Shown here one piece after another: positions 1-64,000 of a DNA stretch of 64,000 nt. The notes under the pieces were generated by a model. The model worked only from the letters and a program-made list of their open reading frames with translations. It was not told where the DNA came from and made no database searches. Source of the DNA: Pelomyxa schiedti (Eukaryota > Protista > Evosea). Position numbers and translations under genes: made by a program. Position 1 is the first letter of the stretch, and each line of letters begins with the position of its first letter. The stretch is from the NCBI GenBank assembly GCA_020536535.1, contig JAHLWZ010000854.1, positions 8,444-72,443 of the forward strand, written 5' to 3'.

Positions 1-112
1 CAGCTCTATTTATGTTGAGGTCAGAAAAAGAAAGAGAATTTGGGTTTAAAAATAAAAAGAGGTGAGTGTTGGTAAGGCCGGCGCTCTTTCACCAAATCTT
101 GGCACACCCCCA

Positions 113-2505
113 CTAGTAATTTCCTCGTAAGAGGAACATTACTGAAAAGAAAAAGCAAAAAAGAAAGTGTATTCCCTCCTCCCTACTGGTGCTGTGCATC
201 CACAACTTTCTTTTTTCAGTTTTTTCCTTTCGATTTCTTTGGAAAGGAAAAAACCTAGAAGGAATGTGTGATATGCTACACCATTGGTAAATGGAGGAAA
301 CTTCACTGTTAAAAGAGATAAGCGGAAAACCCACCATACAGGGGGAAAAACTCGGTACGGGCTCGGGAACTAGGTCATTCCCCGTCTAAAAACACCCAAA
401 GACCTTACAACCACTTCAGGCTATAAGGACATCAGTGGTCTTTGGGTGTTATTAGTGGCACCACCGTGCCTTGGGGATCACAACGGGACATTACATTTGT
501 AACAACTGTTACAACTTCCTGGGATAGAAGGGGTTGCTTATTTGGTGCACGAAATCAATTTCGGCCCACTTGCGGGAGAGAATTGGGAAAGAAGATAAAC
601 CTGGCAACAAAGGAAGCCAGATAGGAGCAATACATCGACTTAAACAGGTCCGGAACCTTGGTGTCGGTAATGATACTATTCAGAAGATGTTGCAAGAAAG
701 TGTTTGCGTAAGAAGGGTCCAGACTACAAGCAACAAACATTATGAATTGGACGTACTTCGATCTGTTCATAACTCAGAAAGCAAACCAAAGGAAAGTAGA
801 ATATACCGGTACGTTGGAAGAATAAACTTTGTGAAGGCCTTTAACAGAATACTGAATACGTTGTGGGAATTTTGGTCGTTGGCAGGGAGCACTTTCTTGA
901 GAAACGAAAAGAATACATCCATCAAGGAATCCAATTTGTCAGCAGTTTGTTGGTTTTCAGCAGCATTCTCGTCTTGCCCCTCAGCAGGTTGAACATCAAG
1001 GGCAAAAACCAGTTCTTTTGAGTGATCATCTTCCTCTTCGGGGAGTAATTTAATCAATACCTGGACATCTGTTAGAAAGACAATTTTTGTTTCTCCACTC
1101 ACATCAAGTTGAAGCATTTTGTGCACTGCCGTCATAATAACAGGTTCACATAAGTTTGGTGCAACTTCGAGAACTTGGAAGAGGTTTTGTAGGAAGTGCA
1201 TGTGGGCAACACCATCAACACTGATCAATGGGAAATGCTTGGGAATGTCGTTCGATAGTTGTATTGAGCTACGATATCAATCACTCACAAGGAAGTGGCC
1301 AGATATCACTAACCTGAGTGGAACAAGAGCAATCAATCGCGATATTGCCACCCTAACAATCTCAGCAACCCGTTGTGACAATTCAATGTCATAGGTTTTA
1401 TCTGTTGTGTGTGAAAAGCATGGTTGCTCGAGCTACAATCATACCCTCTTTGCTTGCTTTCTTTGGATATAAATTTGAAAGAAGCATTCTAATCATAGGT
1501 GTGAGATGTCCAGTGTGTGAGGTTACAAGGTTAAGGCAACACTCGATCAATTCGTCAACAACCTAGAAGGGCTGTCAAAAACGACCTGCAATCCTCCTTG
1601 ATACCGTTCTATCTGATGCAAAACTTGTCTTAAAGATAGCTGTTTGTAACTCGTAATGGTCTTCGGGAGTAATTAGAAGAGCACAGTTTTTCAAAGCTTT
1701 TAGCCAAAGCACTAGTGCATCTGGTTGACCTCGCAATAGTTGGGTGACAATAACTCGGTATCGTGTGGAGTCACCCTGTTGAAAATAAGAGACAAAGAAA
1801 AAAAAAAAAACTAAAGGGAAAAACCTTCTTTTTTGATTCTATAGCCTCCCGAATGTAATTAACAAGAATTTCAATATTTCGTTTCATTTCAGCTTCTGGA
1901 TTTGCAGGCTCCGTAGTTGAAGGGTTTGAGGGTGTGGATGTGGTGGCAGATGCAGCGGATGTGCTTGATTTTGGGGAAGTTGCTCTCCCTGGAGGATTTA
2001 CAGCCGAGCTACGGGATGCGGGTGGTGAACCTTGCTTTGAAGGCGCGCGTAGAAGGTTGCCATTTGAAGCAGTTGTATTTCCGGGATGGGTTTTGGAAGG
2101 AGTGACAGGGTGGGGTGTTATTGTGTGAGTGGTGACAGGGTGATGTAGTGTGTTACCAGTGCTCGATGCCTGTAGTAATTGCGGGGTTGGCGTTACAGAC
2201 CTTACGCAAGTAGGCGGCCGTAAGGGCGCACTGCCACGAAGATGCGACGTAGTCCGAGGAGAGCTCGGTGGGGACCGAGAAATTGAAGGCGGAGGGTCTG
2301 GCATCGAAGGTGGGGGCACGGATGAAGCACGGACCAGGGTGTAGGGGGAAGCTAAGATGGGGCTGTTGTTGTTGTTGTTGTTGTGGTGTCCGCCGCTCGT
2401 CCGCAACGCGGCAGTGGATGAAGCCACATGCTGGGCCGGCACAGCGGAAATGTTGGATGACGAGGAAGTTCGCGTGACGCGTGACGTTAGTACGGAAGAT
2501 GGCAT
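113..2505 (-). CDS. RRN3: RNA polymerase I transcription initiation factor RRN3/TIF-IA (multi-exon; both ends approximate)
   Basis: Exons give ADKLDSLMDVFFSFL, FTKFILPTYR/SKYVQFIMFVACSLD and CSYLASFVAR, which are RRN3 motifs. There is a Ser/Pro/Thr-rich N-terminal extension from the ATG at 2505. Confidence 0.85.
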
Positions 2506-2872
2506 GGCACTGGCACTGGCACTGGCAGTAGTAGCAGATCTGAGTGACGCAGATGCGCGCGAAGGCACGGTTCCTGCATTCGAGAGGGTGAGAGGGCAGA
2601 TCTCGTGCAAAGAACCACAACACAAGCAAGCAACAAACAAACAACGAACAATGGGACGGCGAAAGAGCTGGGAGGCGTGATGAAAAGGGGAAAAAAAAGA
2701 AAGAAAGAAAAAAAGCACGACGCACCTCTCATGTCGCGTTTTGGAGTTGCACGGCACAAATTAAAAAAGAACAAGATTTTTTTTTTTTGATCGCTTTTAG
2801 AAAGGGTTCTAATGTGCCAAACGGGGAAAGGAAGCAAACAAATAACCCAAAAAAAAAAAAGTAGAAAAGTAA

Positions 2873-4122
2873 ATGGCGGCCAACTACTGGAACTCAACAC
2901 ACCACAAACTGTGTTCATTCACGAGGGACCAGATCTCCTCTTCAAAGGCACGACTATACGACTTACGGTGGATTAACGAGCGAGAGTTACTTTCTCTCGA
3001 TATATTTTTTGCTACTTGTAGGTTGGCGTTTGTTTGTTTGTCTTGTTGTATGCTTCGTTGACTCTTTCTTTTGGCTTGGTTTTGATTGGCATAGACATAA
3101 AGGATGTGGCTAAGAGAGTGGCATTGAGGCAAAGAGTTGTGGCAACAGCCATTGTGTTTTTCAAGCGATTTTTCCTCCAGTGAGTGTCTGCTGCTCTTTT
3201 TACTTGTTTTTACGACGTTGGGACATGACAGTGTGCACCAGAAATAGTTTTGCTTCCTTCGACCCATGGCTTGTGGCTCCCACTTGCCTCTACCTTGCTT
3301 CTAAAGTTGAAGAGTGTACAATACAAGCAAAGAAGTTTGAAAATAAGCTTAACTCCGGTATGAAACTACAATTTTGCACAGACGTTGACTGTGATGCAAG
3401 GTCATTACACATACTCCCCTGACCATATTCTTGGTTTGCTTCCTTTTCTCTTTGTTCAGCCTTTGACTGTATATAAGACATGGAATTTACTGTAATGCAA
3501 AATCTAAGTGGTCATCTAATAGTCTTTCATCCATACCGTGATTTACAGAGGTTTGGATGTTTGACTATCGAATCCTCGTTGTTTTTTCACAATCATCTCC
3601 TTTAGTATCCTTGAAGATATGTCTGATGGCAGACATTTTCCTGAGGATTTAGCCCAACTGGCATGGTGTGTAACTTGTCTTTTTATCCTTAAGGTTCATT
3701 GTGCCATGACAGGGCTATTGTGAACGACTCATATTGCTCAGATGCTATTCTGATGCACGCACCATACGAAATTGCCATCGCTGCCATCTTCATTGCCGGG
3801 TTTGTCCGTAATATCGACCTTATCCCATGGCTGACTCGCCTACGCGTCGATTTAAAGCCTGTAATTATAATGAGCCAATTTGTCTGTTAATTCTTATAAC
3901 TCACAGATCTGGCAAGTAGTGGAGATGATAATGTCTATGTATGAAGTGGGATCACTGCAAATACAACCCACTGGGATTGTCTTAAAATTCCCACAACTTG
4001 CCTACCATGACAAACTTGTATCTGTTACTGCAGGTGCGCCTTATCCTCTCTTTCAATCCACCACTCACAAAGGTCCAAAACCCAGACAAGAAAAAACGAT
4101 AACGATAATTTCACTGAAGTAG
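2873..4122 (+). CDS. CCNC: Cyclin C (Mediator kinase module), multi-exon; 3' end approximate
   Basis: [10 protein letters not shown] start, [38 protein letters not shown] and [10 protein letters not shown]...PYEIAIAAI. Confidence 0.93.
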
Positions 4123-4390
4123 ACCCTCAACCTATCTCAGTTGTGTAATATTTACCCCGGGCATACCACCCCAACGAGTTTTTCCTCCTACTCAAAACTC
4201 ACACAAACACTAGCACATAGCATGCCAGTGTTACCTTTTCTTTAGAAAAAAGAAAAAAAACAAACACACCACATTTAAATTTTGAACAGGTACATCAAAT
4301 TCAACCGCCCGTTCCGTTCTCCGAACTGAACGTACACGTTTAAGTACTTTCAAGAGCAATCGTCCAACAATCAAAAACTACCCGTCGCCC

Positions 4391-5297
4391 ATGGGTCGCA
4401 TCGTAGCCAAGCCAACAGCAGCAGCGGCGTCCAGCACCTCCACGCCCTCCTCGTCGTCCCCGCCGCCCCCGCCGTCAGCAACCGCAGCAACAGCCACAGC
4501 CAGCCTGCGAAGCCTAGCCAAGGCCACCCCCTCGCCGCCCCCGCAGCCAACGCCCACGCCAGGCTCCCCGACGCCACCGCCCCAGGCCGTGGTGGGGCCC
4601 CAGCACTGCCTGGTCGCGAACACGGGCAGCCAGCCCCGCAACGCGCTTGTGACGGGGTACCAGAACGACGGGGCCGGGGAGCTCGCCACCGCCATCGCGC
4701 ACACCGACCAGGGCGACGTGTTCGGCAAGGCGCAGAGGAGCGCGTGCTGGTTCCCGTACAATGGCGGCGAGCACACTACTTCGCGTTTCTCTTGGTATGC
4801 TTGTATTGGCTATTGGCCGTTGTGTTGCTGTTGTTGTTGTTGCTGTTGTTGTTGTTGCTGTTGTTGTATTGTATTGTATCATACATCTCCAATATTGATA
4901 TACCCCCCTCCCTTGCCTTGGTTATTTAAGGCCACTACTCCCACTCTAACAACCAACCGAACCCAACAATGCAATGCTGCTGTACACATACAATCAACCA
5001 AGACATAAATACTATACACAATAGCGAATATACGCGTTTCTCGCATTTGGCGCACAACTCACTCATCCCTGAACAAGGGTGTGTGGCTCTGCGTATAAGC
5101 TTGAAAGAGCTAGTGGGAGTGCACGGCCACCTCAGGGAACTGTATCACAAAATACTAATGGCCAGGTGATATTCGCCGCTGTGGCACACACGAGCCATGG
5201 TGATGTGCCTGCAGAGTACAGAAACGGCACATGCCTCTATCCCTATGGTGGTAGGGCTCTCGCGGCTACAGCTTTCTCATGGGTACTGTGCCTCTGA
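4391..5297 (+). CDS. Two-repeat DM9-like (putative lectin) protein with Pro/Ser-rich N-terminus; intron ~4795-5077
   Basis: Two homologous repeats, AIAHTDQGDVFGKAQRSACWFPYNGGEHTTSRFSW and AVAHTSHGDVPAEYRNGTCLYPYGGRALAATAFSW, join in frame across a GT-AG intron. They resemble the DM9 pattern GxxPGK...CYxPYGGxE. Confidence 0.65.
4819..4868 (+). repeat. (TTG/CTG)n microsatellite in the intron of the DM9-like gene
   Basis: Visible tandem gttgttgctgttgtt run. Confidence 0.9.
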
Positions 5298-5455
5298 TGG
5301 GGAATTCTGATTAATTTTGAAATTGTAAAGCAAAATATGAAAAATGAGAAAGCTAATAAACCAAAAAAAAACTTTCTTTTTTCACAAGGTGTTGTAGTGC
5401 AACAAGTAGTGTTGGTGGTATAGTTGTTGGGGTTGTTGTGGTTGAGTTGCGGTTG

Positions 5456-6535
5456 TTAGGAGCAGCACTTCTTTTTCTTGGTGTCAGTTTGGGAGTTTGT
5501 AAGTGTGAGGGCGGAAATTTTGTCTTGTCTGACTGGGGGTATTTTGGGTAGTCTCTTGGCTATTTAGTGTAAGGTGTCGGAAAGGCATTTTGGTTTAAGA
5601 TAAATAGAAAAAGTACGGTTCTGACCTATGGCAACAAACAGTTCATTGACATTGGCATTGCTTTTGGCGCTAGTCTGCATTGAGAAAGAATGTTAGACAG
5701 AGGAACAAATAAAGGTGTCCTACCTCCATAAATAAAATGCCATTTTCGTCGGCATATTGCTGGGCCACCTGTTTGAAGTTATTGAAACTAGAAAGTCGAC
5801 AAAGCTCTTACAGCGGTGTCAACTTTTCGTCTCGGGGCAAGGTCAGATTTATTGCCAGCCAAGCTTATTACAATATTTGGGCTGCCTTGGCGCTGTAGTT
5901 CTTGTACCCACAACTTGGCTTTGCCAAAAGATTCCTTCAATTGTATTCAGAAACGTAATGTGTGAAGTGTTTTGAGAAATACCGCGTTGGTGATATCACT
6001 ATTTTTTTCAACATTTTATTGGTGAGTTAAATGATAAGGTATAACTGAAGGCAATGCATACTAAACAACAATCGCCGCCTGTGCGCCACGGTAATACCTT
6101 ACATCCAGCTCAACAGAAAGATGATTTGTTGAAATACATACATTGGAGCAAGTGCATGGTATCTCTCCTGACCAGCCGTATCCTGCTTGGCCTTAGAGTG
6201 TACGGAAGCTATTTGTGGTGCTTACCCATATTTCAAATTTGACTGTAGTATCATTCACACAAACGGTTTGTGTTAAAAATGCAGCTGTGAAATACAAAGT
6301 CACCAAAAGACAGTAAAATAAGGGGACTCTTACCTCCAATCGTACTTTCTTGGTAATCCAGAAACTGACCTTTTACAAAACGTAACACCAAACTCTATGC
6401 GAGTACGTGAGTGTTGTTTCACGTGTGACTTCATTGTGGGAGAGGGAAAAAAGGTACCGATTTGCCCACGGCAGATTCGCCAAGCAGAACAAGTTTAAAC
6501 TGAAAAATGTTGTTTGCAACTGCTGCTTGTGCCAT
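5456..6535 (-). CDS. RAB5: Rab5-family small GTPase, multi-exon
   Basis: Spliced translation [46 protein letters not shown]...[29 protein letters not shown]...LAGNKSDL...TSAK, ending in the prenylation motif KKKKCCS*. Confidence 0.96.
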
Positions 6536-6891
6536 GGTCTGGTGTATTTGTTAAATTGTTTTCTTTCGGTGATGTGATGGGGTTTGGTTTTTGTTTTGCT
6601 GGTGTACCCGAGCGCGGCGCACACTTTTTTGTTTCTTTTTTCTTTCCGATTCTTGTGGATTCCGTTGGTGATCACAAGCCAACCAGATCCACACTCCGAT
6701 TCTGAATCATCTCCTCCAAGAAGCACCCTATGGAGAGGATTCACAACGCTGGAGATAGTGTCGAACAGTTGTTCCCAGGGGGAGGAGGGGATTTCCCGAT
6801 AAAGCTCGGTTTCCTTGTTGATTCCACATGGAAGATCACATCTTCTTCGAGGAACTGCCGGAATTTTCGAAACTGCGAAGAGAAAAAAAAG

Positions 6892-8675
6892 ATGCAGTCT
6901 GGCACGTCAACGTCGTTGCTGGCGGCAGTAGGTCTACTGTCGGTTGTGCTGTTGGCACGGAATTGTGGGTGCGTTGGTATTCCAGACTCTGATGGATTTC
7001 CTTCCTACGACGAACGAGTGCAACTGCAATTGGCAAACAGGGCACGCTGCGACCCTCAGGTTCTATTCCCATTTCTATTTCCTTTGGAAAATTTTTCATG
7101 ATTGGTAGTGGCCCAAATTAGCATTAACAAAGCTTTGTTGCCCATTTGACAGGTGGAAATGGAACAGTGTGGCAGTTCTTGTGCTGATGCTGCTTGTTAT
7201 ACACCAATCTTTCCACTCAAGTACAGTCACTCACTGGGACACGGAGCCAGGTTCCATGCTGCTCATATGGAAACAAACAACTACTTCTCACATCCTTCTG
7301 CTTGTACATTGGAGCCTGACTTACCTGATATATATCCTGGATCGTGTGTTGCAGAAAAATGTAAATCCTCCAATGCTGATATCCATCCTCCCACTCTCTT
7401 CCTTGAAGTTGCACTGATGCCGCTGCTTCGTGCAGTTGCGTTGGAGGCACTCTGGCTTGCAACCCAACTTGCACCGATACATGGGGAAGGATAGCGGTAG
7501 GTACAACGATTAATTCCTGATATCAACTTGGCCCTAAGATGTTCACACCCTCTGGTGGTTCTGGAGAAATCATTGTATCAATAGCTGGCCAGGTACCAAG
7601 AAATAATTTCTTTTCCAAAATTTACTAATAGTTGATGTTAAGTACGGGTTTTATCTGTGGCTATATGAGCCCACAGGTGACAGTACCTGCCAGTTTACTA
7701 TGCAGAATGGCCACAGGTGCGCCTTTGTATTAAAAGAAATCTTCCCACTGTTATAGATGGTTACTTCTGAAATCTGGTGACGGCGTGGGATTTGGTGTTT
7801 TTGGAAATGCTGTTGGCGATTTTGGTGCCTCTGATGAATCGGAACTTTCTTGGTGAGAAACCAAACCCCAAACTTTTACTTTCTAAAGGAAAAAATAAGG
7901 ATACCTTCCGGTACGCACTGGCCAAATGAAGATAATAGCTCGAAGTACTGTGGTGTTTCCTCTTAAAGAAACTTACATATTACAGTATTGAACTTTGGGC
8001 AAACTGGTATGATGCTGGGGGAAGTGAGCCTACTTTCTCGCAAGTAAACGTAGATGGAATATGCTACGATATGGAATTGCAACGTGGGGTACGCTCCAAT
8101 GGAGCTTACATGGCCATTGTACCTCTTGGAGGAGATGATGATTGCCATCGATATTTCTTCTTATTTAGTGATGGAACTAACCTCACATCACCGTATGCTT
8201 TAAAAAGTATTAATAAATACAAAAACCAAATAAAAATGTAAAAAAGCATTCCTTTTACAAGCAAAAAGGTACGTTGCACACCCAACAGAGGGATCACTCA
8301 CATTTGGCAATTGTGGTGACGACTATGAAAGTTCAAGACCAGACTTTGGTGAGAACTGTATGGCAGGTGAGAGTATTTCACTTTTTATCTAGATAGGATA
8401 TCTATATACCTTTATGTAAGATATGATTGATTGCGCCTTCACTCACAATCCCTGCAGAGCCAAATGGAGGTGGTGGTGGAGTGAACGTAGCTGCCGCAGT
8501 TGCAGTGCCAATAGTGCTTCTCGTTGTAATTCCTGCTGCAGTTGCTGGTGGATGGGTGGGATTCAGAAAATTGGTGGTGAAGAAGCCAATTATTCCTGAC
8601 GAGATATCAGTCTCCTCGTTCAAAGAGGGATCGAAGGAGGCTGCCACTGTTGTAAAAGAGAAATTACCTTTCTGA
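6892..8675 (+). CDS. Cys-rich CAP/SCP-domain type I membrane protein, multi-exon
   Basis: Signal peptide, then LQLANRARCDPQ, LKYSHSLGHGARFHAAHMETNNYFSH, GEII, FYLWLYE and NGHR (CAP motifs). C-terminal TM helix VAAAVAVPIVLLVVIPAAVAGGWVGF followed by RK. Confidence 0.75.
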
Positions 8676-8717
8676 AAAATTTGTTTGCCATTTTGCAGTG
8701 AGATTTTTTTTTTTTTT

Positions 8718-11054
8718 TTACAAGGCACTGCCCATCTCAGTCACATTGTCAAAGAAGAAAAAGCTGAATTCTGGTCGGTCAGAAGAGCGGTCAATGACGA
8801 GGAGCTGGCTTGTTGATGGAATCCACGACGTCAGCCTCACGTACTTGCCGGATGTCGGGAGTGAGTTTCTGTAAGTGTCATCATAAACACCAGTTGTGGT
8901 GTCAAACACCCCGTCGATCACCCTGCTGGCGTATGTGTTGCCAAAGTAGAACTTCCCACACACAACAAATGCAAAGCCAGTCTGTGTCTTGATTCGAGGG
9001 ACAGTCCACGTCTGCAAGATTGCGAGGGAGTCGGGGTCCACCCTTGTGATGTGTATGTTGCCGTTGTCTGGTGGTGCGTGGACCACATACAGCACACCCC
9101 CTGAATCAACATACCAGCAAATGTCCGTGGCTCCACCCCAGTCCCACGTTGATTTGCCAGTGTGGCCGGCGTTTGGGAGTGGTGCAGTTGCGACTGTTGA
9201 CCCGTCACTCACACGCACCTTGGTCATCGTGGCTTGGGTGTATGGGGTGCAGTACACGTGGCCGTTGTGCACGGCCTGGTATGTGCCGCCGGGGTAGTGG
9301 GGCACGTCCTTGAGTGTGAACTGCCTTGGGTTGGTGTTGCCGACGAAGCTGGCCATATTTTCGAACTCTGTCAGTTGTTGACGGTTGAGGGCGTCGTCCC
9401 AGTACACTTTTCCAGTTCCGTTGTCAACAAACAGCCTGTGAGCATGACGCGGTGCGATCGAGGGCACCATTGACCCCAGCTGTTTGAGTGCCTCCTTCAT
9501 TGCGGTTGCTGCTTTGGGAATAAGAGTTGATGTTGAGTTGCGAACAATGCGCCCAAGTGATGAGATTGTTCCACAAACGGCAGTTGAGTCACATTCAAGT
9601 CTCACCTGTCCGATTTTGAGTCATTTTACATTTTTGTGGAAACATATACCTTGAATTCACTCTCGGCACCTGAGTCGCAAAGGTTTTTGACACGAGAAGT
9701 GAGAGTGTCATGGACAGCCACAAGTTGGAGGTCGGAGAACTTCGTTGTTGCGAGTTGTGCGTATTCTTGTGCCTCTTGTGCAGCCTTCGTTTTGTTGTCG
9801 CATCCTTCGATGTGTTCTTGGAATGTCTTGCGGGATAAGTGAGTGAAGTTTGGGAGCAGAGGATAAAAACAGCCCACTTTTTTCGCGGTTTCAGTGATTG
9901 TCTTCAGCTCCGATAGCAGCTGTGCCTCCCTGGCATTGACAACAGCAACAATCTTGGCAAATTCAGTTCGTATTTCTGACTCCACTTGTTTTGAAACTTC
10001 ATCTGCGGTTTTTAAACACCCCTTTGTCGTTTGTTTAAAACGCCAATGATGGAAATGGAAGACACACAATTGCGGTGAGTTTCGAATGTGAAATCCTCTC
10101 CAGGTGCAATGACAACTTTGAACAGAGTGTGGCTACATTTTCCTTGAATTTGGAGCTCAGGTCAGAAGAAAACACGAAATCGTGGTTCTTGTGGTCAATC
10201 AATCTGATAATGGTGTTTTGATGTTTGTGTAACTGCATAAAGGGTGGTCTCAAGGAACACACGTGCAATCACGGCAGATCAATGACTTGTCAGTGTTGCA
10301 ATACAGTCGCAGTTCCTCATGTGGATGCTTGGAACAAAGTGACGGTTTGGGTGCAGTGGGTGTGACAGTTGTCTGTGCCCTGAGTTGATCCACAGTCACA
10401 ACCTGCATCCATGTTAACGAATTGGTACATAACCAGGTGGGGGCGGGAGACAGAAATAGACATTGTGAGAAGCAGTCCTCCACGCACGCGAGTGGTGAGC
10501 CTTGTCGTCGTCGCACAGGAATACGCTGCACGACGCGCACCACCACGGGGCGTCGTGCGACCTGCAGTCTCCGCACTCGCGCGGGGGCGCGGCGGCCGTG
10601 GTGCCTGGCGGCTGTGATGCGCCCCCAACAGCCGCAAGTGGAACCAGGGCTAACAGGCTGGTCTTCCATAAGTCCACAGGGAACCCGCCGCTGGGAATTG
10701 GTGCCTGTTTGGCGTTAGCACTCGTTTTTTTGCAACTGCAGCAGTGCACAGACGGACACCTGGGAGTGACACACAGGGCACGTCATGGTTGATGATGAGG
10801 GCGACGAAGCAGTGGAAGACGTGGAATTAGGCGTAGAGGTTCCTTGTGAACATCGAGTGATGCACTCGAAACACATACTGTGTAAACACGGCAAGAGCCT
10901 GGGGAAGAAAACAAAAAAAAAAAAAAAAAAAGGGCTTAGAACCCCTTCCTTCCCGAGTACGAGATCAATGGTCTCTGCTGACTAACCTTGGATCACGGAG
11001 GAACAAGGAGCAGCGCGGACAAGTTACTTGCGCTATCACTTCCTTCTTGTCCAT
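8718..11054 (-). CDS. TRIM-like RING-Bbox-Bbox-coiled-coil protein with C-terminal olfactomedin domain, copy 1
   Basis: RING: MDKKEVIAQVTCPRC..LLPCLHSMCFEC..CPVC. B-box1: CGDC..WWCASCSVFLC..HHSRAWRTASH. B-box2: CSKHPHEELRLYCNTDKSLICRDC..DHKNH. Then coiled coil and a last exon with LPNAG..WGGATDI..VD..LYVVHA..GNIHITRVDP..L..QTW..FAFVVCG..FDTTTG (OLF pattern). Confidence 0.88.
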
Positions 11055-11363
11055 TTGTTCGGCGTTGACTAGGTCTACGAATGAAAAACCAAGTTGAAGG
11101 CCATAGTGCCTCCCTTACCGGTGATTTATTGGTTCCTCCACAACCTCTTTGTGCGCTCTGCACCCTTTTTTTTTGGACACCCACCTCAATCACTGGTGCC
11201 AGCGAGGATGTCATATTACATTCGCAGAAAACCCTTCCTGAGACTCAAAAAGGACTTGACAGATTCGATCCGTTCCCTGCAAACCCAAAATCAAGCGAAG
11301 TGAGGCGTCTTCAATCGAAGTGCGCACCGGGAGCGACGAACGTCGGAGGGGAGTAAGAGTGGG

Positions 11364-14262
11364 ATGAAGTTCGGCAAGCAACTCAAATTCTTGGCGAAGG
11401 AGCAGTGGAAACAGTACTACATCGACTTCTCCGCGTTGAAACAGGTTTCGTCTGCATGGGTCGCCACCAAGGTGCTAACTGTAACCACAGATCTTGAAAG
11501 ATTTGAAAAAGACCGCCGAGAAAGAAAACAGGTTCTTCTATGCCCCCCATTTTTTTTGTCAGTGAGTGCGATACCTGCGGCGTAGTAATTTCCCTTATGG
11601 CGTTTTCAACACCATCAGATGCACAACTGTTGTTAAAGAGAAGGTAGTGGAGGGTTCTGAGGAAGGACCAAAATCGGTGGAAGAGGTGAAAGCCAACATT
11701 ACACCGCAAGAAGAAGAACACTTCTTGTGAGTCCTATGTTTGTATCACGCCATTTCTGCTCTCTTACGCTCCTAGGAACAATTTTGTTGAACAAATACAA
11801 AACATCGAGTCTTTTTTCAGGTTTCAACCCAGAAAACAAATAATATGAACACCACCAACTTAAAAACCAAAAGGCAGAAATTCGATACAATCGTAGAGAT
11901 GTTCAAGCAAATAGAGGGGGATGGGCAAGGAGTCCCAGGAAATCTGGCTTTATTTAAAAAGAGAGTACATGATATGCTCATCCTTGTTGAGGATTTGATT
12001 GACTTTTGTCATCTAAATTCCGTTGGTTGCACAAAAATTCTCAAGAAGGTGGGTTCTAGTTTCTCTCAAGGTTGTTCTTTCTCAAATTACATCTAGTTCA
12101 CCCGGCATACGACGTTCTCTCAGCGTGATTCATACGACGACCTTGTGAAATCCCAAACATTTGTGGCTAATGTTGTACTATGTTGGGAATTCTCCTTACT
12201 GATATGCAAGCAGATTGCTGTACTAGAAAAAGTTCGCACATCTGCTAAGAGGATTTATGTGACAGCAATACATAAGGCAACACAGGAGTCCAACGAAAAA
12301 ATTCTACAAGAACTCGAGCAATCTGTGCAAGCAGCCCATTCGTGGAAAGTAGCTTCTCCCTCACTGCGATTGTTCTCATAAATTCGTAATTAGCTGAATA
12401 CTATTCTATTCCAATTCGATGAACACGTGAATAAGGCACAACTTGTATACAAGGTGTATAATATAAAGCCACTTCCTATAGCTGTTGCCCTTATTATAGG
12501 GCTCATCCTCTATTTTATTCCAATATTTGCTGCTGACAAACAACCAGAGCAACGCTGCTTTGCCTTGCGTACTAATCGTTTCTCTTGAGAGCCTTGGTCT
12601 CACCAATTTTTTAGTTGTGGTCTCCATTATTCTGTGGGTCAGTGAGTGCTGGCCACTCTTCCTCACTGCCATTTTTATTCCTTTCCTCGTTACTATCTCA
12701 TACTGTGTCTACAACGATAACAAAACGGTGATGAATCCGACACAAGCAGCTGGTTTTGCCTTGAATGCAATGTGGTCCTCCATTATCTTTCTAATGCTCG
12801 GCGGTTTTTCCATTGCTGGGGGTTTAAAAAAGTGTCTCTCTTATCTTCCTCCATCTTTTTTTGACTCCTTTTGCTAGATATGGAATTGATCAAAGAATAG
12901 CTTTTTATGTACTTAAGCAAAGACTATTTGCAACTCCAATGTATGACCTCTCTCTTTTTGAATACTGACTTCTCCAAAGGCGGTTTGTATTTGGATTGGA
13001 GGTACTTGCTCTGTTTTTGTCTATGTGGATTTCGAATGTTGCTGGGCCAGTCATATGCATGACAGGTATGCTTCATATCACTCTCACAAGCTTGTCTAAT
13101 TCTTCTAAATAATAGTCAGTCTCCCTGTCATTCGTGATCTTCCTTCCAATTCAAGATTTATCAAATTAATCCTTCTGTGCATTGCTGCTGCCGGAAACGC
13201 CGGTGGTATGACAACTCCAATGTAAATTTCGTTTCTTTTCCTTTTGCACCCTGTTGATTTTTGTTTCCAAACAGTTCTTCGCCACAAAATGCTGTAGCTA
13301 TCCAGGTTCCTTCTTACTTCCAAAACCAGAGGAATTTAAAACAAAAACAGACCGTTAACGGATTGAACCCCCCTCAAGATATTAACTTTGCTCTCTTCTT
13401 TATTATCAGTCTCCCAACTGCTGTAATTATGACTATTTGTGGCCATTTCTTGATAATGTTTATGTAGTAGCTCTACTTCGTCGTATTTCGCCTCGCCTAA
13501 CAATTTGATGACTTAAGGTACAAGCCAGATATTAAAGAGCTTCCTCAAATTCACACTGATGTCAGTGAGCCCATCCCCATCAAGGGTTATCTAGTTTTAT
13601 TGGCAGGAATCACGTCAATCATTCTGTGGTTTTGCAGTCAGTGGTTAAATCCATATGTTGGAAACATTGGAATACTTAGCATCATCCCGATTTTGTTGTT
13701 CTTTGGGACCGGACTGCTTGGGAAAGAAGAATTTGACAATTTACCATGGAATTTGATGATTCTACTTGCTGGTGGTTCAGTGTTGGGAAAAGCTGTACAG
13801 AAGTCAGCATTACTTACACTAATTTCCGATTGGTTGCTGGACAAGGTATCTCACAAAAAAAAAAAAAACCTTTTGCTCCCTATCCACTCATTTGCCTCAC
13901 AGATCGACACCAATAATGTCTATGTAATGCTTGTGATATTCAACATAATCATGATGATAGTGGGCGGGTTTGTCTCCCACACAGTGTCAGCCCTCATTCT
14001 GCTGCCCCTGTTTGCCCAGGTTGGTGACACCTTCGGGCACGCCAAGGCCCTCGTCATGTGCGGGGTCTGCATCTGCTGCGGAAGCATGCCGCTTCCCATA
14101 TCCTCGTTCCCAAACCTCAACTCCATCAGCTTGCAGGACGAGCACGGCGACCCCTATCTCACCACGCTGGACTTCATCAAAGTCGGCGTTCCTCTCACCC
14201 TCGTCGCCTTTGTGTGCAGTATCTCCATCAACTATGGACTGTGCTTGGCCTTCAACTACTGA
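11364..14262 (+). CDS. SPX-domain Pho87/Pho90/Pho91-like phosphate transporter (SLC13/DASS family), multi-exon
   Basis: SPX start MKFGKQLK..EQWKQYYIDFSALK, plus LWVSECWPLFLTA, IFLMLGGFSIA, SMWISNVAGP, NAGGMTTP..SSPQN and LPISSFPNLNSI. Confidence 0.92.
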
Positions 14263-14420
14263 TTCAATCACACCCATTCGCATCATGCATCATGCATCAC
14301 ACAGCACAAAACCCAAACACAAACAAAGCACAAGCCATGCAATCAACTCATCAGTCACACAGAATCACCCCCCATTCACCGATTTCACCAACAACACCGA
14401 AACTCATCAAAAGGGAAAAA

Positions 14421-16711
14421 ATGAAACGGCGAGTTGTGTATTGGGCTGTGGTTTTAGCTCTTGTTGTTTGTAGTTGTGGGTTGGCTGATAGCTCCTCTGT
14501 GTTTGGTTATATTTCATTGAGCAGTGACTGGGCTACTCAACACCCATCAGCTTCACTACAAGTATTTCTCCTATGGTCCCTATTTCTCAAAACAAATTTG
14601 GTGTCTCTGCAACCACGAAGGTTTCTGTGTTTGTACTAAATACCACGGATTCCGGAAATGCCGACCCTTTGCATGACGAAGCTGTATATTACACTCCACC
14701 TTTTGCAAAGTACAGCACCGTGAAGGTGTCACAGTGCACTTATGCAAGTGGTGATTCTGCATCTGTGCAGTGCTATTATACAATTGACCTTCCGGATTCC
14801 GCTGCCAATTACAGTGTCGTGGCATTTGCAGACGAACTTGCAGATGGAGTTATGCACACAGAGAAGCTGGTCCCAGTAGGGTGGTGTGCAACAGAACCTT
14901 CTGGACCTTATAAGATTTTGACTGTTGGAAGCAAAAAGTATCGTTAATTCTCTTATACTATTCTACTAAACTCCCCTTCTCTTCTAGAGTTGATTTCGAG
15001 TGCAATATTCCACTGTATTCCATTTCTGCGTGGCCTTCTGAAACTACCAGGCATGGCAATGGTGTGCTGTATTGGCAATCTGGGTTTCACGTACTTCACA
15101 CGTGGGGAACTGCAGAGGTGTGGATTGCAGGTACAGCATTCCAAGGCTTATATTCCACAGGAGCGTGGTGAAGCTTACGGATTCTTATTGGCTCGTTATA
15201 TTGTAGAATTTTTCCAGTTCTACTTTTTGGAGAGAAACGTGGATGGCGTGTCCAACTATAACAACATCGTTCTCCCATATCTTGAGTCATACATGCAAGT
15301 AGGAACCATTGCCTTCCTTGCCCTATTTTTATTTTTCGGTAGGTACCTCAGGTAATGCAAGAGATAATGGACGGCATTATCAGCGGAATGTCTGCTTCTG
15401 GGGAAGATATTAGCGTCGTATCACTCAATAGGAACTTTTCCACAATTGTACCTTAACACGAAATGAGAATCCCCTTGTAATATCCGCAAGGACATTTTAG
15501 CTATAAATGCCTACCTTGAAGCATCTGAAGTGGTTTCCGATCCTTGTGACAGCTTGGCAGAACATCCACCCCGAAAAATAACTCCAGCTTGTACTCAAGC
15601 GACCCTGTGGGGTCCCAGAACAACTTCTGGAGAAATTATTCATGGACGAAGTACAACTCCCTCGCCTTACCGTTCTTGTACTTCTAAACATTGAAGACAT
15701 GGATGGGGAACTGGATATTCGCAGAGTCACAATAAATCATTTGTTGATTCATGCCACAGAACCAAGGTATCAGCAACACTGAAAAACTGCATGTGACCAC
15801 TTCTTCAGTAGTGGCTATCGTACAGTTTCAGTTATGTGGCCAGGTTATGTTGGTACACTATCAGGAGTCTCCGAGTCTGGGATATCCATCATGGAAAATG
15901 CCGCCCGGTTTTCGGCCAATTATACATGTATAAAGGGTTGGCCTGCTGCATGGATGATCCAAGATGCACTAGAAACCTTCAATCCCTCAATCACCTCCAC
16001 TGAAGCCCTGGAATGGATGGAGAGGTTAAAAGAATATGAAATTACGACTTCCTCATTTATTCTCCAGTAATTACATGGATGCCGCGGGTGGAATTTCTCC
16101 AGGTGGAAGTATCCTTGTTATTGCCACTCCATATTCTGGAACGGAGGTTTTTTAAATTTATTCATCCTTCTAAGTTGAAGAATCAAAAGCACGCGCCATC
16201 CTATGTTCTTGAAGCAGATAGATATGGACAAGTGATGCGCACTCCAGGTCAAGTCAGTCCCTGGGATACGAATGCAATCACTGCCTCCAATCACTTTTTA
16301 GTGTATGGGGCAAACCAGCAACTCAATAAGAATTTTGGTCAGAGTGCCTCATTCTCGTCACTTTGGAGATACGAAGCCTCCAAGGTACCACGCAATCCAT
16401 ACCTATTTTTATCTCGATAACCGGAAACAATAGAATTTGATATCCGCATGGTCCCGCACAGGCCAGCAAGCAGATGTGGCCTCAATGGCCCGGCTTTTGC
16501 AGACAGTAGCAGAAGGAGAAACAGAGCATTCCATTATCTGGGAACCCTCAACCAGTAAGTTCCAAACCCACAAGCCCATCAAACAACACTCACGCTCGAA
16601 TTCCAAGGACAACTGAGTATCGGAATTGCCGCAATGGAACCGGTTATGTGGGACGCACCATTCACAGACTGGACCACATTCGACTTTGACTCCTTTTTCA
16701 CCCAACAGTGA
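14421..16711 (+). CDS. Secreted Ntn-hydrolase, peptidase C45/acid ceramidase-like, with an extra N-terminal domain
   Basis: Signal peptide MKRRVVYWAVVLALVVC; ERGEAYGFLL; nucleophile context ACTQATLWGPRTTSGEIIHGR..MD; WPGYVGTLSGVSESG; ITASNHF. Confidence 0.75.
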
Positions 16712-16826
16712 TCACAGTCATCACGCCAATCTGCCGCTGAACATTGTTCTTTCTTTTATCTCGCTCGGAGAAAAGTGCACCCTAATTTGATTTCGGCACA
16801 ACCCGCTGAAGCGCCGTGACGGAACG

Positions 16827-19800
16827 ATGCAGGGAGCCGAGGTCGTAACAAATAATGAGGGGGGGAGCAGGGTAATGATGCCAAACGATTGGCACCACGC
16901 TGCGCCCTTATTTTGTCTTTGTTTAAAGGCATTTTTTTTTATTTTTTGAATAACTCTGTTACAGGAGGGAGGGTGTGCTGCACAGGCGAGCGGATCTAAG
17001 ACTTGGACACAAGCATCAAAGCAAAGACATAATGACAATGTAGGTGTCAGTGGAACGGTGTTTTTTTTTTTTAACCGCTTTTTTTTCCCCTTGAAGCAGG
17101 GAAGTGCTCTTCCACCGCACTTACTGTGCCGACAAAACAAGTGTGTTTCAGTGCCAACACAATCTCACTAATGATGCTAGAGTTGCTGTTGAGTTGCACT
17201 CAAACAATGCGCCTGACTCAAATGGCATGAGTGGCGGCATTTCTGAAGCGGTTCCACTTACTCTTGCAACATTTCCAATCCCACGTACTTCCCTTGAAGA
17301 AGAGGAGGCACCCCCGCCTCCCCCACCACCTCGGCATCACAGAAAAGGACATAGAAGTGTCAAAACACATCAGGCACCGCCCCAGGACTTACAGAATAGC
17401 CCTCCCGTTGTGGAAACAACTTCCCAAGAAAACGGTGTGAATACTCAGCCATACAGCAATGTCACTATATCACCCAAAATGGAAGAGCTGTATGGTATAC
17501 TAGTAAGCGGTGACGCAAACAGCCAACTTGAAGTGTGAATTACTTTTAGCTGCAGTATTATGTGGCTTATTTAGATTCAGGTCTTACGATCCTTCATTGA
17601 TTGTGAAGAGAATAAAGAATTGTCGGCAATATTTATCATCAAAGGAATTCAACCACTACTGGCTATTATGACATGTGGACAGGTGCGTCCATCAATAATG
17701 GAAAACATCCTCACTTTTAGCAGCCCATCCCTCAGGAACTTGCACTCACAATTCTTTCTCAATTGATTATGGAGCCTGAAAATTCCCGTTTAATCATTTT
17801 GAGTCCTGTGATTGACACCCTTTGTGCATCTCTATGTATGTTAATGCATTATTCCTGTTTCTTAGTCACAAATAAAAAGCAATGACTGCCCACCAAAGCC
17901 TTATTGAACGAAATTTGCAGTTGCTTGTCAAACTCTCTGAAATGTGGGATGAAAGCCATGCTGAGGCTTGGTGTTCAGGACTCCCGACTCTCATTACATC
18001 CATGCGGAATGCGCCTGTCATGCACCCTGATACTCTCAAACTATCTCTATCACTATTCCTGAGTTTGTAACTCTTTCCTATCCTATGTTTCAACCCAACC
18101 ACAGGCCTTCTGCAACCAAGTCATTCTGCTATACATAAAAATTTTTGTATTGAAAGTGGGGTACCCGTGTTTTTGGATCTTCTCAAGCTTGACCCCAACA
18201 CAATAACAAGTGCCTTGAGAATACTCACCAGCCTCACCAAAGTTGAGGAATTTACTCTCAAGCCTTTGATATGTGAAACTCTTATTGTGTCAGGTATACT
18301 TTAAGTTTTCTTGTGCCGCCTACCCAACCTTCTAAAGGCGTCCTTGGAACGATTTCGGATGTCATTGTCAAACATAACCAAGAAGAAGCAGTTACAGAAA
18401 TGGTACTCGAACTGCTCATGCAAATTGTGAATTTAGGGTTGGTTTTTTTTCTACAAGAATTGTCAAATAACTGGACCAAAGTGGGCAAATTGATAATGAA
18501 ATGCTTGCAATTAATTTGGTTTCAATCCCCTGGTCAAAGTTACCTGCTCAACAAATCAACCTTGCACAACAAATTTACACCGATATTGCAAGCAATCCAA
18601 GTGTAACTTCGATTTACCCCATTTTGTTTTGTTCAAGTATTATCAGATGTTGAAGTCCATTAGCTTTAGTGGCATTATACCAGTGATATGTCAACTGCCA
18701 AGTACAGTGGCAAAAAAAGATCATGGTAGTAACCTACCACTAAGTGTTCTGCTTCTTACAATTTCACAAGAATTTATGGCGTCATGGATTAAACTAATGA
18801 CTACAATCGCCAGAGATGAACAACTGCGATTTGAAATACGAATAAACTCTATAGAACCACAAATCAAGGAAATTGATTCATGCTGTCCACCACATCTTGC
18901 TGATGACCTAAAACAGTATACTGACAACATGTCTTGTGTAATTCAAATCTACAAGGTGCAAATCTGCCATATTCTTGCCTTTGCGGAAAGAACTGGTAGA
19001 ATCTCTCACTAAAGATTACGTGGAACTTGGGGATTCTAATGATCAAATTATCGACCTGGTGATGGAAGACCAGCTCCACCCACAGCCCTCAGATGGGACA
19101 ACAATATGGAAGTCATTTCAAACACCTACAGTTCCACATAATCCAACTGAAGCCCGAATAAGGAGTATTTCCAAGTCAAGGGTGCGTTTTTCTGTACTTG
19201 CTGAAATTTTATTTTGTCCTGCAGGCAAGTCTCATGGCAGAGGCGAGCACTCAGAACAATAAGCGTAAGTGTGTCATTTCTGAGTTATGGACTACAGAAA
19301 AGCAATATATCAAGTCACTGGAAACATGTCTCCTTTGTTTTTATGAGCCCCTTAAACGCGGAGGTTGTGCCTTGCCCCACTTAATATGTCATTAAATTCA
19401 CCACGACCATAGATTATGGGTGTTCCCCAGATGACCTACTTCATCTGTTTATTACACTACCAGCTCTGGCAGAGGAAGGAAAGCTCTTTCTTGATTCTCT
19501 TTCAGAGAGAATGGAAACGTATGACAACGCAACACTCGTTGGGGATGTATTTATTAGATATTTTTCTAAATCTCCGTTAGCAAGACTATATTCGGTATGA
19601 ATTTCCTTCCTCGACCCCTCTGAACTTCTCAAGGAATACATTGTTTGGCATGACAAAGCAACAGCTGTATTCCACAATCTGCAAAAAGTGGGTTTAACCT
19701 TGCAAATGAGCGGATTAGTAATCTTGTACCAAAAAAGTTGCCCGCCTTCACTGCTTGGATGCGTCAGATGGGAACCAGTGAAGCTACCAACCATATGATA

Positions 19801-20924
19801 CTACCAAGCTACATGATAATGCCTGTTCAACGGTGAATTAATTTGTATTACGTCAATCTTTTTATACTTGATAGACTACCAAGGTATCTACTTTTATTAA
19901 ACAGCTTGTTGGAAGTTACACCTCCTTCACATATTGGTACATATTCCATCACAATTTTCATCTGATTACAAAATACAAAACAAAGACAGAGAGAATATAG
20001 CAAAAGCTCTGCGGATAATTAGAGACCTTGCAGACACCATCAACACCCGTAAGAAAGAAATTGAAGCGTATCAAAAGATGGAAGCCCTATCCGAAAAACT
20101 TCAAGATGCCCCTGTGGAATTCGACGGTGTTGTAATTCCTGGAAGATCGTTTGTTCACGAGGGTCCCCTTACTTACCTGAAAAAAAATAAATTTCTCCAC
20201 GACGGATCATCTCTGGAGCCGTGCTACATGTTTTTGTTCTCAGATATTTTGTTGTGGACAATAAAGGTTTCTTGGCAGAACTATTCCTTTCCCTAACAGA
20301 AAGAAACAGATCAAAAATCACTACAAGTTTATAAGAGTACTACCACTTGAATCGGTCAAAGTATTTGAAATGAGCTCGAATGAGATCAACTCAGGGAGAT
20401 TCAGTGACACCATGTTACGCCTACTTTGGAGCAATAAGGATACCTTCGAGGTTTTCCATACCATTTGCTAAACCTCAAATTGAGTGACACCATGCCACTA
20501 AAAGGAACAAGAAGCAATTCTCTCAGCACCCAATGATATCGAGAAAGAATCGTGGCTGAAGCTCTTCAGAGACGCCGTTAATGCCCACAAGAGGCAATCC
20601 CTCAGGCAAAACATGGGTGCACCATCTCAGTCCGCAACTCCCCATCCACAACCACCTCCGCAACAACCTCAGCATCAACCCCAACAACCGGCCGTAAATA
20701 TCCCAATCCCAATCCCGATACCAATACCAACGCCAATCCCGGCACAACCGCAACCAAACCCACAAGTACAAATCACACCAGCAAGTAGCACAACACCACC
20801 CACTCAGCGGCATCGCCACCACCCTCCACCACAACCACCGCCTCCTCCCCCTGCCAAATGGACAGCTGCTTCCAAACCTACACTAATTCCTGCGGCTGTT
20901 CCTGATGCCGCCAAAGCATTGTAG
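16827..20924 (+). CDS. RhoGEF (DH-PH) with N-terminal helical/ARM-like region and Pro-rich tail; start uncertain
   Basis: DH motifs KRKCVISELWTTEKQYIKSL and YMIMPVQR/LPRYLLLLNSLLEVTP. PH motif RSFVHEGPL..YMFLFSDILL. Confidence 0.88.
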
Positions 20925-20998
20925 TAGCCACACCACCCAAAATCACACCTACTTCGTGTATCTCTAGCCTTTTTGGAAAAGGGGAAAAAAATGATTTA

Positions 20999-23900
20999 TT
21001 AGCTTTTTCGAGAAGTAACGTGGACTTGGGAAGGATGGTGATGAGAATACATAATGGTCCTGGAGGTAGAGGGTTTATCTAGGTTCGATTTGCGGGGGCA
21101 CCCTCGTCCAAGAGGTTGGAGAGAGCAAGTGGGTTTGTGGGTTGGATTACACTCAGGGCTTCCATCGGTTGTTTCCTTCGGCGTTTGAATACTTTTGTCT
21201 TTTTGGGAGAAAGGTGTTAGTGAGGATAAATAAGCCGGGTCAGTTACCTTATCAGGCGTGTAGAGTGGTGATGGGGACCTGTGGGGAGAAAATCTTTCTG
21301 GTCTCACAGACTTGCGCTGTGGATGGTTACTATGTGAAAGGGAAAGTGTGCTTACTTTAGGTCTTGGTTCTGGGACTTGAGTGGGTAATGGTGCCGGGGG
21401 TAGGGAATGCCGCTTATGGGGTTTCCGTTGAGATGCAGACTGTATGGAGTGTACTTGCACTTGGACTTGTACTTCTTGGCTCTTGGTCTGCACGGCTTTG
21501 GAGGTACAGGACACGCTATCTTCCACTCGTTGGGTTTCAGGGGGTGACTCGGAGGCATTATCTTCCTCATAGTGAGTAACATGTGGTGGTGATGTTGGCA
21601 AATCAACTGCATGGGATGGTGGTGACGCAGCCACCGCAGCCGCCGCTGCAGCTGCTGCAGCGGACGCGGAGGCAGATGTGGATGCAAGTTTTTGCGTAGC
21701 AGTGTTCAAAGCGCTCTCCAATTCCGTGCATCTACGTTGGGCGTATTCCTGGGCTTGCTGCGCCAACCTTGTTTCATGAGATGCTGTCTCGAGTTTTGTT
21801 GATAGTTGTTGCTTCAAAGTAGATAGTTGCAGAGCGTGCTGTTGTGTAAGTAAGACCATCTCTTCCTGGAGTTGGGTGCTGTGGGTGTGCATTTCATTTG
21901 TTCTATCTTGTTCCTTTGAGAGGTCTCTCTTGGATTGTTCAATGGTTTGCTCTGCCACTGTTATCTGATTGACGAGTTTTTCTTTTTCACTGGTCAGCGA
22001 GTCAGTTGCTGCTTTGTACTGGGCTTCGAGGAGTTGCATTTGAACTTGATGCTTTTGGTGTTCTTCCTGGAATTCTGCTTGAAATTGTGACGTCATTTTA
22101 ATTTGTTCCGATTTCCATTGCTCCTGAAGATCCTAAAAAAAAGAGTTACAACGAGTCATTGCTTATAGAGATTACAGAATTCTGTTTAAGGACACGTTCA
22201 AGTTCCGCTTTGGCAGTATCCTCTGCTGCTCTTGTGCAGTCCAGCTCGAATCTAGTCCCTCTCTCCTGTATAAGAATATCCCCCAGCTGTTTATTCTCAG
22301 AGAAGAATAGAAATTTTACTGTATACCCGGGAAACAAGTTCTTTCTCCCGCTGATCAGCTTCCTGTAGTAACTGCCTCTCCGTTGTGTAGTTTCTCTGGA
22401 GTGTTTGCTGTTCTAAGCGTAGTGCGTTCCATTTATCTTCCAGCTCCACACAGTCAGAAGAAAGAGGTAGCAAACACGGAAACCTCTGCAAGCGATTTCT
22501 CCAATGTTTCAACATGTCTGGTTTTGTCGGTAAGCTCGCTTTGTACGGCTGCAATCTGTGTTGTTGCCCGTGACACTTCATCACGTAGCCGGCTTACACA
22601 ATCCTTCTGGACTGCCACTTCTTTAGATTCTCGATCTCTCAGCTCCTCTGCAAGTTTCTGCACTTGTGAGAAACCCAAAAACCAATGAAGGTTACAGAAC
22701 TGTCTGTGCTGTCAAGTCGTTAACTTTGGTTTGAAAAGTCTGTGTTTGTTGTCTGTACAGGGCCTCGGCATCTTCATTTCGTTTATTCGAACAGACAATT
22801 TGTCCTCTAAGTGTGAACAACTTTTTCATATCAGTACTTAAAACTAACGGGAATGCCTACGTCGCTTGTCAAAGTAGACACTGCGCTTTGAAGATCCAAG
22901 ACTCTGAGACTTTTAAGCTACAGAAAAGTGGGAAAACGAACTTCGACTGAGCTAAGTTCAGTTCGTCTTGAAGGAAGAGCTTCTCCCTTACAATAGTACC
23001 AGTAAACTCAATCAGAGCCTGAGTGTTATCTAAGGTAGTTTGTATGGCCCCCTTGGCTGTGGAGATCTATCAATTTTGTTAAGATTGACTTCAACAAGAT
23101 GCACATACCACATGGTTTTGTGAGAGAGTAAGTTCCTCTAAACTTTGAATTGCGGCAGTGAGACGACTGGTATTTGCAGATGTTTCTTCCAGTTTCTTTG
23201 TTTTGTCGGATAACTCCTGCTCTAGTAGACAGAGGTTTTCATGTAAGGCCGAAACTTTGGACCGTGCTTCAGAAAGAACTTGGTCCGAGTGCGCAATTCC
23301 CTTCATCGCCGTTAGGTGTGGCCAATAAGACGGGTGTGTACATCAGCACACATGGTATTCACGCAACTCAGTTGAGTAATTTTCTCTTGCTATTGGTCAA
23401 AGAGGGGCGGTTAGGGAATTCCAGGTGACCAACATGAAACATACAAGAAGCGACTGCGATTTAGAGTGCATTTCCGTGGTACTTTGTTGTTCTCTGCGTA
23501 GTACCTGCTAATTTGAGCAAAATAAGGGAAAAGAAGTTGTTAACTTGAAGTTCAGTATTTAAAGTCAATTCGTTTTGCTTAAGCTGCTCCACTTTAGCTT
23601 GCAGAGACGCTCCTAAATCGGTGCAGGCACGAAGTTTTCCCCCAAGTACTTCTAAATAACGGTGAAAGAAGGCGGGGAAAAAAAGTCAGAGGTAATACCT
23701 TCTAATTCCCTCGAGTGTGAAAAGGCCTCCCTCAGAGATCGCAGTTCAGATACAGCACTGTCTCTCTGGCGACATGCTGGGTTTTTATTTGTTTAGGGGT
23801 TCCTCGAAAGCAGTGTAACCTGTTCGCAAATCCATCGAGTTTTGAAGTGCCTCTGTTAATTTTTGTTGTAATTCTTGAATGTCATGCAACATGATGGACC

Positions 23901-24407
23901 GCTGCGTTTTCAGTGCCAAAAAATCTAACAAAAGAGATAAATAGGCAAGTTATAACCATGGCTTGTAGGTGATCAACCTGATTCCTCTGGTGATATTGTG
24001 AGGAACGAATAGAGTGAACGGAAAGTTTACCTTGCACCACTTTCCCCTGCAAAAGGCGTAGCGACTCATCAACAGCATCAGACAATGACCTTGTTTCAGT
24101 GATGTCAAACACCACTTTGTTGAGTGCTTTCTCCTGATCAGTAACCAGACATTGTAACCGTGATTTCTCTGCTTGCAACCGAACAATATTTTCCCTCTGT
24201 GACAACTTTTCTCTTTCGCTGTCGTGTAGCTTGCTCTCCTACAAACAAAAAACCGTAAACATCGGGCAGTGGTGAGCATTTTACCAATGACTCTATGGCG
24301 GCTCTGCTAGAAACTTGGTGCGTGATAAGCTCCTCAGCAGCCTTCTTAAGATGATCGTAGGTGCTGGATCCCTCCCTTTTATTGGTTGTAAGATTTTCAA
24401 GATCCAT
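20999..24407 (-). CDS. Long coiled-coil protein with Ser/Pro-rich C-terminus, multi-exon, function unknown
   Basis: Successive minus-strand exons are rich in E/Q/K/L heptads, e.g. QRENIVRLQAEKSRLQ and QKLAEELRDRESKEV. Confidence 0.7.
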
Positions 24408-24698
24408 AGTGAGCAGATCACTGTTGTTCAAGCCAAAAGAAAAGTGATCTTTCAAACAAAGAAAAAAAAGTCGTTGTGCGTGCCGGTACATTATGTAGCT
24501 AGTTACACATGTCAATCCATTAGCATTTTGTTTAAATTTTTATTTGGGTTTCCAGCTCTTTTTTTTTTTCGGCAAACGCTCGTAGCGCTTTTCGTAGCTC
24601 ACCGAAACAAGACATTATGTAAATAAATAGTTCTCCTTTTTACACGGTATCTACACTCCTTTCACTGCAAACTGCCAGTTTTCCCAGCTGCATCCTCA

Positions 24699-26474
24699 CT
24701 ACTTCGCTTCTTCGTCCTTGCTTGCTGGAGCATTTACGGCACCAGCTTTTGCTTGTCTTCGCCGCTCGATGACGTTCTGTGCGATGTACCAGCAGCCCTG
24801 AGCTACTCCGCACAGTGCGATAACACACCCACATGTGGCATATGGTGTCTTGGGAGAGGCTTGTTCCAGGCTGGCAAACCCTCCGGCTACAAGCGGAAGG
24901 ATCGCGGAGCCGCTGCTGACCACAGTTTCATTTATTCCTGCGAATTTGCCCTTGGCGGTCTCGCTCATCCTGAGGCTTACAATTATGGAGGACTGGATGG
25001 CAAATGCCGCACAAGCCCCAATTCCAACCCCAAATGCGAGGACAGCATACGCTTGTGGGATGAAGGCGATTCCCCAAAGGCCTATCGTCTATTAGATGAG
25101 ACGGATTCACATAGGATATACATACACAAAACTAGAACGCCTTCAACTAGGAACATTAGCCAGAGCCGGTATAACCACGCTGTAGTCATTCCAAATATCA
25201 CAAACATGACGGTTTGCACTGAAAACAATGTACACATAAAGACACCCAAGTACTGTTCAGTACTCACTAAGTTTCCAATGTGGATGTTGTACTCCTACAA
25301 CTGAGTTACTTCGGCATATTTCTATTAACAGCAAACCTTGATAAGATGAATAAGCTGACTATTGAGTGTAGCAAGTATGCCGTACACACAGAAGTTAAGC
25401 ATGTAAACCTAAATTAGATGATGAGTGATTTTTCTACTGAGAGGAAAAATATTACCAGGGGCAAGAACTGTGAATTCAATTTCTTCATCTCTGCAGATTT
25501 CTGAACTTCCTCTTGCGAAATTTTCATGTCAATTACAATTTCTTGTATCTCAGGCTTCATTGTATAGTCGTCCGGATTTGTCTGGGTGCTTGCATCCTTG
25601 GTGCGGCGAGTATCTTCACTCTGAGTGGAATCTTCCGGCTTGGGATCACTAAGTTCCTTACCGCTCGTTCCGTCCAGTACCTTCTGGGTACAATCTTCCT
25701 TCTCCTTGTGATTTCTCGCCTCTTCCAGAGATCGCCTCTCCTCGAGCGATAGCCTCGGCCCAGATTCGTTGATTGCCATGACCGGCTCTTCATCCAACTT
25801 CAAGTAATGGTGACCTGGGAGTTCGGCTAACTCCTTTGGAAGTTTACTGTCACCAGTGTTTGCTCCAAAGGGATACCAGAACATAATGCTACCGGCAACG
25901 GCGGCTGGAACAGCGAGCGAATATTTCCCACCGGCATATTGGAAGATATAACCAGCAATCATATATCCAACTGATTTACCAACACTCCAAAATACAGCGA
26001 AGCGGGACATGTCCCTGTTCACGTTGTTCTTATCCACCTCCTTTGCCACAGTGGCCTGCACAGTTGGCCAGTAAGTAGCACTCGTAAGTCCACTCAATAT
26101 AACAGCGAGTACGTAAAGCCACACATTTATGCCAGACACCAGCAAAAGTACCGCACATGCTGCTGCAAACATCAGAGAACTGGCACGAACCATCCAGTGT
26201 GGCCGCAGCTTATCAGATAACATTCCCAAGAAAGGGGAAGTTGTGGTTGTTATCGTAGCGCTTGTTGCTTGAATGATTCCAAGCTGCAGTGGTGATGCCC
26301 CCATGCTGTATGCCAGCAATGAAATGCACACCCAGAAGTAAAAGTTGCTGCAAGGTACTTCAATTAAATAAAGCCGTTGTTGTTAATTGTAAAATTTAAA
26401 AACCCAAACCTGAAGTTCATCATGGCACTCGATACACAATACAACCAATACCGTAGTCGTGCACCGCACTTCAT
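24699..26474 (-). CDS. Major facilitator superfamily transporter
   Basis: Many TM helices, motif-A-like GMLSDKLRP, and a long central hydrophilic loop. Confidence 0.85.
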
Positions 26475-26894
26475 TTTTTTTTTCTTGTTGAAGTTGTTTC
26501 GTCTTCTTGTTTGCCTTCTCACTCTGATGGTTTTTCTTTTTATTGTGTTATTATCTTTCTTTGTTTCGTTGTGATCTTAAATACTGTTGAAAATCTTTAG
26601 CGTACGGGGAACGGAAAGAAGACTTCCAGAGGCAAAGAACACACAAATTCCAAATAGAACTCGTTTGATTTTGAATTCAATCGTTCTAGAACGTGTTTCC
26701 TTATAATTCCTCCAGGTTCTCAGTCTCATGCCGACTTCTCACTGGGGGTCTCTTCTCGTTGGTGCGTCGCTCAGTGCTTTGGTTTTGTAACAGAAAACTG
26801 AGAGTCCAAGATTGAAGGGTTGGCAGTTCTTCCTTGAATCCATACTGACACCAGTAGTGAGCAGCCACTTAGTTCCGCATTTTTGGTACCCATA

Positions 26895-28120
26895 ATGGCC
26901 ACAACTACGGCCACCACAGCCAAGGCACAAGTTCTGGTCGTTTGTTGTGCTGGAATTTTGCGGCGTTCCCACAATGGCGCCGCGACGACACAAGCAGCTT
27001 GTGCATCATCTCCATCGATTTCGCAATGGGCACGATCGGGCCGACGCTGGCGAGAGCGTGGGCCGACGAGTGGGTGTTTGGGCCCAGCGTGGTGGACGAC
27101 GCAGTGTTCGAGGTTCCTCTGCAAAAGAATGCTGCACATGCCAAGCGGAGAAGTGCCTTCGTGTGTGTCAGTGTGTCATCTACCACAATGGGAGTCGTGG
27201 CCTACTCTGTGTTCTGGTGCGGTTTGACGGTGTGCGGGTGTGTGGGGCAGTCGAGGGTGCTGGTGAGGAGCAGGGGCGCCATGGGTTCCAGTGACACCGG
27301 GTTCGACTATTCGGTTCTGAACCTCGGTGACACTGCGGAGTCGCCGCGGTTTGCTCTTTTTACGGCGCCCGGGATGAGTTCTATGAGGTGCAACAGGAGC
27401 TGGGTTGTGGGTATTCGGATGGAGAGGGAGAGGGATGCGTTGTTTGTCAGGAAGCTTCTCTGCTCTCCAAACAAACGAGGTGAATGCCTCCTTTGTGGAT
27501 TCAACAGGCCGGGAACGATTCCGGACAACAGTGGAATTTCGGGACGAATAAGGAAGGTTAAATTCTCGCCACTGAGCGACGGCGTTGCAATGGTGCTAAA
27601 CTATGATAGTCTAGTGAGCTTTGTGGACTTGGAAGCAAGCTTCACAACAAATACATTGGTGACAACAATCAATATTGTGTGTGGAGAGATACACCCGCGA
27701 GGTGTGATGTGGCTATCTTCTGGAACCCCATGTACTCTTCACGGAAAAAAATCCAAATACCACTTGGTACCGTACCAACGTCGCGAACCCATTACTTCTT
27801 TCCCAACATTCCCCTTTCCCGTCATAGTGAAACCAGTTGGAAAGAACCATGCCTTTGTTTCTGAAGAATTCGAACCCACACAGTTCCAAGTCTATCACAC
27901 AGACAACCTGACAGCCCCATCACTGTGTGTTCCATGCACCTGGGTCCATATCACCAGTTCATCAAGCCTCATTCTTTCAACACAGGGAAGTTACACACCT
28001 TATCAGCATTCCACATCAACCCTCCAGTTCACTCTTCATGATGGCATCTCTGGCTTGAAAGTTGGTGACTTCAATATCCTGTTGCCTCCTGATGTTATGT
28101 TTGACAAAAACCTTCGATAA
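26895..28120 (+). CDS. Intronless lineage-specific hypothetical protein with apparent frameshift near 27040 (possible pseudogene)
   Basis: Long open frame 26942-28120. The likely N-terminus (MATTTATTAKAQVLVVCCAG, ATG 26895) lies in another frame. Confidence 0.6.
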
Positions 28121-28368
28121 CTATCTGAAGCTCCTCAATCACATACAAGCAACCTGGTGGTCAGTCAAGGACAAGTAGCGACTCTCATGTGGTTTGCCAG
28201 GTACACAGAGTGTCTTCCAGGAACGCAAAACGTGTTTGCGTCTTCCCCTTTTCCTTTGATCAAACGAAATCAGTCTACAAACCGACACTTCTCCTAATTC
28301 CCTTTAAAACGGCACCAAAGGAAAAAAAAGAGAAAACAAAACACTAGGTGTGGCCATTGGCGACAACA

Positions 28369-30124
28369 ATGTCAGCAACAGTAAGCGGAGGCACGGCGGC
28401 AGTAGAACTACCTAAACCCAGCATGCTGGGAATCGACCCTGCACACCAGATGATCCTCGACCGTTGGTCGGGAGCCAGTATCGACCGGGCCGTGCGCCAA
28501 CTGGCACGCAGGGCCGCCGCGGCATTGCCGCCTTTGAAGGGAACTCCTCCCACAGGTTGGGTTGTTTGTTTGTCCCGTTTAAGTGTCTAATTCTGCTGTA
28601 CTCCATATTCAAGCTGCTGCACTGACGATACCAGACAGTTCTGTGGAGCCAACTCCATACCCAGTGGTCGATGCACACATTCACGGTGTGGACTTCCTGC
28701 AACACGTGCGTTCTGCTTGTGAATACTTTATTAAACCAATAAAATTTCACTACAGACGGATGGATTCCGCAGCCTTGTAACCAAGATGCGCGAAAATAAT
28801 GTTACGCATTCAGTTATTTTTGGTCTTCCAGTTAAAAAGCGCTTTGACCGGGCTGAAATTCCTCCGGGTGCTCTAGCCGATGCACGTAGTACTGGTGAAA
28901 TAAACACAAAAATATTACCTCAATTTCAACAATATAAGGAAAAACAACAAAAAAACATGACAAACTTCTAACTGATCGAGAACCTAGTTCCCTTGGACTT
29001 CCACAGATTGAAGGAACTCTATGGGCCTTCTTACTACCTTTCAGACGACTCCAAGTTCCTTCTCTGCCTGTTTTCTTCTCTGACCTCTTTATACAGGTGC
29101 TACTATTACTCCTACACTGATGATATCATTGAACAAGAAATTTGTGATCTTCACAATACTGTTGATGAACAGAAATTCATTCCACTCCTCGTGGGCTTTA
29201 ACCCCACTGATATTGATGCTGTTGAGTATATCCGATCCCGTTTTGAACAGAGACCTGGCTTTTGGAAAGGTGTTGGTGAAGTTTTATTGCGACATGATTA
29301 CCTCACAATGCTCACTCGTGAAGAAACCGCATGTATACAACAACTAAATAACGCAAACATATTAACAATAGTAAAGCGATTGCACATCCCGCAATGGATC
29401 CAATATTTGCCTTCTGTGAAGAGAAGCGCTTGCCATTGCTTATTCACCAAAATATCTCAAACGTCACGGTTATCTCGTATGCTTGTTTCCCGAAAACACT
29501 TGCTTTCTTTTTTCTGACAATGCAAAGGTCATCACTGCCAACAGAAATTCCCCCTGCCAGCCCCGAGAACATGAGGTATTACTGGGAACTCAAGCAGGCA
29601 CTTGACAGTTGCCGACATCAGAAATACCATTTCCCAGTTGTCTGGGCTCACATGGGAATCTCCCTTGGACTTCATGTTAAACAATACGACCTTTTCTTGA
29701 ATACACGAGTTTTTCCTCTGGTTTTTTCCCTTCTTGCTGTCATTTGTCATTAACCCTTTGGGAATTGCAAAAGTATGACAACTTGTATGTGGACATAAGC
29801 TGGATTGTGTATGACGATGTAATGTGTGATTTGTCTGATAAAGATAATCCAAAGGTAACGTTGGAAGTGGTCAGTCTTATCATTAATACCAAATGGCAGG
29901 TGAAACCAGAATGGGTGAATTTCTGCTGCGCTCATTCCGACAGGATCATGATAGGGAGTGATCTGACTGGCCACTGGGAGGAGGCCAAGGGGAAGCCCGA
30001 GCAGTACTATGCCAAAACTATCCGGAGGTATCACATGCTTTTGGGCCAAGTGGCGGAAGTATCGCCGCAAGCAGCTTACAACATTGCTGAAGGAAATGCA
30101 AAGAAAGTGTTCAACTTCCCTTAG
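28369..30124 (+). CDS. Metal-dependent amidohydrolase (Amidohydro_2-like TIM barrel), bacterial-like, multi-exon
   Basis: DAHIH metal motif, GFNPTD, WKGVGEVLLRHD, LLIHQN, WAHMG, NLYVDISW and RIMIGSD. Confidence 0.88.
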
Positions 30125-30215
30125 TCCCACGCGGTAAGACAAGAACCATTTTTACCACTAAAACAGTTGATCCAAACAATTTTCTGTTGTCCTGTTTGAG
30201 ATTTACACCACTCTT

Positions 30216-31541
30216 TTACCACAAGAAACTCCCAGGTCGGTCGATCCCATGTATAGTCCAACCAGGAGCCAGAAACTGAATGCACGCAACAGTATCCCCT
30301 GATGATCCCTCAATCAATTTAAGTCTCTGACCACCGGATGCAATGATCAACACGAAACCACCACCCGTGGCAAAGGTGCATAGCTCAATATTTTGGAATG
30401 TCCTGAGAATGGAATTCTCGTCGCGGCAGTCCCGTATCTCAAGTGACTTTCGGGCATTGGAGTGAATTGCAAATAGTGAAGCACTCACTTGGAGGAGCAC
30501 ACTACGAGGAGTGATTTCATCATGGAGTTCCTTTGTCACACCGTTGGGTTGCACGGAACAAGCTCTGGTTTGATTGTCATCATCGAAGGTCTCAACAATG
30601 AAGAGGTTTTCACCAGCTTTATTCTCCATGACAAGAAAATCATCAACCGTATCACTTGCTTCAAGTACTTCCAGTGCCCGAAAGTTGGTTGGTAAACTGG
30701 TTAGTCCTTTGGTCAAGTACATCTGAGCAACATCAAGAACCAGAAACTGGCCACTTTGCTGATCTTCCTTGTTCACAACCAACATGGCTGCCTGTGATGG
30801 CAGAATTTTGCTGAAGGTCAAAGATTTTATTTCAACATCAAATCCCCCAGCTTCTATACATGCACGACAACCTTCGCTGGCCAGACTTTCAACAACAAAT
30901 GAAACACTGTGCTCCCCCGATGTAGCCTCAACATACCATCTCCCATTCACACAAAAGTTGTCATCGTCATTGCCCGGGGGGAGCTCCCGCCGCTTTCCGC
31001 TCGCTGTATACTGGATATACTGTCTTCCATCGTCACTCACAAAGACGCGGTCCTTGTCAATCCAGATCGTGAAGCTCTGCGGCGAAAACAAGGTCTCTCT
31101 GTCAACGACAGACACCGCGGTCGTGACTCCCATCAACAAGGGCGAAATTCCGAATCTGACAACACACCGCTGCACAGTGTCATTCTCGTCGTCGTCGTCG
31201 TCGTCGTCGTCGGCGCCCGCTCCTTCTTCCACCCAAGCGTCCACGACGACCCACCTTGTGCAAGACACCACGCACGAGTCCCACAATTGCATGGCGAAGT
31301 TCCCGCCGAACACCCTCGCCGGCGAATTCCTCCCGCACCGCTCCGACTGCGCTGCCAGCATTATGGCAGCCATTTGGTCTTGTGCCCTCACGCCCTCTGC
31401 CAGTGTGATGGTCCCAAGCCACCGTGGTCGCGTCGGTGTCGCCACTGGTGGCGTCGTTTCCGTCGAAGACCTTTGATCAGTGTCGATGTAGTTTGTCCTC
31501 GGTCTTGACTGTGCCGGTTCCTTCGACGCATCTCGCGACAT
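30216..31541 (-). CDS. Lineage-specific family protein (AQDQ..RCGRNSPAR N-terminal motif, beta-rich body), paralog A
   Basis: 441-aa intronless ORF homologous to 31606-32901 and 35816-37006. Confidence 0.85.
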   Translation of the reverse strand: MSRDASKEPAQSRPRTNYIDTDQRSSTETTPPVATPTRPRWLGTITLAEGVRAQDQMAAIMLAAQSERCGRNSPARVFGGNFAMQLWDSCVVSCTRWVVVDAWVEEGAGADDDDDDDDENDTVQRCVVRFGISPLLMGVTTAVSVVDRETLFSPQSFTIWIDKDRVFVSDDGRQYIQYTASGKRRELPPGNDDDNFCVNGRWYVEATSGEHSVSFVVESLASEGCRACIEAGGFDVEIKSLTFSKILPSQAAMLVVNKEDQQSGQFLVLDVAQMYLTKGLTSLPTNFRALEVLEASDTVDDFLVMENKAGENLFIVETFDDDNQTRACSVQPNGVTKELHDEITPRSVLLQVSASLFAIHSNARKSLEIRDCRDENSILRTFQNIELCTFATGGGFVLIIASGGQRLKLIEGSSGDTVACIQFLAPGWTIHGIDRPGSFLW

Positions 31542-31605
31542 TGCTTGGACTTTTGATGACCCCTTTTCGTGGTTAAACTAGGACAAGGTGTCGCTTTTTT
31601 CGAAG

Positions 31606-32901
31606 TCAAAAACAGGCAGGTTGCTGTTCGACAGCACTGACATACCAACCACGAGCAAGGAACTTGACACACGCAACAGGTTTCTCTGATAATGCTTCGA
31701 TCAGGTACAGATCCCCGCTGAGTGGTATGAGCAGTATGAAACCACCACCTGTGAGATAGCTGCAGGGTCCCATATTTGTGACCATCCTGACCATGGAAAG
31801 CTCCTTGGTTGTGTCGCTGGCGTCCCAGATCTCAAGTGGCTTATCGGGCCCAGCATGGATCACGAAGTGCGATGCATCCAGTTGGTGCACCTTCAACAGA
31901 GTTGAACTGTATAGTTTCTTGATCACTCCGTTGGGTTGCACAGAATAAAGTGTGGTTTCATCATCATTGAACGTCTCCACAATAAACACGGTTTTGCCAT
32001 CTTTATGCTCCAACATAAGACAATGGTCAGAAATATCATCGGGACCAAATACTTCCTGTGCACAAAAATTGGTCGTGCTCAGGATTTCCATTTTTTTGGT
32101 CAGGAACATCTTCTCCACATCAACCACAACAAACTGACCACTGTGTTGATCTTCGCTGCTCTGTACTATGATCACTGCTTGTGATGGAAAAACAGTGCTG
32201 AAGCTCATTACGTTGATTTCAGTATCGCTTCGCGCCCCAACTGGGAAACGGACCGTATCATACGCCTCTGTCATCAGGTTTACAATTGTAAATGAAACGC
32301 GGTTATCCGTCACTCTGGCTTGCATGTACCACTTCGCGTTCACACAATGATCCACTAGATCATTTCCGGGCAGCTCCCGACGCACTCCGTTTGCTGTATC
32401 CTGAATGTAGTGTCTTCCATATTCGTCGCTCACAAACACGCGGTCTCTGTCGATCCAAGAAGTCGAACTATTCTCGGCAAACATGTTGCCTATGTCCTCA
32501 ACAGACACCGCGGTCGTGATTCCCATCAGCAACGGCGAAATTCCGAAGCGTATCAAAAAGCGCCGCTCCGGCTCCGCCCTGTGTCTTTTCCCTTTTTTCT
32601 TCACCCCACCGTCCACGACGACCCACCTTGTGCAAGACACCACGCACGAGTCCCACAATTGCCTGGCGACGTTCCCGCCAAACACCCTCGCCGGCGAATT
32701 CCTCCCGCACCGCTCCGACTGCGCTGCCAGCATTATGGCAACCATTTGGTCTTGTGCCCTCACTCCCTCGGCCAGTGTGATGGTCCCAAGCCACCGTGGT
32801 CGTTCCGTTGTACTACTAGTTGTTGAACTTCGATTGGTGGCTCTGTTATCGACGTCGTCTGCCCTCAGTCTTTTCGGTGTCCGTTCAGCTGCCTTCATCA
32901 T
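31606..32901 (-). CDS. Lineage-specific family protein, paralog B
   Basis: 431-aa intronless ORF with the shared N-terminal block and a C-terminal VAC.(K/Q)FLA.GW motif. Confidence 0.85.
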   Translation of the reverse strand: MMKAAERTPKRLRADDVDNRATNRSSTTSSTTERPRWLGTITLAEGVRAQDQMVAIMLAAQSERCGRNSPARVFGGNVARQLWDSCVVSCTRWVVVDGGVKKKGKRHRAEPERRFLIRFGISPLLMGITTAVSVEDIGNMFAENSSTSWIDRDRVFVSDEYGRHYIQDTANGVRRELPGNDLVDHCVNAKWYMQARVTDNRVSFTIVNLMTEAYDTVRFPVGARSDTEINVMSFSTVFPSQAVIIVQSSEDQHSGQFVVVDVEKMFLTKKMEILSTTNFCAQEVFGPDDISDHCLMLEHKDGKTVFIVETFNDDETTLYSVQPNGVIKKLYSSTLLKVHQLDASHFVIHAGPDKPLEIWDASDTTKELSMVRMVTNMGPCSYLTGGGFILLIPLSGDLYLIEALSEKPVACVKFLARGWYVSAVEQQPACF

Positions 32902-33003
32902 CAGAAAACGAAAACGTTGGCGGTTTCGGCTTCGTCACATTTTGGTTTTTTGATTGCTTGATGTTTTCAACTGTCAGAAAGTGTCTTCGCTTGTGGAGGT
33001 GTC

Positions 33004-35362
33004 ATGGACAAGAAAGAATTGATCGCACAGATAACCTGCCGTTGTTGCTCCTCGTTCTTCCATGAACCAAGGTTGAACTGCCGTTTTCTTTTCCCAAGTT
33101 GACGCCCACAAGGCTCTTGCCGTGCTTGCACACCTTGTGCCTCGACTGTGTCACACGCTGTTCCTCGCGTACCACAAGCACGACAACCCCGACCGGCGTG
33201 TTGCCCACTTTTTCCGTGACGTGCCCCGTGTGCCACTCCCAGGTCAGCGATGTGCCCTTGTGTGCTTTGTGGGTCAAATAACTCAACAAAAGCAAACGCC
33301 AAACAGGCCACAGTCCCACCCGGCGGATTCGCAGTCGACGTCTGGAAGAGCAGCCAGCTGGATACGCTGGCGCCAATCATAGCAGGTTGCGGGCCACAAT
33401 CGCCGCCACCAGGCACCACGGCCACTCCCCCGCCCGAGTGTGCCGAGTGCAGGGCTCACGACGCCCCGTGGTGGTGCGCGTCGTGCAGCATGTTCTTGTG
33501 CAACGACGACATGGCGCACCACTCACGTGCGTGGAGGACGGCTTCTCACAAGGTACTTCTTGAAAAAAAAAAAAAAAACAATTCCCTCAACCTTATTCAC
33601 TCCATGCGTGGATGTGGATACAGGTTGTGACGGTGGATCAACTCAGGACACAGACGGACGCTGTGTCTCCCATGTCGTACAAACCGGCACTGTGTTACAA
33701 GCACCCGCAAGAGGAGCTCCTGTTTTATTGCAACACTGACCACTCGCTGATTTGCCGTGATTGCACGTGTGCCACTCTCTGTCTTCCTGTGCTTTTACTT
33801 AATGGGCGGTATACATCGTTCAGGTTGGACGACCACAAGAACCATGACTTTGTTGTCTCCATTGACCTGAGCTCCAAATTCAAAGAGAACATTGGTTCAC
33901 TCTGTTCGATGTTGGTATCGCACTTGGAGAAGGTTTCGCTTTCGAAACTCACTGCAATTGTATGTGCCGTCCCTTCTCGTGGGACTTCTTCCATTCTTGT
34001 TCAATCTATTAGCCATCCTAAGACAATCAAGGGGTGCTGCAAAAACGCTGAAGAAGTTCAAGAAAAAGTGGAGTCAGAAATACGAACTGAATTTGCCAAG
34101 ATTGTTGCTGTTGTCAATGCCAGGGAGGCACAGTTACTCTCGGATCTTAAGGCAATCACAGATTCCGCAAAGAAGGTATGTTTCTGCTGTCGGGCCAGAG
34201 CCATCACGATGTTTGATGTCCCACTGACAATTTTTACACTTCAAGACATTCCAAGAAAACATTGAAGGATGCGACAACAAGATGAAGGTTGTACAAGAGG
34301 CACAAGAATACACACAACTGGTAACAACGAAGTTCACTGACCTCCAACTTGTGGCTGTCAATGACACTCTCTCATCTCGCGTGAAAAAACTTTGCACTGA
34401 CGTTCCAACACCCAATAATTTGAAAGTATCAAGACTTTTCTTCTGTTTGAAAGCTGCTCACAACCAAACAATAGGTGAGATTTGACTGTGAGTCAGCTGC
34501 TATATGTGGAAAAATCTCTTCGTCACTCGGACGTCTTGTTCACAATTCAGCAGCAGCAGGCACCCTTATTACTGCCAAATCAACACTGATGATGAAGACA
34601 CTCAAACGACTTGACACATCGATGGTGCCCTCGGTCACACCCCGTATGGCACAGAGGCTATTTGTTGACAACGCAACTGGGAAAGTGTACTGGGACGGTG
34701 GCTTCAACCGTCCACAACTGACAGAGTTTGCAAACATGGCCAGCTTCGTCAACAACACCAACCCGAGACAGTTCACACTCAAGGACGTGCCCGCTTTCCC
34801 CGAGGGCCCTTACCAGGCCGTGCACAACGGCCACGTGTACTGCACCCCGTTATTCACACCCACGATGACCAAGGTGCGTGTGAGTGACGGGTCAACAGTC
34901 GCAACTGCACCACTCCCAAACGCCGGCCACTCCAGCAGCTCAGCGTGGGACAAATGTTGTTACTCGGACAACTGCTGGTATGTTGATGCAGGGGGTGTGC
35001 TGTATGTGGTCCACGCACCACCAGACAACGGCAACATACACATCACGAGGGTGGACCCTGACAACCTCGCAATCTTGCAGACGTGGGTGGTGCCCCGCGT
35101 CAAGAAGACCACTGGCTTTGCATTTGTTGTGTGCGGGAATTTCTACTTTGGCAAGGCATCGAACAGCAGGGAGATCGACGGGGTGTTTGACACCACCACC
35201 GGTGTTTATGATGACACTTACAGAAACTCACTCCCGACTTCGGGCACGTTCATTCTTCTGATTTCTTGGATACCATCCACAAACCAGCTCCTCGTCGTCG
35301 ACTGTCACCCTGAGAACTTCGATAATTGCTACGTTTTCCTGTTTGACGATGTGGCTCTGTGA
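33004..35362 (+). CDS. TRIM-like RING-Bbox-Bbox-coiled-coil-olfactomedin protein, copy 2
   Basis: MDKKELIAQITCRCC..LLPCLHTLCLDC..CPVC, with the same B-boxes, intron positions and OLF last exon (34475-35362) as copy 1. Confidence 0.88.
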
Positions 35363-35731
35363 GAAAAAAAAAAACCCACAACATTTTCCAGTGACCTGGC
35401 AGAGTGAAAGACCGTCTGGTGGCCAGTAACGATCATATTAGAAGTGTGAGTGCCTCACAAGAGGCACCCTCCACGGTTTATTCAACGGATTGTACTGATA
35501 AGGGTATGACTGTAGTCCCATATCTCTGTGTGCGAAGGGAGAATAGTGACTCTAGACAGAACGCCAATTTCTGGTCCATTAGGATCTCCTTGGTGATTCC
35601 ATTGGTTACACAAAACAGACTCTGGTTACCCAAGCTCCCAACTATGAAGAATTTTTGAACAAAAGATGTCTTCAGCATCTCATGGTTATTTCGCGTTTCT
35701 TCAGAGAAATTTTCAGAACATCAAAGTGCAT

Positions 35732-37006
35732 TCAACACATGGAACTCCCGTGTTGGTACATACTTTGGATCACCCAACCAGGAGCAAGAAACTGGATGCA
35801 TGCAACAGTATTCCCCTATGATGCCTCCATCAATTTGAGGCCCTTACCCTCAGACATAACAAGCAATATGAATCCACAGCCTGTGAGGTAGTTGTAGCCT
35901 GCAGCATTTTGGAGGATCCTGGGTGTGGGCTTCTCCCTGAGAGTGTCAAAGTAGTCCCATATCTCAAGTGAAGCTCGTTCCCGGCAGTTAATTGAGTAAA
36001 GTGACGCACTCACTTGGAATAGGACACTGCCGCTGTAGGTGCATCTGTAAAGTTTCTTTGCCTCTTGGTTGGGTTGCACAGAAAAAACCCTGGTTTGGGC
36101 ATAGTTGCAACTCTCTACAATGAATATACTTTCACCAGCTTTGTTCTCCATCACGAGAAAAGAATCCACTTTTTCATTGTGTACTGGTGGTGGTGAGGCA
36201 AAGCTTGTCGTGTGCAGAACTTCCAGTTTTTTCGTCAAGTACATTTGAGCGACATCAACAACCACAAACTGACCACGAGTGGGATCCTCCTTGCTCTTGA
36301 CCATTATCACCGCCTCTGATGGAACAGTGCTGCTGAAGTTCATTGACTTGATTTCAACATCAAAAGTGCCGTCGAGAAAGCAGACTGGAGGCTCTTCCTC
36401 TCTCTTCAGACTTGCAATAACCAAGGAAACTCCATGATCCTCTGATGTGGCTTGCAAATACCACTTCTCGTTTACACAAAAGTTTGGTTCATTGCCCCGA
36501 GACAACACCCTATCTTCCCCAGTTGTTGTATCACGGAGGTACCTGTTTCCCATGGCATTCACACAGACACGATCCTTGTCAATCCAGCGTGTTGCACCGT
36601 AAGCTTCAGCAAAGAGCGCCTCCTGTGGTGCAACAAACACAGCAGTCGCGATTCCCATAAGCAAAGGCGAAACCCCAAATCTGGTAATACACCGCGCCCA
36701 CGGTCCTCCTCCTTTGTTTGCCACCAACGAATCCGAGATGACCCACCTTGTGCAAGACACCACGCACGAGTCCCACAATTGCCTGGCGACGTTCCCGCCA
36801 AACACCCTCGCCGGCGAATTCCTCCCGCACCGCTCCGACTGCGCTGCCAGCATTATGGCAGCCATTTGGTCTTGTGCCCTCACTCCCTCGGCCAGTGTGA
36901 TGGTCCCAAGCCACCGTGGTCGTTCCGCTGTGGTACATGTCGGGGAGGACGTTTCGTCCCCCATCAGCTGATTTCCAGGAAGGAATTCCACGCAAAACCA
37001 ATTCAC
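35732..37006 (-). pseudogene. Lineage-specific family paralog C with in-frame TAG at 35816-35818, 27 sense codons before the homologous end
   Basis: Reads KLMEAS*GNTVACIQFLAPGWVIQSMYQHGSSMC*, whereas paralog A reads KLIEGSSGDTVACIQFLAPGW. Confidence 0.65.
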
Positions 37007-37057
37007 ATTTAAACATTAAAATTATCAGGGACAGGCGTGGTGCTGGGGAAAGTACTA

Positions 37058-37999
37058 CTATTGCACTTCATTTTCGATAGGACGCTCAGTCCCTGATTGG
37101 CATCCGTAGCTAAAGAAGTGAGACCTTGTTATGCATAAACGAAATAACAAGGAGTTTACATGGTCAAGCCTCTCTTGTGTTCCAGTAATGCGCATCCTCA
37201 GCCCACTGGGAGCCACCAAGTTGGTCGCGATCTTCATCTGCGACTCTCGGACCCTGTGGAATCCGCGCCAAGTCACAGAAGCCACAAACTCCGATGTGAA
37301 GCTGCAATCTCCAGAACCGCCTGTTCCTGCAACCAATGCAGTTCCTCGGACGGGCTCCAGTGTAACCAGCTTATGGGTTTCGCAAGACAGGGCAACAGCA
37401 GCCAAAGGGCCGAATATGTCAGCACAAGTGTCAGGGTCTTCAAGCAACCCATAATTGCGCAGCATCCATGCCACCCTCTCGAACTCGTGGCACTCGGCAC
37501 CACCAACAGAGCTCCGCCCAAAGTCCACGTCGAATCTCTTTAGCCTCAGCTCAGGTGGCTCATCGCCGCCACAATCTTCGTCGTCTGGCCAGAAGTCCTC
37601 CCCCTCCCAGGGACCATATTCGGCAGTGACTGCAATAGCAACATTGCCCCACCAGGATTGCCCCAGGCCGTCTATCTTGACACTGATCACTCTGGCGTTA
37701 CCATGTGAGTTGTGTAGGGGCTCTTCAGTACAGTCACTTGGATCGGCAGGGTGTATTGGCTCACGATAGAAGACTGCGTGTGGGAATCCTGAGGATATCC
37801 ACTGGTACAAAGAGCTCGTGAGGTAACGTGACACAGGCGGTCGAGGCCGGAACCACGTCGTCGGGTTTGCACGGATCACCTCGTCCCACAATTTGCACAC
37901 GCGGCGCAGTTGCATCACCCTCCTCGCTTCTTCGTCCAACCTGGCGAGGACATTACAGACGATAAAGGGGCTCGTCCCTATGGCTGCATCGGTACTCAT
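37058..37999 (-). CDS. F-box protein, intronless
   Basis: SPFIVCNVLARLDEEARRVMQLRRVCKLWDEVIR is an F-box pattern. Likely start is MSTDAAIG at 37999. Confidence 0.75.
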   Translation of the reverse strand: MSTDAAIGTSPFIVCNVLARLDEEARRVMQLRRVCKLWDEVIRANPTTWFRPRPPVSRYLTSSLYQWISSGFPHAVFYREPIHPADPSDCTEEPLHNSHGNARVISVKIDGLGQSWWGNVAIAVTAEYGPWEGEDFWPDDEDCGGDEPPELRLKRFDVDFGRSSVGGAECHEFERVAWMLRNYGLLEDPDTCADIFGPLAAVALSCETHKLVTLEPVRGTALVAGTGGSGDCSFTSEFVASVTWRGFHRVRESQMKIATNLVAPSGLRMRITGTQERLDHVNSLLFRLCITRSHFFSYGCQSGTERPIENEVQ

Positions 38000-38148
38000 T
38001 ATCAGAGAATTCAGTCTTCCCGTAACACTGTTCCGCTCCACCCTTTCACAGATCACGAGATCTCTGTGGTTGCACCTTTTTTTCAGTCCCAATCTAGCTA
38101 GAGTCGTTCTGGTGTTGCACAACACGCCGTTTGTTTTTTCACAACAAA

Positions 38149-39975
38149 ATGGGGGCTAGGCACAGGGGCGTTGTTGGTCTATTGTTGGTCTCTTTGAGTG
38201 TAGTGTTGGCTGGTGAGGGTCATTTTTGGCAGCTGACGGACTTGCACCTGGACCCCTGGTACCAACCTGGTGCCGACGTGGAAACAAAATGTACGTCTTC
38301 GCTCCTTTTTGTTTGGCGATTAATAATGCCAACAAAAATAAAAAACCGGCGGCTCTAATTTTCCAAATCAATACAAAAGGTAGGAACTTTACAGACACAA
38401 GTAATCCTAAGGCGGGGTTGTTTGGGGATTACCATTGCGAATCATCGACTACTTTGCTTGATTCCTGGCTGGATTTTATGCGGAGGTAGGCATTTCCTCG
38501 CATTGCACAGAAGCCTCGAGGTGAGATACTCATTTGGGCATTTCACAGTGAATATGGTGATGTAGAATATGTCTTCTGGACTGGTGACTCTTCTCCCATG
38601 AATGAAAAGTGATTTCCATTTTGGAGAGGTTGAGTGTGAGGCACGGCAATTATTAATACTCCTTTCTACAGTTACCCGCTACCCAGTGACGACCTCCAAA
38701 TGTCACAACAGCGAGTCTTTGATATTGTGCAAATCCTCACCGACAGTATCCAGTCTACATTTGGACCCAACAACTATACCACAATTCTTCCATGTCTTGG
38801 AAATCATGAAGTTCGCGTATAAGTGAATATACTGATTTCTAAGCAATCCTTTAGGTGTGGCGTCCAAGTGTTTTCTATGGTCCAGAAGACAACAGAACCA
38901 TCAACATACTACATACCATAGGAACTATGTGGGAGGTGTGAGAAACCGGTTTTAGGTAATAGAACTTATCCTGTGACAGCCATGGTTCCTGGATCAAAAC
39001 GCCCATGACGACTTTTTCCAATACGGGTTCTACTCATCCCTTATCGAACCAGGGTTGCGCTTGATAAGTCTCAATACACTATGGTGCGATTCTGGGAATG
39101 TCAGATCCTGGGCACACAAGAATGGAGATGGAAATGATGTATGCCTGTAGAACTCCAGTGTACCTATTGACTCTAACATAGATCATGTTTTCATGGTTGG
39201 AAGGAATCCTTGCGCAATCCCTATCTGATGGGGAGGCAGTATGGGTAATTGGGCATGTTCCAATGAGCGCACCTAATACTATTCCCTATTGTTCTGATCA
39301 GTGGAACTCTCTCATCCTTCAATATGCTAGTATCATAAAACTGCAAGTCTATGGTTCATATTTGGCCTATAGTTATTCTTGCCCCAACTAGAGTAACATC
39401 GCACAGGGCACACTCACTCTGATTTTTACACTGTCTTCAGTGATAAGCTGGGTACACCCAAGAATGTACTTTATGTTTGTCCATCTCTTACCCCAGAGTC
39501 TTGGCATAAGGTGGAGCGTCGGCTTTCAAGATAATTTGCTCAATACTCTCAGGATGGTGCAAATCCAGGTGCCCGTATTTACACATATGACAAGGAAACC
39601 AAAGAAATCCTCGATTACACACAATACTACTGCAACCTTACCAAAGCAAATGAAGGTACAGAACTCCACCCAATTGAGCAACACCAAAATTACCTCTTCA
39701 ACACTCCGGTTCTTAACCTCTGTACAGAGGGGTTCATAACCTGGGAAGTTGAGTACTCTGCCCTTAGTGATTACCCTCTCAAGTCACTTGCTCCCAGCGA
39801 ATGGCAATCACTCACTGATTCCCTGGAGACTGATACTACACTGTTTGAACAAGTCTGGCAGCACTATCACATTGAACATGCCTCAGAATGTGACGAGGCT
39901 TGTAAAGCAGACTTTTTGTGCCAGCTCGAGAAACCCACAGAAAAGCAATATGTGGAATGCAAGGAAAAGTCCTAA
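38149..39975 (+). CDS. Acid sphingomyelinase/SMPDL3-like secreted metallophosphoesterase, multi-exon
   Basis: Signal peptide, FWQLTDLHLDPWY, FGDYHCES, FWTGD, LGNHE, LISLNT, IGHVP, GHTH, NPGARIY and LDYTQYY. Confidence 0.92.
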
Positions 39976-40074
39976 ACAAAATCTGCATTCAAAAATCACT
40001 CCTTTTTTCTTGATTTCCATGAATGACTCGTCATCACATTCCAGGGCGTCATCGACGGCAATTACCAGCAACGA

Positions 40075-40715
40075 ACCTCTAAATCTGTGGTGGTCGTGCC
40101 ACTGTGCAGAGGAGGTTGGGTACTCCGCATTTTTTTCGTCTCTCAGAGACCAAGGCACAATTTCCCCTGTTATCAGGGAGATGAAAAAATGAGGAGTACC
40201 CAACCTCCCAGACGAGAGGCTGAACAACACGGAGCTTTGGGCCTGCGCCGCCTCCCTGAAATGCCCCAGTCCCGAGAGAATGGGGGCAGAGAACTTCGCC
40301 GCAGGCCCTTTCAGAAGGTGATGGATTATTCCCATCTGAGAGGGACACACCCCTATGACGGAGCATGTTCCCTCCCAGGAGCAGGCAAACTCCCAAGGCT
40401 CCCCCCTGGGAGTTGCCTGCGAAAACAGATTTGGAGGGAGTTAACCCAGGGCGCCCCCCTGGGGCACTCCCTCCTGACATAACTTAGAGTCTGAACAGCA
40501 GAGGCTCCCCCTCTGTGTCATGACTCGAAACGAAAGTGGACCAGGCGCCCCCTGGCCACAAAATCCCTGTCTCACACACGTTGGTTTTTCTTGCCTGAGC
40601 TGCCCACAAGGAGCAACCCAGAGAAAACCTGTGGACAGGGAGCATTGCACGATGGATAGGTTGATAGATTGGATAACCGTGACTGCATTTGAGCTCGGTC
40701 ACAGAAGGTCAAGTA
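40075..40715. ncRNA. Candidate structured non-coding RNA (multi-hairpin), family not recognised
   Basis: Dense inverted repeats: 40111-40208, 40239-40308, 40381-40420, 40433-40474, 40487-40526, 40536-40559 and 40564-40641. They lie in an 860-bp gap with no convincing CDS. Confidence 0.55.
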
Positions 40716-40834
40716 CTCCTCGAGGAAAAGAGCTTTCAGGGCAGGCCAATAAGAGAACAGTTTTTTTTTGGTACGGGATTGTGGGAATAAAAACATTTCG
40801 TTTTCTGTTCTCCTTTTCCGTCTTGTATCAAATA

Positions 40835-41875
40835 ATGAAGACAATCACCGTGAAGCCTTTCCGGGTGCAGTTTGCTGTTAGTAGGGAGCCTGTTGTTCTT
40901 TGTCCCTTCGAAGTGCCGCCATCGTCAGTTGCCTTGACCGACTCATGGTCTTCGCTTCCCATGGTTGCAGCCCCCACTGTAGCCTCGCCATCGGCAGTGC
41001 CCCTCTTCGACCTCTCATCCCTCCCTGGCCCACTGATTTCGGCCGTCATCGACCAGCTGGCCTCCTCCCCGCGCGACCTCCTCGCCCTGGGCCGCACCTG
41101 CCGCCCGCTGGCCGGCCGCACCCGCTCGCAGGACCTCTGGCGCCGCGTCTTCTCGCAGGCCCAGAGCGCCCGCGCCTTCTGGCACGAGGAGCAGCGGCGC
41201 CCGGCGGAGCCCTGGTTCTGCTTCGTGCTGCGCATGGCCCACGCCCCGCGCCACTCGCGCCTGCTGCTCGCCGCCCTCTGCATCTGCCCCGGGGGCAGCG
41301 GCGTCGCGACCCACCCGCTGGCGGCGAAGGGGTGGCCCGAGGGGCTGCTGGAGAGGCTGCCGGGGTTTTACTTGTCTGTGCAGCATCCGGTTTGGCCCGA
41401 TTCTGGGGAGCCCGGAGAGATTACGGGGTTTGAGGATTTGTACAGGACGGCGTATAAGTAAGGCTTGTTTGTGTGCCACACATCTGTCATCACTGTTTTG
41501 GGTGGACTTGTTTAAAGCTTGTGTCTATGGGGAATTGAATGGCCAACTGACTGAAAAAACCACCAGTTGTGTGCTTCATAAAAAGCGCATAGAGTTTGAT
41601 TGTATTCTGGAATACATTCTATTTCACGCTGCTGAACGTACTACCTGTGACATCATGGCCAATTCGCCTGCCAAGGTAAGAACCTTACCCACAAATTATT
41701 GACTAACTTTTTGTTACGCACTAAGGAAGAAACCATACAGAAATACCGTACTTTCAGTACAATGTTGGCTGATGTATGTGCATATCGGAACCGTGTGGAG
41801 AATTGTGAGGCAATACAGAATATCGCTGATAGGGTTTTATCCCGAGCCATGGAAAAACACCACCTCACGTTTTAG
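40835..41875 (+). CDS. F-box protein fused to a Cullin-3-like N-terminal repeat; introns 41458-41566 and 41676-41725
   Basis: F-box LSSLPGPLISAVIDQL..DLLALGRTCRPL..LWRRV. The spliced C-terminus is FEDLYRTAYNCVLHKK...MLADVCAYRNRV. Confidence 0.75.
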
Positions 41876-41912
41876 TTGTATAAGAAGAAGGAATAAAATT
41901 ATATTTGTTCAA

Positions 41913-44900
41913 CTATTCTTTCTTGGACATGTAGGTTTTGCACACATTCATCAGTGAACCTTTTCGAGCTGTCATCATTCCACGGAACTCTGGAGACTGT
42001 ATGAGCGCGGTCCGCTCGGAATTTATCACTGAAGTGAGGGTTATTCCAGAATGACAAGAATCTTTGAACACACTTTTCAATAGAAGCCATTCGCGTGTCT
42101 GCTCATTGTTTGGGAAACTGACAGGTTCGGGCATGAAGGGAGGATAGGGAGACACTCCAGCTTTGTTGGCTACTATAATATTATACCCTGTTGTGGCGTT
42201 TGTAGTGCTGTCGACAATTGCTTCAACAAGGAAGAAGCCATCTGGAATTTATGTTAAAAGGAATCATACTTGACTGTAACCAATACGTACGAAGGAAGTG
42301 CGAAGTGAGCAGTTTTGGAGTAAATAAGTCCTTGGGGTTTGTGGGGTCACGCTCTTTAAAAATTACAGAAACCTTGGAATGGTAAAATTAGAAAAAAATT
42401 TTAAATATTTAATTGATATTAATTTATATGAAATTAATAAAATAACAAAAGCGCACCACATCATTCCCGATATGCCGTTTTCTTTCCACACGTTGAAGAT
42501 CATCAGGTTGGAAAGGTAAGTATGTGCAAACCTTGAAATGATGTTTTGAATTTGGGTAAAAAATAGAAAACGTACATGATACATTATCTCGTAATCTCTG
42601 AATGACGTATAAACAGAAAATTTCCCTGTGGAACCGGCTGTTTATTCACCAATGAGATGCGTGAGATCCGGAGACTGAGGGAAAATACTTTTTACATCAA
42701 GACCAGCTCGGTACTTGGTCCAGCCTTCTAATGTAACTTTAGTCCCAAGGAAATCGAGAAACTCCTGATAACGTGGGGATGCATCAGTTTCCACTTAAAG
42801 TGCATCAGATGAAGGCATAAGGAAATGAGATACTACAATTACTAAATATGTCGTTTTCATCAATTTGGTTTGGCTTCACCCACAGAACGCCAATCTTGTA
42901 CGCACGCACACAGCTTCTTTCTTCAAAATTGAGTAAATCTTTGGATAATTCTGTTTGCGCCTTGACACGAACTAACTTGGTGTCCCTGGTAAAAATAAGT
43001 TTAAATAACACTGGGGAGGCCATACTTCAATCGAAGAATGGATGAGCCAACAAACCGGGCAGACTCGGTTGAGGGTATCAAAGCTCTGTCTACTCCCTAT
43101 CACTAGCTTTAATTATTCTTATCACAAGAAAAAAGATTACCTTTTTCGAAATAATCAGCACTCTCCGAGGTAAAACCTCTTTGCTTTCTACTTGTTGAAT
43201 TGCAGCAATAATGGGTGATCCTTCTGATATACAACAGAATATGTCATGGGCTGCAGTGTTTTAGTCCTTGACGCAAACAGAGGAAAAGCATACGCTGCCC
43301 GTAAAAGAATTCCTTATAAAATAAGAAGTACCGATGAGGATCGATGAAGCCAAAAGGTTCTATTTCATCCCGCTTTGTGGATGTCACACTTCTGGCATCA
43401 TACTCAACTGAAAACGCACCTCCTGCTGGTGTGGTACATGCCACATCAATTGCAGGTACACCGTACTTTTCTATGTTCGGTTCTGTCCCCTGTGATTTGA
43501 TAAATGCTTGGGCTATCAAGTCAATGGAAGGGAACGGACTGTCCAAGTTTCATGTGGGTAGGGAGAGCTTGTCCAGTGATCAACAAAGCCAGATCCCCAA
43601 GCTAAGTTTTCCATAGATCTAATTGCTGTCACCAAAGCAGCACGATCATGAATTATTCTGAATTGGTTCTCAGAAAATAGTCTAGCAAAAGATAGGTACT
43701 TGCTAGGGAGAGCTGGCACAGTTTCACCAGAGCCAGTTGATGTCTGAAAAAGAGCAAGGTTTTTGCGGAGTTTTGTTGACATGGCCCCAACAGGAATTTC
43801 TGGTGAAGACGGGATGTTAGTGGATGAGAAGGGAGCATGGCAAAAATTACCAGATATAATATTAGAAATATTTTTGAGTTTAAACATCGGCTCAGCTGGT
43901 TTAGCTGGCTGTGGTACTGGCATTGGTTGGTCACGCTGTGGAATGTTAACGAGCGCAAATCGTGGGCATTCTTACAAGGGTGGCACCAGTTCCCCATGAT
44001 TCCATGGCAGCACCCAAATGCCCTGTGTGCTTGAATGTAATGGGGTCGGAGATAGCAAAGTCCTAAGTGGACTAAGGGAAAAGGCAGCAGAATGAATACA
44101 TACATCTTTTTTAGGCTTTCTTTTTGGTGCGTCTTTATGGGTTGTCACTGGGTGGGGATGTGATGTAGGTGCTGGTGTTGGTGTTGATGTTGATGTTGAT
44201 GAAAATGTTGATGTCGATGTCGATGTCGATGTAGCGGCTGGTGTTTGTGTTGCTGTCGGTGACACCGGTGGTGCTGGTGTTGGCGTTGGTGATGGCGTTA
44301 CAACTGATATTGATGGTGATTGCGACGGTGATGACGAAAGTGTGGGCGATGAGGTTACTGTTATTGTAGGTGTGGATAATGGTTGGCTCTGCGCATTTGT
44401 AGTGGTCCCCGAAGATGGAGGAGCGGGAGCAGCAGGAAGTGGCTTTCCAGGTACGAGATGAATGTGCATTGGCTTCTGAGCTGTTGGAGGTAGAGGAGGA
44501 AGTTGTTTGGAGGGGTGACTGATCCCAGATGTGCTCTGTGTAGGGGGAGTTGCATTTTCTGCTCCTTCTTCACCTTTAAACATTCCGATAAATTGACGTG
44601 ACTGTCCAGTTTTCCTTCCAATGGAATTGAACCAATTTGGGGGGCGCTGCGGAGCAGATTGATTTGTAGATTGCCAAGAGTGACTTTGTGCAACATCCAA
44701 GTAGGCAATGGATTGAATCTGAGACTGTGTTGGAGTAGCTTCTTGGGCTGATTGACCCAAATTTTGGAGTTTTAATTCTTCTTCCTTTGAGGAAACTTGA
44801 GATTCATCGGTGGGCTGCATAACGCCTTCATCATTTACAATAGACGCACTCTGGTCAACTTCAACTTCACTTTCACTGTCACTATCAGCATCAAACTTCC

Positions 44901-46667
44901 AGTCCCCTTCGGCAGTTTCATTGTCACTGTCACCTTCCGGGGAAGAAATGTAGGGCAAGCATGTAGGATCGCTCTCAGGTGTGGGTTCGTAAACTCGAGG
45001 TTCAGGAATACACACTGAGGCTGCAGCGGTGGAATGTGTATGAATTGGTATTGGGGGTAAAGGTTTGGTTTCACTGGGCTCTTTTTTCGGTGGTGCTGCC
45101 ATGGCAGACTCCGTTGACTGCTGAATGACAGGAGAAGCTGTGGCTACTGTATATTCAGTGCCACTCCCTGCCTGAGTTACAGTGTCCAAGTGAGGTGAAA
45201 TGGATGACTTCTGTGAGGTGGTATGTGTTTCTATATGCATAGAACTACAAGACATTGGAAGTGCTTCTAAGGTGGAGTTATTGCTCGGTTCAACACTTTT
45301 TTATTGTATTGGGGTGCGTGGTCGGGTTACCTTGGGAAGGTTGTGCTTGCTCTCTAGGTGGTAGTGTAAGCCGCTCCTCTATACTATTGATGACTTCCAA
45401 TGTGTGCTGTTCAGTTTGCACGGTAAACGTATCTTCCAAAGGAAGTGGAGTGACTTTCATTTCCTTTGGGGGTGGGGAAGGAGTTCTCCTGCGTGAAGGC
45501 AACTGTTGGGGAACCTGTTCGGTGGCTGCCGGATTTGTTGATGCCTTAGGCACTTGTTCTCGAGGGGGTAAAGCAGGAGGATGTCGAATGGATCGCTCTT
45601 CAATTGTACTTGAATTGTCTTGAGTCATGTCTTGTTCTGCTGGTACCACGTTTGGAGGAGGAGTTGGTGGATGAGCTGGTTTTGGTGGTAAACCGCCAGA
45701 GGATCTCAAACCCGAAGTAGTTGTATTTTGGGGTGCATTGGGTTCTGTGGCAGAGGTGCTGGGTTTTGGTGCTGGGGTGGGTGGTGCCGGTTTTGCATCA
45801 GTTGGAGTTGGAGGCTTTGGCTTACTTAAATAAACCGAAGCATTAGAGTTTGGAATTAACATTGCTGGTGGCTGTGATTGTGGAGGAGGGGGTTTGAGGT
45901 GGGGTGCAGAGATAACGCGGGGTGGAATTGTGGGTCTTGGAGGTAAAGATGGCCTAATTTGTGCAGACTGGGTTAGGGGTGTTGTTGGTGTTTGGGGTAA
46001 TGCTGGACTGTGAGTTGGTCTTGGAGGCAATACTGGTTTTGTATTGGGGACAGTGTTTGAAGTGGGGGTTGGTGTATCTAAAGGTGTTTTGGCTGTGTCC
46101 TGCAACGGTAATGTGGTATCTGCTATTGTGTCTGTTGGTGTTGATTCTGACTTGAGCTTCAAGATGTTATACTTCTAAATTTGTAAGAAAAGGACAATTA
46201 CATCTGTGAGGTTATCTCCCAAGTCCAAGTCAGACCCAGAAGTACCCTGCACTCGATAAGGGAATAACAAAACGGGGAATAAAGGGTACCTCAGAGAAGC
46301 TTTCCAATAAACTTACTGTACAAAGATGAGGATTCACAGAGTAATAATAATAGCATACGTGTTACAATTTTTTTTTTCACCTCTTCCCGTTTTTCCAAAA
46401 GCAGGCGTGCTTGGGGAAAACTGAGACACAATGGTTTGGCTATCAAAATTGCGTTAGTGAGCTCCTCGAGTCGCTGTCCATTTACTCCCTTTTGACAGCA
46501 TTACATTAGACGTCCTCCTTTTGCATTGAAACATGTGTGGAAGGGGAAAAAAAACTCACAACAAAATTTTGAGCGAGAGGACTGAATGGTGGCCCCAATG
46601 AGGTGACCCAAGCAACAACCTGCGGAGCCGTCCACGAAGCAACAGGCAACGTACCGTGTATACTCAT
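41913..46667 (-). CDS. Rap/Ran-GAP domain protein with N-terminal SAM-like domain and long Pro/Thr-rich linker
   Basis: YKIGVLWVK, YQEFLDFLG..YRAGLDVK, catalytic RKRHIGNDV, and INSERTAL. The N-terminus WTAPQVVAWVTSLG..NGQRLEELT is SAM-like. Confidence 0.88.
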
Positions 46668-46957
46668 AGACACAACGTTGTCTCAGATGCCCAGATCTCC
46701 TTTTCGTGTTGTCTTGTTGCCCAACCAACGAGGTATCACGAGCCTCTTTTTTTTCGTATTTTGTGTTAAAGGATTCCGGTTCCACGGAAAAAACTTCGGA
46801 TCTTGATTTGATTGGCCATTCGAATGTGATGCGTTTATGTTTGGAAGGTGACATAATTTCCCGGTCGCAAGAGTGTTTTGGCTAGGTGTCATGTCAACTT
46901 GTTTAGTGGGAATCTCATTTTTATTATAATTACAAGCGGCAGTGTGTACAATTTCAT

Positions 46958-48903
46958 TTACAGGGAGGAGGAACTTGGGGAGATCTGTGTGGATGATGCT
47001 TTGGAGGACTGTGTCTTGGTGGTTTCTGGGGTGTGGGGGCTTTTGTCTTTGTCAGTTATGGATAGACTGGAACCTGTTTCAATTGCTTGGTTACATGTGA
47101 GTATTGCTCATTTTTTGTTTGTTTGTTTTGTTTGTTTGGTTTTGGGTTGCTTTGATTGGGGGCATACCGGGAATAGTTACACTCTCTACAGTGGTTGTAG
47201 TTGTTGTCGTGGTCGTCGTGGTTGTTGTTGTGGTTTTTGTGAGTGTTGGCGTCATGAGCGGTGTATAGATAAGGGGTGGTGTCTGAAGGTAACTTGCGTG
47301 AAGAACGTTTTTATCTTCCTGGGCACAGATCAAACACTTGATTTAACCTTTTGTAGATGAACCTGATTGGGATCACGAACATTGAGTGCTGCTGCCCTCC
47401 TCCTCACGGCAGGGGACGCGGTAGCGGTAACAGCGATCTTTTTCTGTATTCTTTATTACTTTCTCTTATATGCTCATATTGAAGTCAATTATTACTAGAG
47501 ATGAAGCAACTCCATTTACCTCATGACAGCAACAAGACCCACTTGATTGATATACACTTGATGCAGATGAAGTGGCCTCCCATGAACTACCCCCACCAAT
47601 ACTAACACCCGCTACACTCCCATTTTCCCAGCTGCGTTGAATTCGACTCTCATGGGCATCTGTAGCAATATCCACGACAGAGCCGCTACATCCTTTCCCA
47701 TTGCCCATGCTGCTCTCTGTTGGTCTTGAACTCCCTGCTGTGCTTCCTCGGTAACTTGATACAGAAAAGTCATCTCCTACTCGGTCCCGCCTGCAGGGAC
47801 CACAGCACATCAGGCGTCTGTTATTGGAAAACCCCTAGTGTAGACTTAATCATTAGGTTTCAACTGATGATAGTACGTGGGTTTGCTGCATTTCCTCAGC
47901 TTTTTCTCTCTGCATCATTATGTAATCATAAGTGGTCATATGTTTTAAAAAGGCTGGGTTGTAGATAAGTTAAGCATTACAACATGAAGAATCTACCTAT
48001 ATTTACATGAAAGACGAAGAGCTGCCCAAGTAGGTACAATGCAGGAAGGTCAAGCACAGTATAGAATCCTATGACAGAAATATACGCATAGTGATGAAAC
48101 CAGCTCCCATAAACATATAATACTATTTCACAATAAACCAAAATGATAACAAATAAAAAAACCAATACATCTTCCCGTGAGTCTCTGTCTATCAACTAAA
48201 TATTCAATTCCAAGGGCAACACCAGTCAAAAAGTCTATGATGGCTGATAAAAAAACGCAGGACAGAAAAAGAAAAAATAATCTGTGGCAGTTTCAATTTT
48301 TCTTAAGAGGAACTAGGGTTGGGGCAAACCTATAGTTCTTTCCTCCTATGCAATTATTTAACCAGATGCAGTGGTGATCAAAATTTGCAACACATTTATT
48401 ACAGACCTTGCAGTGTTTACTTTTTTCATTCCTGGTTTTCAATATTAATTTTATCCACTTTCTACAAGATACTTACACGACTACTCTACATATAATGCAG
48501 TAGTTATCTTCATTTATAACGTGAGTGCCTGCAGGAACTTCTGTTTGTGATCCCTGAGTGATAGCCCCAACGACAACATTAGGATCAACGGGATCGGACA
48601 ACGTTACTGTAATGTTTAGTGCACAGCGTACATGGTGAGTGAGATAAAATAAATAAAAGCATACATTTTAACATCAGACTCAGAATCACGCAAAGCAGTG
48701 AACCAACAACCTGGATGGAAAATGTAAGAATGAAGACTTGGAAGAGAAGCCATAGAGACCAGTGCCAAGAATATCAAGCAGGGCAGAGGGAGTAGAGCAT
48801 CCTTGAAGGCAAAGTAGCCACAACCAAAAAACACCATCAAAAACCACGACAGCACTTGCAGAGGGTGGAACGGCCACCTACACCCGTTCTTTCGCACGGT
48901 CAT
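46958..48903 (-). CDS. DHHC palmitoyltransferase, ZDHHC1/11-like; 3' end approximate
   Basis: [18 protein letters not shown]-terminus and [30 protein letters not shown]. Confidence 0.92.
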
Positions 48904-49687
48904 CGTGCGCGCTACCGCACCACAATCAGGAAAGGAAAAATTTCGACTTTGATCAAAACACAGAAAACCGGAATCAAAAACGCCGAGGGTACGGCTATGC
49001 CTTGGAACCCAGCTGGAACAAAACGAAAAACATAAAGTCCATGAGGGTGCATGGAAGCCAAAGAACCAGCGTTTTTATGCTATTTGAGAGTTACGAGGTG
49101 CATCACGTTGTCAGGCGATAAAGGACTTGAACGGAGGATGTGGTCCTCACGAATTTTGAGTTCTAGGCGCCCTTTTTTGTGGCTGTGTGGCACAGGGGAT
49201 GGAAGGAGAAAAGAAAACTCACATTTTGTAGCTGGAAACATTGTTGGACGAGTCTGACAGTAACTTTTTACAGCTTCCTCTCCTAAGAGAAACCAGGCAA
49301 GTTCCATTCATTCTCCAGTTGAACCAAGGAGAAACATAGAGGCTCTGCTGACATTGGTTTGCATAGCTATGGTTGGCGAGTGTCAATCCCATTATTTCCC
49401 TTTTATGTTGGCTCAAAAAATCAAGACTGAGGGGCAAGGAGATCGCAGCAGATCGTCCCTACATCTCATGACACCTGCCGTGCCTCTTCGACCACGAAAC
49501 GTGTTTCATTTCTTGATTTCTAACTTTTCTCTTCGCAAAAAAAAACCGAACTTCGTCCTTTTATTTTTATCAGTACCGAACTGAAACCAAAAGACACCCA
49601 AATTCAAACAGCCATTTAAAAAAAAGCAAAAAAAACCCGCACAACAAGGTCCCCAACACCTTAAATCAGCCCAATAATAAACCCAAA

Positions 49688-52600
49688 ATGTCTGACGATG
49701 GAGGTGAGCCCACGAGCGTACGAGCAGTAGTCGACAGCATCAACGAGTCGTTGGCAAACAGCATACCGTCACTGGTATTGATGCTCATCACTCTGCAGGA
49801 ACAAAACAAACCCCCTCCTCAAGAATTGACTGAAGTCGTGGTAAGTTGAGTGTGTTTTTCAATATATATATAAAAAAAAAAAGCACAACAATGCACTGTA
49901 GTTACGTGTTACTTGGCTTTGGTTTTTTTGTTTTTTTTTATTTTTATTTTTTGTTTTTTTTGTTTCGACTCTCTTCTTATTCATTGAGTAGCAAGGTGTT
50001 TCTGGTGCTGCAAAAGTTCTGGCTGATGTGGCGCTTGGGCTGGCCAATGAACAATACGGGGACTACCCTGATATTCAAAAGGAAATTATTGACGCTGCTT
50101 CAAGTATATTTCCTTTTTTTTTTTTTTTTTGGTCAATACACTTTCTCACTCTGTTACCCATTTAAGGTGTTTCTCGATGTGTGGAACAACTCAATCAGTC
50201 AGTCGTCCACTTGAAAGGTGGCAACATAAAGGCAGGATATTCTATTTTGATGGATTCCTGCAAAGTAATTGCTGGGGAGTGTATCAATCTTTTAGCTATA
50301 GTTTATGGAGCAGCTTTCAAAAAGTAAATCCTTTTTCCCTTACTATGTAATAACAACTGTTGTTCCATTTCAGAACACTCTATGACGCAAAGAAAGCTCA
50401 AGCTAGTGCTTCTCTGATTGACGCAAGTAAGGCACCTACCGATCCTCAGAACTTCGCAGATAAGGTTCTTTTTCTGCGTAACTACTTCCGTTCCTTACTT
50501 TGAACAGGTAAGTGACTTAGCCAGTCGGGCTGGAGAAGTGGCACAGCAACTGAAAGATGAGATGGCTGACGAACCAAGCGAGATCCGCAAGCAACAGCTC
50601 GCAGAGGCCGCAGCAAAACTGGAGCATTTAAGTGATGGTGTTATCGAGCAGTGCAACAACTACTTGGGCGATTTGGACAATGCCACTGCCTGTGAGAACT
50701 TTAATTCTGAACTGGACAACTTAACGAAAGCTCTAGCAAAGTAGTCCTGTCACGTTTTTCCCCTATTATTTACTCTATGACAGTGCCCAAGTGCCTGTCC
50801 TGGAGGCCCAAATTGAAATACAAGAGCAAACAAATGCTAAATCCGTTGAGACGGTTACTCCACCACCTGTCAGTGTTGCTACAGAAACGCCATCAGCAAT
50901 GCCGCATCAAGCACAGTCTGTTCCTGCTTAGTGGGTCTTTATGTTTTCTTTCCTTCTCCTTATGTGGTACAGCTCTGCGGAAGATACCCTTGACCAGCTA
51001 TTGGGAAATCAATCAAAAGATATCGATTGCTTGTTGGACGCTCTGAGAGATTCCGATCCTGAGGTTTCCTTTCTTTTTTCGCAGCTTCTCTAACAGCTGA
51101 ACAGGCCACAGTAGCTGTTCTCAAGAAGATGAATGAACGTAACAAAGCGATGTTGAACAGTGCTCGAGAGGAAGTTGCCGTGTGCAAAAATCCAGCAAAG
51201 GGCAAAGAGGCAACCGTTATTGCCAATAATATTGAAGCTCTTTTCCCTACGATTTTGCAAGCTGTCCGAACTGCACTTACTGAACCAAGTACTCACACTC
51301 CCCTCTTCAGCTCTTTTTTTAATTCTCCTCGACTAATATTAACTGTTTATTCTCTTAAACAAAAAGCCAATGCGGCTGCCAAGAAGCCTGTAGAAAGCAA
51401 GTGTGCCGAAATGAAAACGGCGATAAATGCCTTGGCTGATGCTATCGATCATGCCAAGCATGACCCTGCAAAACCTGCACCTCCCCCTCAGTCACACTGG
51501 GAGTCAGTCCCAGCCGCCCCCGACGTTAAATCAGAGTACCTTTTTAATACATTGCCTATGCATTAAATCTAGCTCCAGGCAAGCCGTAATTGCAGATCAC
51601 CTCAAGAAAGACTGTGAAGATATTGTAGAGGCAGCCCGTACGAAAAATAAACCTGTAAGTAGATGTTATTGTCCTTACAAACCTAATCCAATCAAGGCGG
51701 AAGAAAAAGCTCTGGAGCAAGCTAAGCAAGATCAAGCGGAACTTGCACGAGTCTGCAAGAATGCGGCCGCACATACCAGAGATGCACAGGCGAAGGACGA
51801 GATGGAGGTTCAAAAGCACCTAAGCCACCAATTTACTAATCCCCTCTAGACTGCCCTCCACGCAGAACAAGACCTTGCCTTCCCTAAGCTTAAAGAAAAA
51901 GTTCAAGCTCACATTGCCTCTCCCAGTGAAGCGAACATGGCACAACTTACAGAAGCAGCGAAGTCTGTTATAGCTTCAGCCCATAATGTTGCAGAAGCAT
52001 CCTCGAAAACTCCAGCAGATACTATGTACGAAAGTGCTAAAGAGGCCAAGAAGGCACTAAATGATGTCAAGAAAGCAGCAAACAATGGGGTAGGCTCCTT
52101 TTTGTTTCTTTTCCTTCTCATTGATTTGGTTTCCAGAACGTACCCGAAACTCAAAGTGCTGTCCTTAATGCAAAGAGAGAACTCAATGATTTTGTAGACC
52201 GGTCTATTCAAGTTGCAAAAAGGCTTCGAAACCCGCAAGTAAGCTCCCTTTGTACGCTTTTGGCCCACCTTTCACTCTTTAAAGGCACAAGCTGCTAGCC
52301 GAGTTGAGGTTCATGAGTTGGAAGCTTTACTGCCGGAGTTGTCTTCCAACTGTGACCGTTTTGCAAATGATCCAACAAACCCACAGACACACAATGACCT
52401 CATTGACACAACAGACAAAATTGAGGTTATTACGTGCCCTTCCCACAACCATACCAACTGGAATACTAGAGAAAAATGGAGAGCTTGAAGGCAACAACAA
52501 AGGCAAATCCAATTCACCTTGCTAAACAAACATCTGCGGATCTTGGTGACCTTGAAGTTTGTTGCTGTTTTTACTGCCCTCACCAAACAAACTCCTTCTT

Positions 52601-55600
52601 AAGGCTGCTATCGCCTGCAAAGATAAAAAGGAAGTAGCAAAATACGCGAAAAAACTTGTTGACCACAGTGGAAAGCTTGTTGATGAGATTCAAAATCAGG
52701 CGCAAGTAGCTACTGGCCCATCTGCTGCTGCATTGCAGGTTAGTCCCCTCACTCTACTTGCCTGGAAATTGAAAGGCTTACGCAATGCAGAAAATTTCCA
52801 ATGACATCACCAATGCAGTGCCTGCACTGATCAAAGCTGCCGACCAAGTGTGTTATGCTAATGTACTACTTTTGTGTAATCTCTTTAAGGTTTCTCGTGG
52901 GATCCCGTCTAATACTGACCAAACAGCACAAGTGTTACACAGTGCTCTAAATAACGTTGCTGACTCTGTCGATAATGATGGGGCTCCCACGTTCTGGATG
53001 GTTTGTTTCACTTCTGAACAACCTGTCCCTAAAACCCTTATTTTCCAACTCAAAAAGTCCCCTCCAGCTGCAGATGAAGATACACTTGACCTTCTTGGGG
53101 ATGCCGAGTCTGCTCTCGATGACCTTATTAATGCCGCCCGTGGTGCTCCAAGAAAACCTGGAGGTGAAGTTGATCCGACTCAGGTGCAGGAGAAGCTGCC
53201 GGAAGTCATTTCTCACTTAGAGGAAGTTGCCCAAGCAATTCAACTTCCGGCTGAGGAAGAAGTTTATGTCCAAGGAAAAGTGTTACAGGACCTTTATAAA
53301 AACATGGAGCAGGCTGCAATAGCCAAGGATCCCTCTGTAAGATTTCCTTCCATTTTAAGCACAAGTAATATTTTCAGAGCATTGTGGCTATTGCGAAAGA
53401 ACTGGCGGAGAATCAACCTAAATTCCTTGCCGCTGTCAAACATTGTGGTGATAGTTCACCAGCAGAGGCAGCCAAAATGACGAAAATGGCCGAGTCACTT
53501 GATGGACACTTGAAGGCTTCAATAGAAAGTAATAATCCCTTCAAAATGCTTTCACTCTTGCACTAAAAACCTGCTTTAGATTGCAAGGCTTGCCTGGCTG
53601 ACCCAAGTGAGGCCAATAAAGCACGTGTTAAAAAAGCAGCCCATGATGCAGAAAATGCAATTCAAATTGTCCTTGACACGGCTACACCCGAAGCGGAGGT
53701 TGCCCTTCAAAATGCAATGGAGGATGCAAGGAAAGCTCTTGCTGAACTTCAGAGAGCGAAACTCTCCAAAGACCCCGCGGCAGTATGTACTTCAGTTTCA
53801 TTTACTATAACTAACTCGTAAAACAGCTCGCTGCCGCAGAAGATCACCTTCAAGAGGCGATAAGAGCAGTAATGGCTCGTGCAGAGATGCTGAAACGGGC
53901 AGGCGGACCCGGCGCTTCTGCTGGACGCAGAAAAATAGCTGATGCACTTAAGGCTCTGAACAATTTGTTGCCTCTACTGCTTGCTGCATCAACCAACATG
54001 AAAAAAGACTTCAATGACCCACGGGCTGAAGCAGGTCTGTTTCTGTGTGAAGTCTGTAAAACTTATTCCCCCCACAGAAGTTGTGAAGGCAATGAATGAA
54101 ACAGACAGGGCACTGAAAGACTTGGAGGATCTCCTTAATTCTTTGCCTTTATCTAATATTGCAAAAGAGGTTGTCATGGTTCCTACGTAGTTGATTCCTT
54201 ACCCTCATTTATAGAAAGACGTCCTGAAAGAGATTTCGCATAACGTAGCCAAGAATGATGCCCCAGTTACGATAACTCTTATGCATAAAACAATCTCATT
54301 TCGAAAATTAGGCAGCGGTTGCCGCTGTTAAAGACTTAGCGGCAATGCAAGCCAAAGTTATCCAATCCGCAAGAGCAGCCATAGCAGAGAGGCCTGCTGA
54401 TTTTACTCCTGCACAGACTGCTAAAGTAGAAGAAGCAACAAGACAGTTGGAGGCACAGCTGCCGACTCACATCAATGCCGTGAAAGACGCACTCAGGGGC
54501 AATACAGCAGGTTCTTATTTTCCTCCATCTATTAAAACGTAATATAATCCAGAGGCTGTTGAACGGGTGCAAAAGAGTGAGGAGGTCTTCCAAGCTGCCT
54601 TGGACTCGTTGAAGGAGGCGTTCATTGACCCTGCTGTTGCTCAACAAACTCAAGCTGTTGCAGGTGCTAAGAAACATGCCGTAGAGTTTTGCGAGGCAGT
54701 TGGTTGTTCCCTTTTCTAAAATTATCCCTCTAACAAAAAACCCAGGAACTCAAAATGTCCCTGTTGTGAAGATGTCTGTTGCAGCTCTTCGCCAAGACGT
54801 GGCTGGCCTGAAAGCCAAACTCATGGGGTCACCTGGTTTCCCTTCTGTTTGTTTTTACCTTTCTTATTTGGTTGTTCTAGCCTCCCCTGCATCCTCTTTT
54901 GTCCAGCACCTTGACGACTTGGTTGGACAAGCCGAAGCAATGACAGCCAAGCCAATTGACCCAGTGGCACTTGGCAATATTGCAGAGCAGATTAAGGCAA
55001 ATTGTTTTAGTCTCACAATCACTTCTAATGCAGTTATTAGGATACCACTCAGAAGATAAATGACATGACAGAAGCTCCTCGAGTTAGTCCTGCTGCAGAT
55101 GTAAAAGCCAAGGCACGCACTGTTGTCTCTGCTGCCAAACGAGCAGCTGCCCACAAAAAACCCGATCTGACTGGACTTCTCGATGCCAGCAAATCACTTG
55201 CCAACGCCATGGGTTCTCTGGCTGCCAACTCCAGATCAACAGCACGGTCTGGGGTCGATGGAACAACAAATCAGCGTGCACTTGCTGCAATGGCATTGGA
55301 TGACCTGCTTGCTGGCCTCGAAACGCCAACAACCACTGCCGCAGCTCCCGCGCCTGCTCCAGCTACAACGGTCAATATTGCCGATCTTCTTAGAGACATC
55401 GAGGTACCCGAACCAAAACCAGCAGCCAAGCCTGCCCCTGCCAAAACAGCAGCAGCTCGCCCAGCCGCGGCTCAGGCCCCACCTAAAACTCTTGGAGGTA
55501 AGTTGTTGATACTTCTGTTCCCAATGCTTATCATTGTCCAACAGCGGCCATTCATGAGGTTGCTAATAACATTGCTACTTCTGTTGCCCCCACAAAGCCT

Positions 55601-56142
55601 GGAACAAAGGATATTGTTTCTGGGACCAAGCTTGATCCCACGTCTCTGGTTGAGCAAATGCGAAAAATGGCTGAAGTATGTAACCTCAACTCAAATCAGC
55701 AGTTAATGCGAAAATAGGCCGCAGCAGCCGGAAACAGACAGCAGTTGCTTCTTACAGGAAGAAGCATTGCAGCCTGCATCAACACCCTACACGCCGAGTT
55801 GATGGCACAGGCCAAGAAAATCAAGGACCCCAGAATGCAGGTAATTTGGATTCGCTGGATTCTCTCAATCTCTGAAATCACATTCTCAGGACACCATCAC
55901 TCGATCAGCTCAAGCCATCAAGAACTTCAGCATACAACTCAAAATTCTCAGCACAGTGAAGGCCGCATCCAGTGGTGACAGCCCCGATACTGACGAACAG
56001 ATTGCCTCAGTCACCAAGTAACTTTTCCCCTGCCCTAATTTCCTCCATACTCACCCCTCTTTTTAGGTCACTTGGCCAGGCCCTCAACAACGGACTTGGA
56101 GCAATACAAAACGCCGCGAAATCTGGCCAACTTCGCCTGTGA
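49688..56142 (+). CDS. Large vinculin/alpha-catenin-family protein, many exons
   Basis: Vinculin-like head TSVRAVVDSINESLANSIPSLVLML, Ala-rich helical bundles, a Pro-rich linker, and tail AIKNFSIQLKILSTVKA..DEQIAS. Confidence 0.8.
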
Positions 56143-56576
56143 TGCTGAGCTCTGAGCTGTATTCTTATTCTTAGTACAAAACAAACCGATACGAGCCAAC
56201 ACGGAAAAAATAATAAGCACCCGGCATAACTATCTTCGTCTTTGTCTTTTTTTTGGTTCTTTGGTGAATTCATTCCCGGAAGTGGAGTTTGACCACTGCC
56301 AATGCCATTTGGCGGAATAAAAAAAACACCAGACCGGCGATCCTGAGCGACGATAACGAAAATGACAGCGTTCCGGTCTGTTGATTATTTTATTCAGCCA
56401 TTTGGGCTTTCTGGAAACTTCCACCTTTTAGGGAACGAGCCGGGAATTAACTTATTTGCAGGCGATTCAAAAACTTGGGGAAAAAGCCACAAAAATCACA
56501 ACAAAATAAAAAACCGTAACGAACGACGACGCGAAGATCTTGACGATCCCCCGTTTGTGCGATAACGAAACGAACA

Positions 56577-57788
56577 ATGTCCGCAAGTGATAGTGCACAG
56601 GAGATTCTCACTATGGCGACTACAACGAGTAGTTCAGTCGCTACGACTTCGACATCACATCCGCACCACAAACACTCCTCTAGAGGAAGTCATTCGACTG
56701 CCGATGATTCTGAAGACAGCTCGAGAGAGAACGACGACACCATTGTCGCTCCTCCTGTTGTTCCTAGTGTGCACCATTCATACTTGCTTTTTTGAGTAAC
56801 AACATGCCGACCAGGTATCCCACTTACTGTAAACTTTTCCGTGCCACTTTTCCCTGGTGGGGAACTCCTACGGAAGGTACAGCTCTTCTCACTTTTGTTA
56901 CGGACCTAACGTTACGAGGTCAATGTCATCTCAATGGACGGAAACCCTCAAACTTGGTGCATCTTGCAGGGTCCAGAATTTAAAGTTCATTCTCCTTTCT
57001 CCGTTTTCTCCCCATAACTCGCATCAGGTCAGAACCCTCAAGTATCTTTCTTCTCGGAAAAAAGCTCCGTCAGATTTGGCGGGCCTTAACGTTTTTGCAA
57101 TTGATCTAGTGCGTTGTAAAAGGCGCATTGATCACATTGCCACACACCCCTCTAATCCATTACGAGCACTGCTAAATTCCCCAACCTGTCCGCAAATATT
57201 CATTTTCAACCATCAAGTAATGATGGATAGCATGTACCTGCACCTATTAATATACGCCACACTTCCTGATGTGAGAAGATTGAGCGATAAAGCGTTTGTC
57301 TCCCACTCTCAGAAACACGCGAAATATAAATTAACGATCATGATAGGAATCTTTTACTACAGCAGTTTCAATCTTCTGAAATGAGTGATGCCACTCGTAA
57401 TTCAATACTAAAGATAATACCAAGTGTTGTAGTTGGACCTTGGCTTGCCAAAAAGGCTGTTGGAAACAAACCAGCACTTGTTGGTACAAAGCTTTCCTGC
57501 AAGTGAGCTTCCGACCCATTTTAGCCTCCAACTAAAATACGTAACTAAAGGTATTTCCGCGGACCCAAATACTTCGAAATTTGTATGGACGTGGGTTCTA
57601 CTTCCGTTGGCACTGCCATTATCAGTGTCATAAACAAGTACGTCAAATCACTTGTTGTGGACATTGCATTTTTGTTGGAGGGCAAATCGGAAGCACAACT
57701 CCCAGAGCAACTCCTAGCAGGGATCAGACTCTTTCATTGCGATTTGGAATTCCTAATGAAGGAGGTCCCTCTATGGGATCCGCTATAA
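56577..57788 (+). CDS. EDR2 C-terminal (DUF1336) domain protein
   Basis: VRTLKYLSSRKKAPS, IDLVRCKRRIDHIA, YFRGPKYFEICMDVGS and LVVDIAFLLEGKSEAQLPEQLLAGIRL. Confidence 0.85.
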
Positions 57789-58128
57789 CTGTGCCGTACT
57801 ACATACATGCCACCATCACCAAGTGAATTTCTCTTGCATTGTACAAACAAAAACAACCTAACTTTTGCATGTGATTTTGCATCTCCAAAAAGCAGCGTTT
57901 GTTGTGTAGCCCTTTCCCTACGCGAAAAAACCACATTTCGTTGACCTACGAATTCTTCCGTTGCGTTCGAGAAGGGGTATTTTTAACCCCTGAGGAGAGA
58001 CTCACGGCACAACTGCGGAAAAAGATCATCTCATTTAAGAAAAGCACAAAACCGAATCATTTTTACACAAAAACAACACACCTACCCCCAAACAACAACA
58101 ACAACAAAAGTCAACCGTCGTCCCTACG

Positions 58129-59006
58129 ATGCAACCAAACACAGCACAGCCCGGCATGCAGCCACAACCAGGGATGCAGATGCAGCCCGGCATGCAACAG
58201 CAGCCAGGGATGTACGGCCAACCTCAGCCGGGGATGTACGGCCAGCCAGGGATGCAACAGCCGGGCATGCAGCCAGGAATGCAGCCGGGGATGTACGGCC
58301 AGCCAGGGATGCAACAACCAGGCATGTACGGCCAGCCGGGGATGTACGGCCAACCAGGACAGCCGGGGATGCAACAACCAGGCATGCAGCCCGGGATGCA
58401 GCCAGGCATGCAGTCGGGAATGCAACAACCAGGAATGCAGCCAGGGATGTACGGCCAACCAGGACAACCAGGCATGCAGCCAGGAATGATGGGCCAACCA
58501 CAGCCAGGAATGATGCCAGGGATGCAGCCTGGTATGCAGCCTGGGATGTACGGCCAGCCTGGGCAACCCGGAATGATGCCAGGACAGCCAGGGATGATGC
58601 CCGGTCAACCAGGAATGCAGCCTGGTATGCAGCCGGGGATGTACGGCCAGCCAGGAATGATGCCGGGTCAGCCAGGGATGATGCCAGGCCAGCCTGGAAT
58701 GCAGCCCGGAATGCACGGCCAACCACAACCGGGAATGATGCCGGGAATGCAGCCAGGCATGCAGCCCGGAATGATGCCACCCGTGTGTATTTTTTGACTT
58801 GTCTACTTACCTTCTAACTTTTTCAATAATTTCACAGCCACACGGCACAACAACTGCTCCAGCTGATGGTATGTGGCCCGCCTTTGCATTTCTTCCTTTT
58901 GTTAATTCCTTTTCTAGGCCACAAGAAGAAGAAGGACAAAAAGGATAAGAAGGACAAGAAAGACAAGAAGGATAAGAAAGATAAGAAGCACAAGGACAAG
59001 CACTAA
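58129..59006 (+). CDS. Gln/Pro/Gly/Met repeat (QPGM) low-complexity protein with basic (KKD)n tail; 3 exons
   Basis: Exons 58129-58782, 58838-58868 and 58918-59006 splice in frame to ...[32 protein letters not shown]. Confidence 0.8.
58147..58779 (+). repeat. Coding tandem repeat ([17 protein letters not shown] units)
   Basis: carccngg(n)atg units with variation mostly at third codon positions of the + frame. Confidence 0.9.
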
Positions 59007-59095
59007 GCCAGTGTTCTCTATGTTCCCAGTCCAGGAAAAAAAAAAAAGAAAGAACAAATTGGGGTAAAATAAAAGTTTTTGCGTGCATCTTTTAT

Positions 59096-60876
59096 TTAGT
59101 CTTTCTTCTTTTTTGGTGTTGGAAAGTCATCCTCTTTGCACTTCAGTACATTTTGCGCAAGCCAGGAAAACCAGTTTTCAGTCCTGCGCCTTTTTGGTGC
59201 GGCTTCACCGCTCTCTGAGGTTCCGTCGTTTCCGGTTGTCTGCAACCGTTTAGCAGGCAGAGCAGGGGGCAAGTTAAGCACAATCCACGATGGCAATTGA
59301 AGCACTAGTTCATGATGAGAAGAGTTCTAAAAGAAGGAAGTTACGTAAAGTGATTTGCTGGAGCAATGCTGGCTCTGTGCGACTTTCATAGGATGACAGC
59401 AGGTAAGAAACAAGTGTTTGGTACTGTTCCAGAAGTGTACTGTATATCGCTACAAGTCTTGACCGCATGCAAAGTAAACTGTAAAAAAGCTTAGCTCCTT
59501 GCAAAAAGAAAGAGTCCAACAACTTTGGCAGAGAAGAGTACGTCATAAATCTAGGTTTACTGATCTGCAGTTGTGACACTTTCGAAGGAAAAAGTGGTGG
59601 GACTTCCACTACGATCTTAGAACCAACTAGAATATTTAAGACTGTACTTATACGCCGCCGATTCGTGCCGCACATCTCACAACTGTTAGGATAATTCAAA
59701 CCATGAGATTGCTTACTGTATGAAGGATATCCCTTGAGACTTGGTTGCCTGAGAGGGCGTGAAGGACTTTAACACTAAGGCTGCGAAGACTGCGTGCAGG
59801 TTCTTCCGCGCCTTCACAGAGACCTAGTGTCGAGTCATAACTAAAAAGAAAACAAGTAGTGTTTTCACACCTGACTCGAGGAAGTTTACAATGTCAATTG
59901 AGATGATCCTTCCATAAGCTTCCCCTATCTCAACCAGATCAGCTACAGTCTTTTTGTGATCATTAATTTCTTTGGATTCCCAGTCCACTCTCGGACTTCC
60001 GGTTTGTCCTATGCTCTGCACATTCAACAGTTCCAAGACGGAATCTACTGGCGTTGTATGAGGAGGGCTTCCCCTCGCTTGCTCAGGGATTGGCAATTTC
60101 TCTGAATTGGCAGTTACTTGGGCGAGAACAGGCAATATGCCTGGATCCTGCACCACTTCTGGAGCGGGAATGGCATTCGTTGGTGGTACAGTTAAACAGG
60201 GCACTAGCGTGGATTGCTCAATCTCATTGGTACGCTTCCTTTCTGGGGATCTTGCTTGTTCAAGACTTAGCAAAGCAGGGCATAAGCGCACAGAAGTAAA
60301 ATCTCCTTCGCCACCCTAAAAATTACAATTAAGGATTAACACTGCAATAAGTACCGTCGCATTTATTATTCTCTAAAGTTTTAATAAGGCGTGATCTCGT
60401 TATCTGTAGAGTTACTTATATATTTCTAGCAATTTTCGATCACGAACCTGTGATTGAAGCAAACACAACGACCTCTGATCACGGAAAGCAGCCGAGCCCG
60501 AGATTGGATTCGTAGTCGTGATCAAAGTAGTACTCGTACTCGTACTCGTACTCGTAGTCTTGGTCTTTGCCTTGGACTTGGTTGTTCCTGTCGTTTTGGC
60601 TTTGGCGGTCTTGGCCTTGCTGCGTTTCTTTGCGTGATTATGGGTGTGACCGTGCTTGTGCTTGTGATTGTGATGGTGCTTCCTTTCTTCTGTGCCCGTG
60701 GTGCCGACACTGCCAAGTTGGTTCGGGGTGGGGGAGGACGACGACGACGGCGCCGAGCACGAGAGGGGCACGAGGGGCGTTGAGTACGTAGTAGTAGTAG
60801 TAGTAGCCGATGACGATGATGCAAGCGTGGTGGTGGGCTGAGATATTGGGATGGGGTTTGGGTCGTCACTAGACAT
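59096..60876 (-). CDS. Hypothetical protein with Ser/Thr/His/Lys-rich N-terminus, multi-exon
   Basis: Consecutive minus-strand ORFs bounded by GT-AG sites, with an NLS-like PKRRR and KKKKD end. No family recognised with confidence. Confidence 0.6.
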
Positions 60877-61337
60877 GGGTGGTTGTTGTCAGTTGTTGAG
60901 TTACAGGCCTTGGTTGTGGGGGTTTTTTTTTTTGTTGTTTAGAATGTTGTTGAAGCCCCGTTGTTTTTCAGTTGGTATTTATGGGGTCTCGACAAGGAAA
61001 TTTTTCGTAAGTCAAAAAAGACATACTGCTGCTATAATGCTGACTGATTTGTTTCATGCGAGTGCGATTTCAAATGGAAGCCGTGACTCGTTGGGGGTTA
61101 CGCGCACGTAACCCCAGCAACAGTAGGCATGTCTCGACATATACCCCAATTGGGCGAGAAACACTGGTGGTTGGTGACTCCTTATTAGGTCGCGTGTTAC
61201 AACTGAATCCCGCTCGGCACGACGCACAGCTCCGCGGGGCGGCTTTTCGTGATCAAAATTTCTCACTTTCTTCTCATCACAGCCGAAAAGCAATTTCGGA
61301 TTTTCGAACCCCGGACAAGACAGACTTGCTCACAGAA

Positions 61338-63948
61338 ATGACGTGCCCCTGTTGCTCCTCTTTCTTGCATGACCCAAGGTTCTTTCCATTCGAAATTTAA
61401 CTCGCACTTACACTTTTTGTTGTCGGCTACGCAGGCTGCTGCCGTGTTTGCACACCTTGTGCCTCGAATGCCTCGCAAGGTGTATCATAAAGTGTCCACC
61501 AGATTCGTCGCCGAGTTCCACCTCCTCGTCNNNNNNNNNNNNNNNNNNNNNNNNNNNNNNNNNNNNNNNNNNNNNNNNNNNNNNNNNNNNNNNNNNNNNN
61601 NNNNNNNNNNNNNNNNNNNNNNNNNNNNNNACACTTTTTGTTGTCGGCTACGCAGGCTGCTGCCGTGTTTGCACACCTTGTGCCTCGAATGCCTCGCAAG
61701 GTGTATCATAAAGTGTCCACCAGATTCGTCGCCGAGTTCCACCTCCTCGTCATCCTCGTCGAATTGCCTCAGGTGCCCAGTGTGCCACTCCCAGGTTTGT
61801 TTGCGTATTCCGTCCATCCTTCACGGCGCCATAAACGGAGTCACGTCAGGCACCGGTTCCGAATGGCGGGTGCAGTGGCTTCCCCGTTGACGTCTGGAAG
61901 AGCAACTTGCTGGGCATCGCGCCTCTCGTCGGGGGCCATGCACAGAGCCCAGGCGCCACCGCGACTACGGCGGCGGCTCCTGCGGCGCAAGAGTGTTCGG
62001 ATTGTGGGGCACACGAGGCTCCGTGGTGGTGCACAACGTGCGGCGTGTTCCTGTGCAATGACGACAAGGCCCACCACTCCCGTGCGAGGAAGACCGCCTC
62101 TCACAATGTAAAGCACAGTCAATGCCGTATTTTGGGGGCAGGGGAGGAGAAAGGGGAAGGGGAAGCCTGAAGAGGACTTGTTAAAACTCACGTGTGCACA
62201 GGTTGTGACATTGGATGAACTTGGAACTCAAACAACGGTTGCACTGAAAGTTCACACTGAGCCACTTTGTTCCAAGCATCCAGAGAAGAAGTTGCAGCTT
62301 TATTGCTGGGGTGACAACACTCTTATATGCAAGCACTGCACGTATGTACCTCTTGTTCCTTGATGACTGAGGGATTTATCCCCATCGGGTTCATACAAAA
62401 AACACCCCACAGGTTGATTGACCACAAGAACCACGACTTTGTGTTTGTTAACGACCTGAGTTCCAAATTCAAGGAGAACATCTCCTCCAGTTGTCATAAT
62501 TTGGCATTGCACACAGAGAAGGTCACACAATCCAGACTCACAGCAATTGTGTGTATAGTGTATTCAAGTCATATTTATTATATAATTAATGATAATAAAC
62601 AAAGGAGCGTTGCAAAACCACGCAAGAATCCACAGAGAAATTCGAGGCCGATATAAGATCCGGATTTGCCAAGATTGTTGCTCTTGTCAATGCCAGAGAA
62701 TCGCAGCTTCTCTCAGAACTCAAAACAGCCACCGAATCTACAAAAAAGGCAAGTCAACTTACTCGCGATCCCACACCGACTCAAACTGAAAGATGTTCCA
62801 AGAACACATTGAAGAATGTGACCAGAAGTTGAAAGTTGCACAAGAAGTACAGGAATATGCACATAAGGCTACAACACAGTTCTCTGATATCGAGCTGGCA
62901 TCCGTGAATCAAGTCCTCACAGCTCAGATAGGAAAAATTAGCTCCTCTTGTAACTCCACGGCAACTCCATGTGAACAAAACGTATGCCACCCAAATCATG
63001 TCCTTCTCTTTAACACACCCAAAGGTGAGATTGGATTTTGATTCAGCACCAATATGTGTATCGGCCTCTTCACTGGGCCGAATTGTTCCCAGTTCAACAT
63101 CGAGTTCCAGTACCATTACAAAAACACTGACCGTAACAGGAAAGCGTACGCTGACAAGGACCACACTGAGGCAGTTTGACCCGTCTCGGCCCGTAATCCC
63201 CTCTATCAGACCTCGGCCGGGACAGATTGTGTTTGTTGACCAAGCAACCGGCAAAGTTTACTGGGACAACGACTTTGGAAGTTGCGAAATCTCAGAGTTT
63301 TCCAACATGAGAAATTTCATCAACAACGACAGCCCAAGGCTGATACACCTCACACTGCTATACCCAGAAATGGAAGACAGTATAAGTGGCACTTACCAGG
63401 CAGTCTACAAAGGCCACCTGTACTACAACCCATGGCTCAGACCCACAATGGCAAAGATTCGGCTATCGGATGGGACAACGGTGGCCTCCGCACCACTCCC
63501 AAATGCCGGCCATGCCAACGAATCATCATGGGACTTCAGTGGAGGAACTGACATTTGCTGGTATGTTGATGCAGGGGGTGTGTTGTTCGTGGTCCACGCA
63601 CCACCCAACAACGGCAACATACACATCACGAGGGTGGACCCCGACTCCCTCGCAATCTTGCGGACGTGGGTGGTGCCCCGTGTCAAGAAGACCACTGGCT
63701 TTGCATTTGTGGTCAAGGGCGTGTTCTACTTTGGCAAGTCATACAACAGCAGGGTGATCGACGGGGTGTTTGACACCACCACTGGCGTTTATGATGACAC
63801 TTACAGAAACTCACTCCCTAGTTCCGGCAAGTACGTGAAACTGACGTCGTGGCTTCCATCAACAAACCAGCTCCTCGTCATCGACCTCCCTCCAGAGGAA
63901 AACAACCAGGAGTGGCGTTTCTTCATCTTTGACAATGTGTCTGTGTGA
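61338..63948 (+). CDS. TRIM-like RING-Bbox-Bbox-coiled-coil-olfactomedin protein, copy 3 (spans assembly gap; start uncertain)
   Basis: MTCPCCSSFLHDPR..LLPCLHTLCLEC..CPVC, two B-boxes, coiled coil, and an OLF last exon ending at 63948. Confidence 0.85.
61531..61630. other. Scaffold gap (100 N) flanked by an unmerged 121-bp overlap
   Basis: 61410-61530 is identical to 61631-61751. Confidence 0.95.
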
Positions 63949-64000
63949 AAGGCTTTGGGTCTCTGGGAGGTGCTACACACGTGCTGATTGTTTCATGTTT

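Follow-up and report, generated by a model that had tools for sequence, protein, structure and literature searches.

Can a receptor of one cullin-RING ligase carry the adaptor-docking helix of another? The question is raised by Pelo_12711, a spliced three-exon F-box gene of 293 amino acids in the anaerobic amoeba Pelomyxa schiedti. An earlier note, made from the letters of the DNA, had described this locus as an F-box fused to a mimic of the Cullin-3 (Cul3) N-terminus. The gene lies in the 64,000-nt stretch of DNA that was analysed (the window; contig C854:8444-72443), which belongs to an assembly of 52.37 Mb in 5337 contigs. The single-cell genome of this species contains 19,876 predicted proteins, with 7.4 introns per gene, and was annotated using Augustus, PASA, and EVM together with transcript data (PMC8887013). 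The window was translated and searched exon by exon, and full-length searches were performed with the public protein (P0001). The features of the locus, in window coordinates, are as follows.

40835 to 41457, forward strand: exon 1 of Pelo_12711, codons 1-207 and 2 nt of codon 208
41015 to 41152, forward strand: F-box-like domain, residues 61-106 (Pfam PF12937)
41153 to 41425, forward strand: linker, residues 107-197, with no family match and low fold confidence
41426 to 41457, forward strand: first part of the Cul3 helix-2-like motif (G198-Y207 and 2 nt of N208), which continues in exon 2
41458 to 41566, forward strand: intron 1 (109 nt, GTAAGG...CCAG, phase 2), placed from the motif read-through and the public annotation
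41567 to 41675, forward strand: exon 2, with the last nucleotide of codon N208, the remainder of the helix-2 motif (CVLHK, up to 41582), and a predicted helix (residues 215-239)
41676 to 41725, forward strand: intron 2 (50 nt, GTAAGA...CTAAG, phase 0), spliced out in RNA
41726 to 41875, forward strand: exon 3, with predicted helices at residues 244-264 and 271-288 and the stop at 41873-41875

Removal of the two introns keeps the reading frame through to the stop, as the earlier note had read it. The exons sum to 882 nt (623 + 109 + 150), which gives 293 codons and a TAG stop, and the protein database holds the same three-exon model, at 100% identity, as "hypothetical protein Pelo_12711 [Pelomyxa schiedti]". 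Of the two GT-AG junctions, that of intron 2 was borne out by RNA: a contig from a single-cell RNA run (X1) joins 41592-41672 to 41723-41792, skipping 50 nt that have GT..AG ends with the cut shifted by +3. Across the gene, the RNA depth reaches only about 4 (0-4), and the contigs of this run cover neither exon 1 nor intron 1. The position of intron 1 is instead suggested by the Cul3-like motif, which reads in frame across the junction (FEDLYRTAY / N / CVLHK), and by the public annotation. Alternative AG acceptors within intron 1 (first exon bases 41463 and 41518) each lead to a stop within about 25 codons or fewer, according to a frame-reading script. The early stop foreseen for the acceptor at 41517 was thus found, and the choice between first exon bases 41518 and 41567 is not decided by the RNA contigs.

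The surroundings of the gene have features of their own. Just upstream, at 40500-40721, RNA contigs reach a word depth of about 5,000-18,000, compared with 0-4 on the gene (reads were placed from 40500). This depth supports high expression of the segment, in which neither an Rfam family nor a tRNA was found. The stretch at about 40646-40729 has two further copies in the genome, with 84-86% identity, and the DNA assembly graphs fork at 40668-40700. On the other side, the 3′ end of a convergent neighbour gene lies about 25-50 nt from the Pelo_12711 stop, and an RNA contig of this neighbour is spliced at a 45-nt intron on the minus strand (42029-42073, CT..AC on the forward strand). The neighbouring ORFs, including the ORF pieces of the convergent gene, matched no Pfam family.

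The F-box that had been proposed was confirmed, by a thin margin. Residues 61-106 match PF12937 with 24.4 bits in the whole protein and 25.1 bits in exon 1, compared to a cut-off of 24.3 bits (E-values of 1.5e-5 to 2.4e-5, profile positions 2-45 of 47), and the expected landmarks, an LP motif, a DLLxLxxxC(R)xL pattern, and DLW, are readable in the sequence. The F-box gave no match in a single-sequence phmmer search of the PDB. In the linker that follows (residues 107-197), no Pfam family was detected, and no confident helix was predicted before residue 199. The genome contains at least 148 F-box-like loci (150 scored among 405 first-look candidates), at least five Skp1 loci, at least 12 BTB loci, and several cullins, including a true Cul3; the partners that an SCF receptor directed at BTB proteins would need are therefore present. 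The F-box repertoire is very large for a 52-Mb genome, and the Pelomyxa Skp1 genes are split by introns.

The resemblance to Cul3 is concentrated in a short motif at the start of the C-terminal domain. Cul3 meets BTB domains at a primary interface made of helices 2 and 5 from its first repeat, and its Lys68 forms a hydrogen bond to the 3-box (PMC3597819). Of the peptide residues, Phe54, Tyr58, and Tyr62 bury the largest surface, the double mutation Y58A/Y62A abolishes binding, and Glu56 and Asn60 are exposed to solvent (PMC4388676). The true Cul3 of Pelomyxa, which served as a reference, is encoded on contig C497 (L010:641-1200); an exon of this gene gave 71 bits with human Cul3, compared to 24 bits with Cul4A. 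The segment FEDLYRTAYNCVLHK of Pelo_12711, in the region of residues 198-213, is identical to helix 2 of the Pelomyxa Cul3 at 12 of 15 positions, reading FEDLYRTAYN and then CVLHK across the exon junction. Phe199, Tyr203, and Tyr207 correspond to Phe54, Tyr58, and Tyr62 of Cul3, and with Glu200, Arg204, and Lys213 (Glu55, Arg59, and Lys68) the contacts to BTB domains are kept. The three substitutions relative to the Pelomyxa Cul3 are E56D, N60T, and M64C. The first two fall at the positions reported as solvent-exposed (PMC4388676).

Several searches indicated that this match exceeds chance. The 14 best PDB matches to residues 185-293 were all Cul3 N-terminal domains (NTDs), with E-values of about 0.03 and noise beginning at 0.09. 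No cullin other than Cul3 appeared in this search up to an E-value of 10, so that the similarity is specific to Cul3. A purpose-built profile was based on A1, an alignment of short Cul3 fragments gathered from the protein database. When residues 185-293 were aligned by hhalign to the 20-21 fragments of A1, 20 columns, corresponding to helix 2, were matched with a probability of 92% and a P-value of 5.7e-7; after multiplication by the proteome size of 19,876 (PMC8887013), this P-value becomes about 0.01. Residues 195-216 scored 17.9 bits with the A1 profile, a score equalled by none of 1000 shuffles. The helix-2 match claimed by the earlier note was thereby upheld. Judged from these scores, the resemblance is real and significant, and covers only about 16-20 residues; in a scan of many genomes, chance can also produce a match of 30 bits to one well-known motif.

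The rest of the C-terminal domain gave a less uniform picture. The Pfam Cullin model (PF00888) matched residues 185-293 with 13.8 bits, far from its cut-off of 33.2 (E = 0.024, model positions 20-109 of 620), and found no match when helix 2 or the remaining domain was scanned alone. With the A1 profile, residues 214-293 scored 0.2 bits, which 287 of 1000 shuffles equalled, and residues 240-293 scored 1.1 bits, equalled by 143 of 1000. HMMER places MLADVCAYRNRV, which lies in this last stretch, in register with the Cul3 helix-5 motif MIRDILMYMDRV; because shuffled sequences score as well, the helix-5 match that had been claimed does not exceed chance level in the profile comparison. Helix 1 and the N-terminal extension of Cul3 are absent, with all alignments beginning at residue 197-198. 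Full cullins have three repeats, followed by a C-terminal cullin-homology domain in which the Rbx1 site and the neddylated lysine are located, a layout that Pelo_12711 does not share. In agreement with the earlier note, no Rbx1-binding or neddylation region was found in the protein, which ends at residue 293, and no cullin-like exon was found elsewhere on the contig.

Structural predictions for this domain lean towards a cullin to differing degrees. AlphaFold2 (AF2) modelling of residues 190-293 alone reached a pLDDT of 77.8 and predicted four helices (199-211, 215-239, 244-264, and 271-288), the first of which would coincide with helix 2 of Cul3, residues 54-66 (PMC4388676). The AF2 model of the whole protein was too poor for use (pLDDT 37). 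In a comparison of ESM features, the nearest neighbours of residues 190-293 were "Cullin alpha solenoid" clusters (0.84). The same cullin clusters remained nearest after helix 2 had been removed (residues 214-293, 0.88-0.89, which lies below the tool's mark of 0.9 and possibly includes outside context). That the first ESM match should fall on the cullin family would rarely be expected by chance. A shape search of the ESM Atlas returned a cullin cluster at the top (TM-score by query 0.66, 90 residues, rmsd 3.2) and a second cullin cluster at 0.56. When VIA was applied to the Foldseek candidates, Cul3 took the top row (Z 8.0, rmsd 3.5, 91 residues, Cul3 35-158), where unrelated folds tie with it and the matched range may not follow the register of the sequence match. 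In a structure search independent of Foldseek, several helical proteins with no relation to cullins ranked ahead of the best cullin, which was Cul2 (Z 7.0, rank 19). Helical bundles commonly reach Z-scores of about 8, and the Z-scores against solved structures do not discriminate. The Foldseek results themselves were set aside: both models placed Cul3 on top, with E-values of 0.1-0.75 and an rmsd of 6-8 Å, and the Foldseek score also uses residues.

The idea that the domain folds as cullin repeat 1 thus fared unevenly: it gained from the ESM features, the shape search, and the top row in VIA, and lost from the H3-H5 profile scores, which are at shuffle level, and from the ties with unrelated folds. 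The predicted fold is compatible with a cullin repeat and is no proof of one. The segment of residues 198-293 probably descends from the N-terminus of Cul3. The architecture that had been read from the DNA, an F-box followed by a piece resembling the Cul3 N-terminus with no catalytic end, seen only after splicing, was recovered, its firm sequence support coming from helix 2. A Cul3 remnant in a genuine, curious gene is moderately supported, and its function is offered as a proposal only.

What might such a protein do? The simplest reading, which we put forward tentatively and as quite possible, is that Pelo_12711 is an SCF receptor whose substrate-binding domain is a much-diverged partial Cul3 N-terminus and whose targets are BTB proteins. 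According to this proposal, the C-terminal domain would be a diverged remnant of a partial Cul3 N-terminus, co-opted as the substrate-binding domain. The F-box would dock on Skp1-Cul1, and the Cul3-type helix would occupy the cleft of the BTB domain normally used by Cul3. The SCF might then ubiquitylate the BTB proteins, or these might at least be withheld from Cul3, and competition with Cul3 would be a second possible effect. That the protein acts as a natural Cul3 mimic, an F-box protein that seizes BTB adaptors at the cullin-docking cleft and hands them to SCF, is somewhat unlikely, and the "cross-wiring adaptor" of the earlier note, with its capture of BTB proteins, is pure inference.

Studies of Cul3 give some indication of the binding strength to be expected. 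Peptides of Cul3 residues 49-68 alone bind the BTB domains of KCTD11 and KCTD5 at 0.1-0.6 µM (PMC4388676), and the N-terminal extension of Cul3 increases the affinity for KLHL11 by 30-fold (20 nM, compared to 0.65 µM; PMC3597819). By analogy, it would be reasonable for the region of residues 190-293 to dock into BTB clefts, and since helix 1 and the extension are missing, the affinity would be expected to be modest. Two paralogous intronless reading frames in the genome are RhoBTB-like (L021:223-1992 on contig C1006 and L022:130-1995 on contig C965). Both have a Rho GTPase part, a first BTB domain that a U-box-like insert seems to interrupt, and a second BTB domain with a C-terminal helical region. 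The second BTB and C-terminal region of the former (L021:1477-1992) was the one BTB region found to be both free of interruptions and long enough, and the homologue search for its alignment was empty. Its predicted complex with residues 190-293 gave an ipSAE of 0.00, which speaks neither for nor against binding.

The closest competitor of this proposal is an ordinary, lineage-specific F-box receptor, whose C-terminal helices bind a target other than a BTB protein, and whose likeness to helix 2 is a relic or a coincidence. The large number of F-box-like loci, at least 148, marks the type of fast-turnover family that yields orphan C-terminal domains, and such a receptor would account well for helices H3-H5 that are not Cul3-like by profile, for generic fold matches, and for the lack of helix 1 and of the N-terminal extension. 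It accounts less well for a motif that retains every known BTB-contact residue (F54, E55, Y58, R59, Y62, and K68) and that is substituted mostly at exposed positions (PMC4388676), or for the three softer methods (ESM features, shape search, and VIA) that point the remaining domain to a cullin. On balance, an ordinary receptor is possible, if doubtful.

How the two parts came together bears on another explanation, in which Pelo_12711 would be a young chimera that serves no selected function: a GC-rich F-box exon joined to part of a Cul3 duplicate, an AT-rich piece in decay, with a low level of transcription. The base composition breaks sharply along the gene: the GC content is 67% in exon 1 (70-82% at its centre), 42% in exon 2, and 43% in exon 3, or, by domain, 65-82% in the F-box and linker and 34-45% in the Cul3-like part with both introns. 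The decrease in GC sets in shortly before the motif, in keeping with a composite origin. An artefact of assembly or amplification at the GC break was considered and rejected. DNA contigs from three runs span 40671-42300, two of which depart from the window by 11 differences; two haplotypes, assembled independently, therefore show an identical structure over the whole gene. The second haplotype has eight coding differences, four synonymous and four non-synonymous (F9S, P29A, S51W, and S155G), a number that is too small for a test; all eight lie outside the F-box and residues 198-293.

Relatives that might date the fusion were sought at several levels. The exon 1 protein search found nothing beyond Pelo_12711 itself, and a phmmer search of residues 185-293 against 1.84 billion representative proteins gave no genuine relative besides itself. 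Two proteins that scored with the 109-residue query (P0002 and P0003, E-values of 8e-25 and 6e-5) are tandem-repeat proteins and were rejected as artefacts, because their scores are sums of 5-15 weak repeat matches. Within the genome, further decoy copies were sought in all six frames with the Cul3 profile, which matched only the true Cul3, and a whole-protein search for a second copy of the gene returned the gene itself and one marginal F-box-like locus. As the gene is an orphan of a single species, conservation lends no support to a function, and no test of selection follows from it.

The comparison with the presumed parent gene speaks to the age of any duplication. Both Pelo_12711 and the Pelomyxa Cul3 have a phase-2 intron inside helix 2, the two positions being 12 nt apart, and their second introns are at unrelated places. 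In the motif, the nucleotide sequences, as read side by side, are only about two-thirds identical. The differing introns and the low nucleotide identity imply that any duplication is old. A recent DNA duplication of the Cul3 gene was rejected: the intron positions differ, the third-codon positions have diverged, and tblastn matches only the two halves of the motif. In the Pelomyxa Cul3 itself (L010:641-1200), the phase-2 intron follows FEELYR in helix 2, and there is a phase-0 intron after MYM. At these two places, many Cul3 fragments of other organisms in A1 begin or turn to junk, which suggests that the Cul3 intron positions are widely shared.

The young chimera would thus draw on the GC break (67% compared with 42-43%), on the orphan status of the gene, on its RNA depth of about 4, and on allelic differences in the N-terminal part that are half non-synonymous. 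Against it, the reading frame is intact over two introns, the F-box and residues 198-293 are free of allelic change, and the introns are placed differently from those of the parent Cul3. The divergence is also uneven, with helix 2 at 80% identity and the rest of the domain at chance level, a pattern that is not expected from neutral decay and that fits better with selection on helix 2. We therefore regard a functionless young chimera as unlikely.

The last explanation starts from the adaptor side of SCF. Skp1 has a BTB fold, and helices H2 and H5 of Cul1 bind Skp1 and the F-box in an equivalent geometry. An SCF inhibitor that caps itself, with its cullin-like helices folded onto its own Skp1/F-box at the site of Cul1 H2/H5 so that the Skp1-bound complex could not join Cul1, would find a counterpart in that geometry and in a weak, sub-threshold match to the Skp1_POZ profile (residues 245-287, E-values of 0.02-0.25), and is very improbable given that the motif is of the Cul3 type, with Cul3 alone among cullins in the PDB search, and that cullin NTDs are adaptor-specific, as in KLHL11, which binds Cul3 and neither Cul1 nor Cul5 (PMC3597819). 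The analogy between Skp1/Cul1 and BTB/Cul3 is discussed in the same study (PMC3597819).

Should the proposed SCF receptor for BTB proteins prove true, Pelo_12711 would place the adaptor-docking helix of one cullin on the receptor of another, a built-in cross-regulator by which one cullin-RING family could regulate the adaptors available to another, or capture that other family's substrates. Cullin-RING ligases are usually viewed as separate systems, defined by the fit between adaptor and cullin N-terminus. The protein would also be a genetically encoded, ready-made BTB binder; synthetic Cul3 helix-2 peptides have already been explored as inhibitors. If, on the other hand, the resemblance has no function, the gene would be a clean case of an orphan F-box receptor arising from joined, unrelated pieces.

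Among known systems, the Cul3 NTD, including the truncated "dominant-negative" forms of Cul3, is the nearest in sequence. It shares with Pelo_12711 the helix 2 with F54, E55, Y58, R59, Y62, and K68; the dominant-negative fragments likewise have no Rbx1/neddylation part; and the predicted helical fold of Pelo_12711 is compatible with a cullin repeat. The Cul3 NTD, however, has about 380 residues, compared to about 96 in Pelo_12711, which is fused to an F-box, has neither helix 1 nor the extension, has H3-H5 that are not recognisably Cul3 by sequence, and matches Pfam Cullin far below the cut-off. From the peptides of Cul3 residues 49-68 it is known that helix 2 on its own can bind BTB domains with a sub-micromolar Kd, by means of F54, Y58, and Y62 (PMC4388676), and Pelo_12711 has all three. 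These peptides are synthetic and human, whereas Pelo_12711 carries the helix within a natural protein, where it may be exposed. The nearest ESM clusters consist of short "Cullin alpha-solenoid" proteins of 69-137 amino acids from the ESM Atlas, mostly from plants, which are N-terminal cullin pieces with no catalytic end. Unlike Pelo_12711, they match Pfam Cullin and have no F-box, and they may be gene fragments. A literature search for cullin mimics and BTB decoys found no F-box receptor of this kind. In function, the closest parallels are FBXL17 and FBXO22, which grip BTB domains through a leucine-rich repeat (LRR) domain and C-terminal helix or through a fold of their own, and are not known to do so through a cullin-like helix. 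Both are SCF receptors that recognise BTB domains (PMC11185555; bioRxiv 10.1101/2024.06.03.596960), the same role as that proposed for Pelo_12711, and have no sequence relation to it. F-box receptors for BTB proteins are thus already known, and a recognition module of the Cul3 type on one of them would, if true, be new.
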